Of a stretch of DNA of 64,000 nucleotides, positions 1 to 64,000 are shown in pieces. The stretch covers positions 98,609-162,608 of the forward strand of contig CAVXEP010000005.1 in the NCBI GenBank assembly GCA_963760795.1. Reading direction: 5' to 3'. The DNA comes from an uncultured delta proteobacterium. GTDB taxonomy: Bacteria > Desulfobacterota > Binatia > UBA9968. Each line of letters starts with the position of its first letter. The stretch's first letter is position 1. The notes under the pieces are model-generated. The model was given only the letters and a program-made list of their open reading frames with translations, had not been told where the DNA came from and ran no database searches. The position numbers were made by a program, and so were the translations under genes.

Positions 1-223
1 CCTAGCATGGGGAACTCCATCGGCGGCGTGTTGCAGCGACCGCTACTCATGCCACGGGTCGATGACTGGACGCAGTTCGCGCACTTCGGCCAGGCGCTTA
101 TTTTAGCTGAGCTAACGCTGGGATGGGTTGGGACAAACCTTGCAATTATCCTGTTGGGACCGCTTAGGGGTGCTATACACTTCGACATGTCTGCGCGTCA
201 GGAGCTGGTGATGAACTGGTTGA

Positions 224-742
224 ATCAGAGATCGCGCAAATAGCGGTAGGTTTGCCTTTTCTCATCTCTATACTGCAATTGGCCGGAAGGAGTATCAGGA
301 ATTTCTTGGCCTGACCGATGGCTGGTCAGACAAACCTCCGCTAAAACCGATCAAAGATGATTATGTAGCGAAACTTGGCGAAACCTTGGGTTATATCTAC
401 GGTGTAAAAAGCGATGATCGAGCAGCCTTGGTTCGCTCACAAAACCCCGACCTCAAACATCTAGGAGAAGCGCTCGTCAGCAAAACGGCGAGGCGGATTC
501 TGCAAAACCGAGGAACTCTCGACGATGCACTGGATGAACTTAAAGACCCGAGCGACGCCTTTCAGGATTCACTTATCGCAGTTAATCTAAGGCTCAAAAG
601 GGCGATCAACTTAATGCCGAAATACCAAGGAGGAAAGCCAGCGGTAGACAACCTTATCGAGGAAATATTCGAACAAGCCGACACGTTGCAGACTATCAAC
701 AGAAAGAAACAAAGCCGAAGTCGGCACTCAGATGGCGCTTAA
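224..742 (+). pseudogene. 5'-truncated gene; C-terminal part of a probable ParB/Srx-like-domain protein heading a methyltransferase operon
   Basis: Frame is open from 224 (after TGA 221-223): IRDRANSGRFAFSHLYTAIGRKEYQEFLGL...SQNPDL. I recall this C-terminal motif from ParB-N-domain proteins in such operons. No usable start before TTG 386. Overlaps the next gene by 11 nt. Confidence 0.5.
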
Positions 743-1784
743 TGTCCCGCCTCTTAAGGCTTCCACTGCGACTGTCGCCGACTGGGTTGAACTAGCAACA
801 CTAGCCAACCCAGGAGGATCCTACGCGCTTTCACGTCTCAAAAGATTCTGGGACACCCATCGGGAGTCCGAGGATACTGATCCTGAAGGGCAATCTAGAC
901 GTGAGGATAATACTGACGATCAGGGTGTGGGCGGTCACGACGAAGATGCGTTTCTAGACGCCATTACCGATGAACTAGCTGAGCGGTATGAATCACTCAA
1001 GGACTCCTACCCTTTTGAAATTCCTGATAACGGCCTTCGGCTCACATTGCATAATGAACTGAATCCCGGGCAATGCATTTACTTGTTTTGTCTCTTGCTA
1101 TCCAACTGCCAAAAAGGGGATGTCTTAGACGGAACCTGGATACCCCCCATTGATCACCGCATACGCGATCTCTTCCAAGCTTGTTCGACTGTTGCCGCCG
1201 CTGGTGAAGTAAATGGGTGTGCAATTTCGTTTGGATGGCCTCGCCCGCACGGCAATCCCGGACTTCTAAATAAACTCCAAGAGGTTTACAAACTTTTCGG
1301 AGAAGGTAAGCCCCGGCTTGAGCCACTGGCAGGGGCGCCCAAAATGGTTAAGGACGAGGCCATTGATGTTATTGCCTGGAAGCCTACAAAGGATCGCGCA
1401 GCTGGGACATACTATTTGCTAGGTCAAGTAGCATCTGGAGACAATTGGGAATGCAAAAGCATAAAAGGTGGCCCTATAAATTATTTTCATCGGACATGGT
1501 TCGACCCGCCACCGGCATCCGAGGCAATCGCCTCAATTTTCATACCTCACATTGTGCCCCCAGGTGACGGCGGAACGCGAAAGGATAAGATGGACCTATG
1601 GACGGCAAAATATGGAACGATCCTATATCGCCTCCGCATACCCGCACTTGTAATGGAGGGGATTGCGTTCGCTAAGCAAAATTCTGCCTGGTTGATCGAG
1701 CGAGTTGGAGATATCAAAGACATCGAGACCTGGGTTACAGAGCAAGTCAACTCTTTACGGCACGCCTCCGAAAACAGGAATTGA
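732..1784 (+). CDS. Hypothetical protein with PD-(D/E)xK restriction-endonuclease-like C-terminal domain
   Basis: 350 aa. Motif KDEAIDVIAWKP...YYLLGQVASGDNW resembles a D..D...Q nuclease signature. Its stop overlaps the methylase start (TGATG at 1782-1786). Confidence 0.6.
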   Translation: MALNVPPLKASTATVADWVELATLANPGGSYALSRLKRFWDTHRESEDTDPEGQSRREDNTDDQGVGGHDEDAFLDAITDELAERYESLKDSYPFEIPDNGLRLTLHNELNPGQCIYLFCLLLSNCQKGDVLDGTWIPPIDHRIRDLFQACSTVAAAGEVNGCAISFGWPRPHGNPGLLNKLQEVYKLFGEGKPRLEPLAGAPKMVKDEAIDVIAWKPTKDRAAGTYYLLGQVASGDNWECKSIKGGPINYFHRTWFDPPPASEAIASIFIPHIVPPGDGGTRKDKMDLWTAKYGTILYRLRIPALVMEGIAFAKQNSAWLIERVGDIKDIETWVTEQVNSLRHASENRN

Positions 1785-2689
1785 TGATAAATCCTCTTCG
1801 TTACCCAGGCGGGAAGGCCGACTTCCTAGGCACCTTCCACAGAATACTGACTGATTCGGAATATGACGGTCTTCCGTTCGTCGAGCCGTATGCGGGAAGT
1901 GCAGCAATATCCCTTGGTCTGCTTGAGCTAGGTGCGATACCAAGTGTTACACTCATTGAACGCGACCCGTTAATCTTCTCATTTTGGACTTGCGTGTTTG
2001 AGCGTCCGGAACAGCTGGTCAATAGATATCTTGACTTATCAATATCGCTTGAGACGTGGAAAGAATTTCAGCCGCTCTTAGAAGTTGAAAAGCCGAACTC
2101 GCGAAATCTTATGGACCTTGCGATTGCTGGGCTCTTCTTCAATCGCGCAAACTTTTCTGGAATCATGCACGGTGGTCCCATCGGTGGAGCGTCACAATCG
2201 TCAAAGTACAAAATTGATTGCAGAACAAATAAAGCAGAAATCATAACAAGAATTGCTCTAATCTCTGAACTTGCTCCGCTTGTATCGGTCAAATTTGGGG
2301 ACGGACTTGCCCAGATAAAGAGAGATGCTCGACGAACTAACGTCTTCTATTACATCGATCCACCTTACTTTCTCATGGGTGAGCGATTATACCGACATTA
2401 TTTCTCTCACAAAGATCATAAAAAGTTAGCAGAAGCTCTCAATCGGGTTCGCTTCCCTTGGGTACTGAGTTACGACAACCATCATGTGATCGAATTTCTA
2501 TATGAGGATTATCCCGTAAGAAGACATAGTTTTCTCTATAGCGCAAAGGGCAGCAAGCGCTACAGTGAACTGGTGATCGCAAATTTTGATCTCCCAGAAC
2601 ATTTGACTACTCCGTCCATTAACGGCAACAAACCACTGGGGTTAATAGCAACGGCCAAACGAACGATCAAACATGCTGAACTCACGTGA
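1784..2689 (+). CDS. DNA N6-adenine methyltransferase (D12/Dam class)
   Basis: RYPGGK, EPYAGSA (SAM-binding), FFNRANFSG and catalytic DPPY. ATG at 1784 is coupled to the upstream stop (ORF track starts at TTG 1781). Confidence 0.93.
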   Translation: MINPLRYPGGKADFLGTFHRILTDSEYDGLPFVEPYAGSAAISLGLLELGAIPSVTLIERDPLIFSFWTCVFERPEQLVNRYLDLSISLETWKEFQPLLEVEKPNSRNLMDLAIAGLFFNRANFSGIMHGGPIGGASQSSKYKIDCRTNKAEIITRIALISELAPLVSVKFGDGLAQIKRDARRTNVFYYIDPPYFLMGERLYRHYFSHKDHKKLAEALNRVRFPWVLSYDNHHVIEFLYEDYPVRRHSFLYSAKGSKRYSELVIANFDLPEHLTTPSINGNKPLGLIATAKRTIKHAELT

Positions 2690-2961
2690 TTCTGCTAACG
2701 GGAGAATCTAACTTGCAAAATGTAAATTTCTCAGCTCGCTTGGGAGGTTCTTGGTGATCTAATCGAGCAATTAGGGCCGCGCTGAATATTGCTTATTTCC
2801 TTTTGGATCATCGGACGGCCGGAGTAGACTTCGTTTAATGCAGCAAGTTGCAAGGTCAGGTCTTGTATCGATACTTTCGGATCATTTTCACGTTGCTATA
2901 GTCAGAAAACCCGCCAGGCACATTTTTGGGTGTACCCCCTCAAAGTTTGTCGACGGTAGAA

Positions 2962-3690
2962 TTACACTTTCTCAAAGGGCGGCACAGGCGGCCAGTTGGC
3001 AACTAAAGTGCCATAACCCGGTATCCTATAGCTGAGACCGAGCTGCGAGAGGATATCCCACATCCGCGCCAGGCTGCTGGCGACTATCGGCACCCGGAGC
3101 TCGGTTTCGAGCTGGTCCAAAATCGGCAATGGATCGAGCAAGGCGCCTTGGAAATAAATCGCGTCGACCCCTGGGTGCGCCGCGAATGTTTGGCGCGTCA
3201 TCTGCGCGACCTCCTGCGGCGTGAGCTTGAGCGCGTCGGTGTGTTTGCGCAAGGTCTGCGGTGGATAAACTGCGGCGAAACCAAACCCGGCAAGATAATC
3301 TCGGTACAGCTCTTTGAGCTTGTCGTCGACCGGGGTCATCAGCAAGATCCGCCCGGCGCCGAGCGCTCTGAGGGCGAGGGCCGACGAGCGCAGCGCCGTG
3401 GCCACCGGCACTTTGATCTCGACACAGAGGCGCTCCCACATGCCGGGATTGAGAACTTCTTTGGGCCCGCCGCTGATCACCAGGCCGTCCCATTTATGGC
3501 GCTCGATCAACTCATTGGCCTGGCGAATCAATCCCTCGGTTTTGCCTTGTACATCCCAAAGGGAAGTCCCCGCATCGGTCTCCTGCACGAAGGTAAACTC
3601 GATGTCCTGGGGCACGCAGGCGCGGAAGCTGTCGAGATGCGGGCTCGACGATGCCGTGGAGCCGAGAACACCGATTTTTACACGATCCAT
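2962..3690 (-). CDS. Asp/Glu racemase-superfamily protein (maleate isomerase / arylmalonate decarboxylase-like)
   Basis: 242 aa with ALRALGAGRILLMTP, DAIYFQG and LETELRVPIVASS...IPGYGTL, typical of this family. The catalytic Cys positions are not Cys. Confidence 0.8.
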   Translation of the reverse strand: MDRVKIGVLGSTASSSPHLDSFRACVPQDIEFTFVQETDAGTSLWDVQGKTEGLIRQANELIERHKWDGLVISGGPKEVLNPGMWERLCVEIKVPVATALRSSALALRALGAGRILLMTPVDDKLKELYRDYLAGFGFAAVYPPQTLRKHTDALKLTPQEVAQMTRQTFAAHPGVDAIYFQGALLDPLPILDQLETELRVPIVASSLARMWDILSQLGLSYRIPGYGTLVANWPPVPPFEKV

Positions 3691-3725
3691 TTTGCCCTCG
3701 CTTTAAATGACATAAGTATTTTCGC

Positions 3726-3747
3726 GGGCGGGGATTTAACCCCGCCC
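3726..3747. repeat. REP-like palindrome
   Basis: GGGCGGGG-ATTTAA-CCCCGCCC, related to the palindromes at 29043 and 43444. Confidence 0.6.
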
Positions 3748-3874
3748 TTGACCAACGGGGATGTTCACCCCCTTTGGAAACCCCATTTAGCTGTGCCCGC
3801 CTCATGAGGCGGGGTTAATGACATGAAAGTCCGCGCAGCTCCGGCGCTGGCGCCGTCAAACCACCGAGCCGGTT

Positions 3875-4957
3875 TTAGTTCGAACGCAAGATTCTTTTGA
3901 TCTGCTCGATGACCGCCGGCGGTTGCTCCACCACCCGGCGCGCCAGTTCCTGGAGATCCTCCCCTAGGACGGGATCAAGCTCCCACTGCGCTTTTTGAGC
4001 TTCGGCCAACAGCTCCGGATCTCTCAGGGCTTTTGCATAAGCTTGGCGTAAGAGCTTCACCCGATCCGGCGGCGTGGCGGCAGGCGCCATCATCGGATGA
4101 CCGAACTCTTCGGCAGCTGTGAGCACCTGCGCCAAACGGCGATTGGCGTCGCTGGTGGCGTAACGGTCCATGAGCTCGAAGATCGTCGGCGTTTCGGGGG
4201 CGCTGCGATCGCGTTTCCGACCGGTTTGAAGAATATGCCGGTCGAAGCCTTTTGCATGCCAGTCGATAAAGGGCTCCCGATTGGTGTGAGCAGCGATACC
4301 GATAAAGCGACAGATCACCTCTCCTCGCTCCACCGCCAGATCGACCTGTCTGGCCTCGGAGTAGCCGGTCACCACGTCCAGTTTTGCGCCGAGAATTTCT
4401 TCCAGAGCCAGAACAAAGCTGGCGCCCTCCAACCCCGTGCTGCCGCACTTGGGGGGAATCTTGGCTTTGATGATATCTTCAATGGACTTGTAAGGGGAGT
4501 CGGCCCGAATGTAGAGAACCGATGGATTACGATCAGGAGAGCCAAGCCAGTGAAATTTGCGCAAGTCGAATTTAACTTCCTTGTTGCCCAACAGTTGCGC
4601 CATATAAACACGCTGGTTTGGCATGCCCAGGGTCAGCCCGTCGGGCTTCGCCACCTGAGCCATGTAATTAGTGGCGACCACTGATCCAGCGCCGGGGATG
4701 ACCTGCAAGATAAAGTTGGGATGGCCGGGGATGTATTTCGGCAGATGGCGCGTCAGCAGCCGGCCCAAGAAATTGTAGCCGCCCACCGGATCGAAGGTAA
4801 TGATGCGAACAGTTTTGCTCTCATAGAAAGCGTTCGTCTGCGCGCCTGCGTAACCGGCGCCAATTTGAACGGTCTGCAAGAGACGAGAAGAGGAATCAAA
4901 GCCAGGATGTGCCATCGCGCACATGAGAACGGCGAAAAGAAAAATTCTTAATTTCAT
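3875..4957 (-). CDS. Tripartite tricarboxylate transporter substrate-binding protein (Bug/TctC family)
   Basis: Signal peptide; PVGGY, IPGAGS, KPDGLT and AVERGEV motifs. Start set at MKLRIF (4957). Confidence 0.88.
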   Translation of the reverse strand: MKLRIFLFAVLMCAMAHPGFDSSSRLLQTVQIGAGYAGAQTNAFYESKTVRIITFDPVGGYNFLGRLLTRHLPKYIPGHPNFILQVIPGAGSVVATNYMAQVAKPDGLTLGMPNQRVYMAQLLGNKEVKFDLRKFHWLGSPDRNPSVLYIRADSPYKSIEDIIKAKIPPKCGSTGLEGASFVLALEEILGAKLDVVTGYSEARQVDLAVERGEVICRFIGIAAHTNREPFIDWHAKGFDRHILQTGRKRDRSAPETPTIFELMDRYATSDANRRLAQVLTAAEEFGHPMMAPAATPPDRVKLLRQAYAKALRDPELLAEAQKAQWELDPVLGEDLQELARRVVEQPPAVIEQIKRILRSN

Positions 4958-5088
4958 AGGGGTCGTATGTTGGTGAGGTGCCTGGGTTGTCCTTTTTCCT
5001 TTGGGATTATCTCGCAGCCGGAGCAAATTGATTCAAGAGCTATCAAGGAAGAAAAATGAAACTGCGCCTCTTCCCTAAACATCGCCGG

Positions 5089-5605
5089 CTACCACCCTTC
5101 CGTCCCCGGCTCTCCTTTCCACGGACCGACAATCTCTTTGGTTATCCAACCGCCATAGAAATAACCTGGCTGCGGGCGCACGCGCTCGCCATCGACGAAA
5201 CAGTCGACGCGACCGGGATAGAAGGAAAAGTAATTGGCAATCGCGCCGTATGGCGCTTGCGCCCTCGGATAACTCCAGGCGATCGCTTCTCGTGGCGATA
5301 TCAACGTTTCCAATGTCCAGTACTTGCGCCGCGCCTTTCCATTCGCAAATCGACGTGCCGGGAAACGGCTTCAGCAGTTCCGCGTGGACATCGTGCGGTG
5401 GAATGTAGAAAGTCGGCGGTCCCGCGGTTTCGAGGACGCGATAGGATTCACGCGAGTCGGCGATCAGCAGGTCGCCGCGTTGCACGACGATGCGCCGATG
5501 GTCTGCAACCAGTTTTGGCGGCCGCGGATAATCCCACACGGACTCCTGTCCGGGTCCCGGGGTTTCGGCGAAAGGCGGCCGTTTATGGCCGGTATATTGC
5601 CACAT
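5089..5605 (-). pseudogene. DUF427 family protein, frameshifted copy
   Basis: QESVWDYPRPP, VLETAGPP and CEWKG motifs. One extra base near 5324 (caagtac vs caatat in the intact copy). The C-terminus (AWSYP...YGGW) lies in ORF 5089-5313. Confidence 0.85.
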
Positions 5606-5673
5606 GTTTTTTGTTTAGCCGGTCAACCCAAGCGCCCTCCCGAGCCGCAACCGCGAACGCATAGTTAGTTTGC

Positions 5674-5702
5674 TTGACGGCATTCCTAGTCTTCAATAAA
5701 CT
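5674..5702 (+). promoter_or_regulatory. Putative sigma70 promoter
   Basis: TTGACG-N17-TAAACT, conserved in the second copy at 8862-8890. Confidence 0.6.
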
Positions 5703-5809
5703 CCACGAATGTTTCAACCGTTGGGAATATTCCGACTAATTCCGGAGTTTGTCTATCGGCCCAGAGCGACACGGCGATCTCTGGGTAATGCGTTTGGCGG
5801 AGAGGGTTC

Positions 5810-6136
5810 ATGAGAGATGCCGGTTTGCCCATCACTCTGATTGTCATCGGCAGCGCGTGGTTGCTCTGGTACTATAGGTTGTTTCCCGACATCGATTGGA
5901 TCATCGCCGCGGGGCTTGTCCTGGGCGGCATCGCGATTTTGTTCATGGATGGAATCACCAAGAACTCGGTGGTCACTGGGCCGATTCTCATCGCCAGTGG
6001 CATCGCCTGGACGCTCCATGATCGGTGGCATGTGACTTGGTTCGTGATATTGCCAACGCTACTTGTTTTGCTCGGGGTGCTTATGCTTATCGCCCGTCGA
6101 GACAACATCCCGGAACGGCGAGTGCGCCAAACATAG
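5810..6136 (+). CDS. Small four-TM membrane protein (copy 1)
   Basis: 108 aa, hydrophobic, with a near-identical paralog at 9000-9326. Confidence 0.8.
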   Translation: MRDAGLPITLIVIGSAWLLWYYRLFPDIDWIIAAGLVLGGIAILFMDGITKNSVVTGPILIASGIAWTLHDRWHVTWFVILPTLLVLLGVLMLIARRDNIPERRVRQT

Positions 6137-6357
6137 ATCCCCCGACAGGCGGGATTATGGGTCAGCAGTAGTTTGGTCGATGGAGTCTGCTCGCCTGTTT
6201 TTAGCAGAGGGCAGCAGGGTCAGGTCAGCAAAGCAGCGTTTAAGTGTGATAACAGCAGAGTCCCTTCGGAGGGCTCTGCGTTATCACTACACCCGACCAT
6301 AATCCTGACGAACAACACGGGGAACGTACTTTGGAACGGGATGTTAAACCGTTCTAT

Positions 6358-6732
6358 TTACTTCGCCGTCGGGATACGCAGTTTCTGTCCGGGATGGATC
6401 AGATCCGGATTTTTAATCTGATCACGATTCGCTTCAAAGATCTTTTGCCACGTCACGCCCTTATATTGTGTCGCGATTTTGCTGAGCGAATCACCGGGGG
6501 CAACGGTGTAAAAAACTTCGCTTCCGGCGGCGACTTCGAGGTTCAAGACGACGTCGCCGGAGCGCATATCCGGATCCAGTCGATTATATTCATCCCATAG
6601 TAGTTGTTTAACGGCTTCGCTGGGCGCTGTGCCGTGGATGTGAAGCACGTTGTCCTGTTCCTGGATGTTCAAATCGGCAACTCCACTGTCTTCGGCCATG
6701 GCGATTAACGATTGGTACTTGTCTCTCAGCAT
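6358..6732 (-). CDS. LysM peptidoglycan-binding protein (Kbp/YgaU-like)
   Basis: C-terminal LysM YTVAPGDSLSKIA...IFEANRDQIKNPDLIHPGQKLRIP. Confidence 0.9.
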   Translation of the reverse strand: MLRDKYQSLIAMAEDSGVADLNIQEQDNVLHIHGTAPSEAVKQLLWDEYNRLDPDMRSGDVVLNLEVAAGSEVFYTVAPGDSLSKIATQYKGVTWQKIFEANRDQIKNPDLIHPGQKLRIPTAK

Positions 6733-6743
6733 GGGACACCTCC

Positions 6744-7244
6744 CTACTTGATAGTGAGTTGGTTAACAACTTTCTTCGGGTTGGCCTCGTTGGCCGCCTT
6801 CATAGCATCCTGCAATTTCGCCCGGGGAATCTCGCCAGTCAGTGTCACTTGGCCGTCCGCTACATTTGCGGTTACGCCTTTCACGTCGTATTTGGCCAGG
6901 CCCGCCTCAACCGCGCTCTTTATCTTCGGGTCCTCGGAAACAACGATCGGCGGCTTGACACTCAAGTTATTGACCACCGACTTGACATTGGCGACGCCCT
7001 TTGCGGCTTGCTCCGCTTGACTCTTCGCCGCGTCGTTATCCACGGTGCCCGTCAGAGTCACGACGCCCTCCTTAGTCTCCACATTGACCATGGAAGCCAA
7101 GGCCGGGCTCTGCACCGCCATTTGCGCTTTCACGCTGGTCGTCAACGCCGCGTCGTCGGGGCCTTTTTGACAAGCTCCCAATAGAGCTACCACGCAAAAA
7201 ACCAGGGCTGCCGTAATCAATTGCGACGACTTTTTATCTTGCAT
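6744..7244 (-). CDS. Dual BON-domain lipoprotein
   Basis: Lipobox LLGAC and two BON repeats (GVVTLTG, GQVTLTG). Confidence 0.9.
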   Translation of the reverse strand: MQDKKSSQLITAALVFCVVALLGACQKGPDDAALTTSVKAQMAVQSPALASMVNVETKEGVVTLTGTVDNDAAKSQAEQAAKGVANVKSVVNNLSVKPPIVVSEDPKIKSAVEAGLAKYDVKGVTANVADGQVTLTGEIPRAKLQDAMKAANEANPKKVVNQLTIK

Positions 7245-7721
7245 AGTCTAACCTCCTTTGCCTTGAGAGAAACGCCCATTCAAGACGCAGGCAATCACCC
7301 TACCATGTGAAGCTTTTTGGCGACAAGCCCATTCGCCATAAAACTCCAGCCGACCGGAAATCAAGCCTCCATTCATAATGGCAAGATATCAAGCACGATA
7401 TTGGCGAATCCGTGAAGTTGTCCGGGGTACGAATCCACAGACCATTTTCGGCATTTCGCGAGCCGCGGGTCAAGAAGAGTAGCTCCGCAATTCACACCGC
7501 AAAAAGAATTGTTTGGCGATCACAAACGTCCGCCGTTAACAAAAGCCATTAACTCCAAGAAACGCCTTGCCCCCAATAAATAGTTGCTGATAGAGTCGGG
7601 GCTCGGCAACTTGCGTTCTATCGGCGCTGGCAAATAGCGAGCTGCTCAAATAGCGGTTGGAATTTAGGCGCGGTGAGATACATCACGCGCGAGAACTCCG
7701 TAAACAGCAAAGGAGACGATC

Positions 7722-7982
7722 ATGCTTGGTTTCTTGATGACCGTTATTATCGGATTTGTCGTCGGCGTGATTGCGAAGCTCATCATGCCAGGCAAGGAGA
7801 ACATGGGATTTATTGTGACGACCTTGCTCGGGATTGCCGGTGCCATCGCCGCGACCTATGCCGGTCAGGCCCTCGGTTGGTATGATGCTAGCCAGGGCGC
7901 CGGTTGGATCGGCTCGATTGTCGGCGCGTTTCTGTTGCTATGGATCTACAAGAAGTTCCAGTCCCGTAGCACAGCGGCGTAA
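7722..7982 (+). CDS. GlsB/YeaQ/YmgE family stress-response membrane protein
   Basis: IIGFVVGVIAKLIMPG...LLGIAGA...GWIGSIVGA; RBS AAGGAG. Confidence 0.9.
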   Translation: MLGFLMTVIIGFVVGVIAKLIMPGKENMGFIVTTLLGIAGAIAATYAGQALGWYDASQGAGWIGSIVGAFLLLWIYKKFQSRSTAA

Positions 7983-8135
7983 TCATTCACTTCGGGCAAC
8001 TGGCGGGGGCAACTGCGGTTGTGCCTGAGTATTGACTTACGTCCTTATGGATTATGGCACGGCCGGAGTTGAATAAGATCGAAAGCTGTCAAGGAAGAAA
8101 AAGGCAACTGCACCTTCTTCCCTAAACATCGCCGG

Positions 8136-8651
8136 CTACCATCCATCCGTCCCAGGATCCCCTTTCCATGGACCGACAATTTCATTGGTTATCCAACCGC
8201 CATAGAAATAACCCGGCTGCGGGCGCACGCGCTCGCCATCGACGAAACACTCGACGCGACCGGGATAGAAGGAAAAGTAATTGGCAATCGCGCCGTATGG
8301 GTCGTGCGCCGTAGGATAGCTCCAGGCGATGGCTTGCCGCGGCGCTGTCGGAGTTGCGAATGTCCAATATTGCGCCGCGCCTTTCCATTCGCAAATCGAC
8401 GTGGCGGGAAACGGCTTCAGCAGTTCCGCGTGAACATCGTGCGGTGGAATGTAGAAGGTTGGCGGTCCCGCGGTCTCGAGGACGCGATAGGTTTCACGCG
8501 AGTCAGCGATGAGCAGGTCGCCGCGTTGGATGACGATGCGCCGATGGTCCGCAACTAGTTTGGGCGGTCGAGGATAATCCCAGACGGACTCCTGTCCGGG
8601 CGCCGGTGTTTCGGCAAATGGCGGCCGCTTATCGCCGGTATATTCCCACAT
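8136..8651 (-). CDS. DUF427 family protein (intact copy)
   Basis: 171 aa; ESVWDYPRPP, CEWKG, AWSYP and YGGWIT motifs. Confidence 0.9.
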   Translation of the reverse strand: MWEYTGDKRPPFAETPAPGQESVWDYPRPPKLVADHRRIVIQRGDLLIADSRETYRVLETAGPPTFYIPPHDVHAELLKPFPATSICEWKGAAQYWTFATPTAPRQAIAWSYPTAHDPYGAIANYFSFYPGRVECFVDGERVRPQPGYFYGGWITNEIVGPWKGDPGTDGW

Positions 8652-8861
8652 GCTTTTTTGCTTGGTCGGTTAACCCAGCCACCCTCACAAGCCGCAACCG
8701 CGAACACATATTTACTTTGAGATTCAGCAGTGACGGCGCGCGCCTGTTCTACTCTCCTGACCTAACTCAATGACCGATATAGTCAAGTGTCGCCTGCCAT
8801 GATCCGCAGATGATTCTGTGCCAGGACTTGCTCATGAACCACTACCCCATTTTTCCTTTGC

Positions 8862-8890
8862 TTGACCGCATTCCCAGTCTTTAATAAACT
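8862..8890 (+). promoter_or_regulatory. Putative sigma70 promoter (copy 2)
   Basis: TTGACC-N17-TAAACT. Confidence 0.6.
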
Positions 8891-8999
8891 CCGCGAATGT
8901 TTCGACCGTTGCGAATATTCCTATGAACTCCGGTATTTTTCGATCGGCCCAGTTAGCGACACGGCGATTTCTGGGTCAAGTATTTGGCGGGGAGGATTC

Positions 9000-9326
9000 A
9001 TGAGAGATGCCGGTTTGCCCATTACTCTGATTGTCATCGGCAGCGCGTGGTTGCTCTGGTACTACAGATTGTTTCCCGACATCGATTGGGTTATCGCCGC
9101 GGGTCTTGTCCTGGGCGGCATCGCGATTTTGGTCATGGACGGAATCACCAAGAACTCGGTGGTCACTGGGCCGATTCTCATCGCCAGTGGTATCGCCTGG
9201 GCGCTCCATGACCGGTGGCATGCGACCTGGTTCGTGTTATTGCCAATCCTACTTGTCTTGCTCGGGGTGCTCATGCTTATCGCCCGTCGAGAAAATATCC
9301 CGGAGCGGCGAGTGCGCCAAACCTAG
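9000..9326 (+). CDS. Small four-TM membrane protein (copy 2)
   Basis: ATG 9000 follows a GGAGG RBS; paralog of 5810-6136. Confidence 0.8.
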   Translation: MRDAGLPITLIVIGSAWLLWYYRLFPDIDWVIAAGLVLGGIAILVMDGITKNSVVTGPILIASGIAWALHDRWHATWFVLLPILLVLLGVLMLIARRENIPERRVRQT

Positions 9327-9367
9327 CTCCCCGACGGGCGCTCTGCTAAAGTATTTTCGCGCGCTTC

Positions 9368-10438
9368 TTACTCCTGCGTCATTTTACGTAAGGCATCCCG
9401 CACCGGTCCGGTAGCGGCGCGAAATACCGCGGTGTTAACCTTCGCCGCGTCCTCGCCGACAAAACTGACCAATTGAAATCGCAACATGCGTTCCGCCTCC
9501 GCTTTGAATTCGGGATTGTCGAAGGTATCGCGAAAACCTTTGCGCAGTGTCTCGATTGTTGTCGCCGGCGTCTTGGGTGGCGCGACGACAAAACGACCGA
9601 GACTGCGTACCGCTCCGGAAATTTTGAAAGCGTCGGCTAACGGCCCTGAAAAATCGGCTTTCTTCGCGGCCCGAAAGAATTCCTTGAACGTCGGCAGGTC
9701 GGCGCGCGGATCGCGAACAATCTCGCCATCGGGAGCGGCCAAACCGTCTTGATAGATTGGCACCACGACACCCTCTCGCGCCATCATCGCGCCGCCCATG
9801 GTATAGCCGGTGAGACCCTCTGATGTGTAATTGATTTCGCCCCGCTGGACGGCCAGCCGAAGGTCGGCTTCGCCGGCGTAGCCCGTCACGTAACGGTAAG
9901 GCACGCCGAGAAGATCGAGCGCCATGCGGAGCGCCAGATCTTTGTTGCTCTCGCGGGTGAATCCGCCGATGATGATCGGCTTGGTCGGTTTGAGAATTTC
10001 CCCGGGACCTTTCACCCCGGTATCGGCGCGAATGTAAACCACCGAGGTTTCGCCAACGCCCGCGATCATCGGCATTTTGTTGAGATCGAAGCGGACGCCC
10101 GCGCCGCCGAGTATCTGCGGCAGATAGCCACCGGAGAAAACTCCGACGGTCAAGCCATCGGGATTGGCGACCTCGTACACGTAGTTGGCGCCGACATTGC
10201 CCCCGCCGCCAGGCATGTTCTGAACCGCCACCGTCGGGTTGCCGGCAAGATGCTTGCCCAAATATCTAGAGACCAGCCTGGCGACCACATCGGTGGCCCC
10301 TCCGGTAGGATAGTTAACCAGCAAGCGGACGGTCTTGCCTTTGTAGAACGTCTCCTGGGCGGGCACCGGCCGACTTGCCAAAAAAAAGCCGAGACCGATC
10401 GCGGCAGCAGAAAAAATCAAACAGCCTCTGCGCGCCAT
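9368..10438 (-). CDS. Bug/TctC family substrate-binding protein
   Basis: YPTGGATD, NMPGGGG, PDGLT and AVQRGE motifs. Start MARRG follows AAGGAGG. Confidence 0.9.
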   Translation of the reverse strand: MARRGCLIFSAAAIGLGFFLASRPVPAQETFYKGKTVRLLVNYPTGGATDVVARLVSRYLGKHLAGNPTVAVQNMPGGGGNVGANYVYEVANPDGLTVGVFSGGYLPQILGGAGVRFDLNKMPMIAGVGETSVVYIRADTGVKGPGEILKPTKPIIIGGFTRESNKDLALRMALDLLGVPYRYVTGYAGEADLRLAVQRGEINYTSEGLTGYTMGGAMMAREGVVVPIYQDGLAAPDGEIVRDPRADLPTFKEFFRAAKKADFSGPLADAFKISGAVRSLGRFVVAPPKTPATTIETLRKGFRDTFDNPEFKAEAERMLRFQLVSFVGEDAAKVNTAVFRAATGPVRDALRKMTQE

Positions 10439-10571
10439 TGTGCTTCCTCCTTTTTGAGAGGTCGCTATCGAGCCTGGGTTGGTCAACTGCGCCGAACTCA
10501 TGCAGTCCGACAATCCGGCAATCCCGGCCAATTTCATACCGGAAGATCACGAAGAAGAAACCGATAACGAA

Positions 10572-11201
10572 CTATTCCACTGACACGCTCTCCTCACTCT
10601 CGACACTTTTTTTAACCGTCGGGCGCTGCATCATGCGCTCCCGCCATGACGTGTAGGCACCGAGATCCGTCATGGGAAATCCGCTGCGCGCGCCCCAGCC
10701 GTAGAAGACCAGCGCATAGCCATCGACGGCGGTGAACTCTTTGCCCATGATCCAGCCGTTTGCTTGGATCATCGAGTCGATCTCCTGGAGATTGGCCCAG
10801 AACGATTTCCGGCCGTTTTCCTTGACCGCGGCGTGCGCCACTTCGCTGTCGGCGAAACGCTCGGGCCGATGGAAGCGCTGGTACGACGGATGGACGACGC
10901 TCGAGAACCAGCACATGGTGCCGATGCAGCGCGCCTCCTCGGCCGGATCGGAAGGCATCAGCTTTTTGTCCGGAAATCGCCGCGCCAGATAAGTGAGGAT
11001 TCCGGTGTTCTCGACCAGGATCTTGCCGTCGACGCTGAGCGCCGGGACTTTACCGCGCGGGTTGATCTTCAGATAGTCCGCGGTGCGCTGCTGCCCCTTG
11101 GCCAGCAGGATCGGTTTGGCCTCGTAGGGCGCGCCGGTTTCTTCCAGACCGATATGCGAAGCCAAAGAACATGCGCCAGGACTGAAATAGAGCGTCATCA
11201 T
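10572..11201 (-). CDS. Glutathione S-transferase (beta-class-like)
   Basis: LYFSPGACSLASHI, INPRGKVPAL and ENTGILTYLA; GGAGG RBS. Confidence 0.93.
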   Translation of the reverse strand: MMTLYFSPGACSLASHIGLEETGAPYEAKPILLAKGQQRTADYLKINPRGKVPALSVDGKILVENTGILTYLARRFPDKKLMPSDPAEEARCIGTMCWFSSVVHPSYQRFHRPERFADSEVAHAAVKENGRKSFWANLQEIDSMIQANGWIMGKEFTAVDGYALVFYGWGARSGFPMTDLGAYTSWRERMMQRPTVKKSVESEESVSVE

Positions 11202-11367
11202 GGGAACACCTCCGGTTTTGTTGAGTTGAATTAGCGTAGCGCACCGTCGAGCAGACGATCCACGCCGCGTCACTACGATTTTTTGCGACAGTAAGCGCTA
11301 ACGAGCGATCCTGTCAACCTGACATCAGTTGCGTATCACTTTGATAATCATTTGACCTCTCGGATAA

Positions 11368-11691
11368 GCTCGGATTCAAATACGGATTGGAGAGATGAAC
11401 AACGATCTGGTCGCCGCCGAGATTCAGCTCAACGACATGCTGCGCATCGCCGACAATCACGATTTCGAAGCCATCGACCAAAATGGCCATGATATTCTGG
11501 CGCGCAAAACCAATGTGGCGAGCGGCGCCATCGGCGTCGTCACCAAGGCGATGGAAATCGTCGGCGGTGCGGGATTTTTTCGAAGTTTCGGTCTCGAGCG
11601 GCTGTTCCGCGACGTTCAAGCCGCGCGCATCCATCCGCTGCCGGAAAGCGAGCAGGTGAAATTTTCCGGCGAGTACCTATTGCGGGACTGA
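11368..11691 (+). pseudogene. C-terminal remnant of an acyl-CoA dehydrogenase
   Basis: RIQIRIGEM...AMEIVGGAGF...LERLFRDVQAARIHP. Only ~107 codons, with an in-frame stop at 11365. Confidence 0.8.
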
Positions 11692-11763
11692 CGCAGTTCG
11701 CGCCGGGCGGCAGGTTGGCTTGACTGTAGAGAGCGGCCTGCCGCCCCGGCACACCGCATCGCC

Positions 11764-12354
11764 TCACTCGCGGAAGCGCCGCGTGGCAGCGGCGGCGGCT
11801 TCTTTTATTCCGGGCAGAGGACAGAAATTGTTCGCCTCTACGCCGAAGACCGGGTTGAACTTGCTGCGAAAGTTCTCGAGCGCGATGACCGCGGCCAATT
11901 CGACTAATTCCTCGTCGGTAAAATGCTTCTTGAGACGATTGAAAAACTTATCCGTGACCCGTTTACCCGTGTAGGTCATACGCTCGGCCAGCTCCAGCGC
12001 CAGCCGCTCACGCAAGGAAAACAATGGATTTTTCTTGTAATCGCCCAATGCCGCTTCGACCTTTTCCGCCGCCGCGCCGTTTTGCATCGCCCCGGATGCA
12101 TTACTATCAATTCAATAGGGACAGCCATTGATATGGGCGGTCCTGACGCAGACCAGGTTGCGTAACTCCTGCGCGATCAGTCCTGATTCCTGAATACCCT
12201 GGGCAAGCGCCTGAACTCCCTTCTGAATCGTCGGCCTGACGGCGGACACCTGCGCCGCGTTTGAGACGAACCCATGACGTTTCTTCTGCTCTGCGAAAAT
12301 CTGCCGCACGTCATCATTGGCATCACTTTCCGTTACCCCTTTGATCCTGGCCAT
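11764..12354 (-). CDS. AhpD/carboxymuconolactone-decarboxylase-like selenoprotein (CxxU)
   Basis: ORFs 12112-12354 and 11764-12087 are in frame across TGA 12112-12114 (INGCPY-U-IDSNASGAMQ...). The merged product is 196 aa, with RERLALELAERMT and EELVEL CMD motifs. Confidence 0.85.
12083..12100 (-). promoter_or_regulatory. Putative bacterial SECIS hairpin
   Basis: mRNA UGCAUC-CGGGGC-GAUGCA. The stem starts 12 nt after the UGA and the G-rich loop 18 nt after it. Confidence 0.65.
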
Positions 12355-12561
12355 ACATTTCCCCTCTGTTTCCTTCGATGCTGAGAGTACGAGACGACGC
12401 CCGCATTCTGCTCATGCACTCTGCGATCTTTGCTAGAAAATCCGCCCCGGTGGCGCAGCCCTGTGCGATCAGCAGCGTTGCCAGCTAATCCGTTTGAGGC
12501 CAAATGCGCTATCAACCTCGACGCGCTCTTGGGGCGAATGGAAAACCCGTCAGGCGCGTGT

Positions 12562-12969
12562 TTAAACGCTGCCGTAGAGCTGCTCGGGGGTAACTAGAAT
12601 CAGGCTGCGCTGCTCCTCGCGCATTTGCTTGGCAAATTCCTCGTCAGTCCCCTTGGTTCGTCCCATCGAAACGTAAAAGTCCTTCAGGCGCTTGATGTGC
12701 GCCGGCGTGTCTTGCCAAGGTTCGATGGACGCCGGCCCTTCGACGGTGACGTAACGCCGGTTTTCGAGTTTGATGACCGTGATCGTCGCTCGGCCCGTTC
12801 GTTCGATGTTTTTAGCCTTGACGGTACGCGGCCGCGCCGCGACGCCGACCTTGCCGTCCAGCACCGCAGTCGAGACGATGGTCGCCTGTGCACGGCCTTT
12901 CGGCGTGACAGTCGCCGCGACACCAGTATGATTTTCCTGCAACAGGGGAAGCGCTTCTTTCCATTCCAT
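12562..12969 (-). CDS. Pyridoxamine 5'-phosphate oxidase-like (PPOX class, possibly F420/FMN) protein
   Basis: ATVTPKGRAQAT, KAKNIERTGR, YVTVEG and MREEQR. Confidence 0.8.
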   Translation of the reverse strand: MEWKEALPLLQENHTGVAATVTPKGRAQATIVSTAVLDGKVGVAARPRTVKAKNIERTGRATITVIKLENRRYVTVEGPASIEPWQDTPAHIKRLKDFYVSMGRTKGTDEEFAKQMREEQRSLILVTPEQLYGSV

Positions 12970-13127
12970 CTGATCGTTCCTCCGAACGTTGAAGTATTGG
13001 CGGCTTAACCGCGATCAACTCGGCAGCTATAACCCTGCCCACGGCGATGAGTCAAGGTGTAATCGCAACCTTTGCGCCCTAGCGTGCTTGGCGCGAGACA
13101 TTGCGAATTTTACCGCACCCCAGTTCC

Positions 13128-13158
13128 GTAGGATGGGTGGAGCGCAGCGATACCCATC
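13128..13158 (+). repeat. GTAG-type REP element
   Basis: GTAG + GATGGGT-ggagcgcagcgat-ACCCATC hairpin. Confidence 0.75.
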
Positions 13159-13340
13159 ATCCCAGCGTAGTCTAGCGGCGCGTGTAAAACGCGGGTTAGA
13201 AAACCCGCGCTCCTTTCGGGATCGATACCGTCAAGCATTTTGAACGACTTGAACGGCTCTTAACGATGTGAACCTTCGTGGTGAGCCAGCTTTCCGAGGT
13301 GGAAAACCTTTTTCGATTGCGATAAGTGAAACTGTATCCT

Positions 13341-13442
13341 TTCGTCATACCAGTTCGGTCGACGCGGCTTCGCGTTCGCGGGATGTCAGTAACTTGGACC
13401 GAGCCCAGAACCTGGATTGCCGCGTTCGCGGGAATGACGAAG
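13341..13442. repeat. GTCAT...GGAATGAC-type palindromic repeat element
   Basis: TTCGTCAT...CTGGATTGCCGCGTTCGCGGGAATGACGAA with inverted ends; same terminal motif as 56806-56871. Confidence 0.6.
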
Positions 13443-13478
13443 GAGCGAACTTCTCGGTTCGGAATCGGCATAAATCAA

Positions 13479-14664
13479 ATGATCTCCGGCGCTCTCGAAG
13501 GATTTACTTGTATCGATGTCAGCGGCCATGTGGCCGGGCCCTACGCCGGCAGCTTGCTCGGCGACTTGGGCTGCGAAGTGATCAAAGTCGAGCTGCCCAA
13601 CGGCGGCGACACCCACCGCGGGCGCAATCCCAAATACGACGGCTACGGTCCGAGTTTCCGCGCGCTCAATCGAAATAAAAAAAGCCTCACCCTCAACCTG
13701 CGCGACAAAAAAGCCCGTGAGATTTTGCACCAACTGCTCGCAACTGCGGATATTTTCCTGGAAAACTTCCGCCCGCCGACGCGCCAACAGCTGGGCCTCG
13801 ACTACGACGACCTGGCGAAAGTTAATCCCAAACTGATCCACTGCTCGATCTCCGGCTACGGCCAGAGCGGCCCGTACCGAGACAAACCCGGCTTCGACAC
13901 CATCGGCCAGGCGTTGAGCGGCATGATGAGTCTGGTCACCGATCTCGACGATCCCAAAGTCGCCGGCATCTCCTTCGTCGACCACTCGGCCGGCATCTTC
14001 GCCGCCCACGGCATCATGGCGGCGCTGCTCGCCCGCGGCCAAAACCGGAGTTGGGCCAGTTCATCGATGTCTCGCTCTTGCAAGTCGCCATCGCATTTAT
14101 CGAGTCCCATGTTTCGGATTACTTGAACGGCGGCGAAGCGGTGTCGCGGGATAACTTTCCCAAGGGGCAGAATTTACAGCCTGCTCGATTGTGATAAGAA
14201 ACCGTTCATGGTGCATCTGTCCGGCCACAACCAAGCTTGGGAAGGCCTGCTCAAAGCCGGCGAACTCGACGAGCGCGTCGGCGATCCGCGCTTCGCCACG
14301 CGCAAGCAGCGCAGCGATCGCCATGACGAGATCGTCGCCATGCTGCGCGACGGCGTTCGTCAAGAAACGCCGCGACTACTGGCTGCCGCGCCTCGACGCC
14401 AACAGCATCCCCAACGCGCCGATCAACACGATTCAGGAAGTGTTCGACAACCCGCAGATCAAACATCTGGGCATTCCCAAACAGATCGAGCATCCCAAGA
14501 TGGGCGTGAGCAATCTGGTCGGCAGCCCGATCAACATGTCCGGCACACCGCCAAAATTTTTTCGCGCCGCGCCGCTGCTCGGGGAAAATACCGAAGAAAT
14601 ATTGGCCAAGTTGGGTTACGACCGGCAATGCTGTTAAGGAATTGAAGGCAATGGAGTGATATGA
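13479..14664 (+). pseudogene. CaiB/BaiF family III CoA-transferase with multiple frameshifts
   Basis: AGPYAG, LGCEVIKVE, NRNKKS, ENFRP and ISGYGQSGPY motifs. Homology continues across frame changes near 14038, 14053, 14162, 14352 and 14627. Confidence 0.8.
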
Positions 14665-14742
14665 AATTCAGTTACGAGTTTGGCGTTACGGGTTTCGTCT
14701 TACTCGAAGCCGAAACTGTGAACGACTGAAAAGGAGTGAATC

Positions 14743-15957
14743 ATGGATTTTAACGTCAGTGCAGATCCACCCCAGGTGGTGGAGTTTCGCAAAGAGGTCG
14801 GCGCTTGGCTTGCCGAGCAGTTTAAAGGCAACGAGCATCTGCGCTGGTCGGCCTCCTGGTCGACCCGCGAGGATGCCGACGAGTACAAGTTCCGCCGCGG
14901 CCTGGCCGAAAAGCTCGGCGCCAAGGGCTGGCTGTTCCCGCTCTATCCCAAACAATACGGCGGCGCTGAACTCACCGTCGATCATCAGATGGTGCTGGAA
15001 ACCGAGCTGTTCAAGTACGGCCTCAATCTCTCGCACACGTTTTACACCTTGGCGCGCATCGTCGCGCCGGTGTTGATCCGCTGGGGCACGGAGGAACAGA
15101 AGGCGGAATTCTTGCCGGCCATCACCAAGGCGCAAATCTGCGTCTGGCAGGTGCTCACCGAGCCCCATGGCGGCAGCGACATCGCCAACTGTCAGACCAA
15201 GGCGATCCGCGACGGCGATCACTATGTCGTCAACGGTCAAAAAGTCATGGTCGGCCACCACCTGCCGCCGGATTATCTGTGGACGCTGGTGTGCACCAAC
15301 CCCCAGGGCAAACGCCATGAAAATCTCGCCTGGCTGCATATCCCGGCCAATCTTCCCGGCATCACGATTCAACATATGAACTTGATGATGGGCATCAAAA
15401 ACGCCGTGTTCTTCGACAACGTCCGCGTGCCGGCGAAATACCTGATCGGCGGCGAGAACAACGGCTGGAAAGTCGCCAGCACCCACATGGAGTTGGAACA
15501 TGGCGGCGACGGCCGCATCGCCGTCGACCCATTGATCGAACGGGTGGTCGAGTACTGCCGCAATACCCACATCGACGGCAAACCGATCATCGAAGATCCG
15601 CGCGTGCGCGACCTGGTCGCCGACATGACCATCGAGTTGAACACCCTGCGCCGCTTCAATCAATTAATCTACTGGTGCCGCTTCGCCAAGAAGCCGCATC
15701 CCTACGGCGGCCCGCAACAACGTTATTTTCAGCGCATGTTGCGCCTGCGCAACGGCGAGCGCTTGCAGGCGATCATGGGCGCCGACGCCCTGGTGCAAAA
15801 TCTATCGGTGCACGAAGTCATCGACTTCGAGTACGCCGTGCGCACCGGCCCCGGCCAGCTCCATGGCGGCGGCACATTGGACACCGACCGGTTGATCTTC
15901 GCCCGTCGTCTCGGCCTCGGCCGTCCGACCAAGGAAACCGCGCCGGAGACGCATTAA
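14743..15957 (+). CDS. Acyl-CoA dehydrogenase family protein (catalytic-type subunit)
   Basis: LTEPHGGSD, NGQK, VFFDNVRVP, GGENNGW and GGGT motifs. Confidence 0.92.
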   Translation: MDFNVSADPPQVVEFRKEVGAWLAEQFKGNEHLRWSASWSTREDADEYKFRRGLAEKLGAKGWLFPLYPKQYGGAELTVDHQMVLETELFKYGLNLSHTFYTLARIVAPVLIRWGTEEQKAEFLPAITKAQICVWQVLTEPHGGSDIANCQTKAIRDGDHYVVNGQKVMVGHHLPPDYLWTLVCTNPQGKRHENLAWLHIPANLPGITIQHMNLMMGIKNAVFFDNVRVPAKYLIGGENNGWKVASTHMELEHGGDGRIAVDPLIERVVEYCRNTHIDGKPIIEDPRVRDLVADMTIELNTLRRFNQLIYWCRFAKKPHPYGGPQQRYFQRMLRLRNGERLQAIMGADALVQNLSVHEVIDFEYAVRTGPGQLHGGGTLDTDRLIFARRLGLGRPTKETAPETH

Positions 15958-15983
15958 TTGGACATGGGGCGACAGATAACAAT

Positions 15984-16064
15984 TGGCACATCTGGAACCA
16001 TTGGAACGATTGAAACATGAGCTGTTTTCGTTCCAGAGGTTCCATAAGGTTCCAATGGTTCCAA
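15984..16064. repeat. 9-bp-periodic inverted repeat (TGGAACCAT-type)
   Basis: tggcacatc tggaaccat tggaacgat tgaaacatg ... gaggttcca aaggttcca atggttcca. Confidence 0.8.
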
Positions 16065-16080
16065 ACGTAGGAGAAAAGAA

Positions 16081-17202
16081 ATGGATTTAGGTTTAACCGA
16101 AGACCAAGAGATGTTGAAAAAGGTTGCGGCGGATTTTGTCAAAGCCGAAGTGCCGGCGCACCAGATGACCCAGTGGTACAAAAACAAGCAAGTGTTTAGA
16201 CCGGAAATTTTAAAGAAAGCCGCCGAGCTCGGCTGGTTGGGCATGATGTTGCCGGAGGAATGGGGCGGCGCCGGCTTAGCGCCCATGGACTGCGCCGTGG
16301 TGTTCGAGCAGTTGGGCCATGGCCCGGTGCCGGGGCCGCTGTTCACCTCGGGCATACTCAGCGCCCAGATGATTTTTGAAGCCTGTACCGACGCGCAAAG
16401 AAATGCTTTGCTGCCGGCGCTGTGCAGCGGCAAGTCGATCGTCATACCGGCGATCGTCGACCAGTCGGCCTACTGGGGACCGGAAGCGGTGGAAACCCGC
16501 CTGAGCAAAACCCCCAGTGGCTATTTGATCAACGGCACCAAGCGTTTCGTCTTTGACGCCGACGCGGCGACGAGCTTTCTCTGCGCCGCGCGCAGCGAGG
16601 AAGGCAAAGTGGTTTTCTTGCTGGTCGACGCCAAGAGCCCCGGCATCACGGTGACCCAGCATATCGGCTTCTTTGTCTCGGTGTTTGAAGTGCGCTTCAA
16701 CAATGTCGCAGTCAGCGCCGACAACCTGCTCGGCTCCAGCGGCGCCAGTTGGGCGACCCTGGAAAATGCCCTCGACAAAGCGCTGCCGATTTTGTCCGCC
16801 TACCAAGTCGGCGCCACCCAGGAAGTCTTTGACTTCACCTGCGAGTACACCCGCACCCGCGTGGTCTTCGGCCAACCCATCGGCCGCTTCCAACGGGTGC
16901 AAGATCACTGCGTCGATATTTCGATCTGTTTGGACACGGCGCGCTGGGCCACCTACGAAGCGATCTGGCGCCTGGAAGCCGGCATGGACGCCCGCGCCGG
17001 CGTGCATGAAGCTAAAGCCACCGCCAGCGATGGGTATTATCACGGCACCAACTATGCGCACATGGTCTGGGCCGGACCGGGCACGGATTACAGCCACCCG
17101 ATGATGGCGCACAGCGTCCTCGCCCATACGCTGTATCAATATCTCGGCACGCCCGGTCATCATAAGCGCTTGATGGTCGACGCGTTGTATCCGCGGGCGT
17201 AG
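16081..17202 (+). CDS. Acyl-CoA dehydrogenase family protein (partner-type subunit)
   Basis: LGHGPVPGP, NGTKRFV and RVVFGQPIGRFQRVQ motifs. Confidence 0.9.
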   Translation: MDLGLTEDQEMLKKVAADFVKAEVPAHQMTQWYKNKQVFRPEILKKAAELGWLGMMLPEEWGGAGLAPMDCAVVFEQLGHGPVPGPLFTSGILSAQMIFEACTDAQRNALLPALCSGKSIVIPAIVDQSAYWGPEAVETRLSKTPSGYLINGTKRFVFDADAATSFLCAARSEEGKVVFLLVDAKSPGITVTQHIGFFVSVFEVRFNNVAVSADNLLGSSGASWATLENALDKALPILSAYQVGATQEVFDFTCEYTRTRVVFGQPIGRFQRVQDHCVDISICLDTARWATYEAIWRLEAGMDARAGVHEAKATASDGYYHGTNYAHMVWAGPGTDYSHPMMAHSVLAHTLYQYLGTPGHHKRLMVDALYPRA

Positions 17203-17211
17203 AGCTGATTG

Positions 17212-17293
17212 GGTCGAGGATGGAGGATTGAGGATGGATAATCGCCCGTTTCGCTCCCCGCCATCCTCGATCATCTATCCTCCATCCTCGACC
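17212..17293. repeat. 7-bp-periodic inverted repeat (GAGGATG-type)
   Basis: ggtc gaggatg gaggatt gaggatg gataatc ... catcctc gatcatc tatcctc catcctc gacc. Confidence 0.8.
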
Positions 17294-17316
17294 GCGGCGG
17301 AGCTACGAGAACTAAT

Positions 17317-18327
17317 ATGAGATTCCATTTCCATTTTCTCGCGCCACTGGCTCTCATCGCGGTTACAACCGCCGCCACCCCGCTGTACGCGCAATCCCAA
17401 TCCGCCCTCATCGACGGCGCCAAGAAGGAAGGCAAACTCACTTGGTACACTTCGATGGCGGTGGATACTTCGAAGCCGGTGCTCGATGCCTTTGTCAAAG
17501 AGCACCCGTTCATCAAACCGGAACTGGTGCGATTGGGCGAAGAACAATTGGTCAATCGCATCTTGAGCGAGACCCGCGCCGGGCGCTGGGCTTTCGATGT
17601 CCTATCGACAAGCTCGATCGCGACGATGATCGAGCGCAAGATGATCACGCCTTATCTCGCTCCCGATCGCGATCTTTTTATGGATCAATTCAAAGATCCC
17701 CAGGGCTACTGGACCGGCGTGTTCGTCAACAATCTGGTGCTCGCATTCAATACCAAGATGCTCGCCGCCAAAGACGCGCCGAAGAGTTATGAGGATCTGC
17801 TCCAGCCAAAATGGAAAGGGCAGATGCTCATGGACTCCACCGACTACGACTGGTTCGGTACGTTGATGACGGTGTGGGGCCGGGAAAAGACCGTCAAGTA
17901 CATGCAGCAGCTCGCCAAGCAAGACCCGCTCTGGCGCCGCGGCCACGGCTTGACCGCACAACTCGTAGGCGCCGGCGAAGTGCCGCTGGCGTGGGCCTAT
18001 AACTTCCGCATCGAAAGAATGAAGAGCGACGGCGCGCCAGTGGATTGGATCGAAAGCTTCGATCCGATCGTCGTGACCATCAGCGGCATAGCGCTTAGCG
18101 CCAAGGCAACCAGCCCCAACGCCGCCAAGCTGCTGATCAACTTCGCGACTTCGCGCAAGGGCCAGGAAATGATCCGCGAGATGCGCCGCATCCCGGCGCG
18201 CACCGACGTCAAACCGCTGGCGGCGAAAATGGACCAAAGCAAATTGAAGTTGAAAGCGGTGCCCAAAGAGGTGTACTCAGGACTGGACGATCACGCGCGC
18301 GAGTTTCGCAAGATATTCGGCATGTAA
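17317..18327 (+). CDS. ABC transporter substrate-binding protein (Fe3+/thiamine/AfuA-like class)
   Basis: Signal peptide; AKKEGKLTWYTS, APKSYEDLLQPKWKG and PNAAKL. Confidence 0.88.
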   Translation: MRFHFHFLAPLALIAVTTAATPLYAQSQSALIDGAKKEGKLTWYTSMAVDTSKPVLDAFVKEHPFIKPELVRLGEEQLVNRILSETRAGRWAFDVLSTSSIATMIERKMITPYLAPDRDLFMDQFKDPQGYWTGVFVNNLVLAFNTKMLAAKDAPKSYEDLLQPKWKGQMLMDSTDYDWFGTLMTVWGREKTVKYMQQLAKQDPLWRRGHGLTAQLVGAGEVPLAWAYNFRIERMKSDGAPVDWIESFDPIVVTISGIALSAKATSPNAAKLLINFATSRKGQEMIREMRRIPARTDVKPLAAKMDQSKLKLKAVPKEVYSGLDDHAREFRKIFGM

Positions 18328-18368
18328 CCTAGCACGGCACTAAGCGCAAGCAAATGGAAAAGAGCAAT

Positions 18369-18441
18369 TCACCACGAAGGACACGAAGGTTCGGCATAAC
18401 CGATACTCCGAACTTCGTGCGCTTCGTGTCCTTCGTGGTGA
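18369..18441. repeat. 9-bp-periodic inverted repeat (CACGAAGGA-type)
   Basis: TCACCACGAAGGACACGAAG...CTTCGTGTCCTTCGTGGTGA; sister copy at 47107-47173. Confidence 0.85.
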
Positions 18442-18540
18442 GATGGATTTTCTCATAGCGCGCGACTACTTCGGACAACGGGTTAGGACAATTTGCCCAG
18501 GCGGAGAAACTTTCAGGATAGCGATACAAGGAGAAACAAG

Positions 18541-19635
18541 ATGGCACGTCGGCGTTGGCGACGGTTTATCGTTCTCTGCGGGCTCGCAATATTTAGCGCA
18601 AATTCGAACGCGCCGTTCGCCGCGGAGAAAGCTCCCTTCTATCAAGGTAAGACTGTCAATATCATCATCAACTTCGCCGCCGGCGGCCCCACCGACATCG
18701 AAAGCCGGATTTTCGCCAAACATTTAACCAGGCATATACCTGGGCAGCCGACGGTGACCGTGCAAAATATGGGCGGCGGCGGCGGCTTGACCGCGGTCAA
18801 CTATCTCGGCGAGGTGGCCAAGTCCGACGGCATGACCGCTGCCTACTTCACCGGCAGCTTGTTTCTCCAACAGATCAAAGACCCGGCGTTGCGCGTCGAT
18901 CTGAGCAAGTTCGGCTTTATCACCGGCGTCCATGGCGTCACGGTGTCGTACATTCGCGCCGACGTGGCGCCAGGCATGAAGAAGCCCAGCGATTTTTTGA
19001 AGGCGCAAAAATTTCGCGCCGCCGGTCTCGGCGTGAACAGTTCCAAAGACGTGCGCTTTCGTCTCTCCTTCGATCTCTTGGGTCTGAAGTACGACTATGT
19101 CACTGGTTATAATAATAGTTCCGACGCCCGCCTCGCCGTGCAACGCAACGAAGCCCAGTATCACGACGAAACCCTGCCCGGCTACCGCACTCAGGTCGAG
19201 CCGCAGATGGTCAAGACCGGCATGGTAATCCCGCTCTACTACACCGATTTGGTCGCGCCCAGCGGCGAGATCTTAGTCAGCCGCGACGTACCGGAGCTAT
19301 TGCCGTTCAGCTACTTTTATCGGGAGATGTTTGGCAAACCGCCTGCGGGTATCAAATACGAAGCGCTGAAAGCAGCGAATATGTCGAGCACCAACATGAC
19401 CCGCATGGTGCTCTTGCCGCCTAAAGTCCCCGCGGAATCGATCGCGATCCTGCGCAAAGCCTTCGACGCTTTGTCGAGAGATCAGGATTTCCTCCAGGAT
19501 GCGATCGCGGCCATGCGCTTCCAGCCGCGTTTCGAAGTCGGCGCGGCCGGCGAGCGCTTGTTCAAACAGGCGTCACAGGTGTCTCCCGAAGTTGTCAATT
19601 TCCTACGCACGTACATCGACGAGGCGAATAGATAG
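18541..19635 (+). CDS. Bug/TctC family substrate-binding protein
   Basis: FAAGGPTD, NMGGGGG and LAVQRNE; AAGGAG RBS. Confidence 0.88.
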   Translation: MARRRWRRFIVLCGLAIFSANSNAPFAAEKAPFYQGKTVNIIINFAAGGPTDIESRIFAKHLTRHIPGQPTVTVQNMGGGGGLTAVNYLGEVAKSDGMTAAYFTGSLFLQQIKDPALRVDLSKFGFITGVHGVTVSYIRADVAPGMKKPSDFLKAQKFRAAGLGVNSSKDVRFRLSFDLLGLKYDYVTGYNNSSDARLAVQRNEAQYHDETLPGYRTQVEPQMVKTGMVIPLYYTDLVAPSGEILVSRDVPELLPFSYFYREMFGKPPAGIKYEALKAANMSSTNMTRMVLLPPKVPAESIAILRKAFDALSRDQDFLQDAIAAMRFQPRFEVGAAGERLFKQASQVSPEVVNFLRTYIDEANR

Positions 19636-19715
19636 TTATTCGAAATAGCGATTGCCGCGGCGCCGTTCAAAATAGATTTAGCCGCTAACTTTCCAGCGTC
19701 AAAGAGGAGAGCACC

Positions 19716-20801
19716 ATGAAACGAAAACACGTATTGCAGATTTCCTGTCTCGGGTTGTTTCTCGCTATTTACACGCCGGTGCGCGCCGCGGAGAAAGCGC
19801 CTTTTTATCAGGGCAAGACGCTCACCGTCATCATCAACTTCGCCGCCGGCGGCCCCACCGATATCGAAGGGCGGGTCATCGCCAAACATTTAGCGAAGCA
19901 TATTCCAGGCAACCCCGCGGTAACCATCCAGGCCATGGGCGGGGGCGGCGGCGTGACCGCGGTGAATTTTCTCGGCGAAGTGGCGAAACCGGATGGTCTT
20001 ACCGCCGGCTATCTCACCGGCACGCTGTTTCATCATCAGTTGAAAGAGCCGGGCCTGCGCGTCGACTTCGCCAAGTTCGGCTTTATCTCCGGCGTCCAGG
20101 GCGTGACGGTTTCTTATATTCGCGCCGATCTGCCGCCGGGCATTAAGAAGGCCGCGGACTTCGTCAAGGCCGACCGTTTCAGAGCGGCGGGGTTGGGCTT
20201 AGCGAGTTCCAAGGACGTGCGCTTTCGGTTGTCCTTCGATCTGCTTGGGCTGAAATACGACTACGTGACGGGTTACAATTCGTCTTCAACCGCCCGCCTG
20301 GCGGTGCAACGCGGCGAAGCGCACTACCACGACGAGACGCTGCCGAGCTACCGCGCTGCCGTCGAACCGCAGATGGTGCAAACCGGCATGGTCACAGCGC
20401 TCTATTACACCGATCTGGTCTCCTTCGACGGCGAGATCTTGGTCAGTCCCGATGTCCCGGAGCTGCTCCCTTTCACCCATTATTACCGGCAAGTTTTTGG
20501 CAAGTTGCCGAGCGGCATCAAGTACGACGCATTGAAAGCGGCGAACATGTCAAGCACCAACATGACCCGCACCATCATGCTGCCGCCCAACTCGCCGCCG
20601 GAAGCGGTGACGACGCTGCGGCAAGCCGTGACTGCGCTGTCCAAGGACGCCGACTTCATCGCCGAGTCGCAGAAAGTCATGCGCTTTTATCCGCGCTTCG
20701 AGATCGGCGAACAGGGAGAGAAAACTTTTCAACGGGCCGCCCAAGTACCGCCGGAGCTATTGAGCTTCCTGCGCCAGTATATGGAGCAGGGGAGTAAGTA
20801 A
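19716..20801 (+). CDS. Bug/TctC family substrate-binding protein (tandem paralog)
   Basis: Shares long identical blocks with the upstream gene (SSKDVRFRLSFDLLGLKYDYVTGYN). Confidence 0.88.
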   Translation: MKRKHVLQISCLGLFLAIYTPVRAAEKAPFYQGKTLTVIINFAAGGPTDIEGRVIAKHLAKHIPGNPAVTIQAMGGGGGVTAVNFLGEVAKPDGLTAGYLTGTLFHHQLKEPGLRVDFAKFGFISGVQGVTVSYIRADLPPGIKKAADFVKADRFRAAGLGLASSKDVRFRLSFDLLGLKYDYVTGYNSSSTARLAVQRGEAHYHDETLPSYRAAVEPQMVQTGMVTALYYTDLVSFDGEILVSPDVPELLPFTHYYRQVFGKLPSGIKYDALKAANMSSTNMTRTIMLPPNSPPEAVTTLRQAVTALSKDADFIAESQKVMRFYPRFEIGEQGEKTFQRAAQVPPELLSFLRQYMEQGSK

Positions 20802-21008
20802 GCGGGCATCATAGTTCAAATATGATGGGACGCTCCTGACAAACAGCTGGAGCGCCCCGTACATCTCTGCAATTTTTAGACTGGAAACCAACAAAACCTA
20901 GTCGTCCTTTTTCCTTCTCTGACTCTGACCGCGCATTTCGCCGGGACCGAACACGGTAGAATGCGCGTTGGCAAAGGTATCACCGGCACGAAGTGCAGCA
21001 CAAAGTCC

Positions 21009-21105
21009 TTCGAAGTCGGCGAGCGTTTGTTCAAAGTGGCCTCGCAGACATCGCCCGGAGACCGTCGCTTTGTTGCGCAAGTATATCGAGGAGGCGAATA
21101 AGTAA
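21009..21105 (+). pseudogene. 3' remnant of a third Bug paralog
   Basis: FEVG..ERLFKVASQTSP / ETVALLRKYIEEANK* matches the end of 18541-19635 (FEVGAAGERLFKQASQVSPEVVNFLRTYIDEANR*). Confidence 0.75.
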
Positions 21106-21156
21106 CGGCGCGAGCTTGCGCGAAGTCGATCGTCAACAACTGTTGAGGCGGCGAAT

Positions 21157-21198
21157 AAAACCCCAGCAGGCGCGATCGTTACGCGCCTGTTGGGGTTT
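21157..21198. terminator. Rho-independent terminator
   Basis: AAAACCCCAGCAGGCGCG-atcgtta-CGCGCCTGTTGGGGTTT, downstream of the minus-strand MBL gene. Confidence 0.75.
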
Positions 21199-21221
21199 GA
21201 CCGTAACTGGTGTGGGGTTTG

Positions 21222-22307
21222 TCATGAACAATCCCCTCGGCCATCACAGGAAATCGGCACGCCGCTCAGCGGCACAACTAACCGGCTGCTCGATTGACCT
21301 TTAAGCTGCGAGTTAAAGCGCTCAAGCTTTGTGCCGGCGTTCACCTTACCCTTGGTCGTGGATATCTGATTGAAATGTTCAGCGATCACGCTGCGAGGCT
21401 TAATCAATTCTTTGACCGCAAAGGCCGCCTCGTCAGGACCCATTGTGAATAGATCGCCGCCGTGAACCACGGCGAGATTAACTCCGTAGAATTTAGCTTG
21501 CGTGGCCCAGTCGCCAATCAAGCCGGAATCCCCAGTCCACAGAACCGAGAGACCGTTGGTAAAACGAAGGATATAACCCGTCTCATGTCCGGCATAACCT
21601 GTCAGTCCCTCAGGCACCCCGGGGTCGGTTCCGTCGGGCAGAGGGTCAACATGTATTCTAGCCACCCCGCCAGCATGAAAGGCCGGTATCGTGGTGATTT
21701 TGACTCCTTGACTGGCTCCCGACATAACCGCCGTCCGGGTTCCGCCGCGAATGACACCGACACAAGGGGAAGTGCGGGGCACTGTAAAAGTGTTATCCAG
21801 GCCCGTTGCCGGGCATCCCACCGGCGCAACAGTCCCGGCGAGGGTTACCATGTTATTGAGCTTTTTCGTGAAGTAGTCCGGCAATTCTCCGCCCACCAGG
21901 ACCGCCGAGTTGAGCCGTGCGGCGATTTCGGGAGCGTTTCCCTCGGTGGGAAATTCAAAAGGCTTTTGTAGCGCTGCGGTAGCGCCGCAGTCTGTGTCAA
22001 ACACATTACCAATATGATCGGTGTGCGGGTGATCGATCAGCAGCACGTGCACGCCACCGCTGAGCCGTGGATCAGCCGAGCCCCTGACATTAACGGCGCC
22101 GCCCATGTCGAGTCCCACGGTGCGCCCGGGCGCGATGAGTACGCGCACACCGGTCGGATCTTCGAAGAGCAACGCCCGGTCGCCGGCGCAAAATTCGCCC
22201 GCTTGCGCGCCGAGCGGTGTAATCGTAACGTTCTGCGCGTGGACCGCCGGCAAACCCAGGCTGGCACAGATACAAATAATTAGACTGACAAACCATTTTA
22301 CGTACAT
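21222..22307 (-). CDS. Secreted metallo-beta-lactamase-fold hydrolase
   Basis: Signal peptide; HPHTDH, AFH, WTGDSG, MGPDEAAFAV and EH motifs; GGAGG RBS before ATG 22307. Confidence 0.85.
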   Translation of the reverse strand: MYVKWFVSLIICICASLGLPAVHAQNVTITPLGAQAGEFCAGDRALLFEDPTGVRVLIAPGRTVGLDMGGAVNVRGSADPRLSGGVHVLLIDHPHTDHIGNVFDTDCGATAALQKPFEFPTEGNAPEIAARLNSAVLVGGELPDYFTKKLNNMVTLAGTVAPVGCPATGLDNTFTVPRTSPCVGVIRGGTRTAVMSGASQGVKITTIPAFHAGGVARIHVDPLPDGTDPGVPEGLTGYAGHETGYILRFTNGLSVLWTGDSGLIGDWATQAKFYGVNLAVVHGGDLFTMGPDEAAFAVKELIKPRSVIAEHFNQISTTKGKVNAGTKLERFNSQLKGQSSSRLVVPLSGVPISCDGRGDCS

Positions 22308-22551
22308 GGACCTGTCCTCCTTTAACCTAGGTAAAATTGACCTCCTCTCCTCTACCACGTGAAACGGATATCTCTAATAGCCAAATTAGGCTCGGTCGAC
22401 AACCTCCACCAACGCCAATGGCCCGGAGACTCAGCTGGCTCCGGGCCGGTGCCACGGTTACGCGCGGGATCAAAGTCGCTTTGAAAATATAAGCCGTAGT
22501 CAAGAATGTTCTCCCGCAGAAATTTCTCCCGCAGTATATGGAGCCTGCAAC

Positions 22552-22588
22552 AAAAAAGCTCTCCGATTTTGTCATCGGAGAGCTTTTT
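22552..22588. terminator. Bidirectional rho-independent terminator
   Basis: AAAAAAGCTCTCCGAT-tttgtc-ATCGGAGAGCTTTTT. Confidence 0.85.
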
Positions 22589-22637
22589 GGGTTTTGCTTA
22601 AGATTGATTGCGTTATGCTCTAGTCGCGACGTTCGCT

Positions 22638-23232
22638 TCATTCAACCTGTCCGCGGATTTCACCGGGTGTGTGTAGCGTCGAGTGAACGTTGGCATAGGC
22701 GGCGCCACCACGAATTGCGCGAAGGATCTCATCAAACTCTCCTGCTGCGATCCCTTGAGCGGTTTGGGCAAGCACCTGAGCGGCTACGATCGTCCCCTTG
22801 ACGGTGCCCTCGACTAGGGCAGATGGGTGTAGCGGCCACCTCCGGCGGACTCGTCGGGGCCGGAGTACCAGTGGTCTGGCAAAGCCAAATCACAATGCCG
22901 CCAACGGTGTGGCGCTGGCCGAAGTGGATGTGGGCTTGCGTCACTGTTCCCTCTAGGCCTTCATAGCTGAGCTCGTAATCGATTACGTCCTCGCCCTTGC
23001 GGAGATTGGCCTTGAACGATCCCTTAGCCTTAGTTGAAATCGCACCGCGAAGCGCCGGCGGCACAATTGGCGTCACCGTCGTGTTCCCAGCGACAAAGTG
23101 AACCTCGTTGAAACCAGAAAGCTCAGTGGAGAACTTGTGATCCTTATTATTCCCCTTGTCGTCCGAATACCCATTCCCAACGACAAGGAATAACATCGCG
23201 ATAGCACAAACCGCGCTAAAAACGATCTTCAT
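22638..23232 (-). pseudogene. Secreted CHRD-domain protein with one frameshift (~22817)
   Basis: LSGFNEV and TQAHIHFG motifs. The shifted frame continues EGTVKGTI...AYANVHS..TPGEIRGQVE* to 22638. Confidence 0.85.
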
Positions 23233-23467
23233 AAAACTCCTCCTTCAAAATCCGGTCGATGCTCACCTCACCTGCTCCTCAATCCGGTCAGAGCAATAAC
23301 AACTACGAAAACTTCCCACAAGCCCCATTCGGGTAAGCTGATGATCGCCCCCTTTAAGGAAGAAGGATGGCCGGCGCATTGACTCACTTCGATGCACCAT
23401 GTTATCCGGGCGGAAGAGATACGCGTCGCCAGCCGCACTGGCCAGCAAAGGTAGGGAGATCACCGTC

Positions 23468-24517
23468 ATGTTGCATGCGATATCCGGTCTAGTAGTCTTT
23501 TCAGTTCTTTTCGCCAACCAACTCTTCGCCCAGCCGCGCAAGCCCGCCACCGTGTCGGAAATCTCCACCTACATGGGCGCGGACCGCGAGCAGCTGCTCT
23601 ATGCCGGCGCCAAGAGCGAAGGCGTGATCACCTGGTACACCTCGCTGGCGGGCGACTCGTACAAGGCGCTGGCGCGGGCCTTCGAAACCAAATATCCGGG
23701 CGTGCGCGTCGAAGCGTTTCGCGCCGGCGGCAGCGAACTGGTCACGCGCATGTCGGAGGAAACCAAGGCGCGGCGGCCGACCATGGATGCGCTCGAAACC
23801 ACCTACGATTTCACCATGGTGTCGAAGGCCTACGGCCTCACCCGGCCGTACAATTCGCCGCTGCTCGCCGCCTACCCAAGCGACGCCAAGGAGAAGGCCG
23901 ATGCCGGTCTAACCTTCTGGACGATCTTTCGCGAATCGTACATGGGCTTCGGTTTTAGCAAGGATCAGGTGCCGGCCGATGCCGTGCCCAAAGGTTTCGA
24001 CGGCCTGCTCCATCCGCAGTTGAAAGGGAAATTGGGCATCACGCTCAATGAAAGTTCGGCGCGCATGATCGGCGCCATGATTAAAATCAAGGGCGAAGCC
24101 TTCGTCAAAAAACTCAAAGCGCAGCAGATCCGCATTTACACCGTCAGCAGCGCCGCGCTGGTGGACCTGATGGCGTCCGGCGAGCTCGGCGCGTCGTTTC
24201 ATATTTACAGAAATCACGCCATGGTCTCGGCCGAGCGCGGCTCGCCGGCAAGCTGGGTGCCGATGGAACTGGTGCCGACCAACTCTGGCTGCGTCAGCCT
24301 CAGCGCCCAGCCGCCGCACCCGCACGCCGCGACGCTGTTTGTCGACTTTCTGCTCGGCGCCGAAGCGCGCAAGGTGTTGGAGAAGTTTCAATACGGCCAT
24401 CCGTCCAACAACCTGCCGTTCAAACGCTGGCATCCCGGCTTCGGCCGCTCCCTCGAACAATTCGAGAAAGACAGCGAGAAGTGGGAAAAGCTCGCCAAGG
24501 AAATCACCCAACGGTGA
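23468..24517 (+). CDS. ABC substrate-binding protein (AfuA-like), array member 1
   Basis: REQLLYAGAKSEG, WYTSLAG and PPHPHAA; signal peptide. Confidence 0.88.
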   Translation: MLHAISGLVVFSVLFANQLFAQPRKPATVSEISTYMGADREQLLYAGAKSEGVITWYTSLAGDSYKALARAFETKYPGVRVEAFRAGGSELVTRMSEETKARRPTMDALETTYDFTMVSKAYGLTRPYNSPLLAAYPSDAKEKADAGLTFWTIFRESYMGFGFSKDQVPADAVPKGFDGLLHPQLKGKLGITLNESSARMIGAMIKIKGEAFVKKLKAQQIRIYTVSSAALVDLMASGELGASFHIYRNHAMVSAERGSPASWVPMELVPTNSGCVSLSAQPPHPHAATLFVDFLLGAEARKVLEKFQYGHPSNNLPFKRWHPGFGRSLEQFEKDSEKWEKLAKEITQR

Positions 24518-24539
24518 CGCAGCAGAGGAGACTCCCGCG

Positions 24540-25595
24540 ATGCACGTTCTAGTATTGGTCCTATCCTTCCTATCCATCGGATCGGTCCTACGCCCCGCTG
24601 ATCTCCACGCCCAAGCGCGCAAGCCGACGACGATCGCCGAGCTGGCCGCCTACAGTGGCAAAGACCGCGAGCAACTGCTCTACGCCGGTGCCAAGAGCGA
24701 AGGCAAACTGACCTGGTACACGTCCCTTGCCGGCGACTCCTACAAAGCCATCGCGCGCGCCTTCGAGGTCAAATACCCCGCCGTGCGGCTGGAGGTCTAT
24801 CGCGCCGGCGGCACCGATTTCATCATGCGCATGATCGAAGAAGTCAAAGCGCGCCGGCCGGCTTGCGACGCATTGGAGACCTCTGAGGATTCGTTACTGT
24901 TGGCGCGCGCGAATAATTTACTCCAGCCTTACTTCTCGCCGCATTTGAGCAAGTATCCCGACGACGCCATGGAAAAAGCGGGCAAGGGCTGGAGTCATTG
25001 GACCACCATCCGCGAATCTTACCTGGGCTTCGGCTACAACAAGACGCAGATTCCGGCCCAAGCGGTGCCGAAAAATTTCGACGGCTTGCTACATCCCGAG
25101 CTCAAGGGCAAATTGAGCATCACCCTGAACGAGTCGGCGACGCGCGCCATCGGCGCCATGATCAAAGTGAAAGACGAAGCGTTCGTCAGAAAACTCAAAG
25201 CCCAGGAGATCAAAGCCTATACCGTCAGCAGCGCCGCCATGGCCGACTTGATCGCCTCGGGCGAAATCGCGGGATCGTTTCAAATCTTTCGCAATCACGC
25301 TCTGGTCTCGGCCGAACGGGGTTCAGCAGTGGGCTGGGTGCCGATGGAGCTGGTGCCGACCAACGCCGGCTCGGTGGCGCTGGCCGCCCATGCGCTCCAT
25401 CCGCACGGCGCTCTTTTGCTGGTCGACTTTCTGCTCGCCGACGCGCCGAAGATTCTCGATAAGTTTAACTACGGCCATCCGGCAACAGACTACGGCTTCA
25501 AAAGATGGTACCAAGATCAGGGGCGATCCTTGGAAGACTACGAGAAGGACAGCATAAAGTGGGGTAAACTCGCCAGAGAAATCAGCCAACGCTAA
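24540..25595 (+). CDS. ABC substrate-binding protein (AfuA-like), array member 2
   Basis: Close paralog of member 1; GAGGAG RBS. Confidence 0.88.
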   Translation: MHVLVLVLSFLSIGSVLRPADLHAQARKPTTIAELAAYSGKDREQLLYAGAKSEGKLTWYTSLAGDSYKAIARAFEVKYPAVRLEVYRAGGTDFIMRMIEEVKARRPACDALETSEDSLLLARANNLLQPYFSPHLSKYPDDAMEKAGKGWSHWTTIRESYLGFGYNKTQIPAQAVPKNFDGLLHPELKGKLSITLNESATRAIGAMIKVKDEAFVRKLKAQEIKAYTVSSAAMADLIASGEIAGSFQIFRNHALVSAERGSAVGWVPMELVPTNAGSVALAAHALHPHGALLLVDFLLADAPKILDKFNYGHPATDYGFKRWYQDQGRSLEDYEKDSIKWGKLAREISQR

Positions 25596-25617
25596 CACAC
25601 CAAAGGAAACTATCGCG

Positions 25618-26671
25618 ATGCATTTTCTAATATTCGTCCTAACGCTCGGATCCGTCCTGTTCCCCAACGACCTGCTCGCCCAACGTAAGCCGCAGACCAT
25701 CTCCGAACTCGTCACCTACAACGGCAAAGACCGCGAAGCTATGCTCTACGCCGGCGCCAAGAGCGAAGGCAAAGTCACCTGGTACACGTCGCTTTCCGGC
25801 GACTCGTATAAGGGCATGGCCAAGGCCTTTGAAGCCAAGTATCCCGGCGTCAAGCTCGATGCCTACCGCGTTTCGGGCTCCGACATGACCGTGCGCATGA
25901 TGGAGGAGTCGAAGGCCAAGCGTTACATCGTCGATGCCGTCGAGACCACCGAAGGCAACTTGATGTTCATGCGCGATGCTTTTCTCTTGCGTCCCTATCA
26001 CTCACCGCACTTCGCCAGCTATCCGGAGGACGCCAAGGAAAAAGGCGAGCGCGGATTATATTTCTGGGGCATCGCGCGGGAGTCTTATATCGGTTTTGCC
26101 TACAACAAGAAGCTCCTGTCGAAAAACGCCGTGCCGAAAAACTATGAAGGGCTGCTCCATCCAGAGCTCAAAGGCCGCATGGGCGTGTCGGTCAGCGATC
26201 CCGCCTACAAAGTCATCGGCGCCATGCTGCGCACCAAGGGCCAAGAGTTCGTCAAGAAATTGAAGGTGCAAGAAATCGCCCTGCACACGATCATTCCGCC
26301 GGCGCTGTTGGAATTGATCGCGTCAGGTGAAGTGCTGGCGTCGCCCGGCATCTTTCGCAACCACACGTTGAACGCGATCAGCAAAGGCGCGCCGGTGGAA
26401 TGGGTGCCCATGGACATCGTGCCGACCAATGTCGGCGGCGCCGCCATCGCCGTGCAACCGCCGCACCCGCACGGCGCTTTGCTGCTGGCCGATTATCTTC
26501 TCGGCAGCGAAGGCCAAGCGGTCTTGGAGAAATATGAATATGGCAGCGCGGCGAAGAAACTCGGTTTCAACAAATGGCGCCCCGACCATGGCATCACTAC
26601 CGACAAGTACGAAAAGGAGCTGGAGCGCTGGGAAAAGCTGCTGAAAGAGATCAGCCGCCGGGGCGTCGTAA
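25618..26671 (+). CDS. ABC substrate-binding protein (AfuA-like), array member 3; 3' end probably frameshifted
   Basis: Homology ends at EISRR (~26660). The ORF reads on to 27237 over the next gene. Removing one G in the run at ~26660 gives a TAA stop at 26669-26671. Confidence 0.75.
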
Positions 26672-26734
26672 AAGTGAGTTCGGCTTGTCAGCGGAGCCGG
26701 CGCACGATAAGAGTTTTGCAGGAGAGCCACAACG

Positions 26735-27799
26735 ATGCCCGTCTTATTATTCGTCCTATCAGTCCTAGCGCTCGGATCGGTGCTATTCCCCGGCGAACTC
26801 GGCGCGCAGTCGCGCAAACCGCAGACCGCTTCCGAGCTGGTCACCTACAACGGCAAAGACCGCGAAGCGGTGCTTTACACCGGCGCGAAGACCGAAGGGA
26901 AAGCGACCTGGTACACGTCCCTCGCCGGCGACTCCTACAAGGCCATGATCAAGGCCTTCGAGACAAAATATGCCGGCGTCAAAATCGAAGCCTACCGCGC
27001 CAACGGCGGCGAGATCACCAACCGTATGTTCGAGGAAGCCAAGGCGAGAAAGTCCATCGTCGACACTATCGAAACCACCGAATCAAACTTAATGTTCCAG
27101 CGCGAGGCGTTTTTGCTACGGCCTTATCACTCTCCCTATTTTGCCTCCTATCCCGAGGACGCCAAGGTCAAAGGCGAACGCGGCCTCTACTTCTGGGGTA
27201 CGGCGCGGGAGTCCTACATCGGCTTCGGCTACAATAGAAATCTTTTGCCCAAAGAGGCCGTGCCGAAAAACTACGACGGCCTGCTCCATCCCGCGCTCAA
27301 AGGCAGAATGGGCCTCACCCTCGACGATACCAGCAACAAGTCCATCGCCGGCATGCTGAAAACCCGCGGGCCTGAATTTCTGAAAAAACTCAAAGGCCAG
27401 GATATCCCTCTGCACACGATCATCCCGCCAGCTTTGCTCGATCTCATCGCCTCGGGAGAACTGATCGCCGGCGCAGCGATCTTTCGTAACCATGTCATCG
27501 TCGCCCAGCAAAAAGGCGCGCCGGTGGAATGGGTCGCCATGGATGTGGTGCCGACCAACGTCGGCGGCGTCGCCATCGCCGCGCAACCGCCCCATCCCCA
27601 CGCCGCGTTGCTGCTCGCCGACTACCTGCTCGGCCCCGAAGGCCAAGGCATCCTAGAGAAATATCACTACGGCAACGGCGCAAAAAACTACGGCTTCAAA
27701 AAATGGCGCCCCGAACGCGACCTGCCGCTGGATAAATACGAGAAAGAACTCGAACGGTGGGACAAGCTACTGAAGGAAACCGGCCGCAAAGGCGCGTGA
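26735..27799 (+). CDS. ABC substrate-binding protein (AfuA-like), array member 4
   Basis: Close paralog of member 3; GGAG RBS. Confidence 0.88.
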   Translation: MPVLLFVLSVLALGSVLFPGELGAQSRKPQTASELVTYNGKDREAVLYTGAKTEGKATWYTSLAGDSYKAMIKAFETKYAGVKIEAYRANGGEITNRMFEEAKARKSIVDTIETTESNLMFQREAFLLRPYHSPYFASYPEDAKVKGERGLYFWGTARESYIGFGYNRNLLPKEAVPKNYDGLLHPALKGRMGLTLDDTSNKSIAGMLKTRGPEFLKKLKGQDIPLHTIIPPALLDLIASGELIAGAAIFRNHVIVAQQKGAPVEWVAMDVVPTNVGGVAIAAQPPHPHAALLLADYLLGPEGQGILEKYHYGNGAKNYGFKKWRPERDLPLDKYEKELERWDKLLKETGRKGA

Positions 27800-27839
27800 A
27801 TGGTGCCGCAACCGATAACCAAATAGGAAAAAAGAATTA

Positions 27840-27948
27840 GCCGCAAAGAACGCAAGGTTCGCAAAAAGTATTCGGATTTTGTCGGGGCGCGGTCTCACCC
27901 GTCCTCACAAACCCAATTCTTTTTTGCGCCCTTTGCGTTCTATGCGGC
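27840..27948. repeat. 9-bp-periodic inverted repeat (CGCAAAGAA-type) with a nested REP-like hairpin
   Basis: GCCGCAAAGAACGCAAGGTTCGCAAAA...TTTTGCGCCCTTTGCGTTCTATGCGGC between convergent genes; inner hairpin 27880-27909. Confidence 0.75.
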
Positions 27949-27958
27949 CATTCCCCTC

Positions 27959-28966
27959 CTACTTCCCCTCATAAAGCTTTTTGATAAAGCCGCTCTTTTC
28001 CAACTCGGCGACGAAGCTGGTATCGACGAACTCTTCGGGTTTGTGCGTGCGGATCTCCGGGCGGCGAAACGCCGCGATCTCATAGATCGCATCGAGATTT
28101 TTGGTGATCGGATAGGGCACGGAAATAAAGTCTTCCCGGAACATGTTGTAGGAACCTTCAAGATATTCCGCATCGGTGGTGCGCATGTATTTGGTCAGCA
28201 CTCGTTTGCTGAATTCCTTATTCTGCTTGAGATAGGCGATGCCTTCGACAAACGACCGCACGAAGCGCATCACCGTGTCGCGCTCTTCGCGAATGGTCTT
28301 GCGCCGCGTCACCACCGATGCGGTCGGATAGACAATTTCTTTGCGCGCATCGAGCAAGGGGCGAAAGCCTTTGCGCTCCGCCTCAACGTCGGCGGGGTAA
28401 GTCATGTCCGCCGCATCCACCGTGCCGGCCATCAATGCCTGCAACCGCTCCGCGGTATTGCCGACCGCTAGCCAGATGATCTCGCGCGTCGTGTCTATGC
28501 CGTATTTGCGCAGCACGTAGCCGAACAACAGATCGCCGGCGGAACCCAAGCTCGATATGCCGATCCGTTTCCCCTTGAGATCTTCGACCTTGCGAATCTC
28601 CGGCCGCACCATGAGACGGCTCGCCTGCACGCCGATGCCGTGGGCAACGTTGACCAGATCAGCGCCGGTCAAGTCCGCCAACATAACCTGCGGCAGCGCG
28701 ACGGACGCCGCGAACAGACTACCCGAGAGCATGGCCTGCGAAGTCCGCCCCGAACCATTGAGCAAAACCGCCTCGACATCCAACCCGTTCTTCTCAAAAA
28801 TCTTCGCCTCCTTGGCGATCCAAGGGATCCACAAGGTCGGCGACAACGTCGACACGCCCCAATAGATTTTTTTCAGCGGCTTGTCCTGCGCCGCGCCTTG
28901 CGTTGCGAATATGGTCAGCACCAGAATCAACACTAGCAACCCACGTCGCCTAACGATTTTGGTCAT
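27959..28966 (-). CDS. ABC substrate-binding protein (NitT/TauT/SsuA class)
   Basis: WIAKEAKIFEKNGLDVE, DLKGKRIGISSLGS and ELEKSGFIKKLY. Confidence 0.88.
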   Translation of the reverse strand: MTKIVRRRGLLVLILVLTIFATQGAAQDKPLKKIYWGVSTLSPTLWIPWIAKEAKIFEKNGLDVEAVLLNGSGRTSQAMLSGSLFAASVALPQVMLADLTGADLVNVAHGIGVQASRLMVRPEIRKVEDLKGKRIGISSLGSAGDLLFGYVLRKYGIDTTREIIWLAVGNTAERLQALMAGTVDAADMTYPADVEAERKGFRPLLDARKEIVYPTASVVTRRKTIREERDTVMRFVRSFVEGIAYLKQNKEFSKRVLTKYMRTTDAEYLEGSYNMFREDFISVPYPITKNLDAIYEIAAFRRPEIRTHKPEEFVDTSFVAELEKSGFIKKLYEGK

Positions 28967-29042
28967 GGCAATCTCCCCAGTGTAATCTAACTGTTCGCTG
29001 AACTATTCGCCGCGCGAATTGATCCTTTAATAGCAACCTCAA

Positions 29043-29113
29043 AAGGGCAGGTTTCAAACCCGCCCCTTGTACAACTCCAATTCTATTTTGCGTCCTTTGC
29101 GTTCTTTGCGGCC
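29043..29113. repeat. REP-like palindrome plus half of a CGCAAAG periodic repeat
   Basis: GGGCAGGTTTCAAACCCGCCC followed by TTTTGCGTCCTTTGCGTTCTTTGCGGCC. Confidence 0.7.
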
Positions 29114-29171
29114 ATTCTCATTTCGGGTGCGGCTTCGCCGCGCTGGACCTTCGTGTCTAATCGGCCAATCT

Positions 29172-30299
29172 CTATTTAGCCGTCTTGCCGAAAATCTCAT
29201 TGAACAACTTGTCCGCCGGGCGGCGGTCGGCGAAGTTATCGTCGTCGGCATCGAAGTAGTCAACGCCCTCTCGGCGTTGAACTTCTTCCGGCAGATCGTT
29301 CTTGGCAATATCGGTTCGCAGCGAATTGGACGCGGTGCGCGTGCGCCCCTTGCGGCCTTTTTGCACCACGGTTTGTCCTTCCCGCGACAAGAGCCAATTG
29401 ACGAATACTTTCGCCGCATTGGGATGGGGCGCATTTTGCAGCAACGTCAGCGTCCCACCGGATGAACTCAGGGTGCCGCCTTCTTTGAGCCGAAGAACTT
29501 GCCCCACCGGCAGACCTTGATCCATCGCCTTGTCCATTTCATCCGAAACACAGGGAATGCACAGGGAGTAACGTCCAGATGCCAGCCAATCCACCGGCTG
29601 CCGATAGTCGCGCGAGATCGCCACCTCCATGTCTCCGTAAAGTTTGCGAATGAACTCGGGCCCAAGTTTGGCATGGTAGTAGAAAAACAGCACCGGGTTG
29701 TCCATGCCGCGGGAACGCGGGTCGGTGGCGGCGATTTTGCCTTTCCACTTAGGCTGGGTCAGATCCCAATAGGAAGTAAACTCCTTCGGATTGACCGAGG
29801 TAGAATTGTAGTTGATCTCGACACCGCCGGCATTGCCGATGTAAGCGAAAATATATTTATTCTCCGGATCGACGTATTTATGTTCGCGGCGCCACCACTT
29901 GGTTTCATCCAAGACATCCGGCAGCAGCAAAAGCGGCCGGATTGGATCTAAGAGTTTGCCGACGTAAAGTGTGCCCAACGCGGTCCCTTTGCCACCGGCG
30001 AAGAGATCGACCAGATATTTGCCGGCACGCCGCTCGGCGACGATGCGCGGACCGAGATCGTTGCCGCGGCCGCGCAATTGGTTAACCTTAATCTTCGGAT
30101 AGGCGCGCTCGAAGGCAAGCACGGTTTCTTCGGTGAGCGGCCCGGCTTCGAATATGTAAATCGATACCGTGCCCTCCTTCTCAGCTGCCGCCACGGTCTT
30201 GTCCCATTCGACCCGCCACGCCGGCTTAGCATCCGCAGCAAAGCTGCTGCCGCTGATGGAGAGGGTAAGGAGAAGTGTTAATAATGCCTTTGTCATCAT
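29172..30299 (-). CDS. ABC substrate-binding protein (AfuA-like)
   Basis: AAEKEG, PKWKGKI and APHPNAAKVFVNWLLSREGQ. Confidence 0.88.
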   Translation of the reverse strand: MMTKALLTLLLTLSISGSSFAADAKPAWRVEWDKTVAAAEKEGTVSIYIFEAGPLTEETVLAFERAYPKIKVNQLRGRGNDLGPRIVAERRAGKYLVDLFAGGKGTALGTLYVGKLLDPIRPLLLLPDVLDETKWWRREHKYVDPENKYIFAYIGNAGGVEINYNSTSVNPKEFTSYWDLTQPKWKGKIAATDPRSRGMDNPVLFFYYHAKLGPEFIRKLYGDMEVAISRDYRQPVDWLASGRYSLCIPCVSDEMDKAMDQGLPVGQVLRLKEGGTLSSSGGTLTLLQNAPHPNAAKVFVNWLLSREGQTVVQKGRKGRTRTASNSLRTDIAKNDLPEEVQRREGVDYFDADDDNFADRRPADKLFNEIFGKTAK

Positions 30300-30559
30300 A
30301 GCTAAAGCCACAGCAAAGAAGCCGGTGCCCACTCTAAGAGCGGCGTTGCTGGCTGTCAACAATTGTCGCCAGATTCAAAACCACGGTTGCTCGACCGACA
30401 AGGCATCGAACGCTTATCGCCCATGTGGTTGGCGCGCAAAAGCGCCTCACGAGTTTGACGGGCGGTCTCGCCCTTGATTAAGATCGCCAGCGCAGGCTGA
30501 GGACATTTCTATCCCTGACCAATCATAATTGGACAGCCATCGTGTGAAGGAGTCAAAGC

Positions 30560-31510
30560 ATGAAACGACAAATGCCATCGATCGTCCTATTGCTGGCAAT
30601 GAGCTTTTTGCTGCCGCGCGCGAGCCACAGCGCCGAGGCAATGCAAAAAATCCGTGTCGGCCTGCCGTCCCTCGCCCTCACCTACATGCCTTTCTACGTC
30701 GCCCAAGAAAAAGGGTTGCTCAAAAAACTCGGCCTTGAAGCGGAGTACATTCAGATGAACACGGGCATCCAGCCCCAGGCGATTATGGGCGGCAATATCA
30801 ATTTTTTCCCCTCGCTGGCAACCGGGATTTCCGCGGCAGTCGCCGGACTGCCGCTCGTGGTAGTGCTTAACTTCTACAATTTTACGCCGTGGATGCTGGT
30901 CACCAGCAAAGAAATTAACAAGCCGCAGGATCTGATCGGCAAAAAGGTTGCGATCTCGGGTATCCGAACGACGGGACACTACTTGATGGTGGCTTGGTTC
31001 AAGAAATTTGAGATCAACGAGAAGGATGTCGGTTTTATTATGACCGGCGGGACAGCGTCGAGCTTCGCGTCGCTGGCGAGCGAGCAGGTCGCCGGCGCCG
31101 TGCTAACGCCGCCCTTCGACGACAAAGCGGTATCCAAAGGTTTTAAAAAGTATATGTTGATCGGCGACCTGATGGACATACCGACTTCCGGTCTGGTTGC
31201 GTCGAAAGCCGAGGTCTCGAACAATCGCGACAGAGTTCAAAAGACCATCACAGCACTACTCGATGCGATCGCTTGGATACGTTCCAACCGGCCGGAGTCT
31301 GCGCGCATGATCGCGGACAAATTCAAGATCACACCGGCTGAAGCCAACGGAGCCTACGAGACCTTGATCGGCATGTTCAATAAAGACGGACGATTGCCGC
31401 CGAAAATTGCCCGTGGCTATTTGGACATACTACGGCAGGAACGACCTATACCCGCCGATCTCGACCCGCAAAAGTTTATCGATTTTTCGCTGTTGCCTGG
31501 AGCAAAGTAG
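30560..31510 (+). CDS. ABC substrate-binding protein (NitT/TauT/SsuA class)
   Basis: Signal peptide; YVAQEKG and DLIGKKVAISG. Confidence 0.85.
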   Translation: MKRQMPSIVLLLAMSFLLPRASHSAEAMQKIRVGLPSLALTYMPFYVAQEKGLLKKLGLEAEYIQMNTGIQPQAIMGGNINFFPSLATGISAAVAGLPLVVVLNFYNFTPWMLVTSKEINKPQDLIGKKVAISGIRTTGHYLMVAWFKKFEINEKDVGFIMTGGTASSFASLASEQVAGAVLTPPFDDKAVSKGFKKYMLIGDLMDIPTSGLVASKAEVSNNRDRVQKTITALLDAIAWIRSNRPESARMIADKFKITPAEANGAYETLIGMFNKDGRLPPKIARGYLDILRQERPIPADLDPQKFIDFSLLPGAK

Positions 31511-31600
31511 AGCCCCGAAGTCCGTCTACGCGAGAGAAAGCAGCATCCTCGTGATGTTCGCACTGTTCATTACCGCTCATGGAAATCAAGGAGGTGCGCG

Positions 31601-32503
31601 ATGGCTGAGAACCTGTCCGACATATTCGAATCCACCGAGCCGACCCAGCTTGCCACTGGCTGGGGCCGCGCTGAAGGGCCTCTCTGGCATGCCGAGGGCT
31701 ATGTTACCTTTGTCGATCTCGAGGGGAACCGGCTGCTGCGTTGGGACCCGAACGGTGCCATAACCATAGTGCGGGAGAATACCGGCGAGGGGAACGGCTG
31801 CACTCTCGACCGCCAGGGCCGTCTCATCATGTGCGAAGGCGCCGATCACCGGCGCATTACCCGGATGACGGCAGATGGCACGGTCACGGCCATTGCCGAG
31901 CGCTGGCAAGGCAAACGGTTCAATAAACCGAACGATGTGGTGTGCCGCTCCGACGGCAGCATTTTTTTCACCGACCCCGGGCTGCGCCTTCCAGCAGAGC
32001 TGCGGGAGATCGGATTTTCCGGCGTATTTCGCATCGACCCGACGGGCCACCTGCACCTGGCCACCGACGAGTGCGAGTACCCCAATGGGCTGGCGTTCTC
32101 TCCCGATGAGTCGGTGCTGTACGTAGCAATCAGCCGGCTCGACGAGCGCTGCTTCCAGGAGGCGGAGCGTGGCGAGGTTTGTCCGCATCGGCGCATCCGC
32201 GCGTTCGACGTGGCCCCGGACGGGACCCTGAGCAACAATCGCGTGTTCTGTAATATGTCCTCGGCAGCTCCCGGCGTTCCCGACGGTATGAAGGTCGACA
32301 CCAAGGGTCGAGTGTTTTGCGTCGGCTCCGGCGGCATCTGGGTTATCGCTCCATCCGGTGAGGTCATCGGTATCCTCCGGATGCCGGAGATAGTTCGCAA
32401 CCTCGCTTTCGGCGGACCGGACTTTCGCACCCTGTATCTGACCACTCGTGGTTCCCTCGCCAAACTCGAAGTCAAAACACCGGGGATTGGGGCATTCAGA
32501 TAG
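31601..32503 (+). CDS. SMP-30/gluconolactonase/LRE family protein
   Basis: AEGPLW, NKPNDVV, PNGLAFSPD and PDGMKVD. Confidence 0.93.
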   Translation: MAENLSDIFESTEPTQLATGWGRAEGPLWHAEGYVTFVDLEGNRLLRWDPNGAITIVRENTGEGNGCTLDRQGRLIMCEGADHRRITRMTADGTVTAIAERWQGKRFNKPNDVVCRSDGSIFFTDPGLRLPAELREIGFSGVFRIDPTGHLHLATDECEYPNGLAFSPDESVLYVAISRLDERCFQEAERGEVCPHRRIRAFDVAPDGTLSNNRVFCNMSSAAPGVPDGMKVDTKGRVFCVGSGGIWVIAPSGEVIGILRMPEIVRNLAFGGPDFRTLYLTTRGSLAKLEVKTPGIGAFR

Positions 32504-32899
32504 TCGGTCACTGGGTCGCAACTTACGGGTCGTCTCGTGCGCCTGTGTATAGCGCCAATCTTTTTAGCCAATCCGGCTTGGCTCCTAATCTCAAAGAGTT
32601 ATCGACACTGATGCGAAATAGTCGCGGACACATGTTTATGAATTCGGTTTCCAGCGACGTTGAAATGGGAAACTGTGAACTCTACAATGAGCCCATCAGC
32701 TATGGGCGACGCATAAACGACTGGTTAACGAAAACGACCGCAGCGTAGCATCATTGAACGGCCTGAATAAGTAAGCGACAGCGGCAGAGACACACCTTTG
32801 AGTGCAACAAATCATGACAATATTTATCAAAGCCTCGATTGAATATCGCGTCAACGTTTCCCTCTGCAAAAATCAAATCCATTTCTAAATAATTGAAAG

Positions 32900-34894
32900 A
32901 TGACAAAAACTATTGATGTTGGAAACTCGGCACATTTAACGCGTCCCAAATACCGTGCAGACATTGATGGGCTACGTGCAGTAGCGGTTCTCTCTGTTAT
33001 TGGGTTTCACGCCTTTCCCTACAAGATAACTGGCGGTTTCGTTGGTGTAGATATTTTCTTCGTCATTTCTGGCTTTTTAATCTCATCAATTATTTTTGAT
33101 AATCTAAACCGGGGCTGCTTCAGTTTTGCCGAATTTTACAGTCGCCGTATCAAACGCATATTCCCGGCGCTCTTGGTGGTGTTGATTGGCTGCTACGGAT
33201 TTGGCTGGTTTGCACTATTCGCCGACGAATACGAGCAGCTCGGTAAGCACATTGCCGGGGGAGCTGCCTTTGTCTCTAACTTTGTATTCTTGAGGGAGAG
33301 TGGCTATTTTGACAATTCGGCCGAGACAAAGCCCTTGCTGCACCTTTGGTCCCTTGGAATTGAGGAACAATTTTATATTGTCTGGCCGCTGCTATTGTGG
33401 TTTAGCTGGAAGCAACGATTCAATCTTCTAACAGTAACGATTGTTATTGCTCTCATTTCATTTGCACTGAACATTATCGGTGTGCGCAGCAACGCGGTAG
33501 CTGCGTTCTACTCTCCGGTGATTCGCTTTTGGGAATTGCTGATAGGCTCACTTTTAGCGTATATCAAGCTGCAGAGAAAGAGTTTTTTCGCTGCGCCCAC
33601 GCATAGACTAAATAATGTTCAGTCTGTTTTGGGTGCTTTTTTGATTGCCATTGGAATTGTTTTACTTACTAAAGAGCATTCAATGCCTGGCTGGTGGGCT
33701 CTGCTGCCGACAGTTGGGGCTGCATTGATTATTTCCGCTGAAAATCAAGCCTGGTTAAACAGTAGGATTTTGTCAAACCGTGTGTTGGTATGGTTTGGCC
33801 TAATCAGCTATCCCCTGTATCTCTGGCACTGGATATTGTTGTCATTCGCGCGCATCTTTGAGGGCACAACACCGAGCCGGCAAGTACGTACTACAGCCGT
33901 CCTTATCTCGATCGTACTCGCGTGGCTGACTTACAAATTGATCGAGAAACCTATTCGCTTCGGCAAAAATAGCAAAATGATAACTAGCACGCTAATTTTG
34001 TTGATGTTTGTTGTTGGATATGTGGGATATGCCACTTATAAGAATAATGGGCTGGAATTCCGTCGGAGCATCCACAACTCATCACTGAACCAAATGGTCA
34101 GAAATGAATTTGTCGGCCCATTATGGAAATATTCCAAAAACGACATCTGCTTAAATCGCTATCCGTTTAAAGAAGCTGCCGAATATCATTGGTGGTTTTG
34201 TATGGCCAAGAAAGATGAGCCGCCAACTCTTTTGTTACTTGGGAACAGCTATGTAAATCAACTTTATCCTGGTTTTGAGAAAAATAGCGGACTTACACAT
34301 CACAACCTCTTATCCATTGGAGCCTGCGACCCAGCTAAAGTTGACGAATCTGAACTTACTAATGAAATCACTATTTCTCCTTGCTCTGGGTATCGTCCTT
34401 TACATCAGGAAAAGTTCATTGATAAGCTAATCGAGAATTCAAATTCAGTAAGATATGCGATTCTGGACGGCTTGAACCGAAATCCTGACTCGAAATATAT
34501 CTTACGGCTCAAAGAACGAATTGATTTTCTGGAAAGACATAATATTAAAGTAATAATTTTTACACCACACCTCGTGGGCGAGTACGATATCAGAGCTTGC
34601 TTTGCAAGACCGTTTGCGTCTGTTAAAAGAAATTGCGAATTGAATCTTGAGTCTCGAAAAAAAATCACTGAAGACTTTAAGCCGCTCGTTGAGCATCTAA
34701 AAACAACAAACCCAAAAGTTGCCTTTTTTGATCAAAATGACTTGTTTTGCAATCACTACAAATGCTCAATGCTACAGAATGGAATGCCGCTTTTCAGAGA
34801 TGAATATTACCACATTTCAGAATACGGCAGCATAGCGCTATCAAAAATCTTTACAAAATGGGCGAGTACAAACAGTCCAGAAATACTCAGATAA
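32900..34894 (+). CDS. OafA-like acyltransferase-3 / SGNH fusion (surface polysaccharide O-acetyltransferase)
   Basis: YRADIDGLRAVAV, GVDIFFVISGF, HLWSLGIEEQFY and ISYPLYLWHW; SGNH-like GNSY ... DEYYH; AT-rich. Confidence 0.92.
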   Translation: MTKTIDVGNSAHLTRPKYRADIDGLRAVAVLSVIGFHAFPYKITGGFVGVDIFFVISGFLISSIIFDNLNRGCFSFAEFYSRRIKRIFPALLVVLIGCYGFGWFALFADEYEQLGKHIAGGAAFVSNFVFLRESGYFDNSAETKPLLHLWSLGIEEQFYIVWPLLLWFSWKQRFNLLTVTIVIALISFALNIIGVRSNAVAAFYSPVIRFWELLIGSLLAYIKLQRKSFFAAPTHRLNNVQSVLGAFLIAIGIVLLTKEHSMPGWWALLPTVGAALIISAENQAWLNSRILSNRVLVWFGLISYPLYLWHWILLSFARIFEGTTPSRQVRTTAVLISIVLAWLTYKLIEKPIRFGKNSKMITSTLILLMFVVGYVGYATYKNNGLEFRRSIHNSSLNQMVRNEFVGPLWKYSKNDICLNRYPFKEAAEYHWWFCMAKKDEPPTLLLLGNSYVNQLYPGFEKNSGLTHHNLLSIGACDPAKVDESELTNEITISPCSGYRPLHQEKFIDKLIENSNSVRYAILDGLNRNPDSKYILRLKERIDFLERHNIKVIIFTPHLVGEYDIRACFARPFASVKRNCELNLESRKKITEDFKPLVEHLKTTNPKVAFFDQNDLFCNHYKCSMLQNGMPLFRDEYYHISEYGSIALSKIFTKWASTNSPEILR

Positions 34895-35151
34895 TTTACT
34901 AAAGCACAATCTTGTCTCGTTAATTCGGCTCTAATAACAACGTTCTGGGCGGTCATTCACATCGTGGTGGAAAGCTTCTCAAGATTTCGTCATCTGGAAA
35001 TATTCAAGATTTGGATTTCGGGAGGTCTTGAAAGGTTAGCGAGACAGGTCTTGGGGGGGGCAGTCACGGTAATCTTGCAATTTGGATTTGAGTTACGTTG
35101 AGAACTGCATTGCTTTTATATTTATCGGTTAACGATCTTCATGCCTGTCGG

Positions 35152-35235
35152 CTAATGCCCACGAAGAAACTCCCGCACATGACGGTTGAAAGCCTCGGGC
35201 TGTTCCCAGTTGATCGAGTGAGCGGCCTCGGGCAG
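35152..35235 (-). pseudogene. 84-bp duplicate of the 3' end of the alpha/beta hydrolase gene at 41229-42125
   Basis: Encodes LPEAAHSINWEQPEAFNRHVREFLRGH* vs LPEAAHSINWEQPEAFNRNVLEFIRGH*; 11 mismatches in 84 nt by manual alignment. Confidence 0.88.
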
Positions 35236-35364
35236 GCTACATGGCGACGAATCTCGGTTATCTAAAATGCTGGATAGAGATTCATCCCAACTCGCGTCAG
35301 CAGGGCGCGCCAGTACAGAGTAGCCGTCGCCGCAGATTCTCTACTTCTCAAGCAGGTGAGCAAA

Positions 35365-38300
35365 CTACTTGTCGGCCTTGATCACGACGACATCGTTCGG
35401 ATTGCCATAGTGCTGGTACGCGCCCCAGGTATTGCCGAAGTCATTGATCTCCCTGCGGCCCAGATCGAGAGCGTCGCAGATCGGCTTACCGGTCAGCAGT
35501 TCCTTGTAGAACGTCCGTGCGAGCTTTGTCGCCTGTTCGTCGTTGACCGGCCAGCCGCTGCCGATGTAGTTGCTCACGCCGCGTTCGAAGAACGCCTGGG
35601 CGATGCTTGCAAGTCCCTTTGACCGCTCATCGTTCGACAGCGCCTGTCCCTGGGTCGTGACCGCCGAGAAGCAGGCGTTGGCGAACACCAGCCGCGGCAC
35701 CTTGCGCGCGCGAAAGATCTCCCTCGCGGACAGCACGCAGTCCTTGCCGAAGATCCAGCCGCTACCGGCTGGGTTGTCCTTGTCATAGTCGCCGTGGCCC
35801 GCGTAATGCACGATGTCAAACGCTCCAGAGAGCAGCAGCGCCAGGATCTCGACGGGGTCGCATTGATCGGGGCCGATATGCTCCTCGACCTCGACGAAGA
35901 TCCCGTGCTGCTTGGCCGGGAAGTTGCGGAAGACACTCGCCACCTCGCGTCCTTCGCGGCGCGCGCCCGGCAACTGATAGTCCGTCTCGCGCGCCGGATC
36001 GGCGATGATCAGCACCTTGAGGTTGCGGTTGAGCACCGGCTTCACGCCCGGCGCGCTCGACAGCAGCGTGCGGAACTGGCGTGTCACGCGCAGGCCGACG
36101 CCGAGGCTGGAGACGTGGTTCGGGTTATGCGCGCTGCGGAAGCAGGCCATCTCCCACGGGTACGAGGCGGTGCTGCGGTCAAGGATCAGCTTGAGCGGCT
36201 TGCCGCTGTCGATCATGCTGTGAAAGTCTTCCGGCACCAGGTAGGTGTAGAGCAGTTCGCCGAACTTGATCTGCTCGTCGCGCGTCGTGGATTCCATCAA
36301 CCGGTCGGCAGCGCCGCGGGCGAATACTCCGTTGATCTCGACCTCGCGCACCGGGACGACGGCCGTCTCCGCGAGAGCCGAGAATCGGAACGTGCCCTCC
36401 TTGATCTGCTCCACCGTGAGCCGCACCTGATCGAGCGTCGATTGGGAGTCACCCCTTTTTCCGGTTTCGGCTTTTCGCTTCGGCCTGGCCGCGGAGCGCG
36501 CGCCCTTCTTTACGGTGAGCGTGATCATCGGCGCGTTCGCGGCGTTGTCTTCGATAGGCGACGCCTTGCGTTCGCGTGACGGCGCGCCGTCTGCCCCTGC
36601 AGTTGCGGGCTTTTCCAGCCGCCGAAGCTGCTCTTCGAGACTCTTGAACGGCGCGGAGTATTTCTCGACGATCGTGAGCGAGCGAGACCCCTGCAGCTTG
36701 CCGCTGGACTCCTGCTCGAAGCGCTCGGCGCCGGCCGCGACGCCCTCGAGAAACGCCTTCAGCGCGCTCTCGCGGTCGAGGTTGCCTTCGCCGGAACCGA
36801 TCAGCACGCTGGCGAAGCCCTTCAGGCCCAGCGCGGACACGCCAATGGTCACGTTCGACATCAGGAGCACCAGGTCGCCGCGCGTGAACTTGCCGAACTC
36901 GCCCATGCCGGCCAGGACCGCGCCGCCGGCTTTCAACGCATTGCCGACGTTCGGCACGAAGAACGTCTCGCCGAGGTTCCCGCCGATCATACCCAGGCGC
37001 CCGGCACGTTCGATCCAGCCGCCGAGTTTATGATCAATGGCGCCGACCGCGCGCGTCGGGGGCACGCCCTTGTAGTGGCCCACGACGACCAGCGGCGCCA
37101 CGACCTCGGTAATGTCGGCCTGCAGCAGGGTAACGTTGATCGGCTTGGTCCTGGCGTCGACCGCCGACGGCACAGACTTCTTCGTCTTCTGCTTCGACGG
37201 CTGGCCGCGGCTGCCGAGCGCAGCCTTGACGATCGCGTCCTCGGCAAAGCGGGCGTCGTCGTCGGTGAATGCGGCGCGCAACGCGGCACGCTCAGCCGCC
37301 TCGTTGACGCGCGTACCACTGCCTCGGACGGCTTGGTGGGTCGCCTCGGCCTTGCGCGCGAGCTCCCCGAGATCCTCGATGAGCTGCCGGTCCGCGGGCG
37401 TGCGGTAATCGCGCATGGTCGGCGTCGCGCGCTTGACCTCACGCAGCACCTGCGTCCCGAGTTCGGCCGTATGACCTCGTTCAAGCAGCTCGTCGACCGC
37501 GGCGATCACCGATTCGTTGCGCGCAAGGTCGCCGTGCGCTTCGTCGACGTAGTAGGTCAGCACGCCGTCCAGTTGGCCCAGGTCATGCGGAACCCGCCCG
37601 TCGCCGGCGTAGGTCAGCTCGTAGTCGAAGTCGCCGGGGTTGGCGATCTTCAGCCCGGACAGCGTCGCCTGCTTGCACCCGGCGACATAGATCATGCGCG
37701 CCGGGTCGATCGTCGATGCGGCCGCGAGATCGTGATGAAACTGGTAGGACCGGTCGAGGTGACGCTGCGATACGCGCCCGGCGTTCTCGCCCCAGGTTTC
37801 GCTGCGATACAGCTTTTTCAGCGCGGGAGGCAGCTTGTCCGGGGCCGGGAGCATCATATAACTACCGACGAACGAGTTGGTGATGTCGAGGAGCTCGCCC
37901 AGGTCGTGCTTCACGTCGAGCGTCGCGAGGAGATTGATCATCTTGTCCTGCCCGGTGATCACCTGCGGGATGGCGAACGAGCCGTAGTTTGGAGTGCCAA
38001 GCATGATGAGGCGTCCGCCGCGCACCAGCCCAGGATCCTCCATGGCCTCCCAAAGATTAGGGTGCAACCGGATGAAATTGCGGCACACCAGCCCACCCAT
38101 GGAATGGGCGACGAGATGCACGGGTTTACCCTGAAAGTCGCGGCGGATCAGCTTAGCGAGTTCGTTCGAAGATTCATCGATGTCTTTGCGCCAGTCATAG
38201 GCGAACGGCATGACGTTCCAGCGGCCGCCGAGGGCGAGCACGGCGCGGGCGTAGTAGCGCTTATTTACCCCCGTAGGTATGACGCGCCAGGCCGGGTCTG

Positions 38301-38712
38301 CTTCCTTTGAGCCGTCCGCGGCAAGCCTGAGGCGGTCGATGCGGCCGTTGATCAGGCGGAAAAAGTTCACCCAGACGTCATCCGGCTTTCCCGCACCGGC
38401 GGCAACGCCCAGGTCCGAGCCGGTGATGCCATGGAGAAAGATCACGTTGCCGAGCGGCGCCGAGCGCGACCGCACGGTCTTACTGAATCCGGCGAGCTGC
38501 TGAAGCCGCTCGAATTCCTCGGCGCCGAAGTATTCCCTCAGGTCGCTCTCTGGTATGCCGCCTGCGCCGCGGGTCGCGCCGCCCAAACCGGCCGCGAGGT
38601 CCTTCCAGTCGAGCCCCGAGACTCGTCGTTCGAGCTCGACGGCCGCGGCGGCGCGAGTTGCGGGCTTCCTTGTGGCAGCGCTGGATCGTTTGGCTTTGGG
38701 TGTCTTCTTCAT
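35365..38712 (-). CDS. Multidomain protein: alpha/beta hydrolase (lipase/LCAT-like) + Macro/M17-N-like domain + CHAT protease
   Basis: Hydrolase: FLHGITGS, YDWR, AHSMGG, LGTPNYGS and GDGRVP. Middle domain: QADIT...AIDHKLGG...SVLIGSGEG. CHAT: YPWE, HYAGHG, FANAC and YQHYGNP. Start is ATG 38712 or TTG 38745. Confidence 0.88.
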   Translation of the reverse strand: MKKTPKAKRSSAATRKPATRAAAAVELERRVSGLDWKDLAAGLGGATRGAGGIPESDLREYFGAEEFERLQQLAGFSKTVRSRSAPLGNVIFLHGITGSDLGVAAGAGKPDDVWVNFFRLINGRIDRLRLAADGSKEADPAWRVIPTGVNKRYYARAVLALGGRWNVMPFAYDWRKDIDESSNELAKLIRRDFQGKPVHLVAHSMGGLVCRNFIRLHPNLWEAMEDPGLVRGGRLIMLGTPNYGSFAIPQVITGQDKMINLLATLDVKHDLGELLDITNSFVGSYMMLPAPDKLPPALKKLYRSETWGENAGRVSQRHLDRSYQFHHDLAAASTIDPARMIYVAGCKQATLSGLKIANPGDFDYELTYAGDGRVPHDLGQLDGVLTYYVDEAHGDLARNESVIAAVDELLERGHTAELGTQVLREVKRATPTMRDYRTPADRQLIEDLGELARKAEATHQAVRGSGTRVNEAAERAALRAAFTDDDARFAEDAIVKAALGSRGQPSKQKTKKSVPSAVDARTKPINVTLLQADITEVVAPLVVVGHYKGVPPTRAVGAIDHKLGGWIERAGRLGMIGGNLGETFFVPNVGNALKAGGAVLAGMGEFGKFTRGDLVLLMSNVTIGVSALGLKGFASVLIGSGEGNLDRESALKAFLEGVAAGAERFEQESSGKLQGSRSLTIVEKYSAPFKSLEEQLRRLEKPATAGADGAPSRERKASPIEDNAANAPMITLTVKKGARSAARPKRKAETGKRGDSQSTLDQVRLTVEQIKEGTFRFSALAETAVVPVREVEINGVFARGAADRLMESTTRDEQIKFGELLYTYLVPEDFHSMIDSGKPLKLILDRSTASYPWEMACFRSAHNPNHVSSLGVGLRVTRQFRTLLSSAPGVKPVLNRNLKVLIIADPARETDYQLPGARREGREVASVFRNFPAKQHGIFVEVEEHIGPDQCDPVEILALLLSGAFDIVHYAGHGDYDKDNPAGSGWIFGKDCVLSAREIFRARKVPRLVFANACFSAVTTQGQALSNDERSKGLASIAQAFFERGVSNYIGSGWPVNDEQATKLARTFYKELLTGKPICDALDLGRREINDFGNTWGAYQHYGNPNDVVVIKADK

Positions 38713-38799
38713 GACCGGCCTTGTGGGGCGCGAATTCCGAATCAAGCGAACTGGGGCGCTGCCAGCGCCCCAGTTCCACCGCCCGCCATCTCCGAGTCG

Positions 38800-39645
38800 T
38801 CAATAGACGATCGCTTGTGCGCGGTTGGTGGCGTTGCCTTCTAGCTGCGGGTTTTGCGCGAACTTACCTTGCATCAGCGTGCGCATTTTAGCGACCACAT
38901 CCTTGCGCGCTAGTTTGTTCTTGGTATCGCGCATCACCTTTATATAGTAATAGGTGAACGCACCGTTGTAGCGACCGGTGAAGTAGGCGTCGGCGCTGGT
39001 TTCGTTGGCCTTGCAGCCAGTCCAGAGCATGTGATGCGCGCCGGCGACGGCTTTCTTGCTCTTGGACGAGGGCCGACCCTTGAGCGTAAAGCCTCGCATC
39101 CTGGCGGTTTTCTTGCCGAACTCATGGTTGGGCGGGGCGATATACCGGGGCTTCGGTGCGTGCAGGCCGAACTCCGCGCCGCGCAGACCTGTGCCGCTGT
39201 GGCAGGTATCGAGATAGACCTCGAGTAGCGCATTGGCTGGCACTTGCACAAAAAGGTCATGGAGTTCATCGTCGCTGATGATGCGTGATGGATCCCATTT
39301 GCCGCTCTTCTCGGCGATGTCGTAGGGCACAAAGGCTTCGTCCTTGCCGTCGGGCTCGTCGCCGCTGGTGTCGTTCATCTGGGTGCCGTGAGAAGAAAGA
39401 CTGAACACCAGATAACCAAGCTTGCCGGCCTTCGCGTCGGCGACCATTGCCTTCAGCTTGGCCATGATGTTGGCTTTGGTCGCCTGGGCATCGGTGAGGA
39501 TGGTGATTTCGCTGGTCTTGAAACCCAGCAGATCCTTGTAAAGTGCCGCCATATCTTTGGCGTCGTTGACGCAGCCATTGAGCGTGAACTGCGAGTAGTT
39601 TGCAAACTTGTTGATGCCCACTAAAAGGGCTTTCTTGCCGGCCAT
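38800..39645 (-). CDS. Caspase-family (peptidase C14, metacaspase-like) protease
   Basis: KALLVGIN, LNGCVNDA, SSHG (catalytic His), DEPDGKDE, DTCHSG (catalytic Cys) and GAFTYY; AAAGGAG RBS. Confidence 0.93.
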   Translation of the reverse strand: MAGKKALLVGINKFANYSQFTLNGCVNDAKDMAALYKDLLGFKTSEITILTDAQATKANIMAKLKAMVADAKAGKLGYLVFSLSSHGTQMNDTSGDEPDGKDEAFVPYDIAEKSGKWDPSRIISDDELHDLFVQVPANALLEVYLDTCHSGTGLRGAEFGLHAPKPRYIAPPNHEFGKKTARMRGFTLKGRPSSKSKKAVAGAHHMLWTGCKANETSADAYFTGRYNGAFTYYYIKVMRDTKNKLARKDVVAKMRTLMQGKFAQNPQLEGNATNRAQAIVY

Positions 39646-40032
39646 AAGCTTCTCCTTTCAATGCCGCATCCAAGAGAACTTGCGATAGTGCGGCGTTTAC
39701 CGCCTTTTCATGATAGGCACTTCTTTTGACAGGCGGCACTGTGCACTCAAAATTACGCCGGCGACCCAGCGCAAGTCCGTGCTCCAAACTGCCAAGCAGC
39801 TAACTCAGAAAACAGATTGGCCCCGTACCCCCATCTATGGTTCAGACCGTATTCGATAAGGTCGCGTTATGTCAACTTTAATCCAGTGAGCTGTTAATAC
39901 TGACTCAAGTCGAAGTGCGAGCTAATGCGAGACAAGCATCAAGGGATCAAATCATTATCAATTGCGCCAGCGCGTCCCACGCTCCGATCTGCTCACGGAA
40001 AAAGATTTTATTGCTAATCTTCACTTGCGGGT

Positions 40033-41097
40033 TCAGCGCGCCGGCAGCGGCGCGGGTCCCGCGAGCGTTTTGAACATCTCGATCAATTCAGCGTCCCGTG
40101 GGGTATCGCGAATTGCTTTGGCCAATTCTTCGGGCATCAAGGGATCGGCGTCCTCACCGACGACCTTGCGGTAATCGCGATGAAAATCGGCATCTTTAAG
40201 CGCCTTGCGCATCGCTTCTTGGACCACCTCCACGCGATCTTTGGGCGTTCCCGGAGGCATGACGTAGGGCGAGCCCGTCAGTCTGAAGGTTCTCGCCATG
40301 GTGAGAAGCTTAATCTCTTTTTCAGATTTGGCGAAGCTCTCGATCTCAGGGATATGGCCGAAGCGGGGAGGCTTGATCCCCTTGGGAACCTCCAAGGCGG
40401 CATGAAAATCCATCAAACCTTTTTCTACCCAATCGGGATTGCGCTGCCAGACCGACGCCGAGGTGTTCGCTCTGGCATCGACCTCGCCGCGCAGCAAGGC
40501 AACGTCTAATTCGGGAGCCGCGTAGCCCGGGATGAACTTGCTGTCTTTTAAACCCAGATAATAGGCAAATAAACGGGCCGCGACGTAGGCGCTGTGCCCT
40601 ACCGGCCGAGCACCGACTCTGACTCCCGATGTGGCTCGGAGTTTCTCCAAATTGCTCAGGCCCGCTTCCTTTCTGGTATAGAACACCAGGTGGCTGGTGC
40701 TTTCCGGCGAGCCGAGGTAGAAAAATTTATCGATGTCGTACATCACTCCGCTTTCGCGCAGAATATTCAAAGAGATCACACTGCTGCTGAATGCGCCGAT
40801 GGTGAGCCCGTCCGGACGGGCGTTGCGAGCCATATGGTTGCCTACCTGGCGACCTCCGCCGCCGTCCATGTATTCGACGACGATCGCCGGACTGCCCGGG
40901 ATGTATTTGCGCAGATACGGAATCAGCGATTTTACTCGGCCATCGCCGATTCCTCCCGGCGCGGTTCCGGCAACGACGGTGATGGTTTTCCCCTGATAGA
41001 ATGACGCTTGGGCAAAACTGTGATCGGCTGAGAGCACTGCGGACAGTAAGAGCGTGCCGAAAGCCGTTATTTCAACACCCGCTCCATGCGTAATCAC
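40033..41097 (-). CDS. Bug/TctC family substrate-binding protein
   Basis: FYQGKTI, APGG, RPDGLTIG and LLRGEVD. Confidence 0.88.
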   Translation of the reverse strand: MITHGAGVEITAFGTLLLSAVLSADHSFAQASFYQGKTITVVAGTAPGGIGDGRVKSLIPYLRKYIPGSPAIVVEYMDGGGGRQVGNHMARNARPDGLTIGAFSSSVISLNILRESGVMYDIDKFFYLGSPESTSHLVFYTRKEAGLSNLEKLRATSGVRVGARPVGHSAYVAARLFAYYLGLKDSKFIPGYAAPELDVALLRGEVDARANTSASVWQRNPDWVEKGLMDFHAALEVPKGIKPPRFGHIPEIESFAKSEKEIKLLTMARTFRLTGSPYVMPPGTPKDRVEVVQEAMRKALKDADFHRDYRKVVGEDADPLMPEELAKAIRDTPRDAELIEMFKTLAGPAPLPAR

Positions 41098-41228
41098 AAA
41101 TGGCCCCCTATTTTTTTCTCGCTGTCATCTCGCCCGCAGCGGCCGGCACGCGATCGCTCATCACGGCTTTGAACCCGAGCAAGATGCAACCGATGCGGCC
41201 AGCATGACAAATTTCACGTGCCTGTTGG

Positions 41229-42125
41229 CTAATGCCCCCGAATAAACTCCAGCACATTACGATTAAACGCTTCCGGCTGCTCCCAGTTGATCGAGTGCGC
41301 GGCCTCGGGCAGCACGATGAACTTGGCGCCGGGGATATGGGCAAGTTGGCGGCGCATGACCCAGGGCGGCGTTTGCAGGTCCTGATCTCCGGGCATCAAC
41401 AGCGTCGGCACGCGGATCGTCGCGAGTTTCTCGAAGGTAATCTTGGTGCGTTCGAGCTGTACCGGCGCGCCCTGCTGTCGCGCGTTGTGATGAATCTCTA
41501 GCCAGCGTTTCAAACCTTCAGGATTGGTCGCCATGTAGCCCATACTCACTTCGCGAAACTCCGGCGGCCACTTGGCAAAACCAGGCAGCGCCGTCTTCTG
41601 GCGCAGCACGCGTAACTCTTCGTCGACGATGGCACCGCCGCTTGCAGCGATAACGAGGCTGCGCAACCGCTCCGGATGCCAGAGTACGTAGTCGTAGGCG
41701 GCAAAGCCGCCGCCGGCCACGCCGACGAGATGGAAGCGGTCGAGCTTCAAATATTCTGCAAGCGCGTGGAGATCGTCGGCGATGGAGCTTGGCTGAGGTC
41801 CCGTGTCCGGATTCGCCGCACTCCGGCCCCAGCCGCGTCGGTCAAAAGCGATAACCCGAAAGCCTGCCTCGACGAAGCTTGGAATGTTGTACTGCCAGCT
41901 GTCGGTGTTGCCGGTGTTCGCGTGCAGCAGCACCAGCGGCACGCCGCTCCCGCCGCTGTCGCTGTACCAGAGGCGCACGCCCGGCAGCTCCGCGTGCCCG
42001 GCGAAGCGGGGCGGCGGAGTCTGCGCCGCCGCCGCCATCGTCAAGAACAGTGATCCCTCACCTGCGGACAAACCCAAGAGCGCCGCGGCGGCGAGGCCCA
42101 TCATCAACGGACGTGTGAAATTCAT
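41229..42125 (-). CDS. Secreted alpha/beta hydrolase with an atypical nucleophile elbow (GVAGG)
   Basis: LLHANTG, FDRRGWGRS, LVGVAGGG and EAAHS; GGGAGG RBS. Confidence 0.85.
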   Translation of the reverse strand: MNFTRPLMMGLAAAALLGLSAGEGSLFLTMAAAAQTPPPRFAGHAELPGVRLWYSDSGGSGVPLVLLHANTGNTDSWQYNIPSFVEAGFRVIAFDRRGWGRSAANPDTGPQPSSIADDLHALAEYLKLDRFHLVGVAGGGFAAYDYVLWHPERLRSLVIAASGGAIVDEELRVLRQKTALPGFAKWPPEFREVSMGYMATNPEGLKRWLEIHHNARQQGAPVQLERTKITFEKLATIRVPTLLMPGDQDLQTPPWVMRRQLAHIPGAKFIVLPEAAHSINWEQPEAFNRNVLEFIRGH

Positions 42126-42248
42126 CAACGTCCTCCCTTGTATCGACTTTCGGCGCCGACCGTAGCCGATCCGGTCGCGTGATGTCAACGTGAAACCGAC
42201 TCAAGTCAAAGTGCGCGATACACTGAAGACTTTCGACCGGGGATATTT

Positions 42249-42381
42249 CTCCCGCAAAGGCGCAAAGGTGACGGGAAAGCGCCCGTCACTCCGAACCAAT
42301 GCGAGGGCTCTAAGAAAGATTTCTCACTCCGTTCGAAATGACAACGATTCCGAACTTAGCGTCTTAGCGCCTTTGCGGGAG
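42249..42381. repeat. Nested palindromic repeats
   Basis: Outer CTCCCGCAAAGGCGC...GCGCCTTTGCGGGAG; inner GTCACTCCGAAC...GATTTCTCACTCCGTTCGAAATGAC, like 56806-56871. Confidence 0.75.
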
Positions 42382-42411
42382 CTATTTCGATCCTTCAATA
42401 AAGACAGTAAT

Positions 42412-43416
42412 TCACTTCGCCGTATTGGCGTTAACCAGCGCCAACGCTTGGGCGTGATAAGTGCCGTCGTAGTAACGGCCCGGCGGCGGCGCTTTGCCGC
42501 CCCAGCTGCCCTCGACCTCGGCGCGGAACTTGAGAACGTTGGCGAAGCGCGGCACATCGATCGTTGCATCCTTAGCCAATCCGTTTGGACCGGTGTCCAT
42601 CTCATAGATTTGTCCGGCCAGATCACGCGACAACTTCGCTTGCTTGGCAACGGTATCGATCACTTTGTCTTTGTTTGCCGGATGCATGATCCAGCGCTGC
42701 GCTTCAATATGCGCCGCGAGGTAACGAATGAGTAAATCGCTATGCTCTCGCGCCCATTGGCGGCGGGTGAAAACACCGTAGCGCAGCGTCGGGCCGAAGA
42801 TGTTCGCCGTCGTGGCCAGACTCACCAAGCCGCCCTGGCGCGCCTGCACCGCGGTCTGCCCCGAGGCCATCGTCGCGGCAAATTCTTTTTGCTTCAGCAT
42901 CGCCGCGACGCGCGCCCCCGTGCCGCCGGCTTCTTTCATTATGTAGTCGGTTGGCGCAGCGAGACCGGCGCCGAAGAGAATCTTTTTCAGGGCGAGGGCA
43001 TTTTGCGTATTGGGCGCGTCAACAAGCACAGTCTTGCCGCGCAGATCGGCAAGCGCTTGGATTTCCGGCTGTGCCATCAACTCGGTCGGGGTGTAGTCCG
43101 TGGCGGCGACGAGAATGATATCGACGCCGGCGTTCTCAACCATGGCTATGCCGTTGTCGACACCATAGTCGGCCAGATCCAATTCACCCGACGCCAGCCA
43201 GCGCCGCACCTCTTCGGAGCCGCCGGCAGCCGAGCGCGGAATCTGAATTTGCAGACCGTACTTGGCGAAGATGCCGTTGGCCTGGGCAATCGATGTCGTG
43301 AAGCTGCCGCCGCCGACCTTCAGAGTTTTGAATTCTTGCGCATGGGCGGCGACGGCAAGCGCGATCGCTGCAGTGATAACGCCACTAGCAAAGTTTGCTC
43401 GTAGTTTTGGCCGCAT
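42412..43416 (-). CDS. ABC substrate-binding protein (NitT/TauT class)
   Basis: Signal peptide; AQANGIFAKYGL and DLRGKTVLVDAPNT. Confidence 0.85.
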   Translation of the reverse strand: MRPKLRANFASGVITAAIALAVAAHAQEFKTLKVGGGSFTTSIAQANGIFAKYGLQIQIPRSAAGGSEEVRRWLASGELDLADYGVDNGIAMVENAGVDIILVAATDYTPTELMAQPEIQALADLRGKTVLVDAPNTQNALALKKILFGAGLAAPTDYIMKEAGGTGARVAAMLKQKEFAATMASGQTAVQARQGGLVSLATTANIFGPTLRYGVFTRRQWAREHSDLLIRYLAAHIEAQRWIMHPANKDKVIDTVAKQAKLSRDLAGQIYEMDTGPNGLAKDATIDVPRFANVLKFRAEVEGSWGGKAPPPGRYYDGTYHAQALALVNANTAK

Positions 43417-43443
43417 GCGGCGTTCTATTGATCAATCCCAAGA

Positions 43444-43464
43444 GGGCGGGTTTCAAACCCGTCC
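43444..43464. repeat. REP-like palindrome
   Basis: GGGCGGGTTTCAAACCCGTCC, near-identical to the one at 29043. Confidence 0.7.
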
Positions 43465-43556
43465 ATGCATCCGGAATTCTTCTTCGGACTTATTTTGCGA
43501 TCTTTGCAGTTAATCACCCGGCTCCAAATCTTGTCTATACAGGTTTTTGACGTAAA

Positions 43557-43694
43557 TCACTTAACCTCGACAATGAGTCGTTCGAGAGATTGCTCCCGCT
43601 CCTTCTTGAGTTCGGCTAACGCTTCAGCCAGATCTCCGGTCAAAGTCATGCTTCCGCAGAGTTTTAACGGAGATTGTTCTACGATTTTTCGCAT
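43557..43694 (-). CDS. 45-aa small ORF, possibly an antitoxin-like remnant
   Basis: MRKIVEQSPLKLCGSMTLTGDLAEALAELKKEREQSLERLIVEVK*; ATG 6 nt after the upstream stop. Not in the ORF track. Confidence 0.35.
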   Translation of the reverse strand: MRKIVEQSPLKLCGSMTLTGDLAEALAELKKEREQSLERLIVEVK

Positions 43695-43699
43695 TGCTA

Positions 43700-45715
43700 T
43701 TAATCCTCCCTGCCTGCCGTCACCAACGGCTCGATCACCACTGACGGGTCTAACGGGTTCTTCCTCTTGGCGGCTTCGATGTAATCTTCGCCGTCTTCCG
43801 GCAGCAGGAAACCTTCCTTGACCAATTCATCGACGGCACGTTTGACGATGTCGACGTAGGCCTGATGGCTGGGATAGCGCTCCTCGATCGACAAGCGCGG
43901 ATCGCCGATTTTTTCGCGCTCGGCTTTGGTGCGCGTAAAAGCCTTCAAACAACCGTTGGTCATCATTAGCTCGCCTTCAGCGAAGCCGGCTTTGCGCAGC
44001 GCCCAGCCGATATACGTCGCGATCGGCGCTTGCATGTCCGGATAGCGCACGCCGCCCAAGTCATTGCCGTCGGCGTCCACCTGCGGCACTTGGATCGGAT
44101 ACTCTTTGCCCGGCACCGCCTCGGGCGGGAAAATACACATGATGCCGCGCTCGTCGAAGTCGGGACCGTAGTTCCATAGCGGCAAGCGGCTTGGCTTGGC
44201 GGGCAAATTGACGTCGGGAATCTTGGGAAACCGCTTGAGCGCTTCCTCGGGCGACACCAGTTGTCCGGCGTCGCGCCGCGGCACACGATTAGACGGCGGC
44301 GGGACGCCTTGGCTCGCCCAGCGGTCCATGAGCATGAAGCAGGCGCGCAGGAACGGCTGCGGTGAAAAATTACTCGGCGGCAGTTGACCGACCCATTTGG
44401 GATTGTCGGCTGCGATGGCCGCGTGGGGTGAACCCGCGAGCATGTACATGCGCACGTTGGCGGGAATCTCAGCGTCGCTGCCGTCGCGCGGATCGGTGTG
44501 GGTCATCGAGCCGTGCCGTTCCCAATACTCGCTTGAGGTATGACAGTGAACCAGCAACGGATCGCTGTCGGGACGCTTGAGCACCGCATCTATTTTGCCG
44601 GTGAATGGGTCGGGGATCGCCATAAAGTTAAACGGGTAACGCTCCGACGGGTAGGAATGTTCTTCATGCTGGCGCGGATAGCGGCCGATCTGGGCGAAGC
44701 GCATGTTGAAATACAAACGGCCGATGCCGGTATGCGTCTGTACCGCGTCGAAAACTCGGCGCCCCTCGGCATCGCGGTTCCAGCCCTCGTAAACGAACTC
44801 GCGCACCACCCGGCCGGCCAGCGATGCGCCGTAACCGTAAACTTTATTGATAGCGCCGGCGAGCGGATTGGGCACTCCGGCAGAATCTTTATTGCCATAA
44901 TGAAGAAACGAAACCACATCGCGCAGACCGAGGAACCCGAGCCCCATGACGCGCGAGCCTTCGGTGTCGTAGATCAATTCGTAAATCCAGCCGGTCTTGA
45001 ATCCACCCTTGATGTAAAGATCGACGTTCGCAGGCTTAAGCTCGATCTTACCGTCGACTTCCTTGACCTTGGCCAAGTCCCATTCACTCGGCGGCACAGC
45101 AACCCGGGGGTCGGCTTCTTTTTCTCGAAGGGTGAGCGTCGCGGTGGCGCGGTTGAGTACCGGATAACATTGAATGTTGGCGGCGCCACTCACCGGCATC
45201 GATAGGACTCCTTTTCTGTCGGAAATAAATTCTTGGCGCACTTTGCCGCGCAGCGGCTGGCCGTTCTGGCGCGCTTCTGGTACAAAAGCAACGACATTGC
45301 TGCCGGTATAGACCAAGTCGCCCTGCCAACCCGCAGTGACCACCGTGTAGCCTTGGCGATTGAGAAAGCCGTTGCCGGCGCAATTCTCTTTCGTATAGTC
45401 GCCGCCGCCGTCGTTCAATCGCGTGAACGCGCCGCGCCCGCCGCGGTTGGAAAAATCGAACAACAGTTTGCCATTGCTCTTGCTCATGTCGACCGGCTTG
45501 ACCAGATCAATCACAGCTTTGAACTCGACCAGGCCGTCAGCATTGCGCGGCGCGAATTCTAAGTCGCAAACAAACGGTAAATCCTTTTCGTTTGGGTCGA
45601 TGGCGAAGGAAACCATGCCGAGCAACCGTTCATAAGGGCCGACGTCGCCGAAGGAAGCGCCGCCCGCAAAGGGCGTTCTGCCGGTGAATTCCAGCATGAT
45701 TTTATTTTTAGACAT
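43700..45715 (-). CDS. Alpha/beta hydrolase domain-containing protein (large, Abhydrolase_10-like)
   Basis: FGDVGPYERL, NRGG, GWQGD, YGASLAGR, SSEYW, DADGNDLGG and DPRLSIEERYPSH. Confidence 0.85.
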   Translation of the reverse strand: MSKNKIMLEFTGRTPFAGGASFGDVGPYERLLGMVSFAIDPNEKDLPFVCDLEFAPRNADGLVEFKAVIDLVKPVDMSKSNGKLLFDFSNRGGRGAFTRLNDGGGDYTKENCAGNGFLNRQGYTVVTAGWQGDLVYTGSNVVAFVPEARQNGQPLRGKVRQEFISDRKGVLSMPVSGAANIQCYPVLNRATATLTLREKEADPRVAVPPSEWDLAKVKEVDGKIELKPANVDLYIKGGFKTGWIYELIYDTEGSRVMGLGFLGLRDVVSFLHYGNKDSAGVPNPLAGAINKVYGYGASLAGRVVREFVYEGWNRDAEGRRVFDAVQTHTGIGRLYFNMRFAQIGRYPRQHEEHSYPSERYPFNFMAIPDPFTGKIDAVLKRPDSDPLLVHCHTSSEYWERHGSMTHTDPRDGSDAEIPANVRMYMLAGSPHAAIAADNPKWVGQLPPSNFSPQPFLRACFMLMDRWASQGVPPPSNRVPRRDAGQLVSPEEALKRFPKIPDVNLPAKPSRLPLWNYGPDFDERGIMCIFPPEAVPGKEYPIQVPQVDADGNDLGGVRYPDMQAPIATYIGWALRKAGFAEGELMMTNGCLKAFTRTKAEREKIGDPRLSIEERYPSHQAYVDIVKRAVDELVKEGFLLPEDGEDYIEAAKRKNPLDPSVVIEPLVTAGRED

Positions 45716-45839
45716 CGATTCTCTCCTGCTTGATCATGGATCGCGAGGGGCAGCATCCTCTCACCAATCGGCCGCTCTCTAGTCGCGGACGCTAGCAAAG
45801 TAGTTTGCGACGGTCAACTTAGAGTCGTCCCGGATGAAT

Positions 45840-45869
45840 TTGACATAAACCTCACCGATTGAATAAGTT
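45840..45869 (+). promoter_or_regulatory. Putative sigma70 promoter of cupin-eutA
   Basis: TTGACA-N18-TAAGTT ahead of the GGGAGG RBS and ATG 45909. Confidence 0.5.
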
Positions 45870-45908
45870 CGAATCCGTCTCAATCCTAATCAGCCGGGAG
45901 GATACCAG

Positions 45909-47090
45909 ATGAGCAGTCTAGATCCGGAGAAGCAGCCGGCCGTCGTCCGTGTCGATATGTATCAGGACTGGCGCCAGCGCGAGGGCGCGCCGCTGGTCGG
46001 CGGCGTTTATGTCAAAGACATGAAGGCCGTGGAGGTCGGGCCGTGGCCGCGCAAGGGCGACGGCGTCAAAGGGGCGCTCTGTTATCTCGACGGCGACGAC
46101 GAAGGCGACGAGCATGTGGTCGAATTGCCGCCCGGCGGCTCCACCGCGCCCCTGCGCCATCTCTACACCGAGGCGATCTATGTCGTATCCGGACATGGCT
46201 CGACCTCGGTTTGGCGCGGCGACCAGGGAGCGAAGCAGACCTTCGAGTGGGGCCCCGGCAGTTACTTCGTGCTGCCGACCAACGCTTCGCACCAATTTTT
46301 TAACGCCAGCCTATCGCGCCCGGCGCGCTGGTTTTCCGTCACCGACTTGCCGCAACTTTTACGTCAATGGGCCAGTGAAGATTTCATTTTCAACAATCCC
46401 TACGATTTCACCGATCGCTACGCCGGCGGCGCCGACTATTTCACCGCCGAGGCCAAGCTCTACAAAGGGCGGGTATGGGAAACTAATTTCATCCCCGACA
46501 TCAAAAAACTGCCGCTCTACGAATGGAAGAGCCGCGGCGGCGGCGGCACCAACGCTTTCATGGTGATGGGCGCCGGCATGATGGAGTCGCACGTCTCGCG
46601 CTTCGAATCGGGCCACTACAAGAAAGGCCATCGCCACGGTCCCGGCGCGCATTTGTATATTACCGAGGGCGAAGGCTACGTGCTGACGCAACGCGGCAGC
46701 GAGCCGCGCATTCGCTGCGACTGGCAGGAAGGCAGTCTCTATCTGTCGGGCGCCGGCGAAGGACTGTGGCTGCATCAGCATTTTAACGTCGGCTCCACTC
46801 CCGCCACCTATTTGGTGATGAACCAGGGCATATCGCGCAAGCACGCCGCCAACCGCTGGCAGGCGAGTCAATCCACCGTGCTGCGCCAAGGTGAGGTGAG
46901 CGGCAAAAAAGGCGGTTATCAAGTCGAGTATGAGGACGAAGATCCGGAAATTCATCAAATCTTCGAGGCCGAACTCAAGCGCCGCGGCATCACCTGCAAG
47001 ATGAAAAAAATGGTGCCCTGGTGCACCGGCGAAGCGGGAGCTGAAAGCGCGAAAGCTTTTTTTCTCGACGAGCATGGCGAGGTCGCATAA
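45909..47090 (+). CDS. Bicupin-domain protein
   Basis: RHLYTEAIYVVSG..HQFFN and KKGHRHGPG..HQHFN cupin motifs. Confidence 0.88.
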   Translation: MSSLDPEKQPAVVRVDMYQDWRQREGAPLVGGVYVKDMKAVEVGPWPRKGDGVKGALCYLDGDDEGDEHVVELPPGGSTAPLRHLYTEAIYVVSGHGSTSVWRGDQGAKQTFEWGPGSYFVLPTNASHQFFNASLSRPARWFSVTDLPQLLRQWASEDFIFNNPYDFTDRYAGGADYFTAEAKLYKGRVWETNFIPDIKKLPLYEWKSRGGGGTNAFMVMGAGMMESHVSRFESGHYKKGHRHGPGAHLYITEGEGYVLTQRGSEPRIRCDWQEGSLYLSGAGEGLWLHQHFNVGSTPATYLVMNQGISRKHAANRWQASQSTVLRQGEVSGKKGGYQVEYEDEDPEIHQIFEAELKRRGITCKMKKMVPWCTGEAGAESAKAFFLDEHGEVA

Positions 47091-47106
47091 GAAACAACGG
47101 TACTCG

Positions 47107-47173
47107 CCACGAAGGACACGAAGGGTTGGGAAATAGCGTTTCTTAGACTTCGTGATCTTCGTGCCCTTCGTGG
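47107..47173. repeat. 9-bp-periodic inverted repeat (CACGAAGGA-type)
   Basis: CCACGAAGGACACGAAG...CTTCGTGATCTTCGTGCCCTTCGTGG. Confidence 0.85.
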
Positions 47174-47226
47174 TTAAAGGTTCATTCGCAAAACAGAGCT
47201 ACAGACCCAATTTCTGACACCGCACC

Positions 47227-48723
47227 ATGCACGATCTTCCCCACGATCACGAACACGGCGACGAAGCCGAACATCCGCTCTGGAAGCTCGATACGATCAC
47301 GCTAACCAGTGTCGGCATCGACGTCGGCACGGCAACCTCACAGATCATTTTTTCCCAATTGATCCTGCGCCGGCTCGGGCGCGAGCTGTCCAGCCGCTTC
47401 GTCGTCACCGAACGGGACACGCTGTATTTGTCGCCGGTCCACTTTACGCCTTACAGCGCGGCGCGCGAACGCATCGATGATCAGGCGCTCGGTCGTCTGG
47501 TCGACGCCGCCTACCAGGAAGCGGGCTTGAGCCCGCGCGACGTCGACACCGGCGCGATCATCTTGACCGGCGAAGCGATCCGGCGCGACAACGCGCGCGC
47601 CATCGCCGACCTGTTCGCCGCACAGCGGGGCAAATTTGTCTGCGCCACGGCGGGCCACAACTTCGAGGCGCAGCTTGCCGCCCACGGCTCGGGCGCGGTC
47701 GCTTATTCGGCCGAACAGCAGTGCCGCGTCTTGAATGTCGACATCGGCGGCGGCACCACTAAGCTGGCTGTTGCCGACCGTGGCCGTGTGCTGAGCACAG
47801 CTGCGTTTCACGTCGGCGGGCGGCTATTGGCGCGCGACCGCAAAGGCATGATCACTGTGCTGGAGCCCGGCGGGAAATTGCTGGCGCGCCAGATTGGCTT
47901 CGAGTGGCAGGTTGGCGCGCCCGCGACCGACGCAGAGATCGAGCGGCTGGCGGACCACATGGCGCAGGCGGTGCTTAGCCTCATTCACGGTGAAAAGCCG
48001 GCAGCTGAATTTGACCAGCTCTGGCTGACAGAGCCTCTCAGTGGCCTGAACCGATACGATGCGGTTATTTTCTCCGGTGGCGTCGGCGAATATGTTTACG
48101 GCAAGGAGTCAAAATCCTTCGGCGATTTGGGCGCGCCGCTAGGACACGCACTGCGGGATCAAATAAGTCACGGCGCGCTGCGCTGGCCGCTTGTGCCGGC
48201 GCGCGAGTGCATCCGCGCCACAGTGATGGGAGCGTCGCAACATACGGTGCAAGTGAGCGGTAATACGATTCATAGCAGCGACGAAAGTTTATTGCCGCAG
48301 AAAAACCTCCAGGTGCTGCGGCCGGACGTGGATATGACTGGCGAGATCGTCAGCGCCGATGTCGCTGCGGCGATCCAGCACCATTTCCGGGCTTTTGATT
48401 TGGAAGAAGGAACAGCGCAAGTCGCGCTGGTGTTTCGCTGGGACGGTCCACCCACCGCGATCCGCATCGCGGCATTTTGCCGCGGTCTGATCGATGGCTT
48501 GCCAAATACTTTACAAAACGGTCGGCCGATCTATCTGGTCTTCGACCACGACTTGGCCGGGCTGGTCGGCACGATCCTGCGCGATGATTTTGCTGTCGAT
48601 AACGCTCTGCTGTGTCTGGACGGCGTCACGCTGCACGATTTCGACTTCATCGATCTGGGCAAAACCTTGGAGCCGTCCGGCACTGTACCCGTCACGATCA
48701 AATCCTTGGTCTTTCAGATGTAG
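47227..48723 (+). CDS. eutA: EutA-family reactivating factor (ASKHA ATPase)
   Basis: SVGIDVGTATSQ, TGAIILTGE, FVCATAG, NVDIGGGTT, FSGGV and VPVTIKSLVF; His-rich N-terminus. Confidence 0.88.
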   Translation: MHDLPHDHEHGDEAEHPLWKLDTITLTSVGIDVGTATSQIIFSQLILRRLGRELSSRFVVTERDTLYLSPVHFTPYSAARERIDDQALGRLVDAAYQEAGLSPRDVDTGAIILTGEAIRRDNARAIADLFAAQRGKFVCATAGHNFEAQLAAHGSGAVAYSAEQQCRVLNVDIGGGTTKLAVADRGRVLSTAAFHVGGRLLARDRKGMITVLEPGGKLLARQIGFEWQVGAPATDAEIERLADHMAQAVLSLIHGEKPAAEFDQLWLTEPLSGLNRYDAVIFSGGVGEYVYGKESKSFGDLGAPLGHALRDQISHGALRWPLVPARECIRATVMGASQHTVQVSGNTIHSSDESLLPQKNLQVLRPDVDMTGEIVSADVAAAIQHHFRAFDLEEGTAQVALVFRWDGPPTAIRIAAFCRGLIDGLPNTLQNGRPIYLVFDHDLAGLVGTILRDDFAVDNALLCLDGVTLHDFDFIDLGKTLEPSGTVPVTIKSLVFQM

Positions 48724-48777
48724 GCCCGGCCCCTGTGCCTGACCTGCCGCAGGGCAACCACGGGGGGTTGCCCCTAC
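48720..48777. repeat. Inverted REP doublet (REPIN-like), GTAG...CTAC
   Basis: GTAGGCCCGGCCCCTGTGCCTGACC ... GGGCAACCACGGGGGGTTGCCCCTAC. Confidence 0.7.
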
Positions 48778-50515
48778 TCGCGCCGCGGCAGCTTCGCCGC
48801 GTCGCTGCCGCAAATATAACCCTGCGTCACGCAACGGCCCATGCCGTGCTGATTGAAACCCGCCGGCCGATTCACCGGCGCAGTAAAGTCCGGGAATCAC
48901 TTGCCCGTTCATGTCGACCACCTGGCAGCGCGCGTTGATGCGCAAACCAGCGCGGGTGTCATGGACGATCACCGTTCCCCAGGCCGCGTAGAACGGCGGC
49001 TTTTGGATTTTGTATTTGGGCGCGGGCTTGCCAAAATCTTGCATCCACGCCGGCGTCGACAAACGAGTTGTAGCGCGCCACCGTCGCTTGCAACGCTTCG
49101 GCGTTCATCGGTTTGGCTTGATATTCATTCTTGATCGCGGCAGCTAGTTCGGCGAGGGTGTTACCGGAGAAAAAATAACCATCGGGGTCGACGTAGGGCG
49201 GCACCACCTTCCAGCCTTCGCGCTCCACCGCGTCGGCGTCGAAGATCGCCCACTGCGGCCCGGCGCAGTAATCCGGCGCTTCGGAGTATTCATTCATCGC
49301 CAGCGCTGCGTTGACGAAATTGTATCGGGTCGGATTGTACTTGACGTTTTCCGCGTTGCGATAATCGTTGGGCTTGCAATCCGGATATTGATGTCCGTGG
49401 CTGCCATGGGGCGGATCGCCCTTGGTCTCGTCATAGAAGCGCTTGCCGACTTGGTTGACGAGAATCAAATCCTGCCAGTCCTTGACGTTGAAACCTGTGG
49501 CCTTCACCAACGGGAAGATCGGACTCTCCAGTTTCCAGGTCGTGTAGTTGTATTTTGTCGCCAGGGCGCGCTGGGAGCGCATCGTCGCGCCGTTCTCCAG
49601 CGCCTGGTGGACCAACCCCCAGAGCGAAGCGCCGACGGCCATGGCGGCGAGTTCACCGCTGGCGTCTTGGTAACTGTAAGGTTCGCCGCCAACCTGAAAC
49701 TCCGGCGTCAGGCGCGGATCGAACATGCGACGGAAATTTACGTCGCTGGTGCTGCCGCCAGTGGCGACGATGACGGCCTTGCGCGCGCGCAATCTCATCG
49801 TCGGTTTGGTGCTGTCGATATTGCCTTCGGAGCGAAAACTCTTTAGCGGCGCGGTCGCACCCGGCATGATATGCGGGTTGTACTGCGCGTCGATGCCGAT
49901 CACATGGCCGGGATTTTTTTCCGCCGATGGCTCGCGAATCAGGCTGGTCATTTTGTAATTGAGCAAAAACTTGACGCCCTTGGCCCGCGCGCTCGCCTCC
50001 AATGGCCGGATCACGCTGGTGCCGTTGGCCGCATTGGGGCTCTCCAGCCCCGCGCCTTTACTCCAAATCGCATGATTTTCCCGCGGCGCCGAGTTGCCGG
50101 TGGTCGACGCGCCTTGATTGTCCGGCGCCTTATCGGCGAACTCGACGCCATTAGCCAGTAAAAACTCAAATGCCGTGGCACAGTGATCGGCGAAAGCGCG
50201 CATCACCGCCCGGTCGTTGTAACGGAAGTCCGGTGTGCCATTGGGTTGAACGATCGACCAGTCGGTGAGATCGGAGAACACCGTGTCCGGTGAGTCGGGA
50301 ATATTATATTTCTTCTGCGCGCTGGTGCCGCCGCCCAGGGCCATATGGCCGCCGCTGATAATCGCGTGGCCGCCGACGTCGTAATTCGCTTCGACCACGA
50401 TCACCGAGGCGCCATTGTCGACGGCTTTGATCGCCGCCGGCAATCCCGCCGCGCCTGAGCCAATAATGATCACATCTGCTTCGAGATCCCAGTTGTTATT
50501 AGCTGCTTGTGCCAT
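48774..50515 (-). pseudogene. FAD-binding oxidoreductase (fumarate reductase/KstD/TcuA-like) with two frameshifts
   Basis: IIIGSGAAG, VIVATGG and ILVNQVGKRFYDE. Continues in other frames as DFGKP...HDTRAGLRIN...GLYCAGE and FNQHGMGRC...; shifts near 49045 and 48860. Confidence 0.82.
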
Positions 50516-50774
50516 GGTTCCGTCCTTCACGCATGATGTTTTTTGATTTCGCCAACCGACCGCTCGATCCCAGCCCGTATCTACGAAGATATCCCAAAGT
50601 TCAGAATCGCTTGCAACCGTACTGGCAAGCTACGACTATCTTTCCACTGCTGCTTCGATGGCGAATCGTTGCCAGCCGAAGGTTGTTCGCGTATCAAGTT
50701 GGTCAGCAGCCGATTAAGCGCTGATCGCCGAAGTTGACCCGACAAACATCAAGCAATTTTCAGGAATCATATCG

Positions 50775-52505
50775 ATGACCATACGTGGTGTGACCAAACT
50801 GCTCCTAGTCGTGCTCGCGCTCGCCATCCTGTTCTGGCCCGGCATCCAATACCACTGGGAAATAGCACACGATCGATACTTCGTACCTTTTGACGCGGCC
50901 CATGTCATTCCTCCCTTTTTTAAATTCGATCGCGGCGATCCGGTCGCAACCAACTACGTCAAAGACTACTACCTCAATGCGCTCTCCCCGCTTTTGTACA
51001 AAGGATCGATTTGGCTTGGCGGCCAGTTTGCCGATGTGCGCCATTTTAAGCTCGCCATGTTGTACCTGGCCTACGCCGTTTTCATCGCTATCTTAGGCCG
51101 CTTGGGCTGGCTGTTGGGCGGCGCGGCGCTGAGCTTTGCCGTGATGGCGTTCACCATCACGGCGTGGATCTACATCGGGTTGGGCTTTCTCGGCGCCACC
51201 CCGCGCTTGTACGCATACCCGGTGATTGCGTTGATACTCTATGCGCTACTCCGCGACCGTCCATGGTTCCTGGCGGTCACCACCATCGTCAGTGGAATGC
51301 TCTATCCCATCGTCGCCACCATCGCCGGCTTGTGCCTGGCGAGCTGGCTGCTCGTTAAGCCTTTATCGGCCCAGGGATCGGTGGCGCGCTGGCGCTGGCC
51401 GCGCCGCTTGGCAACTGTCGCGCTGACCGGCTTTTTGACACTGGCTGGGCTGCTACCGATGTGGCTTGACAGCCAGCCCTACGGCCGGCGCGTGGTTGCC
51501 GCCGACATCGCGCTCTATCCCGAGGCTGGGCCCGAAGGCAATTACCGCGCCTATGACCAGTTACCCTACAAACTTTTCGGCAACGAATGGGCAGCCTATT
51601 TCGTCGGGCCGCTGTACAGCCACGGCGATCCGATTGCGCCATGGTTCAACGTCCATAAGAAATTAGCGCCAGGAGCTTTGCTGTTCGTCTTCGCCCTCAC
51701 CGGCCTCGTTATCGTGATCGTCATTTGCGCCGGCGCAAGAGTCATGCTCAAGGAAGATTCCCGTGGCAGCGCGCCGCGGCTCATCGGCTTCTTCGTCGTC
51801 TGCCTCGTGTTGCACGTATTTGCTTGGCTGGGCGCGCCGCATTTGTATATTCCGACCCGCTTCTTTATGTATTCCCTGCCGTTTCTCATCACCCTGATAT
51901 TACCCTGGTCGCTCTACCTCTTGCTCGGTCGAGTGACGCAACTGCGCTCCTCGGCCAAATTACGTAGCTTGACCTTTTTGGCCATTATCGCAATCTACCT
52001 CATGGCGTTTGGCGGCAGGGGCAACGTCAAATTCGCGTCATCTTCCGAACATCAACTGCCCAAGCCAATCGCCGACGCCATCGCAGCTTTACCAAAAGAC
52101 GTGTTAATCGCCGGCTGGCCTGCTGCAACGATAAGAAACGTCGAATACATTACCCGCCGCAACGTTTTTTTGACCGCGGCGACACATCATGTGCTGCATT
52201 TGACTTACATGAACCTGATGCGCGAACGGATGAACGCCATGTTCGACGCCTACTTAAGCGTCGATGCCGCGCCGCTCATCCGCTTGCGACAAGAGTTTGG
52301 CGTCACTCACCTGTTAGTGGAGACGCGTGACTTCACCGATCCAAACCACGCGCCGGAATACTTCGCGCCCTGGCGCGAGCGCATCGCGCCCCGGTTGGCC
52401 GAGATCAAGGGGAAAGAGTATCTGATGAATCCAACGCTGCATCAAAAAGCTGCCATGTTTAACCATGACGGCATGATCTTGCTAGACCTGGGGAAATTAC
52501 CGTAA
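50775..52505 (+). CDS. Polytopic membrane protein, possibly GT-C-like glycosyltransferase
   Basis: 576 aa with many TM segments, an N-terminal periplasmic loop and a soluble C-terminus (FGVTHLLVE). Confidence 0.55.
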   Translation: MTIRGVTKLLLVVLALAILFWPGIQYHWEIAHDRYFVPFDAAHVIPPFFKFDRGDPVATNYVKDYYLNALSPLLYKGSIWLGGQFADVRHFKLAMLYLAYAVFIAILGRLGWLLGGAALSFAVMAFTITAWIYIGLGFLGATPRLYAYPVIALILYALLRDRPWFLAVTTIVSGMLYPIVATIAGLCLASWLLVKPLSAQGSVARWRWPRRLATVALTGFLTLAGLLPMWLDSQPYGRRVVAADIALYPEAGPEGNYRAYDQLPYKLFGNEWAAYFVGPLYSHGDPIAPWFNVHKKLAPGALLFVFALTGLVIVIVICAGARVMLKEDSRGSAPRLIGFFVVCLVLHVFAWLGAPHLYIPTRFFMYSLPFLITLILPWSLYLLLGRVTQLRSSAKLRSLTFLAIIAIYLMAFGGRGNVKFASSSEHQLPKPIADAIAALPKDVLIAGWPAATIRNVEYITRRNVFLTAATHHVLHLTYMNLMRERMNAMFDAYLSVDAAPLIRLRQEFGVTHLLVETRDFTDPNHAPEYFAPWRERIAPRLAEIKGKEYLMNPTLHQKAAMFNHDGMILLDLGKLP

Positions 52506-52557
52506 TAATAAGTGAGCAAGTTTCTTTTCAGCGAAGACAGGGAAACAAGGAGGCAGC

Positions 52558-53754
52558 ATGACCACGAGCAGCGTTAAAAAATACAACGTCGGCGGCGTCG
52601 CCCTCGACCGGCCGTTTAAGATTCTTCGCCTCGGTCACTTTGGTTTCAACGCCGCAGACTTGGAAGCCAGCCGGCGTTTCTATTTCGACTTACTCGGCTT
52701 CTTTATTACTGAACCCGCCGGCGCCGGCTACTTCGGCCGCCACGCCGGCGATCATCACTCGTTCGCCCTGTTCGAGAAAAAGAAATTCAACCAGCGCCAA
52801 TACGCCGGCGATAACGCCAAACATTTCCGCGAAGAAAACGACATCAATCAAATCACCTGGCAGGTCCAAAGCGTCGCCGAGATGGCCGGCGCAACCAAAT
52901 ATTTTCACGACATCGGCGTCGAGGTCATGCGCGAGGGGCGCGCTGGTGGCGGCGGTTCGCAATTTCACCTCTACGTCTGGGCGCCGGACGAACAAATCTT
53001 CGAACTTTATTATGGCATCGAGCAGATCAGCTGGAACGGCTACGCCCGCCCAGTCGCCATGCGCCATGGCTCTGAGGTAGCGCCCAACGACCCCCAGCTG
53101 CCGGACTACCAGCTCATCACCGATGACATAAACAAAGGCATTCCCGTCCTCGACGGCGCCCGTTACGTCAGCGAGATGCCGCTAAAGTACGACGTCGACG
53201 GCGTGCTGCTGCCGCAACCCTTCAAGATCACCCGCGTCGGTCCGGTGAAGCTGTTCGTCGACGATTATGAGAAACTCAAGCGCTGGCACACGGAAGTTCT
53301 GGGATTTACCTTGACCGAAGAAGTGCTCTGGCAGGGCGAACGATGCGCCTTCCTGCGCTGCAACAACGAACATCATTCGCTGGGAATTTTCCCCAAATCA
53401 TGGCGCAAAAAGCTCGGCCTGAGCGAAACCACGTCGAATCTGTCCTTCGGCCTGCAATTGGCCAATTACCGGCAGCTGCAAGACGCGGTGAAGTTCCTGC
53501 GCGGCCACGGCGTGCGCGTCGAGACCGATATCATCCCGCCGGAACTTCATCCGGGCATCGACTACGCCGCCTACGCCTTCGACCCCGACGGCCATTGCCT
53601 CGAGCTTTACTACTCCATGGAGCAGGTGGGCTGGGACGGCAAACCGCGGCCGCAAGAATTGCGCCGCAAAGTCGATCCGAACCACTGGCCGGACATCCTC
53701 GAACCGCTATCGGACACTTACACCGGCGAACCGTACATCGGCCCCTGGGCGTAA
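52558..53754 (+). CDS. VOC/glyoxalase family protein (extradiol dioxygenase-like)
   Basis: RLGHFG, DHHS, NEHHSL and DPDGHCLELY; two modules. Confidence 0.87.
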   Translation: MTTSSVKKYNVGGVALDRPFKILRLGHFGFNAADLEASRRFYFDLLGFFITEPAGAGYFGRHAGDHHSFALFEKKKFNQRQYAGDNAKHFREENDINQITWQVQSVAEMAGATKYFHDIGVEVMREGRAGGGGSQFHLYVWAPDEQIFELYYGIEQISWNGYARPVAMRHGSEVAPNDPQLPDYQLITDDINKGIPVLDGARYVSEMPLKYDVDGVLLPQPFKITRVGPVKLFVDDYEKLKRWHTEVLGFTLTEEVLWQGERCAFLRCNNEHHSLGIFPKSWRKKLGLSETTSNLSFGLQLANYRQLQDAVKFLRGHGVRVETDIIPPELHPGIDYAAYAFDPDGHCLELYYSMEQVGWDGKPRPQELRRKVDPNHWPDILEPLSDTYTGEPYIGPWA

Positions 53755-53756
53755 GA

Positions 53757-53848
53757 GGGCGAGGAGTGAGTAGTCAGAAGTAAGGGGTCCGGAGTCGCTC
53801 AAGGCCGATCCGGCCCACTCCTCACTCCTAACTACTTACTCCTAACTT
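53757..53848. repeat. 7-bp-periodic inverted repeat (GAGTGAG-type)
   Basis: gggcgag gagtgag tagtcag aagtaag ... cccactc ctcactc ctaacta cttactc ctaactt. Confidence 0.75.
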
Positions 53849-53962
53849 CCCCGACGCCAATTGTCTTACGCCGTCGAATTGTAATATATATCTCCCAGCC
53901 AAAGGACCGCTGACCGGCTGTTGCCAGGAGACCGGATTTGCCGATTTGAAAGGGGTGAATTT

Positions 53963-55657
53963 ATGTTTGCGTTAATGATGCGTAATCCAGCCCAGATCAT
54001 GTTTCTGCTCACCGGCGTGACGCTGGCTTATTTGGTCCTGCCGCCGTTCTTTTTCATCCTGCATACGAGCTTGGTCACCGACCGAGGGTTGCAGGCCGGC
54101 AGCTTCACGATTCAGCATTTCGCCAACATCGTCGACTCCCTCGGCGATGTAAAAACCCTGCTGACCAACTCGCTGATTTACTCCTTTGGCAGTTCCGCCG
54201 TCGCGCTGGTTTACGGCACCGCTCTGGCCTGGCTCGCCGAACGGAGCGACGCGCCGTTCCGCAAACTCGCCTATATCTCCGCCTACGTGTCCTTCGCCAT
54301 TCCCGGCATCATCAAAGTCGTCGGCTGGATCATGCTGCTCGGCCCCAAAGCCGGCATGTTGAACGCGCCGGTGATCGCCTACACCGGCCAGCCGCTGTTT
54401 AATATCTTTTCCATGAGCGGCATGGTTCTGGTCGAAAGTTTTCTCTGGATCCCGATCGTATTCTTGCTGATGTCGACGCCGTTTCGCTCCATGGACCCGT
54501 CGTTGGAAGAAGCCGCCACCACCGCCGGCAGCACCGGCTGGCAAGTCTTCCGCCGCGTCACCTTCCCGCTGGCATTGCCGAGCGTGCTGGCGGTGCTGAT
54601 CCTGACGATCATCCGCTCCCTCGAAGCCTTCGAGATTCCCGCGTTGATCGGCATTCCCGCCGGCGTCGAAGTGCTGACGACGAAAATCTATCTGCAAATC
54701 AAAGGCGGCTTAATTCCCAAATACGGCGAAGCGAGCGCCTATTCGATCATTCTCATCGGCCTGGTCGCCTTGGGCTTGATCCCCTACTACCGGATCACCA
54801 GCAAGACCTACAAGTTCACCACCATCAGCGGCAAAAACTTCCGCCCGACCCGAGTCGCGCTGGGTAAATGGCGCTGGTTCGGCGGCCTGCTAATGCTCGT
54901 GCTGCCGCTGCTGCAATTTTTTCCGATCATCGCGATCACCTGGTCTTCTTTCTTGCCCTTCGCCCAGGCGCCGTCGCGCAAGGCGCTGGAGCTGCTTACA
55001 CTGAATAATTACGTCACCGCCTTCAACGACAGCGGCATCATCCGTTCGGTGATGAACAGCCTTACCGTGAGCATCACTTCGGCGACCATCGCGGTGATCA
55101 TCACCTTTTTGGCCGCCTGGATCATCGTTCGCGCGTCGATCAAAGCGCGCTGGATTCTCGACCACATGGCGATGCTGCCTTTGGTGTTTCCCGGCATCGT
55201 CATGGGCATCGCGATCTTGAAAATGTATCTCTACCTGCCGGTTCCAGTGTACGGCACGATCTGGATTCTCGTGCTGGCGTTCGTCGCCCGTTACCTGCCC
55301 TATGGCATCCGCTTCAGCCACTCGGCGCTGTTGAGCCTGCACAAAGAGCTCGAAGAAGGCGCCATGACCAGCGGCGCCACCTGGTTCCAAATGGTTCGCC
55401 ATGTCGTCATCCCGCTAATCATGCCGGCACTGCTAGCGGGGTGGATTTACATTTTCCTGATCACCTTCAAAGAGCTGTCCATCGCCCTGTTGCTCTACTC
55501 GCCCGGCTCGCAGGTGGTCGCCGTGACGATCTGGGAGCTCTGGGACAACGGTCATGTCGGCGAGCTTGCCGCCTTCAGTCTGGTGATCACCATCGGCACC
55601 GTCGTGGTCGGCTCGACCTTCCGCGCCGTCGCCCAGCGCTACGGACTACAAGATTGA
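53963..55657 (+). CDS. Fe3+/thiamine-type ABC transporter permease (fused double module)
   Basis: Two EAA loops (SLEEAA, ELEEGA) and about 12 TM segments. Confidence 0.92.
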   Translation: MFALMMRNPAQIMFLLTGVTLAYLVLPPFFFILHTSLVTDRGLQAGSFTIQHFANIVDSLGDVKTLLTNSLIYSFGSSAVALVYGTALAWLAERSDAPFRKLAYISAYVSFAIPGIIKVVGWIMLLGPKAGMLNAPVIAYTGQPLFNIFSMSGMVLVESFLWIPIVFLLMSTPFRSMDPSLEEAATTAGSTGWQVFRRVTFPLALPSVLAVLILTIIRSLEAFEIPALIGIPAGVEVLTTKIYLQIKGGLIPKYGEASAYSIILIGLVALGLIPYYRITSKTYKFTTISGKNFRPTRVALGKWRWFGGLLMLVLPLLQFFPIIAITWSSFLPFAQAPSRKALELLTLNNYVTAFNDSGIIRSVMNSLTVSITSATIAVIITFLAAWIIVRASIKARWILDHMAMLPLVFPGIVMGIAILKMYLYLPVPVYGTIWILVLAFVARYLPYGIRFSHSALLSLHKELEEGAMTSGATWFQMVRHVVIPLIMPALLAGWIYIFLITFKELSIALLLYSPGSQVVAVTIWELWDNGHVGELAAFSLVITIGTVVVGSTFRAVAQRYGLQD

Positions 55658-55676
55658 TAATCCTTGCATGCTCCGG

Positions 55677-55743
55677 TTGAACCTTGAACTTTTGCGCCTT
55701 GAACGACCCGCGTCGTTCAAAGGTTCAATGGTTCAAGGTTCAA
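55677..55743. repeat. TTGAACC-type periodic inverted repeat
   Basis: ttgaacc ttgaact ... ttgaacg ... cgttcaa aggttcaa tggttcaa ggttcaa. Half-elements also occur at ~13240 and ~56893. Confidence 0.75.
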
Positions 55744-55768
55744 AGACAGCGGCTGAAATTTTGGAGGT

Positions 55769-56782
55769 TTGATCGTGGAATTCACCATCATCGACGCCGA
55801 CGCCCACCACTTGGACGGCGCGGCCTATAAACAATACTTGCCGGAAAAGTTTCGCATCCGCAGCGGGCCGTATTTTCCATCCTTCGGTTGGGACATTTTT
55901 TTGAATGACACCACCGGCAGAAAGCCGGCCAACCCGGCGGAATACTGCAAAGACCTCGACGTCGAAAAGATCGGCGACGCGGTCGCCTATCCCAGTAACG
56001 CGCTGGCCATCGGACTCGTGCGTGAACTCGACCTCGCCGTGGAACTGGCCAAAGCCTACAACGACTGGGCTGACGATTTCTGCAAACAAAGCGGCGGTCG
56101 CGTCAAGTACGCCGCCGTGATCGCGCCGCAAGTCGTGGCTGAAGCGGCGAAAGAAGTCCGCCGCGCCGTCACCGAGAAAGGCGCCGTCGGCGTCATGATG
56201 CCGACCTACGTGCAGCAAGGCCTCGACTTGGGCCAGCCCCAGTTCGACCCAATCTACGCCGCGGCGCAGGACCTAGGCGTGCCCATCGGCTTTCACGCCA
56301 CAGCCCAAGTCGCCGTCGGCAACACCCGTTTTCATAAATACATCGGCGTGCACATGACATCGCACCCGTTCGAACAGATGCTGTCGGTGGTGTCGGTCAT
56401 CTCCAACGGCGTGCTCGACCGTTTTCCCAAGCTCAAAGTGGGCTTCCTCGAAGCCGGCGTCGGCTTTCTGCCCTATTGGATGGAGCGCTTCGACGAGAAA
56501 TATCTGATTAGAAAAGCCGAGATGGAGCCGCTCAAAATGCTCCCCAGCGAATATATCAAAGACCACCGCTGCTACTTCACCTGCGAAGGCGAAGAGTCGG
56601 CGCTGCCGTTGGTCATCGAACAGTTCGGCGACGAGTGCATGATGTACGCGTCGGATTATCCCCACTGGGACATGGAGTGGCCGCACAGCGTCAGCCAAGT
56701 GGTCAAACGCAAAGACATCTCGGACGAGACCAAGCAGAAAATCCTCGCCGGCAACGCCAAAAGCTTTTACCGGTTTGCTTAG
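55769..56782 (+). CDS. Amidohydrolase_2 family protein
   Basis: DADAH, AYNDW, GFH, FLEAG and ASDYPHWD. Confidence 0.92.
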   Translation: MIVEFTIIDADAHHLDGAAYKQYLPEKFRIRSGPYFPSFGWDIFLNDTTGRKPANPAEYCKDLDVEKIGDAVAYPSNALAIGLVRELDLAVELAKAYNDWADDFCKQSGGRVKYAAVIAPQVVAEAAKEVRRAVTEKGAVGVMMPTYVQQGLDLGQPQFDPIYAAAQDLGVPIGFHATAQVAVGNTRFHKYIGVHMTSHPFEQMLSVVSVISNGVLDRFPKLKVGFLEAGVGFLPYWMERFDEKYLIRKAEMEPLKMLPSEYIKDHRCYFTCEGEESALPLVIEQFGDECMMYASDYPHWDMEWPHSVSQVVKRKDISDETKQKILAGNAKSFYRFA

Positions 56783-56805
56783 TAGAGAGTCGTCATCGCC
56801 AACGG

Positions 56806-56871
56806 TGTCATCTCGAACGAAGTGAGAGATCTATGCAAAAAAAGATTTCTCGGTTTGACCTCGAAATGACA
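56806..56871. repeat. GTCAT...ATGAC palindromic element
   Basis: TGTCATCTCGAACGAAGTGAGAGATCT...AGATTTCTC...TCGAAATGACA. Confidence 0.75.
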
Positions 56872-56949
56872 GATTAGCATTTCACCGACGATTTGAACGG
56901 CTTGAACTTTTGAACGATTTGAACGAAACTAAACCCACGGAGAAATTAC

Positions 56950-57762
56950 ATGTCCGACCTGAAACAAATCACCGCCAACATCGACGAAAACATCGGCATC
57001 GCCTGGCTGACCTTCAATCGGCCGGAAAAGAAAAACGCCCTGAGCGTCGCCCTGCTCGCCGAGATCGCGACCACCCTGCGCGAGCTGGCCAATAACGACA
57101 AGATTCGCTGCATCGTCACCGCCGGCGCCGGCGACTCCTATTCTTCGGGCCGCGATCTTTACGACATGCGCGGCCAGGACAACCGGCGGCGCACCCGCGG
57201 CTTCGGCGGCGTCGCCGAGATCGTCGACATCATGCGTAGACTGCCGCAAGTCACCGTCGCCAAAGTGCGCGGCTGGTGCCTGGGCGGCGGTCTAGCGATG
57301 ATCAACGGTCACGATCTCGTCATCAGCTCCGACACGGCAAAGTTCGGCATGCCCGAAGTGATCCGCGGCAGCTACGGCGCCACCGCGACGCCGTCGCTCT
57401 TTCACGCGGGAATCCCGTTCAAGAAAGCTTTCTTTATCTCACTCACGGGAAGAAATCTCACCGGTGTCGAAGCCGAGCGCGTCGGTTTGGTTTCCGACGT
57501 CGTGCCGGAAAAAGACTTGGACAGCTACGTCGACACCCTGGCGAAAGAACTCGCCAGCCGCAACGGCCCGACCTTGGAGAACGCCAAGATCGCCGCCTAC
57601 ATGCAAAAAGATTTGCCCTTCGACATGGCGCTGCGCGCCGACGACCTGGTGCAACACCGCCTGCGCTATTACACCAATCCATTGAACGACGTCGAAGGCT
57701 ACCTGCACTCGCAAAAAGGCGGCGGCACGGTGAAATACGTCAAGCCGGAAGATCGCAAGTAA
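56950..57762 (+). CDS. Enoyl-CoA hydratase/isomerase family protein
   Basis: FNRPEKKNAL, SSGRDL, CLGGG and FGMPE. Confidence 0.92.
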   Translation: MSDLKQITANIDENIGIAWLTFNRPEKKNALSVALLAEIATTLRELANNDKIRCIVTAGAGDSYSSGRDLYDMRGQDNRRRTRGFGGVAEIVDIMRRLPQVTVAKVRGWCLGGGLAMINGHDLVISSDTAKFGMPEVIRGSYGATATPSLFHAGIPFKKAFFISLTGRNLTGVEAERVGLVSDVVPEKDLDSYVDTLAKELASRNGPTLENAKIAAYMQKDLPFDMALRADDLVQHRLRYYTNPLNDVEGYLHSQKGGGTVKYVKPEDRK

Positions 57763-57837
57763 CTAACCTTCGGCTTGCGGATAAAGCGTCAATGCTTTGT
57801 CCATGACAATATGGTCCGTCGATCAAAGAGGAGCAGG

Positions 57838-58857
57838 ATGAAGATTCGCTTGCGCTGCCTTTCGGTCCTCGTTGTCTTTTCGGTCATCGGTTCGCAGGCG
57901 CCAGATCTATACTCTCAGGTTACCCCGCAGGCCAAACTGATCGAAGGCGCCAAGAAGGAGAGCCGATTCGTTTGGTACACTTCGATGGCCATCGATCTTT
58001 CCAGGCCGTTGCTCGACGCCTTCACGAAAGAATATCCGTTTCTCAAAGGCGAGGTGGTGCGCGCCGGCAACGAGCAAATTACCAACCGGGTGTTGAACGA
58101 AACGCGAGCGGGCAAGTGGGCGTTCGATCTGCTCAGCATCAGCAGCGTGGAGCTTTTCGTCGACCGGGGAATTCTTACGCCCTATCTTTCGCCGGAACGG
58201 GATGCCTACATCGACGAATTCAAAGACCCGCAGGGCCATTGGACGAGTCTTTACAACAGCAATCTCGTGCTCATGTACAACACCCGCTTGGTCCATGAAA
58301 GAGACGTCCCAAGAAATTATCCCGACCTGCTGGACGCCAAGTGGAAAGGCAAACTGCTCATGGACTCCACTGATTACGACTGGTTTGGCACTCTCGCGCT
58401 GGCGTGGGGGAAAACCCGAGCGGTCAATTACATGAAGCAGTTAGCGCGCCAGGACTTAACTTGGCGCCGCGGTCATGGTTTGGTCGCCCAATTGATCGGC
58501 GCGGGTGAATTGCCGCTGGGCTGGGCTTATACCTTCCGCGTCGAACGTATGAAAAAAGAGGGAGCGCCGGTGGATTGGTCCGACACCTTCGATCCCATCG
58601 TCACGACGGTACACGGCATCGGCGTCAGCAGCAAAGCGGCCAGCCCGAATAGCGCCAGGCTTTTCGTCGACTTCGCCCTCAGCCGGCGCAGCCAACAGAT
58701 GATTCGCGACCTGCGTTTGGTGCCGTCGCGCCGGGATGTCGAACCGTTGGTCGCCAAGATGGACCAGAACCGGCTAAAGATAAAACGTATCCCGAAAGAA
58801 GTGTCGTTGAATACCGATCAGCACGCCAAAGAGTTCCGTGAGCTTTTCGGCATCTAA
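57838..58857 (+). CDS. ABC substrate-binding protein (AfuA-like), paralog of 17317-18327
   Basis: WYTSMA, LMDSTDYDWFG and WRRGHGL shared with 17317-18327. Confidence 0.88.
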   Translation: MKIRLRCLSVLVVFSVIGSQAPDLYSQVTPQAKLIEGAKKESRFVWYTSMAIDLSRPLLDAFTKEYPFLKGEVVRAGNEQITNRVLNETRAGKWAFDLLSISSVELFVDRGILTPYLSPERDAYIDEFKDPQGHWTSLYNSNLVLMYNTRLVHERDVPRNYPDLLDAKWKGKLLMDSTDYDWFGTLALAWGKTRAVNYMKQLARQDLTWRRGHGLVAQLIGAGELPLGWAYTFRVERMKKEGAPVDWSDTFDPIVTTVHGIGVSSKAASPNSARLFVDFALSRRSQQMIRDLRLVPSRRDVEPLVAKMDQNRLKIKRIPKEVSLNTDQHAKEFRELFGI

Positions 58858-58879
58858 CCGCAAGTAACCAGGAGGCTCG

Positions 58880-59884
58880 ATGAAACCTACTCGGCACGGC
58901 CTGGCAAACCTGCTGGCGATTTTTGCTTTCACATTGATCGGGGCGCAATCCTTAATCGCCGCCGATCGCATCCGCGTCGGCCTCAGCTCCTTCACACCGA
59001 TCAATGCCGCTTTGTGGATTGCCGAGGAGAAAGGGCTGTTCAAAAAATACGGCATCGAAAGCGAAGTGGTTTTGATCGGCGGCGCCTCCGCGGGCGGCGT
59101 GAGCTCGCTGATCGCCGGCGACGTGCAATTTCTCGGCGGCGGAGGCGGCGGAGTGATCAGCGCGGCGCTCAGCGGCGCCGACGTGATCATGATCGGCTCC
59201 ATCGTCAACAAAGGCGTGCAGCGAGTCGTCGCCCGCGGCGACATCAGGCGGCCCGAAGATCTCCGCGGTAAAAAAATCGGTATCACCCGGCTCGGCGCGG
59301 CATCGCATTTGGTGCTATTGATCATGCTGCGCAACTGGAACATGACGCCCAACGACGTGCAGACGCTGCAAATCGGCTCGTCGCCGGCGATGATGGCGGC
59401 GCTGGAAAAAGGCGGCATCGACGCCGCCGTGCTCACCGAACCGACGTTCTTTTTCGCCGACGACCAGGGCTACCGGACCCTCGCCGACCTTGCCGACATG
59501 GATATCTACTATTTACACAGCATGATCGACACCACGCGCAGCTACTTGCGCGCGCATCGAGATGTCGCTGCGCGCTTCATGAAAGGTTATGTGGAAGGCA
59601 TCGCCTACTTCAAAAAAAACCGCAAAGAGAGCATTGACGTGCTGGCAAGAAAGCTGCGCACGGCGCCAGCTCAGACCAAGTATCTGGAACGTTCCCATGC
59701 GCTTTACACTTCCGGCTACTTTGAAAACGCACCCTACGTTTCGTTGAAAGGCGTAACGACCTTGCTCGATTTTTATGGACGGGATAATCCGCGCGCCAAG
59801 ACCGCCAACCCGCAGAGCTTTTTCGATAACAGCTTGGTCAAGGAACTGGACGATAGTGGCTTCATCAAGAAGCTTTACGAGTAG
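58880..59884 (+). CDS. ABC substrate-binding protein (NitT/TauT/SsuA class)
   Basis: WIAEEKGLFKKYG, DLRGKKIGITRLG and ELDDSGFIKKLY. Confidence 0.88.
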   Translation: MKPTRHGLANLLAIFAFTLIGAQSLIAADRIRVGLSSFTPINAALWIAEEKGLFKKYGIESEVVLIGGASAGGVSSLIAGDVQFLGGGGGGVISAALSGADVIMIGSIVNKGVQRVVARGDIRRPEDLRGKKIGITRLGAASHLVLLIMLRNWNMTPNDVQTLQIGSSPAMMAALEKGGIDAAVLTEPTFFFADDQGYRTLADLADMDIYYLHSMIDTTRSYLRAHRDVAARFMKGYVEGIAYFKKNRKESIDVLARKLRTAPAQTKYLERSHALYTSGYFENAPYVSLKGVTTLLDFYGRDNPRAKTANPQSFFDNSLVKELDDSGFIKKLYE

Positions 59885-60069
59885 AATACGAACCCTAGCA
59901 GTATCATGAGCAGAAAGGGTCGATTCCAAGCAGCGCACACTGCCTGCCAGCGTCATGCTCGACTACGTTACCACGTGTTGGAGGTATTCCTGAGACGCGA
60001 ATATCGACTCGATAAGAACCCGGCCTGCTTCAGATTTGAACGTCAACAGGCCTAACCGCAGGAGCAAGC

Positions 60070-60810
60070 ATGGCTAATCGCTTTTCACTTCGTGAGCGGC
60101 TGATGATGCTGCTAATTATTCTACTTATCGCAACCGTTTATCTACAGGACTCCGGTTTCCTTACTGCAACGTCAGCACAGGTGGCAGTCGACCGATTTCA
60201 TAAGCTTTTCTACGACAGCGGAATCTGGGTGACGACGAAATGGCTTGGAGTGCCAACCGGGCAAAACCCCAACGACGCATGGATTCATCAGGAAATTATT
60301 GTCAGTACCAAACCAGACTTTATTGTCGAGGCTGGCACATTGTTCGGCGGCAGTGCCGCTTTGTGGGCAACAATTTTACAGCAGGTAAATCCTGACGGAC
60401 GCGTCATCACGATCGACATTAAAGATCAGGCCAGTGCGGCCAAGAATCTTCCGATTGTAAAAGACAAGGTCGAATTTCTAATTGGCAGTTCCGTGGACCG
60501 AGCGATTGTTGAGGAGGTAACAAAACGTGTTAAGGGAAAGAGGGTATTGGTTATCCTAGACTCGGACCACAGCAAAGCTCACGTGCTTGCCGAAATGAAA
60601 GCCTATGCGCCCTTGGTTTCGAAAGACAGTTACCTGATTGTTCAAGACACAAACGTTAATGGACATCCTGTGCTGAAAAAATTCGGCCCAGGTCCGATGG
60701 AGGCTGTCAACGAGTTTTTAGCCACCAACGACGAATTTCATCGGGACCGCGAGGCTGAACGGTTGATGTTCACCATGCATCCGAACGGTTATTTAAAGAA
60801 AATTAAGTGA
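60070..60810 (+). CDS. CmcI (cephalosporin hydroxylase) family methyltransferase with N-terminal membrane anchor
   Basis: WLGVP, KPDFIVEAG..GGSA, VILDSDHS and YLIVQDT. Confidence 0.9.
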   Translation: MANRFSLRERLMMLLIILLIATVYLQDSGFLTATSAQVAVDRFHKLFYDSGIWVTTKWLGVPTGQNPNDAWIHQEIIVSTKPDFIVEAGTLFGGSAALWATILQQVNPDGRVITIDIKDQASAAKNLPIVKDKVEFLIGSSVDRAIVEEVTKRVKGKRVLVILDSDHSKAHVLAEMKAYAPLVSKDSYLIVQDTNVNGHPVLKKFGPGPMEAVNEFLATNDEFHRDREAERLMFTMHPNGYLKKIK

Positions 60811-60870
60811 GCGGTCCCGCTTATGAATTTATTAGGAATAGCTGTGAAACATTATCGCTCACTGCTGACT

Positions 60871-61509
60871 TCAACTCTCCAAAGAACGCCAGAGATACCA
60901 TGACGCAATCGACCGATAGGGCCGCCAGCTTTCCGCAACGCGCGGCAATAAGGTAGCTGAACTGCGCTTTTTGCCGTAAAGATTCCGCGCGGCGCGTTGT
61001 AACCCGGCGTCACCGATAGCGAGAACATCTAATCGCTTCAAGCCAAACAGCAGAAACATCTCCGCGGTCCAGCGGCCGATGCCGGGGACTATTACTAGCT
61101 TCTCAATCACGGCTTCGTCATTGAGGGACAAGATTCCCTCGAAGTCCAATCTGCCGTCACTGACATGCGCTGCAAGTTCGCCGATGTAACGGGTCTTTGC
61201 CCCCGAGAGTCCGGCACCGCGTAATTGCGCCGGCGCGATGGAAAGCACCTTGCCGATTTGAAACGGCATGCCGACTAGAACCCCCACACGCTGCTTGATC
61301 GTCGCCGCTGCTCGTGTCGAAAGCTGCTGGCTGATGATCGAGTTGGCGAGCATATGAAACGGCTCGAACTCACGCTCGGCGATGGAACAGTGACCATGCT
61401 TGGCGATCAGCCGTTTCATAACCGGGTCGGCTTTGGCTAATTCGCGTTCGACCCGGCGAATGGTCCGGTCGATTGCGGGTATGTCGAGTGATGTAGTGGC
61501 TTGCTTCAT
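60871..61509 (-). CDS. alkA: DNA-3-methyladenine glycosylase II (AlkA family)
   Basis: IISQQLS, HhH GIGRWTAEM, GDAG and WRPYRSIASWYLW. An alternative start exists at 61584. Confidence 0.9.
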   Translation of the reverse strand: MKQATTSLDIPAIDRTIRRVERELAKADPVMKRLIAKHGHCSIAEREFEPFHMLANSIISQQLSTRAAATIKQRVGVLVGMPFQIGKVLSIAPAQLRGAGLSGAKTRYIGELAAHVSDGRLDFEGILSLNDEAVIEKLVIVPGIGRWTAEMFLLFGLKRLDVLAIGDAGLQRAARNLYGKKRSSATLLPRVAESWRPYRSIASWYLWRSLES

Positions 61510-61580
61510 AGTTCTGAGATCCTGCAAGAAGCGATGCCGTCCGCGGCACCAGCGAATAATCTTTTCCTTAGACCCAATAT

Positions 61581-62720
61581 TCACGGCTCGCCGAAGAACC
61601 TAACCGCGTTGCCGTAGAGAATTTTTTGCTTCTGTCTTTCGTTAATGTCTTTGCGCGCGATGATTTCTTTGGCGGCGTTGTGGCGGCCTTCGCCGTGGGG
61701 CAGGTCCGAGGAGTAGAGAATCTGATCTTCGCCGAGCAACTCGATCTCCTGCGGTAATAACTTATCGTCCGCCTCGCCGGCTACGAAAATTCTTCCCGAC
61801 TTGGCGTACTCTTCGATGGCATGCTGCGGCACTTCGGTTTTGATCGGCATCTGACTGCGGTCGATGGGCAGGTAGTGATCGAGGCGCGGCACCATGTAGA
61901 GCATCCACTCGGCGCCGAATTCGAGAAAGCCGACTTTTAGATTTGGATAGCGGTCGAGCATGCCATGGCCGACGATGGCGACAAACGCCATCTGTGCCGG
62001 CAGACTCATGCCGATGCCATGGGCGGCGAGCAGGCCATTACAGACATCGGCGAAAGGCGGGTAGCTCATGCCCATATGCACGCACAACGGCAGACCGGAT
62101 TGAGCGAACTCATCCCACACCGGGGTAAAACTAGGATGACATAGCAAGCGGTCACCGGCGGTACCGTAAACCACGGCAGCAGCGGCGCCCAGCTCTTTCA
62201 TCTCAGCCAGCGCTGCACAGCCTTGACGCGCGTCGCGCAGCGGCAAGAGCCCGGCCCACTTGAGCCGTTGCGGCGCTTCGGCGCACTGGCCGCCGACATA
62301 ACGATTGTACGAGCGCATCAGCGCCGCTTCGAACGCCGGATCGTTGGTCATGCGCGCATAGAGCGTGGTCGGATAGAGCATCTGGTGATCGATACCCATG
62401 TAATCCAGGCCGCGCAGGCGCGCGCCGGTGTCGGATAGATCGAAACCGCTGAGAGGAAATTCCGGACTGTGGGTCTCGGCACCGAACTCTTCGAGCACCC
62501 GCGCCGGTTCATTGCCGGGTTGGCTGCCAGGGCCTAGCGCGTGGGGAATGATTTGCCCCTCGACCAACCAACCGTTGGTCCACCGTCCCATGTCGGCGAC
62601 GTCATGCACCCGTGTCGGCCGCGGCCGGCGCGCCACGAACTCTCGCGGCAAGGTTTCCCACATGCGCGGGCTCATCATCGCGTGAGCGTCGGCGTCAAAC
62701 AGACGATAACCTTGCAGCAT
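61581..62720 (-). CDS. Amidohydrolase_2 family protein
   Basis: DADAH, LYPT, SYN, CVH, FLEFG and SSDLPH. Confidence 0.9.
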   Translation of the reverse strand: MLQGYRLFDADAHAMMSPRMWETLPREFVARRPRPTRVHDVADMGRWTNGWLVEGQIIPHALGPGSQPGNEPARVLEEFGAETHSPEFPLSGFDLSDTGARLRGLDYMGIDHQMLYPTTLYARMTNDPAFEAALMRSYNRYVGGQCAEAPQRLKWAGLLPLRDARQGCAALAEMKELGAAAAVVYGTAGDRLLCHPSFTPVWDEFAQSGLPLCVHMGMSYPPFADVCNGLLAAHGIGMSLPAQMAFVAIVGHGMLDRYPNLKVGFLEFGAEWMLYMVPRLDHYLPIDRSQMPIKTEVPQHAIEEYAKSGRIFVAGEADDKLLPQEIELLGEDQILYSSDLPHGEGRHNAAKEIIARKDINERQKQKILYGNAVRFFGEP

Positions 62721-62777
62721 CTTTCTCTCCTTCGCCTGTCCGCTGCCAATAAAGCGGCTAATTAGTAAGGGACTGGC

Positions 62778-63971
62778 CTAACGCAGCACTTTGCGATCGT
62801 ATAACTCGTGAATATCCTCCGCCGACACGCCGAGGAGGTCACCGAGCACCGCTTCGTTGTCTTCGCCGGCGACATGAACCGGGCCATCTGCGATAACACG
62901 ATTGTGAGATAGCCGTGCCGTCGGGCCGGCCCTGGTTACCCAGCCGATCTTGCGATGATTCACTTCCCGCGCCAGGCCGCGTTCACGCAAGTGCGGATCG
63001 CGGTACAAGTCTTCAGCCGTCTGGACGACGCCCGCGGCGAAGCCATCGCGCTGCAGCAGGATCATCAACTGGTGCGGCGTGTACTTGCTCGTCCATGCTT
63101 CGATCTCGACATCGAGCTCGGCGCGGTTGACGATGCGCGCCGCGGGGTTGGCAAAGCGCGCGTCAACGAGCCATTCGCGGTGGCCGATGGATTCACAGAA
63201 ACGTTTCCATTCTTCCTGATTTTCTATCGCAATCGCGCACCAGCGATCGTCGCCCTTGCAGCGGTAGCAGCCATGGGGCGTCGCGGTCGCGCTGAAATTG
63301 CCCTGGGGTTCGGGCTCGCGGCCGTTGATGAGAAGTTCCAATAACGCCGGGCCGATCATCGACGCGGCGGTTTCGGCTTGCGAGATATCAATGTACTGCC
63401 CTTCGCCGGTGCGGGCTCTATGGTGCAGCGCGGCGAGGATCGCCACCGCACCATAGGATGGCGCGATGTAATCGGGAAAGGCGGTCTGGCTGCCGGCACC
63501 CGGCCGCTCTATCTGCGGGTCGCGCCAGAGATAAGTCATGCCGGAATAGGCCATGAGGATCGGACCGAAGCTGACATAGTCGCGCCGCGGACCGGTCTGA
63601 CCGAAAGCCTGCAAGCTCGCCATGACGATGTCCGGGCGAATTTCTTTCATGCGCGGATAATCCAGCCCCCAACTCGCCATCACCCGTGCGCTGAAATTCT
63701 CCACCACCACATCCGACTTGGCGATCAATTGTTTCGCCAGCGCCAGCCCCTCGGGATTTTTCATGTCGAGGGCGATGCGCTTACGCTCGCGGTTGCTTTC
63801 GAGATCCGCCGCTACCTGCCAACGCTGGCCCCGTTGCGGGCTGCTGATGACCCGGCCGGCTTCGATGGTAATCACCTCAGCGCCCTGATCGGCCAAGAGT
63901 CCCGCCAACGCTGGACCGACGATTCCCGTCGGGAAACTGATTACGCGAATACCTTCGAGGGGTTTTCGCAT
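62778..63971 (-). CDS. CaiB/BaiF family III CoA-transferase
   Basis: PLEGIRV, ENFS, FGQTGP, FPD and GEGQYIDISQ. Confidence 0.92.
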   Translation of the reverse strand: MRKPLEGIRVISFPTGIVGPALAGLLADQGAEVITIEAGRVISSPQRGQRWQVAADLESNRERKRIALDMKNPEGLALAKQLIAKSDVVVENFSARVMASWGLDYPRMKEIRPDIVMASLQAFGQTGPRRDYVSFGPILMAYSGMTYLWRDPQIERPGAGSQTAFPDYIAPSYGAVAILAALHHRARTGEGQYIDISQAETAASMIGPALLELLINGREPEPQGNFSATATPHGCYRCKGDDRWCAIAIENQEEWKRFCESIGHREWLVDARFANPAARIVNRAELDVEIEAWTSKYTPHQLMILLQRDGFAAGVVQTAEDLYRDPHLRERGLAREVNHRKIGWVTRAGPTARLSHNRVIADGPVHVAGEDNEAVLGDLLGVSAEDIHELYDRKVLR

Positions 63972-64000
63972 TGCCGCATTCGCGGTCGTCGCTAACGCAA

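What the first reader, a model, noticed from the sequence alone, without database searches (positions are those of the whole stretch)
35365..39645. Caspase + lipase-Macro-like-CHAT module: candidate two-protease cascade gating a lipid-attacking effector
Seen: two co-oriented genes, both with intact clan-CD His/Cys dyads (SSHG/DTCHSG; HYAGHG/ANAC). The larger protein also has a serine-hydrolase domain (AHSMGG, LGTPNYGS, GDGRVP) and a middle domain whose QADIT...AIDHKLGG...LIGSGEG pattern resembles the Macro/M17-N fold. Lys/Arg-rich linkers separate the domains (PSKQKTKK; KKGARSAARPKRK), and the caspase has a basic linker (KKTARMR...SKSKK) after its catalytic Cys. Neither protein has a signal peptide. 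Established: metacaspases cleave after Arg/Lys; CHAT-to-caspase cascades and caspase-activated effectors occur in CRISPR type III and gasdermin systems; Macro domains bind ADP-ribose derivatives; phospholipases act as CBASS death effectors. Inference: a standalone sensor-protease-lipase suicide/conflict system, with no CRISPR, gasdermin or cyclase gene nearby.
Basis: partly seen in the sequence, partly recalled or inferred. Interest (0 to 1): 0.88.

Follow-up and report, generated by a model that had tools for sequence, protein, structure and literature searches.

The report
Metacaspase paired with lipase–CHAT protease gene

Summary
Window 38800-39645(-) encodes a 281-aa C14 metacaspase. Window 35365-38745(-) encodes an LCAT-like hydrolase / M17_N / CHAT fusion protein. 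All catalytic residues are invariant across relatives.

The genes are functionally linked, but only optionally:
- A co-oriented caspase lies within 2 kb upstream in 9 of 42 assessable fusion loci, and in 0 of 23 lipase-only control loci.
- It is the only strongly recurrent neighbour, and adjacent caspases form dedicated clades.
- A Bryobacterales MAG shares both genes as one block at 78% nucleotide identity.
- 12 protein clusters fuse a caspase directly to M17_N-CHAT, in the lipase's position.
- A same-genus genome has the fusion gene at the same site without the caspase, still under purifying selection (dN/dS 0.22).
- Two 100%-complete genomes carry long forms and no separate caspase.

The middle domain is specifically M17-aminopeptidase-N type (31 of 43 members). 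No member matches Macro PF01661, and ADP-ribose sensing is unsupported. Lys/Arg-rich linkers do not track caspase presence. The window is not a defence island.

Best reading: M17_N-CHAT is a constant regulatory protease core with swappable effectors, here a lipase in cis and a caspase in trans. This resembles the SAVED-CHAT to PCaspase cascade but has a different sensor and no signalling enzyme. It is uncharacterised, and I rate it a new variant of a known kind.

The parts
38800..39645 (-). Metacaspase gene (281 aa, Peptidase_C14). Catalytic His86 is the codon at 39388-39390 and Cys148 the codon at 39202-39204. A basic inter-domain linker spans about aa 160-200, followed by a p10-like C-terminal part.
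   Evidence: ORF. Pfam E 3.8e-26. Best PDB match is yeast metacaspase 4f6o, E 4.3e-26, in two stretches. His86, Cys148, C25, D28, D102, E103, D109, D146 and D219 are invariant in 28 sequences.
39651..39658 (-). Ribosome-binding site (AAAGGAGA) 5 nt upstream of the caspase ATG.
   Evidence: Read directly from the sequence.
39753..39774 (-). Terminator-like hairpin followed by a T-run, upstream of the caspase gene. It probably ends the preceding gene, so the pair would form its own transcription unit.
   Evidence: Consensus scan. This is only a pattern match.
38753..38771 (-). Perfect 7-bp GC hairpin (GGGGCGC-TGGCA-GCGCCCC) in the 87-nt spacer between the caspase stop and the fusion gene's ATG. 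It has no T-run. It may be an attenuator or an RNA-stability element.
   Evidence: Read directly from the sequence. Function is inferred only.
35365..38745 (-). Fusion gene: 1126 aa from the TTG at 38745, or more probably 1115 aa from the ATG at 38712. The stop codon is at 35365-35367.
   Evidence: ORF. The ATG and its surroundings are conserved in L001. The closest database proteins are 1115 aa.
38464..38628 (-). Conserved N-terminal segment (aa 40-94; W47, L81 and R92 invariant). It also precedes many stand-alone lipase homologues.
   Evidence: Invariant columns. The 'nterm-lip' architecture appears in lipase-only loci.
37411..38463 (-). LCAT/LPLA2-like alpha/beta-hydrolase domain (aa 95-445). 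The triad is Ser215 (38101-38103), Asp382 (37600-37602) and His404 (37534-37536).
   Evidence: Pfam LCAT above its cut-off. A profile of 38 domains hits LPLA2 4x90 at E 8.5e-10 and LCAT at about 4e-8, with the YDWR, HSMGG and GDGxV motifs aligned. The triad is invariant.
37135..37410 (-). Linker 1 (aa 446-537), 18.5% Lys+Arg, ending in PSKQKTKK.
   Evidence: Composition. No family match.
36646..37134 (-). M17-aminopeptidase N-terminal-type domain (aa 538-700). This is the 'Macro-like' middle domain.
   Evidence: PF02789 above its cut-off and matched by 31 of 43 members. The profile hits LAP structures 3jru at 4e-10, 8pz0 at 7e-8 and 1gyt at 3.5e-6. In the ESM Atlas, 25 of 30 hits for a 78%-identical homologue are M17_N clusters.
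36349..36645 (-). Linker 2 (aa 701-799), 19% Lys+Arg (KKGARSAARPKRK), flanked by the conserved strands ITLTVKK and VRLTVE...FRFSAL.
35368..36348 (-). CHAT caspase-like protease domain (aa 800-1126). The dyad is His984 (35794-35796) and Cys1025 (35671-35673).
   Evidence: Pfam E 1.7e-24. The dyad is invariant in 49 sequences. PADLOC BovA and SAVED_CHAT match only the CHAT part.

Best explanation
The locus is a two-gene operon of a modular, self-contained protease/lipase system.

The constant core is the M17_N-CHAT pair. The M17_N-type domain would act as the regulatory part, either an oligomerisation platform or a ligand sensor. CHAT would act as an initiator caspase-like protease.

Effectors are attached to this core. 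In the window they are an LCAT/LPLA2-like phospholipase fused in cis at the N-terminus, and an Arg/Lys-type, Ca2+-type metacaspase supplied in trans by the upstream gene.

On an unknown trigger (phage or another stress), CHAT would become active. It would then release or activate the lipase by cutting the disordered basic linkers, and activate the metacaspase by cutting its inter-domain linker, as SAVED-CHAT does to PCaspase. The outcome would be membrane-lipid hydrolysis plus promiscuous proteolysis, meaning growth arrest or cell suicide.

Shown here:
- the domain identities and intact active sites;
- the optional but specific caspase partnership;
- the modular N-terminal effector slot;
- horizontal spread.

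Inferred: the direction of the cascade, cleavage at the linkers, the trigger, and the suicide or defence outcome.
For: Domain identities and invariant catalytic residues.

Evidence for the link between the two genes:
- A co-oriented caspase lies within 2 kb upstream in 9 of 42 assessable fusion loci (5 of 10 long forms, 4 of 32 short forms). The figure is 3 of 10 for loci truncated at the 3' end, and 0 of 23 for lipase-only control loci.
- The caspase is the only large recurrent neighbour cluster, found in 9 loci among 212 neighbouring ORFs. The next cluster is in 4 loci.
- Adjacent caspases fall into dedicated clades. The label needs 4 changes on the tree against a shuffled mean of 12.1, and 0 of 500 shuffles were as low.
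- Both genes are shared as one 4336-nt block at 78.4% nucleotide identity with a Bryobacterales MAG, which has different flanking genes.
- The window's genome has exactly one CHAT and one C14 gene, and they are adjacent.

Evidence for a core with swappable effectors:
- Among the top 150 carriers of this M17_N-type domain, 70 (+4) are lipase-M17_N-CHAT and 35 (+5) are M17_N-CHAT without a lipase (median 615 aa). P0359 is caspase-M17_N-CHAT.
- 12 of the 120 listed clusters carry PF00656 together with PF02789 and/or PF12770. Locus L012 pairs a caspase with a lipase-less M17_N-CHAT gene.
- Long forms add DUF7379 hydrolases and a TPR-S sensor domain.

Precedent: SAVED-CHAT cleaves and activates the promiscuous PCaspase (10.1101/2023.06.23.546230, passages read).

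Mobility and patchy distribution:
- The short form occurs in 2 of 31 same-genus genomes.
- GC3 is 0.84, against 0.66-0.76 for neighbouring genes.
- Its dS is twice that of the flanking gene.
- Distant copies sit on plasmids.

Expression: RNA-library contigs cover both genes, and one bridges the junction. This is a weak hint only.
Against:
- The caspase is missing from 33 of 42 assessable loci. It is missing at the syntenic site of a same-genus genome. No separate caspase was found in two 100%-complete genomes with long forms. Any cascade is therefore not essential to the core function.
- Linker Lys/Arg content does not depend on a caspase partner.
- The window's neighbours are transport and metabolic genes.
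- The PADLOC signal around family members comes mostly from two generic proteins, and 18 of the 20 largest neighbours have no hit.
- No relative was found in viral contigs.
- M17_N domains in aminopeptidases are not known as signal sensors (recalled).
- Close homologues of the caspase (53-56% identical) stand in genomes without a fusion gene. None of the 25 caspase loci in the phylum sample had a fusion domain nearby.
Confidence: 0.4

Rival explanations
1. Reverse order of the cascade. The metacaspase is the sensor or initiator, for instance activated by Ca2+ influx after membrane damage. It cuts after Lys/Arg in the basic linkers of the fusion protein, freeing the lipase and/or the CHAT domain.
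For: The caspase keeps the acidic residues typical of Arg/Lys-specific, Ca2+-dependent metacaspases: C25, D28, D102, E103, D109, D146 and D219 are invariant. It aligns to yeast Yca1. The linkers are 18-19% Lys+Arg. The caspase gene comes first in the operon and has a strong ribosome-binding site.
Against: Basic linkers are just as common in family members without a caspase (0.155 against 0.153, p 0.57). Most fusion genes have no caspase, and some genomes have none at all. In natural fusions the caspase occupies the variable effector slot, not the constant core. In the one known precedent, CHAT acts upstream.
Confidence: 0.17
2. The middle domain is a true Macro-type sensor of ADP-ribose-derived signals, and this switches on CHAT. 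This is the first reader's version, by analogy with the Macro effector of type II Thoeris.
For: The middle-domain profile aligns in register over 154 columns with true Macro domains (E 0.0014), including the shared GDIT start. There are weak PDB hits to the TTHA0132 macro-like protein (E 0.0075) and to macroH2A (E 0.28, not significant). JGI annotators labelled some members 'O-acetyl-ADP-ribose deacetylase'. Type II Thoeris senses His-ADPR through a Macro domain (10.1101/2024.10.24.620036, passage read).
Against: None of 43 members matches Pfam Macro PF01661, while 31 of 43 match M17_N. The hhalign probability is only 17%, and the NAAN and GGGV ligand motifs are replaced by VGHY and GAID. No TIR, ART, sirtuin or other NAD-using gene is among the scanned neighbours or the recurrent neighbours.
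Confidence: 0.1
3. This is a housekeeping or stress-physiology module, not a conflict system. It could be regulated lipid remodelling plus protein turnover during starvation, development or envelope stress. The caspase would merely be co-regulated.
For: The window's flanking genes are solute-binding proteins, hydrolases, a gluconolactonase-like protein, a cupin and EutA. Upstream neighbours in other genomes include RecA, an AMP-binding enzyme and thioredoxin-reductase-like genes. Both genes appear in rhizosphere metatranscriptome libraries. Both are under purifying selection.
Against: The distribution is very patchy: the full short architecture occurs in 3 of 401 genomes of the phylum sample, with long forms in 3 more, and the short form occurs in 2 of 31 same-genus genomes. 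Other evidence against: composition and dS anomalies, transfer of the block between phyla, plasmid copies next to a recombinase, a methyltransferase, Fic and IS elements, swappable effectors and TPR-S sensor fusions, and some defence-type neighbours against none in the control.
Confidence: 0.2
4. The adjacency has no functional meaning; the genes are independent and ended up together by chance or hitch-hiking.
For: Most family members lack the caspase. Close caspase homologues occur without a fusion gene. The two genes differ in GC3, 0.74 against 0.84.
Against: 9 of 42 loci carry the caspase, against 0 of 23 controls. It is the only large recurrent neighbour cluster. The order and orientation are the same in at least 4 separate caspase clades. 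Single-chain caspase-M17_N-CHAT proteins exist. Both genes are shared as one block across phyla.
Confidence: 0.04

Closest known systems
SAVED-CHAT / PCaspase proteolytic cascade of type III-B CRISPR-Cas and CBASS (Haliangium ochraceum; 10.1101/2023.06.23.546230, passages read)
   Same: A CHAT protease fused to a regulatory domain is encoded in the same gene cluster as a separate Peptidase_C14 caspase. In that system CHAT cuts and activates the caspase, which then cleaves many proteins. The logic of an initiator and an executioner is shared.
   Different: - There is no SAVED domain. The PADLOC SAVED_CHAT model matches only the CHAT part, E 9e-4.
- There is no Cas10/CD-NTase signal generator, sigma factor, kinase or inhibitor gene nearby.
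- The regulatory domain here is the M17_N type.
- A lipase is fused in cis.
- The caspase is optional.
Type IV Thoeris (TIR plus caspase-like protease) and type II Thoeris (Macro-domain effector) (10.1101/2024.10.24.620036, passages read)
   Same: A caspase-family protease acts as an abortive-infection effector and is controlled by a fused ligand-sensing domain. Macro-fold domains are known sensors of ADP-ribose-derived signals.
   Different: No TIR gene is present. The middle domain is not a canonical Macro domain. There are two proteases and a lipase instead of one protease.
Borvo (BovA), the single-gene CHAT defence system in PADLOC. That BovA is a CHAT protein with unknown mechanism is recalled, not checked.
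   Same: A stand-alone CHAT-domain protein without an obvious signalling partner. The PADLOC BovA model matches at E 2e-6.
   Different: The match covers only aa 955-1090, against model positions 526-656 of 711. The rest of the architecture differs. No lipase or M17_N domain is implied by the model.
M17 leucyl aminopeptidases (PepA/LAP), N-terminal domain
   Same: The middle domain is homologous to their N-terminal domain: PDB 3jru at 4e-10, 8pz0, 7y1s and 1gyt, and PF02789. In LAPs this domain contributes to hexamer assembly and, in PepA, to DNA binding (recalled).
   Different: There is no M17 catalytic domain. Here the domain sits between a lipase and a CHAT protease.
LCAT / lysosomal phospholipase A2 (LPLA2) family
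   Same: The YDWR, HSMGG and GDGxV motifs and the Ser-Asp-His triad are shared. The profile hits LPLA2 4x90 at 8.5e-10 and LCAT at about 4e-8.
   Different: This is a bacterial, cytoplasmic domain fused to proteases. Its substrate is unknown. Stand-alone bacterial homologues (about 420-550 aa) never had a caspase neighbour, 0 of 23.

Membership tests
Peptidase C14 metacaspase (the 281-aa gene) | Matches the C14 family model above its curated cut-off | tested here: met
   PF00656: 92.6 bits against a cut-off of 21.4, E 3.8e-26.
Peptidase C14 metacaspase (the 281-aa gene) | Catalytic His-Cys dyad | tested here: met
   His86 (SSHG) and Cys148 (DTCHSG) are invariant in 28 sequences and align to the yeast Yca1 dyad region.
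Peptidase C14 metacaspase (the 281-aa gene) | Acidic S1 pocket and Ca2+-site residues that give Arg/Lys specificity. The assignment of these residues to those roles is recalled. | tested here: met
   C25, D28, D102, E103, D109, D146 and D219 are invariant. The stretch SGDEPDGKDE aligns to Yca1 DGDEEDGMDD. Actual specificity and Ca2+ dependence cannot be tested here.
CHAT protease (PF12770) | Family model above its cut-off, and a His-Cys dyad | tested here: met
   87.2 bits against a cut-off of 24. His984 and Cys1025 are invariant in 49 sequences.
LCAT/LPLA2-like alpha/beta hydrolase (PF02450) | Family model above its cut-off, a Ser-Asp-His triad, and the YDWR motif | tested here: met
   32.1 bits against a cut-off of 21. 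Ser215, Asp382 and His404 are invariant. The profile hits LPLA2 at 8.5e-10 with the motifs aligned.
LCAT/LPLA2-like alpha/beta hydrolase (PF02450) | Activity on phospholipids or acyl esters | not testable with these tools
   This needs an enzyme assay.
Peptidase_M17_N domain (PF02789) | Family model above its cut-off, and homology to LAP N-terminal domains | tested here: met
   32.4 bits against a cut-off of 23.4. 31 of 43 members match. LAP structures are hit down to 4e-10.
Canonical Macro domain (PF01661, ADP-ribose binding) | Matches the Macro family model | tested here: not met
   None of 43 members matches at E <= 0.01.
Canonical Macro domain (PF01661, ADP-ribose binding) | Profile-level homology to true Macro domains | tested here: inconclusive
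   hhalign of A2 against 12 Macro proteins gives probability 17%, E 0.0014, over 154 columns in register.
Canonical Macro domain (PF01661, ADP-ribose binding) | Ligand-binding motifs (NAAN and the GGG loop) | tested here: not met
   In the alignment these positions read VGHY and GAID in the family consensus. Only GDIT and a GxGxG-like loop are shared.
Canonical Macro domain (PF01661, ADP-ribose binding) | Macro three-layer alpha/beta/alpha fold | not testable with these tools
The Atlas holds no model.
SAVED-CHAT / PCaspase cascade | CHAT gene and C14 caspase gene in one cluster | tested here: met
   The genes are adjacent and co-oriented, 54-87 nt apart. The arrangement recurs in 9 of 42 loci.
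SAVED-CHAT / PCaspase cascade | SAVED sensor domain fused to CHAT | tested here: not met
   There is no SAVED family in Pfam. PADLOC SAVED_CHAT matches aa 978-1092 only.
SAVED-CHAT / PCaspase cascade | Associated cyclic-oligonucleotide generator (Cas10 or CD-NTase) | tested here: not met
   None is present among the flanking ORFs scanned or among the recurrent neighbours.
SAVED-CHAT / PCaspase cascade | CHAT cleaves and activates the caspase | not testable with these tools
Borvo (BovA) | Full-length match to the BovA model | tested here: not met
   E 2e-6, covering only model positions 526-656 of 711, which is the CHAT part.
EACC1-caspase two-gene system (Kaur et al. 2020, PMC7159879) | Caspase of the EACC1-associated type, and an upstream EACC1 transmembrane gene | tested here: not met
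   NCBIfam caspase_w_EACC1 scores 32.6 bits against a cut-off of 140. The upstream gene is a 354-aa ORF with no family match, separated by a terminator-like site.

The most novel reading that the evidence does not exclude
The M17_N-CHAT pair defines a large, undescribed family of autonomous cell-suicide or immunity modules. The profile search found 4,896 cluster representatives at E <= 1e-3.

In this reading, an aminopeptidase-derived Macro-fold domain has become a new kind of switch for a caspase-like initiator protease. The switch could work through a ligand or through oligomerisation.

Executioner domains are plugged in interchangeably: an LCAT-like phospholipase, DUF7379 hydrolases, or a metacaspase fused in cis or encoded in trans.

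The window would then show a bacterial two-tier caspase cascade that needs no CRISPR, CBASS or TIR signalling enzyme and that combines membrane and protein destruction.
Probability: 0.3. Interest if true: 0.8.

Novelty: new variant of a known kind. Interest (0 to 1): 0.62.

Why it matters
Caspase-like proteases have recently been shown to act as executioners of bacterial immunity (type III CRISPR SAVED-CHAT/PCaspase, type IV Thoeris). Every characterised case depends on a dedicated nucleotide-signal generator.

This family has no such partner. It combines two caspase-fold proteases with a phospholipase, and evolution has swapped the lipase and the caspase in the same slot.

If the model holds, it would add three things:
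- a new sensor or switch domain (the M17_N type) to the set of CHAT regulators;
- a simple two- or one-gene system for studying how initiator and executioner caspases are coupled in bacteria;
- another link between prokaryotic and eukaryotic cell-death machinery.

Cultured carriers of distant long forms exist, on plasmids of Paracoccus, Azotobacter, Ensifer and Rhizobium, so the family can be studied experimentally. If it instead proves to be a physiological lipid and protein turnover module, that would caution against reading every CHAT/caspase gene as immunity.

Tried and rejected
- **Structure route.** The Macro-fold question was therefore addressed only with sequence profiles.
- **Caspase search in another class.** I looked for close caspase homologues in the class of the genome holding L003 and found 0 of 400. 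This was uninformative, and it leaves the question 'how many close caspase homologues sit next to a fusion gene' poorly measured. The only hint is matching contig lengths between the lists (50117, 70650, 12937, 1278139). That is not a test.
- **Linker test.** Lys/Arg richness of the linker as a signature of caspase cleavage is rejected as specific evidence: 0.155 (n=7) against 0.153 (n=33), p 0.57.
- **Defence-island enrichment.** 110 neighbours of fusion genes gave 93 PADLOC families at E <= 1e-10, against 0 for 110 control neighbours. However, 74 of those families come from one Ser/Thr kinase and one UvrD-type helicase, and 18 of the 20 largest neighbours have no hit. I treat the enrichment as weak.
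- **CHAT proteins of about 1,100 aa in the phylum.** These matched only the CHAT part of the query and have a different architecture. I dropped them.
- **Viral contigs.** No relative was found.
- **Fusion-tree label statistics.** These compared caspase-bearing rows only with non-assessable rows, so they are not a valid clustering test. I use only the topology.
- **Caspase tree.** This is the quick tree, because the careful search did not finish. Non-adjacent caspases come from one phylum sample and adjacent ones from metagenomes, so clustering may be inflated by sampling.
- **RNA contigs.** They are 95-99% alike, so they come from relatives. They cannot show a single transcript, and DNA carry-over cannot be excluded.
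- **Literature.** Searches, and term look-ups inside PMC7159879 and PMC8195603, found no description of a lipase-M17_N-CHAT or caspase-M17_N-CHAT architecture.

Full report
**1. What is there**

Window 38800-39645(-) is a 281-aa ORF, and 35365-38745(-) is an 1126-aa ORF.

Pfam assigns Peptidase_C14 to the small protein (E 3.8e-26). To the large one it assigns LCAT (aa 177-301), Peptidase_M17_N (aa 554-678) and CHAT (aa 829-1101), each above its curated cut-off.

The caspase gene has a strong ribosome-binding site. A terminator-like hairpin lies upstream of it. The spacer to the next gene contains a perfect GC hairpin without a T-run.

The ATG at 38712 is conserved in the closest homologue, and the closest database proteins are 1115 aa long. 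This ATG is therefore the likelier start of the large gene.

**2. Domain identities**

*Caspase.* The best solved relatives are yeast metacaspase Yca1 (4f6o, E 4.3e-26, matching both the p20 and the p10-like parts) and Geobacter GSU0716. In 28 aligned sequences, His86, Cys148 and the acidic residues C25, D28, D102, E103, D109, D146 and D219 are invariant. Reading those residues as the Arg/Lys S1 pocket and the Ca2+ site is recalled knowledge.

*Hydrolase.* A profile of 38 domains hits lysosomal phospholipase A2 (E 8.5e-10) and LCAT (about 4e-8), with YDWR, HSMGG and GDGxV aligned. Ser215, Asp382 and His404 are invariant.

*CHAT.* His984 and Cys1025 are invariant.

*Middle domain.*
- A 43-sequence profile hits the N-terminal domains of M17 aminopeptidases (3jru at 4e-10, 8pz0 at 7e-8, 7y1s at 1e-6, PepA 1gyt at 3.5e-6). 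It hits macro-like proteins only marginally (2dx6 at 0.0075, macroH2A at 0.28).
- 31 of 43 members match PF02789, and none matches Macro PF01661.
- For a 78%-identical homologue, the ESM Atlas lists M17_N clusters in 25 of 30 feature hits.
- Against 12 genuine Macro proteins from related genomes, hhalign gives a full-length alignment in register but only 17% probability. The NAAN and GGGV ligand motifs are not conserved.

So 'M17_N-type' is established and distant Macro kinship is plausible, but ADP-ribose binding has no support. The fold itself could not be modelled.

**3. The fusion family**

The three-domain protein is widespread. The top 120 database clusters are all at least 46% identical over nearly the full length. 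Named sources include Bryobacterales, Burkholderiaceae, Pyrinomonadaceae, Aminicenantales and Nitrospira.

An exhaustive profile search with the middle domain finds 4,896 cluster representatives at E <= 1e-3 and 446 at E <= 1e-30. My domain HMMs classify the top 150 as follows:

| Architecture | Count |
|---|---|
| lipase-M17_N-CHAT | 70 (+4 variants) |
| M17_N-CHAT without lipase (median 615 aa; 28 of 35 begin with Met) | 35 (+5 variants) |
| lipase-M17_N (probably fragments) | 19 |
| M17_N only (probably fragments) | 15 |
| caspase N-terminal to M17_N(-CHAT) | 2 |

Long forms of about 1,800 aa add DUF7379 hydrolase domains and a C-terminal TPR-S domain.

**4. Is the caspase a partner?**

I built domain HMMs from the alignment and an iterated caspase HMM, then scored 92 loci from genome and metagenome collections.

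| Locus type | Assessable loci | Co-oriented caspase within 2 kb upstream |
|---|---|---|
| Fusion loci (49 in all) | 42 | 9 |
| - long forms | 10 | 5 |
| - short forms | 32 | 4 |
| Truncated at the 3' end | 10 | 3 |
| Lipase-only | 23 | 0 |

'Assessable' means at least 900 nt of upstream flank and not truncated at the 5' end. One further fusion locus has a convergent caspase downstream.

Further evidence for the link:
- Among 212 neighbouring ORFs, the caspase is the only large recurrent cluster (9 loci). The next cluster is a 248-aa protein in 4 loci.
- On a quick maximum-likelihood tree of 44 caspases, the adjacent ones form dedicated clades: window+L002+L073; L074+L078; L086+L012; six long-form partners; and L100 alone. 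The label needs 4 changes, against a shuffled mean of 12.1, and 0 of 500 shuffles were as low. Sampling of the two classes differs, which may inflate this.
- P0359 is a single 865-aa chain with a caspase at aa 2-288 (SGHGG and DACHSG motifs). It hits PDB 3bij at 2e-28 and is 31% identical to the window's caspase. The caspase is followed by M17_N and CHAT.
- 12 of the 120 listed relatives of P0359 carry PF00656 together with PF02789 and/or PF12770. Their core is 44-54% identical to that of lipase-bearing proteins.
- Locus L012 pairs a caspase with a lipase-less core gene.

These are Rosetta-stone-type arguments for a functional link. They also place the caspase in the variable 'effector' slot.

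**5. The caspase is optional**

- In the 401-genome phylum sample, fusion-like and caspase-like genes co-occur in only 3 genomes and are adjacent only in the window's own genome. None of the 25 other caspase loci has a fusion domain nearby.
- Of 10 genomes whose fusion gene lacks an adjacent caspase, 5 have a C14 gene elsewhere and 5 show none. These are MAGs, so absence is weak evidence. The unlinked caspases checked are only 33-49% identical to the window's.
- Two 100%-complete genomes (G099 and G066) have long forms and no separate caspase.
- In the genus (31 genomes, including unpublished G814), the short form occurs only in G000 and G850, and the window-type caspase occurs only in G000.
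- G850, which holds locus L001, is syntenic with the window at 87-96% nucleotide identity. However, window 38748-39771, which contains the caspase gene, is replaced there by about 22 nt.
- The fusion tree gives (L002,(L001,WINDOW)) with 100/98 support, so loss of the caspase in the L001 lineage is the simplest history.
- The caspase-less fusion gene is intact, and its pairwise dN/dS is 0.22. The other fusion-gene pairs give 0.15-0.16, and the caspase gives 0.18.

**6. Mobility and context**

- The Bryobacterales MAG (L002) shares a 4336-nt block covering both genes at 78.4% nucleotide identity, with unrelated flanking genes such as RecA.
- The fusion gene is a compositional outlier, with GC3 0.84 against 0.66-0.76 for its neighbours. 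Its dS to L001 (0.36) is twice that of the flanking gene (0.17).
- Distant long forms sit on plasmids of cultured bacteria. In Azotobacter the gene lies among a recombinase, a DNA methyltransferase, Fic and IS elements. In two Paracoccus plasmids a 1,090-aa hypothetical protein, not a caspase, precedes it.
- No relative was found in viral contigs.
- The window's own neighbours are solute-binding proteins, hydrolases, a gluconolactonase-like protein, a cupin and EutA.
- Defence-type neighbours are slightly commoner than in the control, but the signal is dominated by two generic proteins.

**7. Expression**

Contigs from rhizosphere and other metatranscriptome libraries (95-99% alike) cover parts of both genes. 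One contig, 38706-38880, bridges the junction between them. This is compatible with co-transcription but does not prove it.

**8. Mechanism**

The data fit a constant M17_N-CHAT core with exchangeable effectors. By analogy with SAVED-CHAT, which cleaves and activates the promiscuous PCaspase, I propose that CHAT is the initiator. On this view the lipase (in cis) and the metacaspase (in trans) are the executioners.

The reverse order, with the caspase cutting the basic linkers, is less likely. Those linkers are equally basic without a caspase, and the caspase occupies the variable slot.

The role of the M17_N domain, whether platform or sensor, and the trigger are both unknown. A defence or suicide function is inferred from the architecture, the patchy distribution and the mobility. 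It is not shown.

**9. Novelty**

Seven literature searches and look-ups within two Aravind-group papers found no description of this architecture. Supplementary tables could not be read.

I rate it a new variant of a known kind: caspase-family protease cascades in bacterial conflict systems.

Noticed in passing
window 32900-34894 (+): An Acyl_transf_3 + SGNH acyltransferase gene with very low GC (0.42, GC3 0.44, against a window mean of 0.57). The segment 32543-35365 is absent at the syntenic site of the same-genus genome (L001). It looks like a recent insertion directly downstream of the fusion gene.
   Followed up: partly
window 30636-31448 and 41277-43609: Further gene-scale indels relative to the same-genus genome. 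One NMT1-type solute-binding gene, and an alpha/beta-hydrolase plus a second NMT1-type gene, are present in the window but missing in L001. The whole region is a hotspot of gene gain and loss.
   Followed up: partly
P0359, P0386, P0390-P0399 (database proteins): A small clade of single-chain caspase-M17_N-CHAT proteins, 714-937 aa. One is labelled as from a Planctomycetes MAG. The caspase replaces the lipase at the N-terminus.
   Followed up: yes
L099, L133, L145, L096 (metagenome loci); L163-L165; same-genus genomes G817, G821, G826, G820, G822 and others: Long forms of 1,800-2,000 aa with DUF7379 hydrolase domains ahead of the LCAT-like domain and a C-terminal TPR-S sensor domain. Their partner caspases carry N-terminal extensions of up to about 420 aa with no family match.
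   Followed up: partly
L099:9973-10542, L101:5416-6162, L133:9962-10720, L081:868-1614: A protein of about 250 aa recurs next to long forms. In three loci it lies immediately downstream and convergent. It was not identified.
   Followed up: no
L203:1131-4415 and L205:1223-4468 (Paracoccus plasmids): A co-oriented hypothetical protein of about 1,090 aa lies directly upstream of the long-form gene in two Paracoccus plasmids, overlapping its start in one of them. Pfam finds only a weak SBP_bac_3 match, so it may be an alternative partner.
   Followed up: partly
G000:C13:160890-161157 (outside the window): The only Macro (PF01661) gene found in the window's genome is matched in two adjacent pieces, with open frames of 85 and 124 aa. 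Relatives have one gene of about 190-200 aa. This may be a frameshift or an assembly error.
   Followed up: no
window 40033-41097 (-): The 354-aa ORF upstream of the caspase has no Pfam match at E <= 1e-5. It is nevertheless 96% identical in the same-genus genome and under strong purifying selection, with dN/dS 0.10.
   Followed up: no
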